A stretch of DNA of 35,470 bases from Chiloscyllium plagiosum. Its lineage: Eukaryota. The notes beneath the pieces were generated by a model, which was not told the origin of the DNA, made no database searches, and was given only the letters and a program-made list of their open reading frames with translations. Below are positions 1 to 35,470 of the stretch, piece by piece. The translations under genes were made by a program, and so were the position numbers. The DNA lies in assembly GCF_004010195.1 (NCBI RefSeq), contig NC_057754.1, positions 2,440,994-2,476,463 of the forward strand. The letters run 5' to 3'. Positions within the stretch are counted from its first letter, which is position 1. Each line of letters begins with the position of its first letter.

Positions 1-12
1 GCGCTGCGCCGC

Positions 13-955
13 GGGACTGAGCCTGTGCTCCCCCCGCCGTGGGACTGAGCCTGTGCTCCCCCCGCCGTGGGACTGAACCTGTGCTCCCCCCGCCGTGGGA
101 CTGAGCCTGTGCTCCCCCCGCCGCGGGACTGAGCCTGTGCTCCCCCCGCCGTGGGACTGAGCCTGTGCTCCCCCCGCCGCGGGACTGAGCCTGTGCTCCC
201 CCCGCCGTGGGACTGAGCCTGTGCTCCCCCCGCCGCGGGACTGAGCCTGTGCTCCCCCCGCCGTGGGACTGAGCCTGTGCTCCCCCCGCCGCGGGACTGA
301 GCCTGTGCTCCCCCCGCCGTGGGACTGAGCCTGTGCTCCCCCCGCCGTGGGACTGAGCCTGTGCTCCCCCCGCCGTGGGACTGAGCCTGTGCTCCCCCCG
401 CCGTGGGACTGAGCCTGTGCTCCCCCCGCCGTGGGACTGAGCCTGTGCTCCCCCCGCCGTGGGACTGAGCCTGTGCTCCCCCCGCCGTGGGACTGAGCCT
501 GTGCTCCCCCCGCCGTGGGACTGAGCCTGTGCTCCCCCCGCCGTGGGACTGAGCCTGTGCTCCCCCCGCCGTGGGACTGAGCCTGTGCTCCCCCCGCCGT
601 GGGACTGAGCCTGTGCTCCCCCCGCCGTGGGACTGAGCCTGTGCTCCCCCCGCCGTGGGATTGAGCCTGTGCTCGCTCCGCCGCGGGACTGAGCCTGTGC
701 TCCCCCCGCCGTGGGACTGAGCCTGTGCTCGCTCCGCCGCGGGACTGAACCTGTGCTCGCTCCGCCGCGGGACTGAGCCTGTGCTCGCTCCGCCGCGGGA
801 CTGAGCCTGTGCTCGCTCCATCGCGGAATTGAGCCTGTGCTCGCTCCATTGCGTGATTGAGCCTGTGCTCGCTCCGCCGTGGGACTGACCTTGTGCTCGC
901 TCCACCATGGGACTTAGCCGTGGGACTGAGCCCATGCTCACTCCTCCGTGGGACT
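13..955. repeat. 28-bp GC/CpG-rich minisatellite, about 33 copies
   Basis: Unit GGGACTGAGCCTGTGCTCCCCCCGCCGT starts at 13, 41, 69, 97 and so on. GCCGT/GCCGC variants occur; a GCTCGCTCC variant appears from ~670 and the array decays towards ~955. Confidence 0.97.
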
Positions 956-1079
956 CATAAACGGATGATCCAGAGCTCCAGGCGACTGTTCAGGTTTTTA
1001 AACTGTAATGGAATTAACGGTCCGCTGAGCAGACAGTTGAGTGTAGCTGAGTCCACAAGAGGATCCGCCATGGTTGTGC

Positions 1080-1426
1080 TGAATGTGTGTGGGAACTTAC
1101 TGTGTGTGAATTGGTTGCTGGTTCCTATTTGCAACAATAACTGATGCAGCAAGCATACTGATGCTGTGAAACTTTGAAAGGGTTCAGAAAAGATTTACAA
1201 GGATGTTATCAGCGTTAGAGGATCTGGATGGGTAAATGAATGGGAAGGCTTTGGAAGGATATGGGCCGGGTGCTGGCAAATGGGATTAGATTGAGTTAGG
1301 ATATCTGGTCAGCATAGATAAAGTTGGACCGACGGGTCTGTTTCTGTGCTATGCATCTCGAGGACTCTATAATTACTGGAAAGTCTACTTGGATGCCCTG
1401 AGGCCATTAAAATGCAGGTTCTTTCA
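1080..1426 (+). mobile_element. Decayed 3' part of a Deu-domain SINE (SacSINE1/AmnSINE1-like), split by a CR1 fragment
   Basis: TGTGTGGGAACTTACTGTGTGTGAATTGGTTGCTG...AAGCATACT (to 1159) and TTGGATGCCCTGAGG...AAATGCAGGTTCTTTC (1371-1426) match consecutive parts of the recalled DeuSINE tail and the copy at 10630-10782. Confidence 0.6.
1160..1370 (+). mobile_element. CR1-clade LINE 3' fragment with internal deletion
   Basis: GTGAAACTTTGAAAGGGTTCAGAAAAGATTTACAAGGATG and tail GTTGGACCGACGGGTCTGTTTCTGTGCT...GACTCTAT align to 18621-19115. Confidence 0.9.
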
Positions 1427-2164
1427 AATCATGCTTTTTTTTTGAAAGGGGTAAGTGGGCGTGGAGGGGGAATACCAACAGGAAAAGCTTCATATATATA
1501 AAACCTTCAAGCTAAACAGTTCCTGCTGAAAGCTCTTTAGCAGATAAATGGTGGGTGTTACAACAGAAAACCATTCTTGTCTGTCCTCATCAGTTCTCAC
1601 AATCAAAGAAACTGCTGAATAATTTACCATCAAATTATTCCTGTCGGCTCTTTATCAACTAAGCTATATGTCTTCGTTAAATATTGCTTACCCAGGAGGT
1701 ACAGAATGGAAGATTTTGAAATGGCTAATCCCACTGTTAACTTAGCATTAATGAATAAAAATAACCCACATTTCACAGGGACTGGTTGCATTAATAATGG
1801 GACTTTTCTAGGTTACCAAACAACTGAATATAAATTGTATCGTCATGAACAATACCCTTCCCTTCACTCCATTTTCTTTCTTACTTTTCCTTAAGGTACT
1901 GGCTTAGTTTACGGGGACAGTTCTGTCAGCTGACCTTGGTCCTGTCCTCTTATGGAGTCACATTCAGTGACTCTGGATGGCAACCAAGAGCAGTAGTGCC
2001 TCAGTGATTGACCTTTGATCTGTTGCTGAAATGAGCATCAGATGAAGATAAACCAAGTCTGGCTGTGAGAACCACTGGGCGAATAGCTTATATTATCCTA
2101 GGTTTTTTTTCTCTATACCTACCACCTGTCCTGATGGGGAAGTCAACATTAGCAGCAAGTGTCC

Positions 2165-5133
2165 AGCACATGGACCTCGAGCAAGGCCAGCACATGTACT
2201 TCCAGTGGGACCAGCGCACAGACCTCCAGTGGGCCCAGTGCACGGACCTCCAGTGGGCCCAGTGCACGGACCTCCAGTGGGCCCAGTGCACGGATCTCCA
2301 GTGGGCCCACCACACGGACCTCCAGTGGGCCCACCACACGGATCTCCAGTGGGCCCATTCCATAGACATTGAGCGAGCCCAGCGCACGGATCTCCAGTGG
2401 GCCCAGTGCACGGACGTCGAGCGAGCCCAGTGCACGGACCTCCAGTGGGCACAGTACACGGATTTCCAGTGGGCCCAGCGCACGGACCTCCAGTGGGCTC
2501 TGCACGGATCTCCATTGGGCTCAGTGCGTGGACCTCCATTGAGACCAGCACACGGACCACCAGTAGGCACAGCGCACGGACCTCCAGTGGGCACAGCGCA
2601 CAGACCTCCAGTAGGCACTGCACACAGACATCCAGTGGGCCCAGCGCACGGATCTCCAGTGGGCCCAGCGCACGGACCTCCAGTGGGCACAGCACACGGA
2701 CCTTCATTGGGCCCATCGCACAGACATCCATTGGGCCCAACGCACGGACCTGCATTGGGCCCAACGCACGGACCTGCATTGGGCCCAGTGCATGGGCCTC
2801 CAGTGCGCCCAGTGCACAGACCTCTATTGGGCCCAGTGCACGGACCTGCATTGGGCCCAATGCATGGACCTCCATTGGGCCCAGCGCACAGACCTGCATT
2901 GGGCCCAGTGCATGGGCCTCGAGTGGGCCCAGCGCACGGACCTCCATTGGGCCCAGCGCAAGGACCTCCAGTGGGCGCAGTGCACGGAACTCCATTGGGA
3001 CCAACACATGGACCTCCAGTGGGCCCAGAGCACAAATCTGCAGTGGGCCCAGCGCAGGGATCTCCAGTGGGCCCAGTGCACGAATCTCCAGTGGGTCCAG
3101 TGCACGGACCTCCAGTGGACCCAGCGCACAGACCTCCAGTGAGCCCAGCGCACGGACCTCCAATAGGCCCAGCGCACAGACCTCCAGTGGGCCCAGCACA
3201 CAGACCTCCAGTGGGCCCAGCGCACGGCCCTCCATTGGGCCCAGCTCACGGATATCCGGTGGGCCCAGCACATGGACACTGAGTGAGCCCAGCGCACAGA
3301 CCTCCAGTGGGCCCAGTGCATGGATATTGAGTGAGCCCAGCGCATTGACCTCCAGTGGGCCCAGCGCACAGACCTCAGTGGACCCAAGTGCAGGGACCTC
3401 CAGTGGGCCCAGCGCAAGGACCTCCAGTTGGCCCAGTGCATGGACCTCCAGTGGGCCCAGTGCATGTACCTCCATTGGGCCCATAGCATGGACCTCCATT
3501 GGGCCCAGCACACGGACCACCAGTGAGCCCAGTGCATGGACCTCCAGTGGGCTAAGTGCACGGACCTCCAGTGGGCCAGTGCATGGACCTCCATTGGGCC
3601 CAGTGCACGGACCTCCATTGGGCCCAGCGCACATACCTCCAGTGGGCCAGCGAACGGACCTCCAGTAGGCCCAGTGCATGGACCTCCAGTGTGCCCTGCA
3701 CACGGAGTTCTATTGGGCCCAGTGCATGGACCTCCAGTGGACCCAGCACATGGACCTCGATTGGGCCCAGCGCACGGACCTCCAGTGGGCCTAGCGCACG
3801 TACTTCCATTGTGCCCAGTGCAGGGACCTCCAATGGGCTCAGTGCACAGACCTCCAGTGGGCCCAGCACATGGACCTCCAGTGGGCCCAGTGCACAGATC
3901 TCCATTGGGCCCAGTGAACGGACCACCAGAGGACCCAAGTGCATGGACCTCCAGTGGGTTAGCGCAAGGACCTCCAGTGGGCCTAGCCCCAGACCACCAG
4001 TGGGCACAGCGTACAGACCTCCAGTGGGCCCAGCGCACAGACCTCCAGTGACCCCAGCGCATGGACCTCCAGTGGGCACAGCGCACGGACCTTCATGGGG
4101 CCCAGCTCACAGACCTGCATTGGGCCCAGTGCATTGGCCACCAGTGGGCCCAGTGCACGGACCTCCAGTGGGCCCAGCGCACAGACATCCAGTGAGCCCA
4201 GTGCACGGACATCAAGCGAGCCTAGTGCATGGACCTCCAGTGGACCCAAGTGCATGGACCTCCAGTGGGCCCAGCACACGGACCATCAGTGGGCACAGTG
4301 CACTGACCTTCAGTGGGCACAGCACACGGACCTCAAGTGGGCACAGCACACAGACCTCCAGTGGACCCAGTGCACGAACCTCCAGTGGGCCCAGCGCACA
4401 GACCTCCAGTGGGCCCAGCGTACGGATCTCCTGTGGACCCAGTGCACGGACCTCCAGTGGACCCAAGTGCATGGACCTCCCGTGGGCCCAGCGCAAGGAC
4501 CTCGAGTGGGCCCAGTGCACGGACCTCCATTGGGACCAACGCATGGACCTCCATTGGGCCCAGCACATGGACCACCAGTGGGCCCAGCGCACAGACCTCC
4601 ATTGGGCCCAGCGCACGGACCTCCAGTGGGCCCAGTGCACAGACCTCCAGTGGACCCAAGTGCATGGACCTCCAGTGGGCCCAGCGCAAGGACCTCCAGT
4701 GGGCCCAGTGCACAGACCTCCAGTGGACCCAAGTGCATGGACCTCCAGTGGGCCCAGCACACGGGCCACCAGTGGGTACAGCGCACGGACCTCCAGTGGG
4801 CACAGTGCACAGACCTCCAGTGGGTCCAGCACATGGACCTCCAGTGGGCCCAGCGCACAGACCTCCAGTGGGTCCAGCGCACAGACCTCCAGTGGGCAAA
4901 CCACACAAACCTCGAGCTGGCCAATTGCGGAGGAGTGCAAGCCCAGCACACAGACCTCAAGCAGGCCCAGGACTTGGACCTGGAGTGAGCCCACTGCATG
5001 GACCTCCAGTGGGCCCAGCACACAGATCTCAAATGGGTCCAGTGCATGGATCTCAAGTGGGCCTTGCGCACGGACATTGAGTGGGCCTCACGTGGAGGAG
5101 AGCGAGCCCAGTGCAGAGGACAGTGAGCCCAGT
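2165..5133. repeat. 24-bp minisatellite, about 120 copies
   Basis: Unit GGGCCCAGCGCACGGACCTCCAGT with CpG-site variants and recurrent 23/25-bp units. It is stop-free in all six frames, which explains the overlapping ORFs. Confidence 0.97.
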
Positions 5134-6160
5134 GTATAAACCTGGTGTGAGACCTCACTTACTATTCTGAGGTGAGCACAGGGCCTGGCATCAGAATTGG
5201 TAGCTGTTACATTGGCAGAGGTGACATTGGCAAGGTAGGCCAAGCAATGGACAATGGCACTTGAGGATCAGCGACTTTGTTGTTGGCTGAGTCCACCACT
5301 GGCAGTGGTGAGCCAGTGACAGAAGGACCTAACAGCAAGAGGCAACTCTGACATTGGTTGGTCCAACACAGACAACAGCAAAGCGGTGAAGGAGGGATGA
5401 TAGTGCAGCCATCATTAAGGATGAGCTGGCTCAGGAACACACATCCACTATCTCAATGCTATATCTTTCTTTACTCCCCCTTCTTCTTAAATTATTCAAA
5501 ATGGTACCGAATCATGGAACCAAACAAATCTTTTCACTGTGTTTTATTGCATTCCTACTGTAAAATACACCTGACAGTTATGACTCTATGACTCTGTATC
5601 TCGGGATCCCATATGGTGTGTGCTGTCTGAGAGCTAAATTTTACCACAAATCAACAAAGTGCCAATTTTGTTGCATTTCATGGCGTGTTTCTCTCCTTGA
5701 TCCCTAACGAATTTTCTCCCGCTATGTTTCCAAAATTGACCTCATTAGCTGTGCATCCAGCAGTACTTTGCTTTGGTCAGGGATTATGTCTGTGTTGCGT
5801 CTCACTGTCTCCAGTCAATTACAAAGCTTAAAGAATATCATTCACGTTTTAAAGGCTGGTTAATGGACAATCAATTCTTATCAGCTGGGAATGATATTTA
5901 AGTGAATCTGATTCCAACCGAAATTGATTGGTGCTCAATCGCATCATCTCTCAAATGTAGTAATTATGTAATGAATGAAAGAAGTCAGCAGGCTGATTAC
6001 TCAGTACAGCCAGACTCAGCTTTTATAAAGTCTGTCAGTCACAGTATCTTTTAAAGAGGGTGTTTCCCCACTGGAATACCTTTTAAAATGAGTGAATTTG
6101 GCAGCACTTGTGAACTGATCGCGTAAGGCCCAGTCTCATGGTAAAATTATGGCCAAGTGG

Positions 6161-7018
6161 AAGCATACAAATAAGGAGCAGGAGTAGGCTAAGCCTATTC
6201 CACCATTCAGTGTGTGCATGGCTGATCTAATTCCTCCACACTCCCATCTCTTCCCTTCCACCCCGATAATCTTTCACCTCCTTGCCTTTCTCAATGTCTC
6301 TGCCTTCAACAGAGTGAAATGACTCTGCTTCCACCACCTCTCAAGAGGAAAGTTCCACAGGATCTCAATTCTGTGAGAAAAAAACTCCTCCTGTCTTAAA
6401 TAGTGACCCTTAATTTCAGACTTGACCTAAAGGATATCAATTTCCCGGGAATGGAGGGCTTCAGTGAGAAAGAGAGGCTGGATAGGCTGGGACTTCTTTC
6501 ACTGGAGCATAGGAAGTTGGGAGGTGAGCGTATGCAGGTTTATGAATTAATGAGGGATAGAGATAAGTTGAATGGCTTTTCACTTGGCTGGGGTTTTCAT
6601 GACTCGGGGTGAGAGGAGAAAGATTTGAAACAGACATGAGGGGCGATTGTTTTACACAGAAGGTAGTTCGTATGTGGTATGAACTTCCTGAGAAAGTGGT
6701 GGATGCAGGTACAGTTACAATGTTTAAAAGACATTTGGATCAGTACATGAATAGGAAAGGTTAGGAGGGGTGTGGGCCAGGAGCAGGCAGGTGGGACTAG
6801 GTTAGTTTGGGATGAAAGTCAGCATGGACTGGTTGGGTCAAAGGGTCTCTTTCCATGCTGGATGTCTATTCTCTCCACATCCATCCTCAGGGTCAATTAA
6901 GTTGTCTGTTAATCTTCTGAACTCTGTAGAAACATGCCCGGTCTGTCCAGCCTTCCCTCATAAGACAACCCACTCATTCCTGATATCAGTCTAGTAAACC
7001 TTCTGAGAACTGCTTCAG
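6161..7018 (-). mobile_element. Old CR1-clade 3' fragment (6161-6420 and 6870-7018) interrupted by another CR1 copy
   Basis: GGAGCAGGAGTAGGC...CCACCATTCA tail and TCCCTCATAAGACAACCC...CTAGTAAACCTTCT resemble the reverse complement of 24230-24696. Confidence 0.7.
6430..6869 (+). mobile_element. CR1-clade LINE 3' fragment
   Basis: Peptide ERLDRLGLLSLEHRKLGGERMQVYELMR is a CR1 ORF2 C-terminal motif. The 3' UTR matches 18960-19100. Confidence 0.92.
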
Positions 7019-7099
7019 TAAGGTGAACAATAAAGTGCACACCGATGCATTCTCATTTCCACCTATCCACTACATCTTCTACTCTGACATATCATGTTC

Positions 7100-7285
7100 A
7101 CAACCCACCTCCATCCACTTATTGCATTCCCAGCTACATTCCCCCCAGCCACACCCCCGCCTCCCCCCTCCCATTTATCTCTCAGCCCCCTTGGGCCACC
7201 CTCTCACTCTTGAGGAAGAGATTATGTTCTATACGTCGATTCTCCTGCTCCTTGGATGCTTTTCCAGCACCACACTCTTTGACTA
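7100..7285 (+). mobile_element. Decayed Penelope-like terminal repeat with a mutated hammerhead motif
   Basis: CTTGAGGAAGAGATTATGTTCTATACGTCGATTCTCCTGCTCCTTGGATGC aligns to GAAGAAGGGCTTATGCCCGAAACGTCGATTCTCCTGTTCCCTGGATGC at 9490-9537; a C-rich tract precedes it. Confidence 0.7.
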
Positions 7286-7593
7286 TAATGAGAGATGTGC
7301 CTACTGAGAAATGAGTCACAAAGGTGAATAATAGTTCGAAGAAACCAGCTAGAGGCTGCCAAGAGTTGGTCATGGATAAGTCTTTACTAGCCACATTACT
7401 AGCCACAAACTACCAGCAGAGACAAGGACAGCAGTCTCTCTGATGTGTTGGATGGAACTCCAAGCCACCGGCTACTTGGCAACCTCAGCAGAGGACTGTG
7501 AAATCTTTGGATTTTGCTGCGGTTGTGCTGAGAGGTCGGAGGGGAGGCTGCTGCTTGAATTAGGATATGAGAGCCTGGATGTGTGACTCGAGT

Positions 7594-7713
7594 TAGAGTC
7601 ATAGAGCTGTACAGCACGGAAACAGACCCTATGCCCTCTAGTTTTGCATTCCACTACCCTGGGGAAAAGACCTTGACTGTTCACCCTATCTACACCCCTC
7701 ATGATTCTTAAAT
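7594..7713 (-). mobile_element. Short CR1 3' fragment, internally deleted
   Basis: MRGVDRVNSQGLFPRVVECKTRGHR is joined directly to the CTATGACTCTA tail. Confidence 0.85.
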
Positions 7714-7729
7714 GTTTGTTGTGCGTGTC

Positions 7730-8432
7730 TGGTAAAGGGGCTAAAAAAATACCAGGGCAGGTTGCACAGAGTTACTTCCATTCCCTTGAGTGCTTAAGAT
7801 TTTGGGGTGATCTAACTGTGGTGTTTCGACTGGTTAAAGGACTTGATTCCTTACTGTATGGAAACAGGGCATTTGGCCCAACGAGTCCACACCAACCCTC
7901 CGAAGAGTAACCCACCCAGACCCATTCGCCTACCCTATACTTTACCTCTGACTGATACACCTAACACTATGGGCAATTTAGCATAGCCAATTCACCTGAC
8001 CCGCACATCTTTGGACAGTGGGAGGAAACCAGAGCACCCAGAGGAAATCCACGCAGACACAGGGAGAATGTGCAAACACCACCCGAGGCGGGAACCAAAC
8101 CCAGGTCCCTGGAGCTATGAGGCAGCAATGCTAACCACTGAGTCACCGTGCCACCCCATAGGGTCAATAGAGAGAAACTATTCCCTCTGCTGGGGACCAG
8201 TCCAGAACAACGGGGCAGAGCCCCTCAGGTTAGCTGTTCAAAGGATGATTCAAATAGTATTCTCCAAAAGGCTGTAAAGGCCAGGGCACAGTTGAAAATA
8301 TCAAAACTGAAAAGGATAGATTTTTTTCATCAAGGGAAGGCGTTTAAGGGTTACAGAATCAACGTGATTAGAAGATCAGCCAGGATCTGCTCAGAGGGCT
8401 GAATGGCCTCCTGTTCCTATGGCCTGTTCCAT
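7730..8432 (+). mobile_element. Old CR1 3' fragment interrupted by an HE1 SINE
   Basis: AAAGGACTTGAT (to 7847) resumes as ATAGGGTCAATAGAGAGAAACTATTCCCTCT (from 8158). Tail GGGCTGAATGGCCTCCTGTTCCTAT. Confidence 0.75.
7848..8157 (-). mobile_element. HE1-type V-SINE (tRNA-derived)
   Basis: Minus-strand head GGGGTGGCACGGTGACTCAGTGGTTAGCATTGC (A box) and V-domain TTTGCACATTCTCCCTGTGTCTGCGTGG; aligns to 26490-26813. Confidence 0.92.
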
Positions 8433-9366
8433 AGCTTTATCAATACTCACTGCCTGGCTGAGGATTGACCACTGGGCTGAAAGCAGTGGAAGCTGGGAAC
8501 TGCAGAAATGTGGCCTCCAAGAAAACCAGCACCTTTGAGGGAAAGGAGGCAAAAAAATTGGAGAATTTTTTTTAGAAAGCAATCATCATTAGGAGCTTGA
8601 GAGTCAGAAATAATTTATTTTGAATAAGTCAACTCCTTGTGATTATGTACTGCTGCCACGGTCATTGGGAGGGGGAAGGGGTGTTAGGGATGGAGTAGTG
8701 GGAGTGATCTGGAAAGAGTTAGTGAAGCCAGTAATGAGAAAGAGCTGAATGCCCAGTTGCAATAAGAAGATCAGTAAAACATTCCAGATTAATGACTGTA
8801 TCTGCACAAATGTTTGAGTCCGCTCCCTCGCATTGTCAATGCTGTCGGTTCTGGAGATGACTTTTTTTGCAGGGGAGTTCTGATTCAGCATTTTGCATTT
8901 GATGGGAGCATTTGCTGATCCTGTATTTTGCTTCAGAGGTTGATGTCAAATTGTATTCTGTTGGTAGCTAGTGGGTGTCAGGTTCATCCGTCTTCCACTG
9001 CAGGACACAGTCTCCAGAACCAGGCCTTGCACCTCCAGAGTTCCAGCTCTCTTGAAGTTTTCAATGAGGTATCAGCCGTGGTAACCCTGCCTCACCTCAG
9101 AGTTGAGGGTTCATGACATTGAGCTGACATTAATCCAGGCTAAGGGACAGCCACACTTCCAGGCAGCACAGTAGCTCAGTGGTTAGCACTGCTGTCTCTC
9201 AGTGCCAGGGATGCAGGTTTGATTTCACCCTCTGTGTGGAGGTTGCACGTTCTCCCTGTGTCTGCACAGGTTTCCTTCTACAGTCCACAGATGTGCAGGC
9301 CATACTAAATTGCCCATAGCGTCCAAGGATATGCAGCCTAGGTGGGTTAACCACAGGAGATACAGG

Positions 9367-9577
9367 AGAAAGTGAGGTCTGCAGATGCTGGAGATTAGAG
9401 CTGGAAATGTGTTGCTGGAAAAGCGCAGCAGGTCAGGCAGCATCCAGGGAACAGGAGAATCAACGTTTCGGGCATAAGCCCTTCTTCAGGAAGAAGGGCT
9501 TATGCCCGAAACGTCGATTCTCCTGTTCCCTGGATGCTGCCTGACCTGCTGCGCTTTTCCAGCAACACATTTCCAGC
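9367..9577. mobile_element. Palindromic Penelope-derived short element with 14-bp flanking duplication
   Basis: Arms 9400-9487 and 9490-9577 are 87/88 complementary. ACAGGAGATACAGG occurs at 9353-9366 and 9578-9591. Confidence 0.9.
9458..9492 (-). ncRNA. Minimal hammerhead ribozyme motif (PLE type)
   Basis: Minus strand CUGAAGA-A-GGGC-UUAU-GCCC-GAAA-CG-UU; predicted cut after GUU (9462/9461). Stem I is weak. Confidence 0.6.
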
Positions 9578-9591
9578 ACAGGAGATACAGG

Positions 9592-10213
9592 GTTATGGAC
9601 TAAGCCAGACCACTCAAAACATTCTTAAGCAGGCAGCTCAGACCATAACTTTGCAATTTGTTTTGGTAAGTGTACAGTGAAAGTTACCCAGAGTAAGTTA
9701 GCTAGATTGACTACTAGATTTTAAAACTGACAGAAATGTATTCACAAAGTATCGCAGTGAAACACAAGAACAGAATAAGGTACTCCTACAGAAGTCAAAC
9801 CTATCCAGCTAGACTTAATTATGCTGTTCTGAAGTTACACAACAGTCCCAATAAGCTAACTCCCTTTAAAATCCAGCATAAATGGAACACATGCTCACAG
9901 GTTGAAGCTGAAGGGCAGAAAGAGAGAGAGTTTCCACACAGCTCCCTGTTGAACTTCCAAACAGTTCAAGACTGAAGTAAAACTGCCCAGCTCAGCGAGA
10001 GAGCTGACCACTCCCCTTTCATTATACATGATCACTAAAACATGACCACTTTGGTCTGGAGTCTGTGGCCTCTCACAATCCTTTCCATCTCTGTACCAAA
10101 CCAGACTGATCGGAGCCTGGCCCGGTTTATTGCCCCTCTGAAAAAAATCAAAGACAGAGTCTCCTTGAAGCAAGGAACAGTTTTTAGGAAAAAAAGGGGC
10201 TAGTTTTGTAACA
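9592..10213. mobile_element. Probable solo LTR (about 620 bp)
   Basis: Non-coding block that interrupts the HE1 SINE. It starts (G)GTTATGG and ends TTTTGTAACA, resembling TGTTA...TAACA LTR termini. No clear TSD. Confidence 0.55.
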
Positions 10214-10422
10214 ATGGGGGAATTGTGGGTTTGGCTCTTCAGAGGGTCACTGTGGGCTCGATGGGCTGAATGGCCTGCTTCCACAGTATAGGGATCCTAC
10301 AGCTGTCATCTTTCAAATAAGAAACCTAATATCCTCAGGGAAAGCTGAGAAATAAACTCCCAAGGCTAATTGTGAAAGAAGAGCAGAGCTTTCTCCCCAG
10401 TGAACTGGCCATTATGTAACCC

Positions 10423-10591
10423 AGCTGCTGAAAACTCTCTCCAGGCCAGGCAGCATCTGTGAAGAAAGGAACAGATTTAATGTACAGGCCCAGATTCAGA
10501 GGCTCTGTGAAAAGCCACAGAGCTGAAATGGTGAACTCTGTTTCTCTCTCCAAACCTGCTAAGCATCTCCAGCAGGATGTGCTTTTCATTA
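10423..10591. mobile_element. Decayed palindromic Penelope-derived element
   Basis: TGCTGAAAACTCTC...GGCAGCATCTGTG...AACAGA faces AACTCTGTTTCTCTCTCCA...CTCCAGCA. Flanked by TGGCCATTATGTAACCC and TGGCCAATGATTAACCC (13/17 identical). Confidence 0.7.
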
Positions 10592-11701
10592 TGGCCAATG
10601 ATTAACCCTTAACCATACACTCACTAACACAATGCTGCTTGTGGGGCCTTGCTGTGTGTGAAAGATCTGCTGCATTTCGCACATTGCAGAGGTGACCACA
10701 CTTCAGAAGCACAGCATTGGCTGCATTGCTGTTTGGCCTTCCTGAGGTTATTAAAGACCTGATAGAAAGCCCTCTTTATCTTTGTTGGTCTTTGAGCAGG
10801 TTCATGCAAGCACCAATGATGCCAAACGTCAATAGCTGATCTGTGTGTTCAGTCTGAAATCTCCAGCCTTATCATGGCATTGGAAACCACATTCATCCAC
10901 AGAACAAAACTACGTGTTGAGAAAGGTTTGCATGTCTCCAATAGCATTAGTACTTTAGATGGTCCAGCTTTACAACAATGTTGACTGCACTTTAAATATT
11001 GCAAGACAAGTCCATTGAAAGACATGATGGGGGCTATCCAAATGCAAGCCTGCCTTTGCAACTTCTTAGTAATCCTGTGGGTTATCCACCAGACATTCAG
11101 TGTTTCTTCTGCTGCACCGGTGGCTTAACCCAGTGACCCCAAAAATCAGGGAAGCTATCAGGGTCAGTCCTTGGTTAGTGTTGGTCACTAGTCCTACAGC
11201 CGGGAGGAGAAAATGATTTGGATTTCCTGCACACGTCATGATCTAAAAGGTTTGCTTGGAATTGAAAATGTGGTAATTGGGGTTGTCTGTAATGACTCTT
11301 GCAATGGAACAGCCTGCTAACAATCAGCGTCAGAATTCGGATATTATCATTAAATTAGTAAGGATTGTGTGAGTGTTCCAAGAACTTCGCAGTTGTTGGA
11401 TTTTCGCACGTCTCTGCACAATGTAAGTGCGTTAATTATCAAATTAAGTTGAGTGATGGCAGGTGCTAATCTTACCAATGCAATGTGGAGTGCAGTCGTA
11501 ATGGAGTCAGGTGATACCAAACTAGGTTTCTTCAATCCTGATGTTTCTTATCAGGAAACTTGACCCAAAGATACTGCAGACCAATTTCAGTTCCATTGCT
11601 GGCAGTAGATGGGACAGCCACTGGGCTAGTAATCCAGAGGCCCAGGCTAGTACTGTCAGGACATGGTGGTGGCATTTAAATTCAGTCAATAAATCTGGAA
11701 G

Positions 11702-11795
11702 CCTTTGTCCGGAGGCTCACTGATGATGTTACCGAGTATGGTGGCGAAACGTCTGAAAAGGAACCTTCCAGCTCAGCGAGAAAATCTACATCCAT
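11702..11795 (+). mobile_element. 94-bp Penelope-like terminal fragment with 10-bp flanking duplication
   Basis: AATCTGGAAG occurs at 11692-11701 and 11796-11805. The insert is absent from the 22.2-kb copy of the host SINE. Confidence 0.8.
11717..11756 (+). ncRNA. Minimal type I hammerhead ribozyme motif
   Basis: UCA-CUGAUGA-U-GUUACC-GAGUAU-GGUGGC-GAAA-CG-UC-UGA: intact core, 6-bp stem II (two G-U pairs), 3-bp stem I UCA/UGA, predicted cut after GUC at 11753. Confidence 0.75.
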
Positions 11796-12024
11796 AATCT
11801 GGAAGTGTAAAGCTAGTCTCAATGGATGGAGCCATTGATTGTCATAGAAACCTATCAGTCCTTTAGGGAAGGAAATCTGCTATCCTTACCTGGTCTGGCT
11901 ACTCCAGAACCACTACCCCCCCGAATTAGCCCTTGTGATACACTCCATTCAAGGGGCAATGAGGGGTGGGAAACCTTGTCAGTGTCACCCCTTGATTTGA
12001 GTCAAGATTCTCATTAGTGAACAG

Positions 12025-12370
12025 CATAGAGTCATAGATGTGTACAGCAAGGAAACAGCTTTTGGTCCAACTCGTCCATGCCGACCAGGTATCCTAAATT
12101 AATCTAGTCCCATTTGCCAGCATTTGGCCCATATCCCTCCAAACCCTTCCTATTTATATACCCATGCAGATGCCTTTTAAATGTTGTCATTGTACCAGCC
12201 TCCACCATTTCCTCTGACAGCTCATTCCATACACGCACCACCGTCTGCTTGAAAAAGTTGCCCTTCAGGTCCCTTTTAAACCATTCCGCACTCACCCTAA
12301 ACCTATGCCCTTTTGTTCTGGACTCACCCACCCTGGCCAAAAGACCTTGTCTATTTAATCTATCCATGAC
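12025..12370 (-). mobile_element. CR1-clade LINE 3' fragment
   Basis: DRLNRQGLLARVGESRTKGHRFRV...GNFFKQTVVRVWNEL and CTATGACTCTATG tail. Confidence 0.93.
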
Positions 12371-12952
12371 CCATTGCCATCCTACTGCGAGGGCATTTTG
12401 CCCACAGGGATAGGTACCCAGCTCACAGACTGGACCAGGGAACGTCACACTGCTCTCAAACTCCCTCAGTTTGTGCCTACTTAAGTGCTCACAGCATCCC
12501 TGCCGTACCTCACCCTTTGACGGTTAGCTCCTTCAGCCACACCTTAAAGCCCCACAGGAAACTTGCTGTTTCGCACAGACAGAAAGGCTAGCAGCAGTGA
12601 TCGGTCAATGGAATGGGCATGTTGTATGGCACTGTGCTGGGTCAGTGTTAACCCTTCCCACGTCTACCAAGCACACTGCACATGCTTTAAGCTAACGGCC
12701 GTGCCTCAGTGTTGAGAAGGGGAGTTACCCTCAGCCAGCTCCAGTGAGGCATCTTCACGAGGGGAAGATTTACATTTCAGAGTTCACCAATAGTAAGAGG
12801 CTGAACCTGAAACTCACAGCTTGCGGAGTAACCAAGGTTATGAGCAATATCAAATGCACAGTGAAGGTGAAAATGGCTGTGACCACACCAGGAGTTAGTG
12901 GGTCTGTGAAGGAGGGACCTTCAATCTTGAGTGATGTGAGGCCCTTTTGAAC

Positions 12953-13058
12953 TTAGAATCCCTACAGTATAGAAGCAGACCATTCAGCCCAACGAGTCCA
13001 TACCAACCCTCCAAACAGCATCCCTTCCAGACCCTATCCCATCCCTGTAACCCTGTAA
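12953..13058 (-). mobile_element. HE1-type SINE 3' tail fragment
   Basis: TAGAATCCCTACAGTATAGAAGCAGACCATTCAGCCC matches the tails at 16360 and 33837. Confidence 0.8.
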
Positions 13059-13085
13059 CTGTTAAAGACAACAGCATTACAACAG

Positions 13086-13182
13086 AGCTGAAAATGTGTT
13101 GCTGGAAAAGCGCAGCAGGTCAGGCACATTCCAGGGAGCAGGAAAATCGACGTTTCGGGCATGAGCCCTTCTTCAGGAATGG
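13086..13182 (-). mobile_element. 97-bp single-arm Penelope-derived element with hammerhead motif and 14-bp flanking duplication
   Basis: Near-identical to 9399-9490. CAGCATTACAACAG (13072-13085) versus CAACATTACAACAG (13183-13196). Confidence 0.88.
13145..13180 (-). ncRNA. Minimal hammerhead ribozyme motif (PLE type)
   Basis: AUUC-CUGAAGA-A-GGGC-UCAU-GCCC-GAAA-CG-UC-GAUU; predicted cut after GUC (13149/13148). Confidence 0.65.
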
Positions 13183-13344
13183 CAACATTACAACAGTACA
13201 GCTTCAACACATCCAACATGTTCTATAAACCGTAGGCATTAACCTATTGTCTGGGAGAGCAACTCCTTGCCTCAGAAACTCTGAACATATCAGTAACGTA
13301 AGGCATTGATCCCGCTGTGCCGAGTTTGGACAGTTTGAAATCCA

Positions 13345-13516
13345 GGGAGAAGGAATAGGCTGGGGCTGTTTTCCCTGGAGCATCGGAGGCTGAGGGGTAA
13401 CATTACACTGGTTTATAAAATCATCAGGGACATGGATAGGGTGAAGAGGGCATAGGTTTAAGGTGGGAGAGGGAAGATTTAAAAGGGACCCAAGGGGCAA
13501 ATCTTTCACACAGAGG
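13345..13516 (+). mobile_element. CR1 fragment
   Basis: GGCTGGGGCTGTTTTCCCTGGAGCATCGGAGGCTGAGGGG...TTTCACACAGAGGG aligns to 18705-18907. Confidence 0.88.
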
Positions 13517-13592
13517 GAAAAGTGGGAATCCCGAACAAAGCTGGCAGAGTCTGGTGTCTTTCCTGCCTCTGGCAGTCCTTGATGAAAAGGCA

Positions 13593-13940
13593 GGAAAACA
13601 GCCCCAGCCTGTTCAGCCTCTCCCTATAGTTCAAACCCTCCAACCCTGGGAACATCCTTGTAAATCTTTTCTGAACCCTTTCAAGTTTCACAACATCTTT
13701 TCAATAGGAGGGAGATCAGAATTGAACGCAGTATTCCAAAAGTGGTCTAACTAATGTACAGCCGCAACATGACCTCCCAACCCCTATACTGAATGCAATG
13801 ACCAACAAAGGCAAGCATACCAAGTGCCTTCTTTACTATCCTGTCTACCTGAGACTCCACTTCCAAGCAGCAATGAACCTGCATTCCAAGGTCTCTTTGT
13901 TCAGCAACACTCCCCAGGACATTGCCATTAAGTGTATAAG
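13593..13940 (-). mobile_element. CR1 ORF2 fragment
   Basis: YTLNGNVLGSVAEQRDLGMQVH and KLERVQKRFTRMFPGLEGLNYRERLNRLGLFS. Confidence 0.92.
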
Positions 13941-15026
13941 TCATGACCTTATTGAGTGGCAGAGGGAAGTTCAAGGGACATAATGGCCTATTCCTGCTCT
14001 TGATTGATGTTTTTTCTAACTGAGGAGAACAGTTCCTAATTCTATTCCCACTAATCCGATAGTTCAACTCAGTGAACCACCCTGACCGACTCCCAGTGAG
14101 CCAGTACAATTCCAAAGCAGTGCAGTGTTTGTGCTATTCACCTTCAGATACACCCAGTTCATTTCATCCAGGATCCAGTTTGTAGAAAGGAGGTTTTCAA
14201 GTCTTCAGTTTAGCCTGTATTTGCAGGGAGCTGGCCAATGTAGCATATTCCCCATGTCCCTGGTACAGAGCTACAAGGAAGGTGAGTGGATGGAAGACTG
14301 CTGTAAAATCATTTCTTCTCAGGGTGTGCAGTTACCCACACAATAAATATGGCAGCTCAGCCTCAGATGTGTTTGACCCTCCTAGAGTGTGAAAAATGTT
14401 GCCACCGGCACATTAATATCTCTTTGAAAAATGGAAAAGAGGAGAGAAGCCATTGCCGTTCGATTAACCTACTCTGCCCATTCCCAATTGTCAACACACC
14501 CTACATTCATTAACATTTAGCTTGTGTTTTTGATGGATTAGGTGCCAAGTCCAAGAGCCTGCTTTAAGAAACAGCATCATTGAAGGATGAAGCCCTTATT
14601 ACAAGAGGAACGCTGGAACTGAAGACGCTGCAAGAAATATATTCCTCACGGCTCCCGTTCTAATTCATTTCTGCCGAGACTTGATCTACAAGCTGGAAAT
14701 TTGATGTGGCATGAAAATTATATGCGACAAAGCAATAAATTCTGGATTATATAGAACATCCATAATTGAAGTCAGTATAATGGTCACAGAAAATCATCAA
14801 ATGTGCTAACTTTATACATTGTATTTACTTTGCTAATGATTTTCTCCCCCCCAGTATGTCTGCTAATAGAGAATGTTTCAATTCTATATGTAACTTTCTG
14901 CTGTCTTTCCAATATCTGAATGTGACTTTCCCAGTTCTCAGTTCTTGCCAGTAATGTCCCATTGATAACATAACTCCCTCCTACTGTCAGTTCCCCTCTT
15001 GGTAACTTCCACCCACTTTCATCTTC

Positions 15027-15450
15027 GAAATACAGAAACTAGGTGCAGGAATAGGCTATTTGGCCCTTCGGGCCTGCCCCACTATTCAATACCATCATGG
15101 CTGATCATGCAATCTGAGCAACCCACTCCCGCTTTCTCCCTATACCCTTTGATCCCTTCAGCTGCAAGGGCCACGTCCAGCTCCCTCTTGAATGTATCTA
15201 ATGAACTGGCTCCCACAGCTTCCCCACAAGGTTCACAACTCTCTGAGTGAAGAAATTCTTCCTCTTCTCAGACCTGAATGGCTTACCCTTTATTCTTAGA
15301 CTGCGACCCCTAGTTCTGGACTTCTCCAACATTGGGATCATTGTTCCCACATCAAGCTTGTCCAGTCCCATCAGGATTTTATTTGTTTCTATGACATTCC
15401 CCCTCATTCTTCTAGATTCCAGCGAGTACAAGCCCAGTCAATCCAGTCTC
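15027..15450 (-). mobile_element. CR1-clade LINE 3' fragment
   Basis: YSLESRRMRGNVIETNKILMGLDK...KNFFTQRVVNL plus 3' UTR. Confidence 0.9.
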
Positions 15451-16359
15451 ATGTATCTTCCTCCCTGTGTAGCTCCTGCCCACTATCCTATCACCAATCA
15501 ATTATTCTCTCTGTAGCTCTCCTCTCTGTATCCATTCTTCTCTGTGTCAGCCTGTGTTGACTGCCAGGCCAACTTGAGAAAGGATGGTTTGGACTGAAGC
15601 CTTGTCACCGATTGTAATGACTACCATCTGGTAGTTAATGGTGGGCACAGACTGCAGTTGAGGGTGCAGGAAGGGAGATGGAAGCCAGTAGGTAAGCCTC
15701 AAATGCAACCTTAGCAATGCTAATAATATAATTTACCTCCCCATCCCCCCACATAATTTAGCATCTCTCTCCCCTAAAGCAGACAGATAACTGACACTTC
15801 CACCAATGTTTCTTCAATTAGATCAGTTTATGCTTTGATGGGTTATCTTTATAGTCTAAATGCACCTATGGCTATGCATTGATGGATGTTTGAGTCTGAT
15901 ATCATTGTAGTTGATTCTGTGGTGATCAAATAATTCTCATGAAACTAAAGTTTAGATGTTTTTCTTTGAAGGAATGTGTTGATATTCAGTCATACCTTAT
16001 GGGCACAGTGGGTGGGGGAGTGTAAACTGAGGCATGGTGGTGCTGGTTGTAAACTTCACCATGAGGACAGGTTCAGGATTTTATAACGCTTCCTGGGGAG
16101 AGGTGTTTTGCCAGATATTTCCAGTCCTGTTCCAGAATGTGATTCTTGGCTCAAAGCTAAGTGTCCATTGGTTTTGCATTTCCAATCTCCTTCCCATTTT
16201 CACACTGACCCTTCTGTACTTGGTCTCCAGTGTAGACTTGCTGAACAATGCTTCAGCTTTGATAAGAGGCATCTACGGCAGGGAAGAAGGCCATTTGGCC
16301 ATTAAGTGTATGCTGGCTCTCAGTCAGGCAATCCAATTTCTCCTGCAGTCCCGCAAATT

Positions 16360-17186
16360 CATAGAATCCCTCCAGTGTGGAAGCAGGCCATTCAGCCCAT
16401 CGAGTCCACCCCTCCATAGAGCATTCCACCCAGACCCACCCCCCTACCATAAGGCTATAAGACCATTTGGCCCATCAGGTTTGCTCTGCCATTCAATCAT
16501 GACTAATAAGTGTCTCAACCCTATTTTCTCACCTTCTCCCCATAACCTTTGATCCTCATAACAATCAGGAACCTGTCTTAAATATACTCAATGACCTGGA
16601 CTCCCCACCTCTTCAATACTACCTGTACCTCCACCTTTCTTTGTATAATCTGCAAACTTAGCCAGAATGCCCCCAGTTCCTTCATCCACATCATTATAAA
16701 GTAAAACGTTGTGGTCCCAACACTGAGCCTTACGGACCATCACTTGTCACCGGCTGCCACCCTGAGAAGGATCCTTTTATCCCCACTCTCTGCTTTCTGC
16801 CAGACAGCCAAGCTTCTATCCATTCTAACATCTTGCCTCTAACACCATGGGCCCTTATCTTACTCAGCAGCCTCCTGTGTGGCACCTTGTCAAAGGTCTT
16901 CTGAAAGTCCAAGTAGATAACATCCATTGGCTCTCCTTTGTCTAACCCTATACCAGTAACTCTGCATTTCCCATGGCTGACCCACCTAGCCTGCACATCC
17001 CTGGACACTATGGCCAATCCACCCTAACCTGCACTACTTCGGACTGTGGGATGAAACCAGAGCACCCGGTGGAAACCCACGCAGACATTGGAGAATGTGC
17101 AAACTCCACACAGACAGCTGCCTGAGGCTGGAAGCAAAACCGGATCCCTGGTGCTGGGAGGCAGCAGTGCTAACCACTGAGCTGCT
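16360..17186 (-). mobile_element. HE1-type V-SINE interrupted by CR1 (16360-16448 and 16946-17186)
   Basis: Tail, V-domain and A box (CTCAGTGGTTAGCACTGC on the minus strand) become collinear once 16449-16945 is removed. Confidence 0.85.
16449..16945 (-). mobile_element. CR1 RT fragment with internal deletions
   Basis: DVIYLDFQKTFDKVPHRRLL...WLSGRKQRV RT motif followed by 3' UTR remnants. Confidence 0.9.
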
Positions 17187-17419
17187 CATTCCACATAAAG
17201 TGTGGTGTCTGCTGCTTTAATGAATTCTTCCTGCCCTAACCCCAGATCTTCCCATTCATAGCTATTCTCAACAATCTTATTATCCTTTCTTGTTGCACTT
17301 GGGGACTTTGAGCTTTTAAACAGCCCCTTTCTTGCCTTGATACGGGCTTTGTGACACCACCCTGCATTTCCAGCATCCACATTATTTTGCTCTGATTTTA
17401 TCATCATGGACTCTTTCAA

Positions 17420-19118
17420 AAACTGATTGGAGGCAGATGTTCACAGGTAAAGGGACGGCTGGAAAATGGGAAGCCTTCAGAAATGAGATAACGAGAATCC
17501 AGAGAGAGTATATTCCTGTCAGGGTGAAAGGCAAGGCTGGTAGGTATAGGCAATGCTGGTTGACTAAAGAAATTGAGGGTTTGGTTAAGAAAAAGAAGGA
17601 AGCATATGTCAGGTATAGATCGAGTGAATCCTTAGAAGAGTATAAAGGAAGTAGGAGTATACTTAAGTGGGAAATCAGGAGGGCAAAAAGGAGACATGAG
17701 ATAGCTTTGGCAAATAAAATTAAGGAGAATCCAAAAGGTTTTTACAAATACATTAAGGACAAAAGGGTAACTAGGGAGAGAATAGGGCCCCTCAAAAATC
17801 AGCAAGGTGGCCTTTGTGTGGAGCCGCAGAAAATGGGGGAGATACTAAACGAGTATTTTGCATCAGTACTGTGGAAAAGGATATGGAAGATATAGACTGT
17901 AGGGAAATAGATGGTGACATCTCGCAAAATATCCATATTACAGAGGAGGAAGTGCTGGGTGTCTTGAAATGCATAAATGTGGATAAATCCCCAGGACCTG
18001 ATCAGGTGTACCCGAGAACTCTGTGGGAAGGTAGAGAAGTGATTGCTGGGCCTCTTGCTGAGATATTTGTATCATCGATAGTCACAGGTGAGGTGCCGGA
18101 AGACTGGAGGTGCCACTGTTTAAGAAGGGCGGTAAAGACAAGCCAGCGAACTATAGACCAGTGAGCCTGACGTTGGTTGTGGGCAAGTTGTTGGAGGGAA
18201 TCCTGAGGGACAGGATGTACATGTGTTTGGAAAGGCAAGGACTGATTAGGGATATGCAACAAGACTTTGTGCATGGGAATCATGTCTCACAAACTTGATT
18301 GAGTTTTTTGAGGATGTAACAAAGAGGATTGATGAGGGCAGAGCGGTAGATGTGATCTATATGGACTTCAGTAAAGCGTTCGACAATGTTCCCCATGGGA
18401 CACTGGTTAACAAGGTTAGATCTCACAGAATACAGGGAGAACTAGCCATTTGGATACAGAACTGGCTCAAAGGTCGAAGACAGAGGGTGGTGTGGAAAGT
18501 TCTTTTTCAGACTGGAGGCCTGTGACCAGTGGAGTGCCACAAGGATCGGTGCTGGGTCCTCTACTTTCTGTCATTTACATAAATGATTTAGATGCAAGCA
18601 TAAGAGGTACAGTTAATAAGATGTTGTGAAACTTGAAAGGGTTCAGAAAAGATTTACAAGGATATTGCCAGGGTTGGAGGATTTGAGCTATAGAGAGAGG
18701 CTGAACAGGCTGGAGCTGTTTTCCCTGGAGCGTCGGAGGCTGAGGAGTGACTTTACAGAGGTTTACAAAATTATGAGGGGCATGGATAGGATAAATAGAC
18801 AAAGTCTTTTCCCTGGGGTCGGGGAGCCCAGAACTAGAGGGCATAGGTTTAGGGTGAGAGGGGAAAGATATAAAAGAGACCTAACGGGCAACTTTTTCAC
18901 ACAGAGAGTAATACGTGTATGGAATGAGCTGCCAGAGGAAGTGGTGGAGGCTGGTACAATTGCAACATTTGAAAGGCATTTGGATGGGTATATGAATAGG
19001 AAGGGTTTGGAGGGATATTGGCAGGTGGGAGTAGATTGGGTTGGGATATCTGGTTGGCATGGACGGGTTGGACCGAAGGGTCTGTTTCCATGCTGTACAT
19101 CTCTATGACTCTATGACT
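17420..19118 (+). mobile_element. 5'-truncated, frameshifted CR1/HER1-type LINE (ORF2 RT region and 3' UTR)
   Basis: [81 protein letters not shown] tail repeats; internal deletion at 18620/18621. Confidence 0.97.
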
Positions 19119-19789
19119 CATAACTGGGTCATGCCTGGGCTAAGTCTGCCCAAACTCGTGCCACAGCCAATTTGTTCACACTAGTTAAGACTGGATTTAA
19201 GCTTGATCCGAACAGGGGGAAGGGACCGTGTAACCAGCCATGCGGGGAAAGGTTGATGTGCTAGTCAGTCATCAGGTCCCAGATCCTCAACACTTTACAG
19301 TTAAGGTATTCGCAAAGAACGAGGCAATCAAACTGTGACAGTGTGGAAGAGGTGGCTGCAGGTAATTTGCAGGGTATATTTAGCCTCAGTTGGGAGCTAA
19401 TTACTGGCACAAAGCCGCTTCTGGGCTCTGGTAATAACTGTTAAAGGTTTACAGCTTTCACACTGCAGAGTCTGATTACACTGTTTAATCTTCACTTCCA
19501 TACTTTAGCTAATGGAGCTGTTTAACTCCCATTGTGAATATTTTCAACAAAAGAGGAAACAGTTGTTTTGATTGAAATTCTTCTGAACGCAATTTTGTTT
19601 TTATCTCTACTCATCAATCAGAAGAATAACAGGGGAAGCAGTCAGGTGAAATATTTTTACTCCTTCCCCGGTGTTTGACACCAGAGCAATGCTTTTGAAG
19701 GTGATTTAAACAGGGCATCCTGGAGAAACTCACCAGCATCAGAGGAAAGACAAAAACTGAATTGACTCTTCATCACTGGAACGCAGACG

Positions 19790-20147
19790 GGGTTGAAGGG
19801 CAACCTGATAGAAATGTGTTAGATTGTGAATGGCATGGATAGTGTGGAAAGTGTGAGGCGATTTCCCAGGGTGGAGGGGTCACTTACTAGGGGACACAGG
19901 TTCAAGGTGTGAGAGAGGAAGTTTAAAAAAGATGTGGGGGGCAAAGGGTGGTGAGTGCCTGGAAAGCATTGCCAGGGGAGGTGGCAGAAGCAGACACAAT
20001 AGCAGCATTCAAGAAACACATGAACAGGAAGTGAATAGAGGGATATGGATCCTGTAGGGGAAGGCAGTTTTAGTATGGAAGGGCAAAATGGGTCAGCACA
20101 GGCTTGGAGGGCCGAAGGGCCTGTTCCTGTGCTGTATTGTTCTTTAT
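19790..20147 (+). mobile_element. CR1 3' fragment lying between two arms of a decayed Penelope-derived palindrome (about 19720-19775 and 20155-20258)
   Basis: ACTAGGGGACACAGGTTCAAGGTG and GGGCCGAAGGGCCTGTTCCTGTGCTGTA; flanks CTGGAGAAACTCA and ACGTTAACTCTG...TGCTGAGTTTCTC. Confidence 0.8.
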
Positions 20148-20459
20148 TCACAGCAGACTCAAGACGTTAACTCTGTAGATGCAGCCAGCCATGCTGAGTT
20201 TCTCTGTGCCTCCTATTCTGATTTCAGACCTCCAGAATCTGCAATTCTTTGCTTTGTTTTTCAAGGTAATCAACAGTCACACCCACACGCAGTAACAACG
20301 GGCTGCTATAAAGCCAGATCCTTTCACACTCCACTCCACAGGAGGGTTACTCAGTCATAAACTGGCACTGAGCCACACAAGGAGAGATTAGGAGATGGCA
20401 CCAAAAGCTTAGTTAGGTAGACTTTGATTTGATTTGAAAGGTTGCCAAATTCCAAGATG

Positions 20460-20655
20460 CAAGATGCCCTGCTATAACTCACCAAGACTCCATTGACACC
20501 ATCCAAATCCACGACCTCTATCACCCAGAAGGAAAAACACGGTAGATAAATGGGAATACCACCACCATCTACAAGATGCCTTCCAGCCACTCACTTGGAA
20601 ATGTATTGCCATTCCTTTAGTATCTTTGATCAAAATCCTAGAACTGTCTCCCTTA
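20460..20655 (+). mobile_element. Decayed 3' fragment of the second LINE family (as 32630-34300)
   Basis: CCAGCCACTCACTTGGAAATGTATTGCCATTCCTTTAGT...TCAAAATCCTAGAA aligns to 33820-34150. Confidence 0.7.
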
Positions 20656-22213
20656 GCACAGTAGCATGGATGGAATCAATCCAGGGTCCCTGGTGCTGTG
20701 AACTAGTGGTGCTTATCAACAGATGTCAGTAAACGGGGATAGACAATCCCAGTTGGTGCTGGCTACTCGTGGCTGGAATTATAGTTATTTATAATTTGTC
20801 CTGGATGGTAGTTTTACTGCTTTATTTGCTTTCCTAGCGCTGCTGCCAAGGGGCAAGGTCATGATGTAACAATGGGTTTAGGCATTTGCTGTTTTTTAAC
20901 CAATGTCCAGGCGAAACCTACAACACAGACAGCAGGAAGATGGAGAGTGAGCAGGGGAAGCAGTGTGCTAGAGTGTACACAGGCTCAAACACTGAAGGTT
21001 AAAATAGCTGATGTCAATTTATAATCAGACCTGCATTCCAGAGCTGGCTCAGCCCTGGCAGCACCAGCATGCAATTAACACTGCGCCCAGACACTCACTC
21101 CCTTTGGATATCAAAGCCCACATAGTGAACCAAAGCAAACCTCAGGAGATGCCGAAAACCAGCAAGGGAGCAGACGGGGATGGGGAGCACAATTCAGGAC
21201 AGGCAGCGTCTGTGCAGGAGGGTGCACAGATTTCCTCTGGTGTGGACTTTTCATCAAAACAGCATTGCGATAACTTGCATTTTCAGAGCCTCTTCAATGT
21301 TGTTGAAAGTCTTAAAGCATTTCAAAGGCGTGTAAATCAGCTCAGATTTTCCAAGGGACCGCTTGAGGAGATATCAGGAGAGAGTGCCAAAACACTTGAT
21401 CAAAGTTTTCAGGAGGCATGAAAGATTAGGTGCAAGTTTTAGAGAGGGGATTCCAGAAATTGCTAACTGGAGAACCAAGTATATGGATTTCAGTGGCAGG
21501 ATGAATGAAATCATTGACAGACAAACCCTGAACACCTTCATCCTTAGTTCACTGTGAAGGTCACCCCTCAGCTTCCAACACTCCAGGAGAAAAAGCTCTG
21601 GACTAGTTGGATCAAAGCTAAATTGAAATATCCTGAGGGCCCAGATCAGACCACAGTGAAACTCTGCCTGTCTCTGTCTCTCCTCCTCCACCCTTGGCAC
21701 TGTGGAGAGCCTTCATTGGTTATTATCAGCCTGTCTTTTGAATTGCCAATACTGTCGCTGCTTAAGCTCCTGCCAAACCATTGGCACGCAATGGAGTTTG
21801 CCACTGTCATAGTGCTCAGTCATGCCTGTGTGTTCAGCCTGTCGCTGAGCTGTGCAGTGGAAAAGCCTGAATCTCCAGCTGATTTTCTTGGAGCTGTCTC
21901 GCTTGGCTTTTGCCATGTGCATCCCTTTAACCTCTCCGTAAGCTGCCCTGACCACTGACTGAGTGTGTCAATTAACCCAGAACATTGCAGCAGCTCATGG
22001 TACGGCCTTCTCAATGACTCGGTTTGTTCGAGTTAGTGAATAACTGTACCATGCAGCCCGTGACAATCCCAGCTTGAATTCGCTGTTTGTACTGAATTTG
22101 CTGAGAGCCAGTATTTGGGACATGATAATTGGTCCCAGCGCTGCGCAGACAACGGAAGGGAGGAATCAGTTTAAGCTCCTGCTTCCGATTCCTAACCAGT
22201 GAGTCTGTGGGAA

Positions 22214-22562
22214 GTGGTGTAATGGTAATGTCACTAGACTAGAATATAGAGACCCAGGTTAATGCTCTGGGAACATGGGTCCAAAATTCCACTACGGAAG
22301 CTCATGGAATTTAAATTCAAATGAAGTAATAAAATCCAGAATTGAAAACTGGTCTTGGTGATGGTGAACCTGTGAAATCCCGCCTGGGCCACTAATGTTC
22401 CTTCGGGAAGGAAATCTGCCCTCCTTACCTGGTCTGGCGTAGCCATGACTCCAGACCCACAGCAATGAAGTTTATTCTGAACTGCACTCTGGGCAATTAG
22501 GGATGGACAATAATCGCTGGCCTAGTCAGTGAAGCCCACAGTCTAAGAATCAGTAATAAAAA
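22214..22562 (+). mobile_element. tRNA-derived SINE whose 3' tail is shared with the 32.6-34.3 kb LINE
   Basis: A-box-like TGGTGTAATGG, B-box-like GGGTCCAAAATTCC, tail GGGCAATTAGGGATGGACAATAATCGCTGGCC, A-rich end. Confidence 0.8.
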
Positions 22563-22570
22563 ATGTCACT

Positions 22571-22974
22571 GTCATAGAGTCATTCAGCACGGAAACAGAC
22601 CCTTCGGCCCACCCAATCCACGCCGAACATAATCCCAAACTAAACTAGTCCCACCTGCCTGCTCCTGGCCCATATCCCTCCAAACCTCATGTACTTATCC
22701 AAATGTCTTTTAAATGTTGTAATTGCACCCTGCCACTTCCTTTGGAAGTTCATTCCACACACGGACCACTCTCTGTGTAAAACCGTTGCCCCTTCTGTCT
22801 TTTTAAAATCTCTCTCCTCTCACCTTAAAAATGTGCCTCCTACTCTTGAAATCTTCCATCCTAGAGAAAAGATGTCTACCATTAACTCTATCTACGCCCC
22901 TCATTATTTTATAAACTTCCATAAGGTTGCTTCTCAACCTCCTATTCTCCAGTGAAAAAAGTCCCAGTCTATCA
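22571..22974 (-). mobile_element. CR1-clade LINE 3' fragment
   Basis: DRLGLFSLENRRLRSNLMEVYKIMRGVDRV and CTCTATGAC tail. Confidence 0.93.
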
Positions 22975-23964
22975 AAGTACAAAAGCAACTTTTCTTATTA
23001 AGATTGGGTGTGATGGCCCTTGGACGGTCAGCCTAGAGTCACACGTACTGAGTGAATGTTGTAGTGTAGATTCCCAGTTTGCACGTCAGTGCCTGACAGG
23101 AGAATGTTTTTGCTGGAAATAAAGAGTAATTAAGTGCCTTTAGATTCACTAGCCTAATCTTCTGGATCCCCGGCTAAATCAAACTCTGAGAGAATTCAGC
23201 AATCAGGGAACAGAGACACAAGCACATCACAATGAGAAAACAGTGAGGGGCACAGTCAGTGAAAAGCAGCCAAGTTCCTGCTTTAGGTTTATCAGTTCCT
23301 ATCAGCATGAGCATCGTGGGCAGGTCATCTCCTGGTGGACAAAGAAAAGTTTGCAAAAAACAGCATTCGAGAAGGCGTTAATGTGATAGAGAAAGAAGTC
23401 CTTGCTTTTGAAGATTGATCATCTCCTACCATCTCTGTCTTTTTTTTTCCTTTCACTCTACCCCCAAGAGGCTCTGACAGGCTGCGGGCTAAATGAGAAG
23501 TGAAATTGCATCCAGCTGCAATCTCATGCACCAGCACCACAGTGATCATTCCAATTGTCAGTTAACTCCCGCAACACTGGATTGATTGGAGCCAGGAGGA
23601 GGGACTCTCAGGAGCAGGTTAAATCCCTGAGTATCTGGAAGGACCAAGTGTCTCACAACTGACAACAGGTCTGTGGAAACTGGATGACAGTATAGCCCTG
23701 AGGTGCTGTTTTCTGGACAAGCCTCTGAAGTCAATGGCCCCATTTTCCTCTCAAGCAGATACAGAAAGAAATCCCTTAGCAGGATGATGAGCAGAGGAGG
23801 CTCAAGTCCCTGATTTTACGACAGACTCTCTGGTCACCGTCATTATCTCTGGTCATTACTGATACATTATTTGTAAACTGCTCGCAAGGCCATATCGAAT
23901 TAAACAAGTTTATCTAGAGAAGCATAGAAAGGTTGAATTGAATTAGCTTTAAAGACAGCTTCCG

Positions 23965-24696
23965 AATGGCTGTACATTGGGAGAGGGGAGTGTTCAGCGG
24001 GAGCTGGGTGTCCTTGTGCACCAGTCGCTGAAGGTAGGGATGCATGTGCAGCAGGTGATAAAGAAGGCAAATGATATGTGGGCCTTCAATACAAGAGGTT
24101 TCAAGTACAGGAGCAGGGATGTGTTGTTGCAGTTATACAGGGCCTTGGTGAGGCTATGCCTAGAATATTGTGGGCAGTTTTGGTCTCCTTTTCTGAGGGA
24201 GGATGCTCTCACTCTTGAGGGAGTGCAGTGAGAGTTTCCCAGCTAATTCTGGGGATGGTGGGACTGACATATGAGGGGAGATGGATTAGTTTAGGATTGT
24301 TTTCACTGGAGTTCAGACGAGTGAGGGAAGATCTCATACAGACGTATAAAATTCGAAAGGAACAGGGTAGATGCAGGGAGGATGTTCCCGATAGTGGGTG
24401 TGTCCAGAACTAGAGGCCACAGTCTGAGGATTCAAAGTAGACCGTTTAGGATGGAGATGAGATATTTCTTCACCCAGAGAGCGTGAGCCTGTGGAATTCA
24501 TTAATACAGGGAATAGTTGGTGCCAAATCATTGAATGTATTCAAGAGTCAGCTAGATATAGCACTTGGGGCGAAAGGTTATGGGGAGAAAGCAGGATCAG
24601 ACTATTGAGTTGAACGGTCAGCCATGATTGTAATGAATGGCGGGGCAGGCTCAAAGGGCTGAATGGCCTCCTCCTGCTCCTATCTTCTATGTTTCT
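23965..24696 (+). mobile_element. CR1-clade LINE 3' fragment
   Basis: VQRELGVLVH...LYRALVRLCLEYCGQFWSP, LGLFSLEFRRVREDLIQTYKI, tail GGGCTGAATGGCCTCCTCCTGCTCCTAT. Confidence 0.93.
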
Positions 24697-25445
24697 CCTC
24701 ATTGACTCAATTCAAACGTCTCACCTCGATTCCGTTTCCCCTTGACCATCTCTGCACTGACAACAACCCAGCATCTCCAGTCTCTCCTGCAGCCCCTCAT
24801 TCCTGTGACTGAGTAAATCTCTCTCCAAACTCTCACCTTAACATTCTTCATGAAGTGAAGTGCACAGTCAGAACTGGGCACACTGTTCTGGCGGAGGCCA
24901 GGGTTTTGTCTAGGAGACCAATCACGGTTTTGAACAACCAAAAACCACGTTTGTTTTTAATCAAAAATGGTGCAATGTTCTACATATATCCTGTCTCCTG
25001 TGGCCTAGCCTAGCCTGAAATCACATACTGGGTCACCTTCACAGGCTATAAATTCAGCCAAAATCATCACATTGAAAGCACAAATTTGATTTGTTTCTAT
25101 TTAGACCATTATATAAGGCCATCTCAGCCCCATTAATAAGTACACTTTCTCTAACCTTTGTTTTTTCACAACCCGTTGGCACAGGGCACCAATAAATGTA
25201 GAGACAGGCTGTGAGATAACAGCTGCTAACCTCCCCACTGAGAATGAGAACCTGGGAGAATTTACACGACTGTGGTTGTCCAAGGGAAACCAGCTCAGGA
25301 TCTTTGTGCTGAATAATGAAGGGCAAAGCAGAGGGAGAGGAGAACGTGTGCTGTGATTTACAACAAAAGCTGCAGGTACCTGCTGATAAAATGCGAAACC
25401 CATTGCAATGTTCAAATTCACCACCATGAGCTGCTTTTTTTTTAC

Positions 25446-25540
25446 AGCAAAAGCAGAAACTGGTGGAAAAGCTCAGCAGGTCTGGCAGCATCTGTGGAGA
25501 GAAAGCAGTGATAACATTTCAGTTCGAATAACTTAGAACT
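25446..25540. mobile_element. Single arm of a Penelope-derived palindromic family
   Basis: GGAAAAGCTCAGCAGGTCTGGCAGCATCTGTGGAGAGAAAGCAG matches 31680-31727. Confidence 0.8.
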
Positions 25541-25559
25541 GTGTATTTTTAATCCTTCT

Positions 25560-25822
25560 GTATAAGTCCTGAGTTGGGCCACAGATTGAGTACAATGTGG
25601 TTTGAGTACATGACAGACAGGATGTGATTATGGTAGGCAGGGGTCAGAGAAGATTTACAGGATGTTCCCAGCACTGGATAGTTGGGCTCATTCTTCTCAG
25701 AACTTGGGTAAGGGGAGATTTCCTTCAGATGTACAAAGTCTGTAAGCTACTTGAATGCAATGGAGGAGAAGAGCTGATATACCTTACCGAGGAGATCATT
25801 GACTAAGAGCCTAGATTGAAGG
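25560..25822 (+). mobile_element. Highly decayed CR1 fragment
   Basis: AGGGGTCAGAGAAGATTTACAGGATGTTCCCAG; LRTWVRGDFLQMYK. Confidence 0.65.
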
Positions 25823-25827
25823 TGTCT

Positions 25828-26415
25828 GACACCATCCAGGACAAAGCAACCTCTTGCTTGGCACCTCATCTGGCTCTTTCAACGTCCACTCTGTCCACCA
25901 CTGATGTTCAATAGCAGCAGCAGTGTCCATCTTCAGTAAATGTCGATGAAATCATGAGGGGTATAGACAAGGTGAATGGCAGGTGTCTTTTCCCTAGACT
26001 GGGGGGATTTGAAGACTAGGGCATGGAGAGGAGAAAGGTTTAAAAAAGACATGAGAGGTAATGTTTTTACACAGAGGGTGGTTCACATGTGGAATGAACT
26101 TCCTGAGAAAGTGGTCGGTGTGGGTATGGTTACAACATTTAAAAGACATGAATAGGAAAGGTTTGGAGGGTTATGGGCCAAGAGCAGACACCTGGGACTA
26201 GTTTAGTTTGGGGATTATGGTGAGCATGGACTGATGGGGTTGTTTCCATGCTGTATGACTCCACAAGATGTACTGCAGAAATTCACCAAGGCTCCTTAGA
26301 CAGCATACCGCGATCACTTCCATCTAGAAGAAGGGCAGCAGATACATCAGCTCCTACAAGTCCCCCTCTGAGCCATCACACTACCCTGACTCAGAAATAT
26401 ATCACTGTCCCTTCA
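25828..26415 (+). mobile_element. Second-family LINE fragment (25828-25935 and 26262-26415) split by a CR1 3' fragment (25948-26261)
   Basis: GACACCATCCAGGACAAAGCA...AGCAGCAGTGTCCATCT resumes as ACAAGATGTACTGCAGAAATTCACCAAGGCTCC (compare 33600-33735). The middle part matches 6500-6860. Confidence 0.8.
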
Positions 26416-26489
26416 AAACCCATAAGACTCGACCCCCAATATTTGCAAGACAGACCTGTTGTGTTTTACACAGCTTGGGAGTCCGTTGT

Positions 26490-26813
26490 TTAGATTAGAT
26501 TACATTACATTACATTACAGTGTGGAAACAGGCCCTTCGGCCCAACAAGTCCACACCGACCCGCCGAAGTGCAACCCACCCAGACCCATTCTCCCACATT
26601 TACCCCTTCACCTAACACTACGGGCAATTTACCATGGCCAATTCACCTGACCTGCACATCTTTGGACTGTGGGAGGAAACCGGAGCACCCGGAGGAAACC
26701 CACGCAGACACGGGGAGAACGTGCAAACTCCACACAGTCAGTCGCCTGAGGCGGGAATTGAACCCCGGTCTCTGTGAGGCTGCAGTGCTAACCACTGTGC
26801 CACCGTGCCGCCC
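26490..26813 (-). mobile_element. Near-intact HE1-type V-SINE
   Basis: Minus strand GGGCGGCACGGTGGCACAGTGGTTAGC (A box), GGTTCAATTCC (B box), V-domain, CR1-like tail and (TGTAA/TCTAA)n end. CpGs are retained. Confidence 0.96.
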
Positions 26814-27074
26814 ACAATAGGTGTGTGGCTATTTTACCCTGGCTTAGGTCACACAGAAGTGCAAGAGCCCCAGGAAGGTAATCTCTCATTATGGAGGCCT
26901 CATTGTCCCAGTTTGTTTGAATTATAGGATATTTCCTCCTCCGGGTCAGTTTGAGTGGGCCGTTTGCCCACCTTTTGACCCATAACGTCAGGCTGGTTCA
27001 GTCACTCCATTGCAGAATTTATATGCTCAGTGGTGTAGGCCCATTGCTGAGTCGTTATACTCACAACCACAGTA

Positions 27075-27142
27075 AGTCGGACTGGAAGCCGGGTCTCCTG
27101 GCTCAGAGGCAGGGTCACTGCCACTGTACCAACAACGCTCCC
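27075..27142 (-). mobile_element. tRNA-like SINE head, decayed
   Basis: Minus strand TGGTACAGTGG (A-box-like)...CTCTGAGCCAGGAGACCCGGCTTCCAGTCC (B-box-like). Confidence 0.5.
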
Positions 27143-27487
27143 TTCTTGTCTCAGAGATGTGCTGTTGCTCAAGGACAGAACAGTGGACAGAAGTGAGAGA
27201 CAAATTCTCATTTTACTGGATATGCACAATTCCATTGTCCTTCAGTAAAGCTGAATGTGATTCACTGAAGATTTTGACTCAGGGTACATCTACCTTTTGG
27301 CAGTCAGGTTCTAACCTTGTGACAGTGTTGGAGCTCAAACAGATCGCTTCAATTTCAAAGACATGTAGAGCCTTACTGACTTTAAGAGTAAGCTTAAAAC
27401 AGTGATATCTACTCTGCCTGTTCTCCCCCAACCCGAACCCTCGTTCTAACCCTGCCCTAGCCCCCACTACGGTTCATATTTCCCCCA

Positions 27488-28280
27488 AACACAATCACAC
27501 ATAGGCACATGAGCAAATTTCACATTCCGACACAGAAACACTAATTCGTGAGCAGTTCTGGATGAACACAAACACATGAAAGCTAACAGAACACTTCAGC
27601 AAGCACAGCCAATTGACAATGGCAGACATACACACGCATGCACACTGAAACAGACACGCACACTGACAAACCAACACACGCTGAGATACACAGACACACG
27701 CACACACTCATTCACACACACATACACCCACTTAAACTCCCATACTTACACATTCTCTCTCACTCATACATGCTGACAAAAGCACACAAAGACACACACT
27801 GAAACACATGTAGACACTGACACACACACAAACTCACACTAACACAGATACACACTAACACACACACTGACACACACAAAACATTGACAAAACATGAACT
27901 GACATACACTCATCGTGACACACACACACACACTTTCTCTCTCACACACTGACATCCACACACAGACGCAGTTACACACACACATACTGACACTGAAACA
28001 CACACCAAAGCACAGGAATACACTCATATACACACTGACTCACACACAGAGGTGCACGCACACACACTCAATGCAGCACAGGTACACTCTTGAGCACAAT
28101 GCCATACTCTCACACAGACACATAAACACACATGACACACAGTCACAAACACACATGCTGACATGCACACAAATATACACACATACAGACACACAGTTAA
28201 ACTCATACTGAAACATACAAACTGATCTCCACACATTGACACACATATAACATATCCATACATGAACGCACGCACACACA
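27488..28280. repeat. Degenerate (CA)n-rich low-complexity tract
   Basis: Interrupted CA/ACAC runs; translates to H/T-rich and C/V-rich pseudo-ORFs. Confidence 0.93.
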
Positions 28281-29000
28281 ATGTGATTTCTGCAAATGTA
28301 GTGTCCCATTTCAAATTCCTCCAGGAATGCATCAGCACATAAGTCAAACAAAGAATTAATTAAGGTTCGGATTAAAATAAACCTGATTAGAGAAGCAGGT
28401 CTGCTGATTTAAACATTTTGTTGTTGTGTTAAACGTTATGCTGTAAGCCATAGCTAACGAGGAATCAATACTTTTACACTGTTTGAGTGCCAATTAGTCA
28501 CAAATCTCTGATAGATTCACAACAGAGGAACCAAGTGGGATTTATATAGTTGAAGAGATTTGTTAACATTCAGTTTGCAGCAATCTGCATTCTGCATTTG
28601 AAAGCTATGTATATTTTAAAAACTGTTAGAAGTTATCGACTTAAGGGAACAGCAATAATTATGACATAAAGCCATGTTGCAATCAATTCAAGTTCTAACA
28701 TGTACAAAGCCAGTAAATCAGTGTTACCGGGGTCTCTCAGTGAGGAGAACCTTCTCTTGGACCTGACCTCCGCACAGATACTAAGTGGAAGGCCTTACTG
28801 ATGCTGTCTGCCACCTTTGGTGTTTGTACAGAACACAATAGGTCTTGTAGCCACCTCAGTAAATGTGTCGACCTGAGGTCAGTCCCTTGAAAAAGCCCCA
28901 TTCCAGGAACTTAAATGGAACTTGCCCATGTCTTGTTAAAGTTTGGGAGGATGAGCGTCTTAGGTGGCAACTGAACAGGTAAACTCATCCTGTGAGTCTA

Positions 29001-29176
29001 CTGGGAGGAAAGACGCACCAACACCAGCATTTTCGACTAGGCCAACATCCCCAGCGTCAAGATACTGACCCCCCACTCACTCACCTTGTTCGGCTGCAAT
29101 GGGCTGGGCGCATTATCTATGTGACCAACACGAGATTCCCCAAACAGGTGCTCTACTCCCAGTTCCGAAACATGGA
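29001..29176 (+). mobile_element. RTE-clade LINE C-terminal fragment
   Basis: WEERRTNTSIFD*ANIPSV and then RLQWAGRIIYVTNTRFPKQVLYSQ match the RTE motif W.D...N..VL...LRWAGHV.RM...R.PK..LY. Confidence 0.75.
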
Positions 29177-29195
29177 TAAAAGAGCTGAGTTCCAG

Positions 29196-29560
29196 AGGTG
29201 AGGTCAGAGTGACAGTCCTTGACATTTGACCGAGTGTGGCATCATGGAGCCCGAGCGAAGCTGGAGTCAATGGGAATCAGGGGGAAAGCTCGCAGCTGGT
29301 TGGAATCATGTCTGGCACAGAGGAAGATGGCAGTGGTTGTTGGAGCACACAATGTTCAGCACCCTCCGTAACGTCTCAGAGACTGAAACAGTCCATGTTC
29401 AAATGCTAAAGATCTGGACAATAATGGCATTGTGGGTGTCCCAACACCACACAAACTGCAACGGTTCAGATAGGCAGCTCACCATCACCTTCTCAAGGAG
29501 CAATTAGGGATGGGCAGGAAATGCTGGGCCCAACCAGCAACACCCACATCTCCTGAACGA
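29196..29560 (+). mobile_element. Heavily deleted copy of the second LINE family
   Basis: AGAGTGACAGTCCTTGACAT, CACAATGTTCAGCACC, AAGATCTGGACAATA and TCTCAAGGAGCAATTAGGGATGGGCA all align to 32945-34290. Confidence 0.8.
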
Positions 29561-29626
29561 ACTGTAGAAACATTAACATGGGATAAAGCAGGTATTGCAG
29601 CATCAGGTAGGGAAAGCCCTGGTGGA

Positions 29627-29755
29627 TTTGATTTGATTTATTATTGTCGTATGTACCAGGGTACAGTGAAAGGTTTTGTTATGTGTGCAGTACAGGCAGG
29701 TCATACCATACAAAGTGCGTAGGGTAATAGAACCGAGTGGAGAATACAATGTTAA
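29627..29755 (-). mobile_element. Rex1/Babar-like LINE 3' end (tentative)
   Basis: Minus strand ends TTTCACTGTACCCTGGTACATACGACAATAATAAATCAAATCAAA, a tail type recalled for Rex1 elements. Confidence 0.45.
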
Positions 29756-30360
29756 CATTGGCACCCACCACCCCCTCCGGTCGCACAGCCTGCCAGTTTT
29801 GTCACGACTGGCTTCAGATGGTTTTTAATTCAGCATAGCTCCCTATTAACCAGCTGCTGCTCTTGCAGCTCATCACGGGGAGGGATGCTGTGCCTCTTTG
29901 GAGAGGTCATAAAGCTCAAGAAGCTGACTGTCTGCAGCCCAGGGGTTTTCAGCTCCGTTAGAGCGGCAGCGAGGCATTCAACTCAAACATAAACCTTTGA
30001 AACCTGCAGTCTGTGTCCCCGCCCCTCACACACGAGCTGCCAGTGAATTCATTCACATTCGTCCCCTTTTCCCCGAAGAATTGGATCCCTGTTTGTGCAT
30101 ACCGGCTATCTTTGGCTTTGACCCCAGGAGGAACGGTCTGGGTTGTGTGTAGAATCAGCCACTCAGATTGACTATTGTTGCTGTTAAGTCGAAGGGTGGG
30201 TGGGAGAAGGATTCAGCGTGGAAGAGTGTCCGACTTTGTCCTAAAGCTGCCCTTGTTGCTGTTTTGAGGCCGTGCGGAAATCAGATTCCCAGTCTTCACA
30301 CCAAGGGCATGGATGCTACTAGTGAGGCAGGGCAAGAGCATTCAAGCAGAGGCACGGCAA

Positions 30361-31422
30361 CACAGATACTGGAGACCTGAAACCAAAACAGAAATTGCTG
30401 GAGAAACTCAGCAGCATCTGTGCAATCATTCATATAAGTGAATATAGGAGGAATGGTTAGTACGTTTGCAGATGACACCAAAATTGGGGTGTAGTGGACA
30501 GTGAAGAAGGGACCTCAGAGTGCAAAGGGACCTTGATCAGATGGGCCAATGGGCTGAGGAGTGGTAGATAGAGTTTAATTTAGATAAACGTGAGGGGCTG
30601 CATTTTGGAAAGGCAAATCAGGACAGGACTTAGACACTTAACAGGCCCTGGGGAGTGATACTGAACAAAGGGTATTTGGAGTGCAGGTTCATAGCTCCTT
30701 GAAAGTGGAGTCGCAGGTAGATAGGATGGTGAAGAAGATGTTTGGTACATATGCTTCTATCAGTCAATGCATTGAGTATAGGAGTTGGGAGGTCATGTTG
30801 TGTCTGTACAGGACATTGGTTTGGTTACTTTTGGAATACTGTGTGCAGTTCTGGTCTCCCTGCTATAGGAAAGATGTTGTTAAACTTGAAAGGATTCAGA
30901 AAAGGTTTACAGGGATGTTGCCAATGTTGGAGGGTTTGAGGTATAGGGAGAGACCGAAAAGGCTGGGGTTGTTTTCCCTGGAGCGTCGGATGCTGAGGGG
31001 TGACCTTATAGAGGTTTGTAAAATCATGAAGGGCATCGATAGGGTGAATAGCCAAGGTCTTTTTCCCCAGGGTGAGGAGTCTAGAATGATAAAGTAGAGG
31101 TTTAGGGTGAGAGGGGAAAGATAATAAAAGAGACCTAAGGGGCAACTTTTTCATGCAGAGGGTGGTGCGTGTTCAGAATGAACTGCCAGAGGAAGTGGTG
31201 GAGGCTGGTACAATTACAGCATTTTAAAGGCATCTGGATGAGTATATGAATAGGGAAGGATTTAGAGGGATATGGACCAACTGCTGGCAAATGGAATTAG
31301 ATTAATTTAGGATATCTGGTCAGCGTGGACGAGTTGGACCGAAGGGTTTTTTTTCTGTGCTGTATGTAAGTGAGAAACAGAGTTAATATTTCAAGTCTGA
31401 TATGATTCTTTTTCAGAACTGA
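30361..31422. mobile_element. Penelope-derived arm (30361-30422 and about 31370-31422) split by CR1
   Basis: TGCTGGAGAAACTCAGCAGCATCTGTG resumes as GAGAAACAGAGTTAATATTTCAAGTC...TTTTCAGAACT; contiguous in the 31675-31745 copy. Confidence 0.75.
30437..31366 (+). mobile_element. CR1-clade LINE RT/3' fragment with FADD motif
   Basis: TTTGCAGATGACACCAAA (FADDTK) at 30465; LYRTLV..LLEYCVQFWSP, LERIQKRFT, LGLFSLERRMLRGDLIEV; stops and frameshifts present. Confidence 0.96.
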
Positions 31423-31665
31423 AAAGGTTTGAAACATGATGGTTCTCATATTGTTGGTGTGGAGTAAGCTTGCACACTCATTCATTGTCTAGGTAGCTGA
31501 TCAGGATGAAGAAACTAATTTGCAGATAAATAGAGACTTCACAAGGGACAGGGAATGTAATTAAGATTTGATGGAAGGATTAGTATCAGTGATGCAAAAT
31601 GCTGCTCGTTAAGCACACAATTGAAGGAACGGAATTGATAAAGAGAAATGCTAAAAGGGAATTAT

Positions 31666-31905
31666 AAACAGAAAGTGCTGGAGAAACTCAGCAGGTCTGG
31701 CAGCATCTGTGGAGAGAGAAACAGAGATAACCTTTTGAGCCCATTGACTCTTCTTCCTCCCTGTTTCTGCAGTTCCTCACCAGCAGTTCTGAAGAAGTCA
31801 TCCCAGAATCGAAACAGAAACTCTGTTTCTCTCTCCACAGACATGTAAGGCGTGCAGAGTTTCTCCAGAACTTCCTATATTAATTTCAGATTTCCAGCAT
31901 TTTTG
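31666..31905. mobile_element. Decayed palindromic Penelope-derived element with hammerhead remnant
   Basis: TCTGTGGAGAGAGAAACAGAG versus CTCTGTTTCTCTCTCCACAGA (21-bp perfect inverted repeat); CTGAAGAAG...CGAAAC at about 31789-31815. Confidence 0.82.
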
Positions 31906-32247
31906 TTTTTATTTGACACTAAAAAGGAGAGTAACAGCAGAGAATCAATATGAAAAGATATCGTTTTAAGCTTACAGTGCTATAGGCCGGCCGTCAGTGT
32001 GCTGGCATCTACATCTGACTGTTACCATCCATCTCACTCCTTCCAAGCCAAAAGATCTTATGTTGCAGGATGGAACTATATTAGTCAGAGCTCACCAAGA
32101 TCATTGGGTGTAATTCAGGTTGCCATGGAGATATAGAATAGAGTTATCTATTCAAGAGAAAGAACATTATTGTGCCTGACTGGTTGAATTCAATGCCTAT
32201 CTCAGTGAGATGGACGGGGGCTAATTTGAGATGAACATTGCATCATA

Positions 32248-32489
32248 TGAGATGGATGTTGGGTTTGAATTTGTAACGGGTGAGCTGATCGTTGTGGGTG
32301 ACCCGTGAGTTGGATGTTGAGTTTGAACTTGTAATGGGTGAGCCGGTAATTGTGGACAACCCGTGAGTTGGATGTTGAGTTTGAATTTGTAATCGGTGAG
32401 CTGGTAGTTGTGGGTGACCTGTGAGTTGGATATTGAGTTTGAATTTGTAATGGGTGAGCAGGTCGTTGTGTTGGACCCGTGAGTTGGAT
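32248..32489. repeat. 58-bp tandem repeat, about 4 copies, followed by a GT-rich degenerate tail to about 32630
   Basis: TGGAT recurs at 32253, 32311, 32369, 32427 and 32485. Confidence 0.92.
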
Positions 32490-32629
32490 CTTGTGGAAGC
32501 TAGCATTCGCACTGGAGTGTGAGTTGGATGTTGAGTTTGATGTTGTGTTGGGCATGTTGGAAGTAACATTGGATGTTGTATTGGATGAGTTAGATATTGC
32601 TTTGATGTAATGTTGGGCATTGCTTTGGA

Positions 32630-34300
32630 AGTTTTGCTATGCCTTCCCCCAGTGAAGCTGTTCCAGTCCAGTTACAACACTGGCATCTACTCGACAACAT
32701 GGAAAATTGCCCAGGTCTGTCCTGTACATAAAAAAACAGGACAAATCCAACCCGGCCAATTACCACCCCATCAGTCTAATCTCGATCATCAGTGAAATGA
32801 TGGATGTTGTCTTCAACAGTGCTATCAAGGAGACCCTGCTCAGCAATAACCTGCTCAGTGACAGCCAGTTTGGTTTCCCCCAGGGCCCCTCAGCTCCTGA
32901 CCTCATTACAGACTTGGGTCAAACATAGACAAAGAGCTGAAATCCAGAGGGGGTCAGAAAGTGACAGCCCTTGACATCAAGGCTGCATTTGATCAAGTGT
33001 GGCATCCCTAGCAAAACTGGAATCGATGGGTTTCAGGGGGCCAACTCTCTGCAGGTTGGATTTATACCTGGCAGATAGTCAGATGATTGTGCTTTTTGGA
33101 GGTCAGTCATCTCAGCTCCAGGATATCTCTGCAGGAGTTCCTCAGGGTAGTGTCCAAGGCCCAACCATCTTCAGCTGCTTCATCCATGACCTTTCCTCCA
33201 TCTTAAGGTCAGAGTTGGGAATGTTTTACCAAAATGATTGCACAATGTTTAGCACCATTCACAACTCCTCAGATACTGAAGCAGTCCATGTTTAAATGTA
33301 ACAAGATCTGGATGATATCCTGACAAACAGCAGCAAAGACTATCTCCAATAAGGCAGAATCTAACCATCAGCCCTTGGCATTCAATACTGTCATCATTTA
33401 TTCCCTCACTACAAACATCCAGAAACGGAACTGGGCCAACCATATAGCTACAGTGGCTGCAAGAGCAGATCAGAAGCTGGGAATCCTGCAGCAAGTAACT
33501 CACCGCCTGACTCTCCAAAGCCTGTCACCAACACACAAGTCAGGAGTCTGATGGAATACTCCCCACTTACCTGGATGGGTGCAACACTCAAAAAATGTTT
33601 AACATCGTCCAGGACAAAGTAGCCCGATTGATTGGCACCATATCCACAAACATCTATTCCTTCCCCCACCGACACTCAGTAGCAGCAGTGTGTACCATCT
33701 GGATGAGGCACTGCAGCAACTTAACCAGGCTCCTCCTACAACACATTACAAACCCACGCCCACCTAGAAGGACAGGGCAGCAGATACGTGGAAACACCAC
33801 CTTCTGCAGGTTCCCCTCCAAGCCACTCACCATTCATAGAACCCCTAGAGTGTGAAGGCAGGCCATTCTGCCCACACTAACCCTCCACAGAGCATCCCAC
33901 CCAGACCAACCTCTCTATCCCTGTAACCCTGCATTTCCCATGTCTAACCCACCTAGCCTGCACATCTCCAAACTGTGGAAGGAAACAGAGAACACAGACA
34001 CAGGGGAATGCGCAAACTCTACACCCGAGAATGGAATTGAACCTGGGTCCCTGGTACTGTGAGGTAGCAGTGTTAACCAATAGCCACCGTGCCAACCTGG
34101 AACTATATCGGCTGTTCCTTCAGTGTCGCTGGGTCAAAATCCTGGAAATTCCCTCCCTAACAACATTGTGCGGGGGTCCCTGCACCTCATGGACTGCAGC
34201 AGTTCAGGAAGGCATCTCCCCACCACTTTCTCAAGGGGCAATTAGGGACAGGCAATAAATGCTGGGACCAGCCAGCGACCTCCACATCCCACGGATTAAC
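32630..34300 (+). mobile_element. Decayed LINE of a second CR1/L2-group family (RT region and 3' end)
   Basis: GIYSTTWKIAQVCPVHKK, DKSNPANYHPISL, SQFGF, ALDIKAAFDQVWH, GVPQGSVQGPTIF..FIHDL, VRSLMEY; multiple frameshifts. Confidence 0.93.
33837..34096 (-). mobile_element. HE1-type V-SINE inserted into the LINE
   Basis: Minus head TGGCACGGTGGCTATTGGTTAACACTGC and B box GGTTCAATTCC. The LINE resumes at CTGGAACTATATCG. Confidence 0.88.
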
Positions 34301-34535
34301 TGGTTCCATGCTAGCACCCGAAATAACTGCTCACACCCACCTACTACACACCACCCTCCAGAAAGTGCTGAGAGTCCAGCATCCCTGCAGAGAGTTGTGT
34401 TTTGAGAGCAGTAAACAGCAAGGTTATGGAGGACTGGTAAACCACTGGATGACAGTAAACCCCTGGCAGAGTCACTGGAAGCAATTGGATGCAATCAGGC
34501 AAAAATATCGCAAATTGGATTTCTTTCTTAAACAG

Positions 34536-34668
34536 TTGTCAACAATTCTGATAAAAGCAATACTCAGCAAAGTGTTACAGCATCACAGTGTGATGAGAAT
34601 ATATATCCTGAGTTATGTGCCAGACTCAATGAGCAGAAATTTAATATCAGTTGCTCATGGACAAAAAG
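34536..34668 (+). CDS. Candidate internal coding exon (133 bp) of an unidentified, possibly extracellular protein
   Basis: Acceptor TTTCTTTCTTAAACAG| and donor AAG|GTAAAC in non-repetitive sequence. The phase-1 frame reads (x)VNNSDKSNTQQSVTASQCDENIYPELCARLNEQKFNISCSWTK; the phase-0 frame is also open. Confidence 0.5.
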
Positions 34669-35032
34669 GTAAACAAATAATTTTTTTCAATATATTTCTT
34701 ACAAATTAATTATTTCTGAACATCTCTTCATTTCCCTGTTGCTCATAACATTTTCTGGTCTATAAATCAAGGATGTATGACTGGCCAGGGTAACCATGTA
34801 ACTGTCGGAACCAATGTTTCAATTTCCAGTTAGGGCTGGGCAGTTCGAGAGAAAGCCCACTTGCTCAAGAATATTTCTTCATGTTTTTTCTCAGCTTTTT
34901 TTGTGCCAATCACCTTCAATCTGAGTCCGTCATTCCCGGAAGGGTTTCTCCCTCACTGACTTGATCCAATACTCCCTTCTTGATTCTGGATGCCTCAGTT
35001 CAATCTCCCACCAAATATTCCCTGTTCTGAGA

Positions 35033-35470
35033 GAGGGAGCGCCGCACTGTCGGAGGGTCAGCACCAAGGGAACGCCGCACTTTCGGAGGGTCAGCACCAA
35101 GGGAACGCCGCACTGTTGGAGGGTCAGCACCAAGGGAACGCCGCACTGTCGGAGGATCAGCACCAAGGGAACACCGCACTGTCAGAGGGTCAGCACCGAG
35201 AGGGAGCGCCGCACTGTCGGAGGGTCAGTACCGAGGGAGCGCCGCACTGTCGGAGGGCCAGTACCGAGGGAGCGCCGCACTGCCGGAGGGCCAGTACCGA
35301 GGGAGCGCCGCACTGTCGGAGGGTCAGTACCGAGGGAGCGCCGCACTGTCGGAGGGTCAGCACCAAGGGTACGCCTCACTGTCGGAGGGTCAGCACCGAG
35401 GGAGTGCCGCACTGTCGGAGGGTCAGTACCGAGGGAGCGCCGCACTGTCGGAGGGCCAGTACCGAGGGAG
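35033..35470. repeat. 33-bp minisatellite, at least 13 copies, runs off the window end
   Basis: Unit GAGGGAGCGCCGCACTGTCGGAGGGTCAGTACC; an AAGGGAAC/AGCACC variant block lies at about 35062-35180. Confidence 0.96.

Follow-up and report, generated by a model that had tools for sequence, protein, structure and literature searches.

The insert at positions 9353–9591 of the window (the whole stretch of 35,470 nt of Chiloscyllium plagiosum DNA analysed here) is, judging by its sequence, a very short, 5′-truncated Penelope-like element (PLE) stub with two head-to-head copies of its end. This layout has long been known for PLEs, and the locus is a clean further example of it. We estimate, with a probability of about 0.55, that the stub arose in one EN+ PLE insertion in which both nicked strands primed reverse transcription (RT) at two known start sites and the cDNAs joined head to head. 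The features of the locus are as follows.

9162..9366, plus strand: host sequence, the 5′ part of an older repeat that we take to be SINE-like and whose paralogues hold the target motif once (alignment; repeat edge at 9162 from family contigs).
9353..9366, no strand: left copy of the duplication, 14 bp (15 with 9352); its final AGG is also the family 3′ end and the putative priming microhomology (sequence; family read ends).
9367..9399, minus strand: PLE tail, 33 bp (36 with 9364–9366), present in a single arm only; its outer end is the probable first RT start (sequence and family reads; tail as described in PMC8557442 and PMC3846280, RT starts as described in PMC11167929).
9400..9492, minus strand: main arm, the 3′ part of the pseudo-LTR (pLTR), 5′-truncated 3 nt upstream of the hammerhead core (family upstream sequence in loose ends behind 9492).
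9462..9489, minus strand: minimal type-I hammerhead core, with C3 at 9489, stem II at 9481–9470, GAAA at 9469–9466 and the cleavage position after 9462 (sequence, folding, family reads).
9490..9492, no strand: head-to-head junction, with GAA common to both arms as a 3-nt microhomology (sequence, family contigs).
9490..9577, plus strand: second arm, inverted, tail-less and without the first two bases of the core; its outer end lies near the second family 3′ end (sequence).
9578..9591, no strand: right copy of the duplication (sequence).
9592..10213, plus strand: multi-copy repeat nested in the SINE, with LTR-like ends (GTTA...TGTAACA); the SINE resumes at ~10214 (contigs of each of the three DNA runs have loose ends ahead of 9592).

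As the preliminary description had it, 9400–9487 and 9490–9577 form complementary arms about a 2-nt centre (AG, 9488–9489), with 87 of 88 positions paired; the sole mismatch sets 9462 (A) opposite 9515. The perfect 14-bp duplication that it reported was likewise found, with the same ACAGGAGATACAGG at 9353–9366 and 9578–9591, and reaches 15 bp when the C common to 9352 and 9577 is included. Among 1,958 random pairs of 40-bp stretches of the window, the longest word in common was 10, so the duplication lies beyond chance. The unpaired extension at 9367–9399 has the 33 bp originally given and corresponds to the tail of PLEs described in PMC8557442, PMC3846280 and PMC11167929. It comes to 36 bp with the AGG at 9364–9366, a count that follows from the family reads stopping at 9364/9365. 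In total, the insert measures 211 bp, and the window is free of N throughout.

When the insert and one copy of the duplication are removed, the site aligns through to paralogues of the host repeat at ~17000 and ~33950. Since both paralogues hold the motif once, the duplication appears to be younger than the SINE and a true target duplication. The target has a G+C content of 50%. The ~620-bp repeat at 9592–10213 is probably LTR-like, to go by its ends, and the PLE stub sits exactly on its left edge. In the unique flank, position 9100 is variable: two runs of one species lack 5 bases of the window, and the run of the other species has an adjacent 7-base insertion.

The searches of the window revealed no PLE reading frame, parent ORF or host gene: tblastn of five PLE-type proteins gave no match, and a Pfam scan of 120 frames (118 of the 122 listed frames plus two array frames) returned only three weak RT matches elsewhere. 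A tRNA scan of the window gave 0 hits. The two array frames, which had no Pfam match, belong to a long 24-bp tandem array at ~2035–5140 that carries open frames of 400–540 aa on both strands with Ser/Gly/Pro/Thr octapeptides. Further arrays in the window have units of 28 bp (1–1030), 58 bp (32247–32560) and 33 bp (34967–35470).

The minimal hammerhead (min-HHR) of metazoan PLEs, as described in PMC4209133, consists of CUGANGA, an unpaired base before stem II, a G-C first pair and GAAA-CG-UH, with no helix III loop; the core of the stub fits this definition. Read on the minus strand from 9489 it is CUGAAGA-A-GGGC-UUAU-GCCC-GAAA-CG-UU, exactly as first reported, and it is complete apart from a helix I of only 2 bp, as against the ~4–6 bp expected of an active minimal hammerhead. 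H17 is U in this arm and C in the plus arm and the family majority. The plus arm begins GAAGA; that is, it lacks C3-U4 at the symmetry axis and retains GUC, also in agreement with the earlier reading. Because the complete core occurs in a single arm, the earlier phrase 'two opposed hammerhead-bearing termini' was overstated: the termini are indeed opposed, and only one bears the whole core. According to PMC4209133, min-HHR motifs are mostly solo, derive from truncated PLEs, are inactive as monomers and also occur as opposite-strand pairs 100–700 bp apart. The motifs of the stub differ from these in that they abut, one of them lacking C3-U4 and the other having a 2-bp helix I.

In RNA folding calculations, either strand of the palindrome folded into an 88-bp duplex of −187 kcal/mol. 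Forcing the hammerhead fold gave −145 kcal/mol, a cost of ~42 kcal/mol, and the pair probability of stem II was 0.00 in the full RNA as compared with 0.99 in a single arm. These predictions favour the earlier suggestion that the full hairpin would sequester the ribozyme. A second motif on the same strand, with which a dimeric fold could form, is absent; the two motifs sit on opposite strands and a same-strand dimer is thus impossible. Given this lack of a partner and the 2-bp helix I, self-cleavage of the hairpin RNA is predicted to be unlikely, and the palindrome is presumably not a working ribozyme. No hammerhead family was matched in an Rfam search up to E=1. The only match up to that value, mir-680 (RF04233), scored 34.7 bits against a gathering threshold of 104 and was rejected as a generic hairpin match.

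The wider family was characterized using three DNA runs (X1, X4 and X9, from two species) and one RNA run (X21), whose contigs or reads were placed on 9000–10000 at 90% likeness. This yielded 82,543, 52,374 and 64,016 contigs from the three DNA runs and 1,942 reads from the RNA run. Depth over the element was several orders above that over the unique flank, with tail-to-flank ratios of ~140,000 (X4), ~194,000 (X9) and 1.5 million (X1, flank depth 3.7). The hammerhead-stub family is very abundant; we claim only this, because the ratios of X1, X4 and X9 disagree and summed contig depth is no copy number. Exact family patterns matched 0 stretches in metagenome contigs and 0 in viral contigs.

The family sequences also delimit the arms and bear on their origin. 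RNA reads of family copies stop at 9364/9365, which indicates that the AGG closing the left duplication is also the family 3′ end and that the priming site matches it over 3 nt. Behind 9492, loose ends carry on as family upstream sequence; the main arm therefore extends to 9492, and the GAA at 9490–9492 is common to both arms. The pile of loose ends at 9490–9493 is itself partly produced by the reference ending there. The same minority letters occur in both arms at the mirrored positions 9404/9573, 9447/9530 and 9451/9526, indicating that both arms came from one source. The family majority at 9462 matches the plus arm; the single mismatch between the arms is thus best read as a CpG-type change that the minus arm acquired later. 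With one CpG change among 102 paired positions, the insert is recent with respect to the host SINE, and the label 'young' given to it in the preliminary description holds in this relative sense only. Shark substitution rates are slow, and an age of some millions of years is therefore still allowed.

The three DNA runs yielded 438 different head-to-head joints, with many breakpoint pairs. Among 15 of these joints, three combine only 24–38 nt of the tailed end with an opposed arm beginning at the edge of the hammerhead, and in five the asymmetry is the other way round. A junction 3 nt shorter than the joint at 9490 recurs in 27, 16 and 16 contigs, and some junctions are common to the runs of two species. 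Family contigs are too short to reveal the outer ends of the joints. Because repeats flank the locus on both sides, no contig of X1, X4 or X9 spans it, and neither a filled nor an empty allele was seen in these runs.

BLAST identified four family arms in the window: the two arms of the stub (the main one, with the tail, and the inverted one), a solo arm at 13084–13181 and an older copy at ~7090–7285. All three of the tail-less arms end at the equivalent of ~9397–9401, within ~5 nt of one another, and two of those ends (13084 and 7208) belong to copies without an inverted partner. The solo arm at 13084–13181 (minus strand), the nearest relative in the window, is 92–93% identical and has a complete hammerhead core. 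It is flanked by its own 11-bp duplication (13076–13086 and ~13186–13196), 2 bases of which are common with the element end. The older, decayed copy at ~7090–7285 (plus strand) is also tail-less and runs ~110 nt further upstream via a C-rich stretch. A second hammerhead-bearing family is represented by a degraded head-to-head stub at ~31666–31843, with the long/short arm asymmetry of the main locus (score 47 versus a shuffle maximum of 30), by a weak candidate at 10416–10570 (31 versus 28) and by a decayed solo stub at 25451–25520. At 11720–11760 (plus strand) there is a further hammerhead-like core, CTGATGA...CGAAACGTC, which represents a third type and has a longer stem II.

The PLE origin first suggested for the insert is supported by the minimal hammerhead, the tail, the inverted arm and the duplication, and the inverted terminal copy suggested with it takes the form of an inverted, 5′-truncated arm placed head to head with the main arm. 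PLE inserts described in PMC3846280 have an inverted pLTR, an optional 31-bp tail and 8–10-bp duplications, and the palindromes at their junctions are read there as self-priming on an antisense template. An inverted 5′-truncated copy at the 5′ end and a 30–40-bp tail are given as typical of PLEs in PMC8557442, which calls the mechanism of the inverted repeat undefined. As far as these accounts and that of D. virilis Penelope (PMC2377424) go, EN+ PLE inserts (Pen2a_Av in PMC3846280; the scheme in PMC8557442) resemble the stub in their 5′-truncated main copy with an adjacent inverted, 5′-truncated copy, in the 30–40-bp tail on one arm, in a variable duplication around the unit and in the junction palindrome. 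The stub differs from them in having neither a reading frame nor a direct pLTR tandem, and in a duplication of 14–15 bp as opposed to 8–10 bp in the rotifer. A direct pLTR from a partial tandem is absent from the insert; such a tandem is usual for full-length inserts, not for stubs. As the insert is only 211 bp, its arms touch and form an almost perfect hairpin.

Closer parallels are offered by Poseidon of Anolis carolinensis (PAc), as reported in PMC11167929. In that system two RT starts bound the tail, at 111–118 nt from the start of stem II; the tail end of the stub lies at 115–118 nt. Two 3′ ends one tail-length apart and a hammerhead at the front of the copied stretch are further likenesses. 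The purified Anolis PLE protein is described as nicking and extending both strands, a dimer is predicted, and hammerhead cleavage is dispensable and protein-assisted (PMC11167929). PAc differs from the stub in preferring AT-rich ATT targets, whereas the target here is 50% G+C; a parent protein of the stub's family was not found in the window, and the account of PAc consulted is silent on head-to-head products. By title or abstract, none of the Penelope literature retrieved with chondrichthyan terms deals with these stubs. Non-LTR retrozymes were considered and rejected: as described in 10.64898/2026.07.22.740005 they are tandem head-to-tail units with at least two complete hammerheads, and the stub is a single head-to-head unit with one complete core.

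A generalised pattern of the core matched at least 120 metagenome loci, 40 of them with short flanks only and some of them duplicates or bacterial chance matches. Among the matches listed, 92 distinct motifs showed covariation at pairs left free by the pattern, with helix I pair 2 formed in 82 of 92 (shuffle maximum 56) and stem II pair 4 in 69 of 92 (shuffle maximum 49); these motifs are related, so that the counts are not independent and kinship inflates the covariation. The same core adjoins RT and/or GIY-YIG frames in six metagenome contigs (41 frames of at least 250 aa scanned, among the matches listed), all belonging to families other than that of the stub at 9353–9591. L051 and L015, which come from other animals, have both domains, at scores above the Pfam cut-offs in L051 and slightly under them in L015; L002, L012, L035, L057 and further stretches of the L051–L053 contig have one or the other. 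In L015:260-3406, L051:1493-6138 and L012:825-7384 the PLE-type RT (GIY-YIG) frames are apparently intact or in tandem, in host DNA within metagenome assemblies, and the minimal hammerhead stands at or ahead of the frame start.

An adjacent inverted arm was found in 6 of 124 (5 distinct) of the metagenome matches listed. At the distinct inverted loci listed, duplications of 14 bp (L037/L064) and 12 bp (L082) were detected, and none of at least 9 bp in the other three. The insertion at L037:3983-4151, which is the same in L064, is an animal PLE-type stub of an unrelated family and adjoins an animal-type GPCR frame. Its arms meet head to head at the core in almost the same way as those of the stub at 9353–9591, and its duplication is 14 bp long. 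Its long arm is without the core start, and its short arm is without 70-odd nt of the long arm and keeps the loop, the reverse of the arrangement at 9353–9591. Since each arm has sequence that the other misses, a fold-back cannot have copied either arm from its partner.

From the anatomy, ends, microhomologies and common source of the arms, all of which are observed, we reconstructed a possible order of steps. Only the last ~95–130 nt of the PLE RNA would have been copied, in one insertion. The PLE protein would cut the two strands with a stagger of 14 nt; AGG, the 3′ end of the plus strand, which matches the RNA end, would prime a cDNA from the outer RT start at 9364–9367, and the minus-strand 3′ end would prime a second cDNA from an inner start ~33 nt further in (the mirror of 9400). 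Both cDNAs would run to the upstream edge of the hammerhead, where their 3′ ends could meet via GAA/TTC and each template the other's second strand; repair would then leave the duplication. The junction hints at a separate filling-in on either side of the DNA cut. A known analogue is L1 twin priming, which gives 5′ inversions: both target strands prime, and an inverted junction with microhomology and a duplication result. An L1 inversion is made of two parts copied from separate stretches of one RNA and ends in poly(A), whereas the stub has the same 88 nt copied twice and no poly(A).

Priming from both ends accounts for the coincidence of the outer end of the inverted arm with the ends of solo copies. 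It also explains how the arms of L037 can each hold sequence that the other misses, with the short arm keeping the loop, and how joints with a tail-only short arm arise. Several points count against it. No PLE reading frame is tied to the family by tblastn of the five PLE-type proteins or by Pfam in the window; the short arm of L037 stops 34 nt after the core, with no obvious second start site; the G+C content of the target departs from the AT-rich ATT preference reported for the Anolis protein (PMC11167929); and the adjacent inverted arm is confined to the few metagenome matches noted above. In addition, taken by itself, this locus would have the same 2-nt centre and identical arms if the first cDNA had folded back and been copied.

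That fold-back is the strongest of the rivals, although we consider it unlikely overall. It shares the PLE origin and derives the mirror arm from self-priming: the 3′ end of the first cDNA (or of an antisense RNA) would fold back on TTC/GAA and be copied to near the tail boundary. A 2-nt centre with three pairable bases suits such a snap-back, the arms are near-identical, the recurrence of the junction 3 nt shorter is in keeping with it, and self-priming is how PMC3846280 reads the palindromes at inverted PLE junctions. Against it, the calculations do not favour a fold-back at 9492, the end of the cDNA: the terminal hairpin, at +2.2 kcal/mol, is unstable and is in competition with stem II. Self-priming also leaves unexplained why the copy should halt where solo copies end, and neither L037 nor the tail-only joints can come from copying one arm off the other.

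The preliminary description had called the insert a non-autonomous PLE derivative. As a truncated, non-coding insertion product it is one; no sign that the palindrome spreads as a unit was found, and the joints differ widely. It is improbable that the palindrome is a small, MITE-like derivative whose transcripts PLE proteins insert whole at new sites. The clean duplication around the whole unit, the recurrence of some junctions (9490 minus 3 nt) with a high summed depth and the occurrence of some in runs of two species would suit this account. The 438 different joints do not, nor does the fact that the closest copy in the window is a solo arm flanked by an 11-bp duplication of its own. Moreover, a duplex of 88 bp and −187 kcal/mol conceals stem II and is predicted to be a poor RT template. 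We infer that the palindrome is a by-product of insertion and not a mobile unit.

It is quite improbable that two separate events were involved, either a solo stub followed by an inverted second copy at its 5′ end or a homogenisation of the arms by gene conversion in hairpin repair. PLEs are reported to insert into or beside their own copies (PMC6765202), and solo arms are common; nevertheless, the two arms lie within one duplication with no further duplication between them, and minority variants are common to the arms. An assembly or sequencing artefact, or a DNA-transposon MITE, is scarcely credible: no contig spans the locus and inverted PLE structures are said to trouble assemblies (PMC8557442), yet the duplication motif is single in the SINE paralogues, the mismatch between the arms is of CpG type, and head-to-head joints occur in raw-data contigs of three independent DNA runs and so are no invention of assembly, while the contrast already drawn with a MITE is borne out by terminal repeats asymmetric by the 33-bp tail, by duplications of 11, 12 and 14 bp instead of a fixed short TSD, and by solo arms with their own duplication.

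Returning to two-ended priming, we tentatively extend it, at slightly under even odds, to head-to-head PLE stubs in general. These may be the in vivo footprint of two-ended TPRT, with a dimeric protein, two RNA copies, two starts that bound the tail, cDNAs that stop at the front of the hammerhead, and mutual second-strand priming. No statement of the two-ended model was found in the literature searched, a scope that leaves aside several key PLE papers (2002–2006) and supplements.

The RNA run was also inspected for transcripts of the locus. The 1,942 X21 reads fell on repeats, only 62 of them at ≥99% likeness, and none fell on the unique flank at 9000–9135 (~2 in 100 of the run examined), which indicates that they derive from other copies of the family. 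These family-derived reads have a ~2:1 strand bias over 9340–9580. Places with A>G plus T>C changes numbered 55, versus 31–34 in the DNA runs. We do not count this excess as A-to-I editing; it is not assignable to the locus at 9353–9591 and is accompanied by somewhat raised counts of other change types. For a hairpin of this kind, ADAR editing, Dicer processing and cruciform extrusion are plausible on general grounds.

By itself, a single locus matters little; it is of use as one data point within a very large natural set. The stub junctions and end positions make two-ended priming and fold-back distinguishable by computation alone. Tabulating arm lengths, loop ownership and microhomology over a set of such ends of the order of 100,000 would settle the origin of the inverted pLTR as against the published antisense self-priming. 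If transcribed, the RNA of the palindrome would be an 88-bp duplex, and if many near-perfect hairpins of this kind form part of host transcripts, this lineage would have in them a large source of dsRNA.
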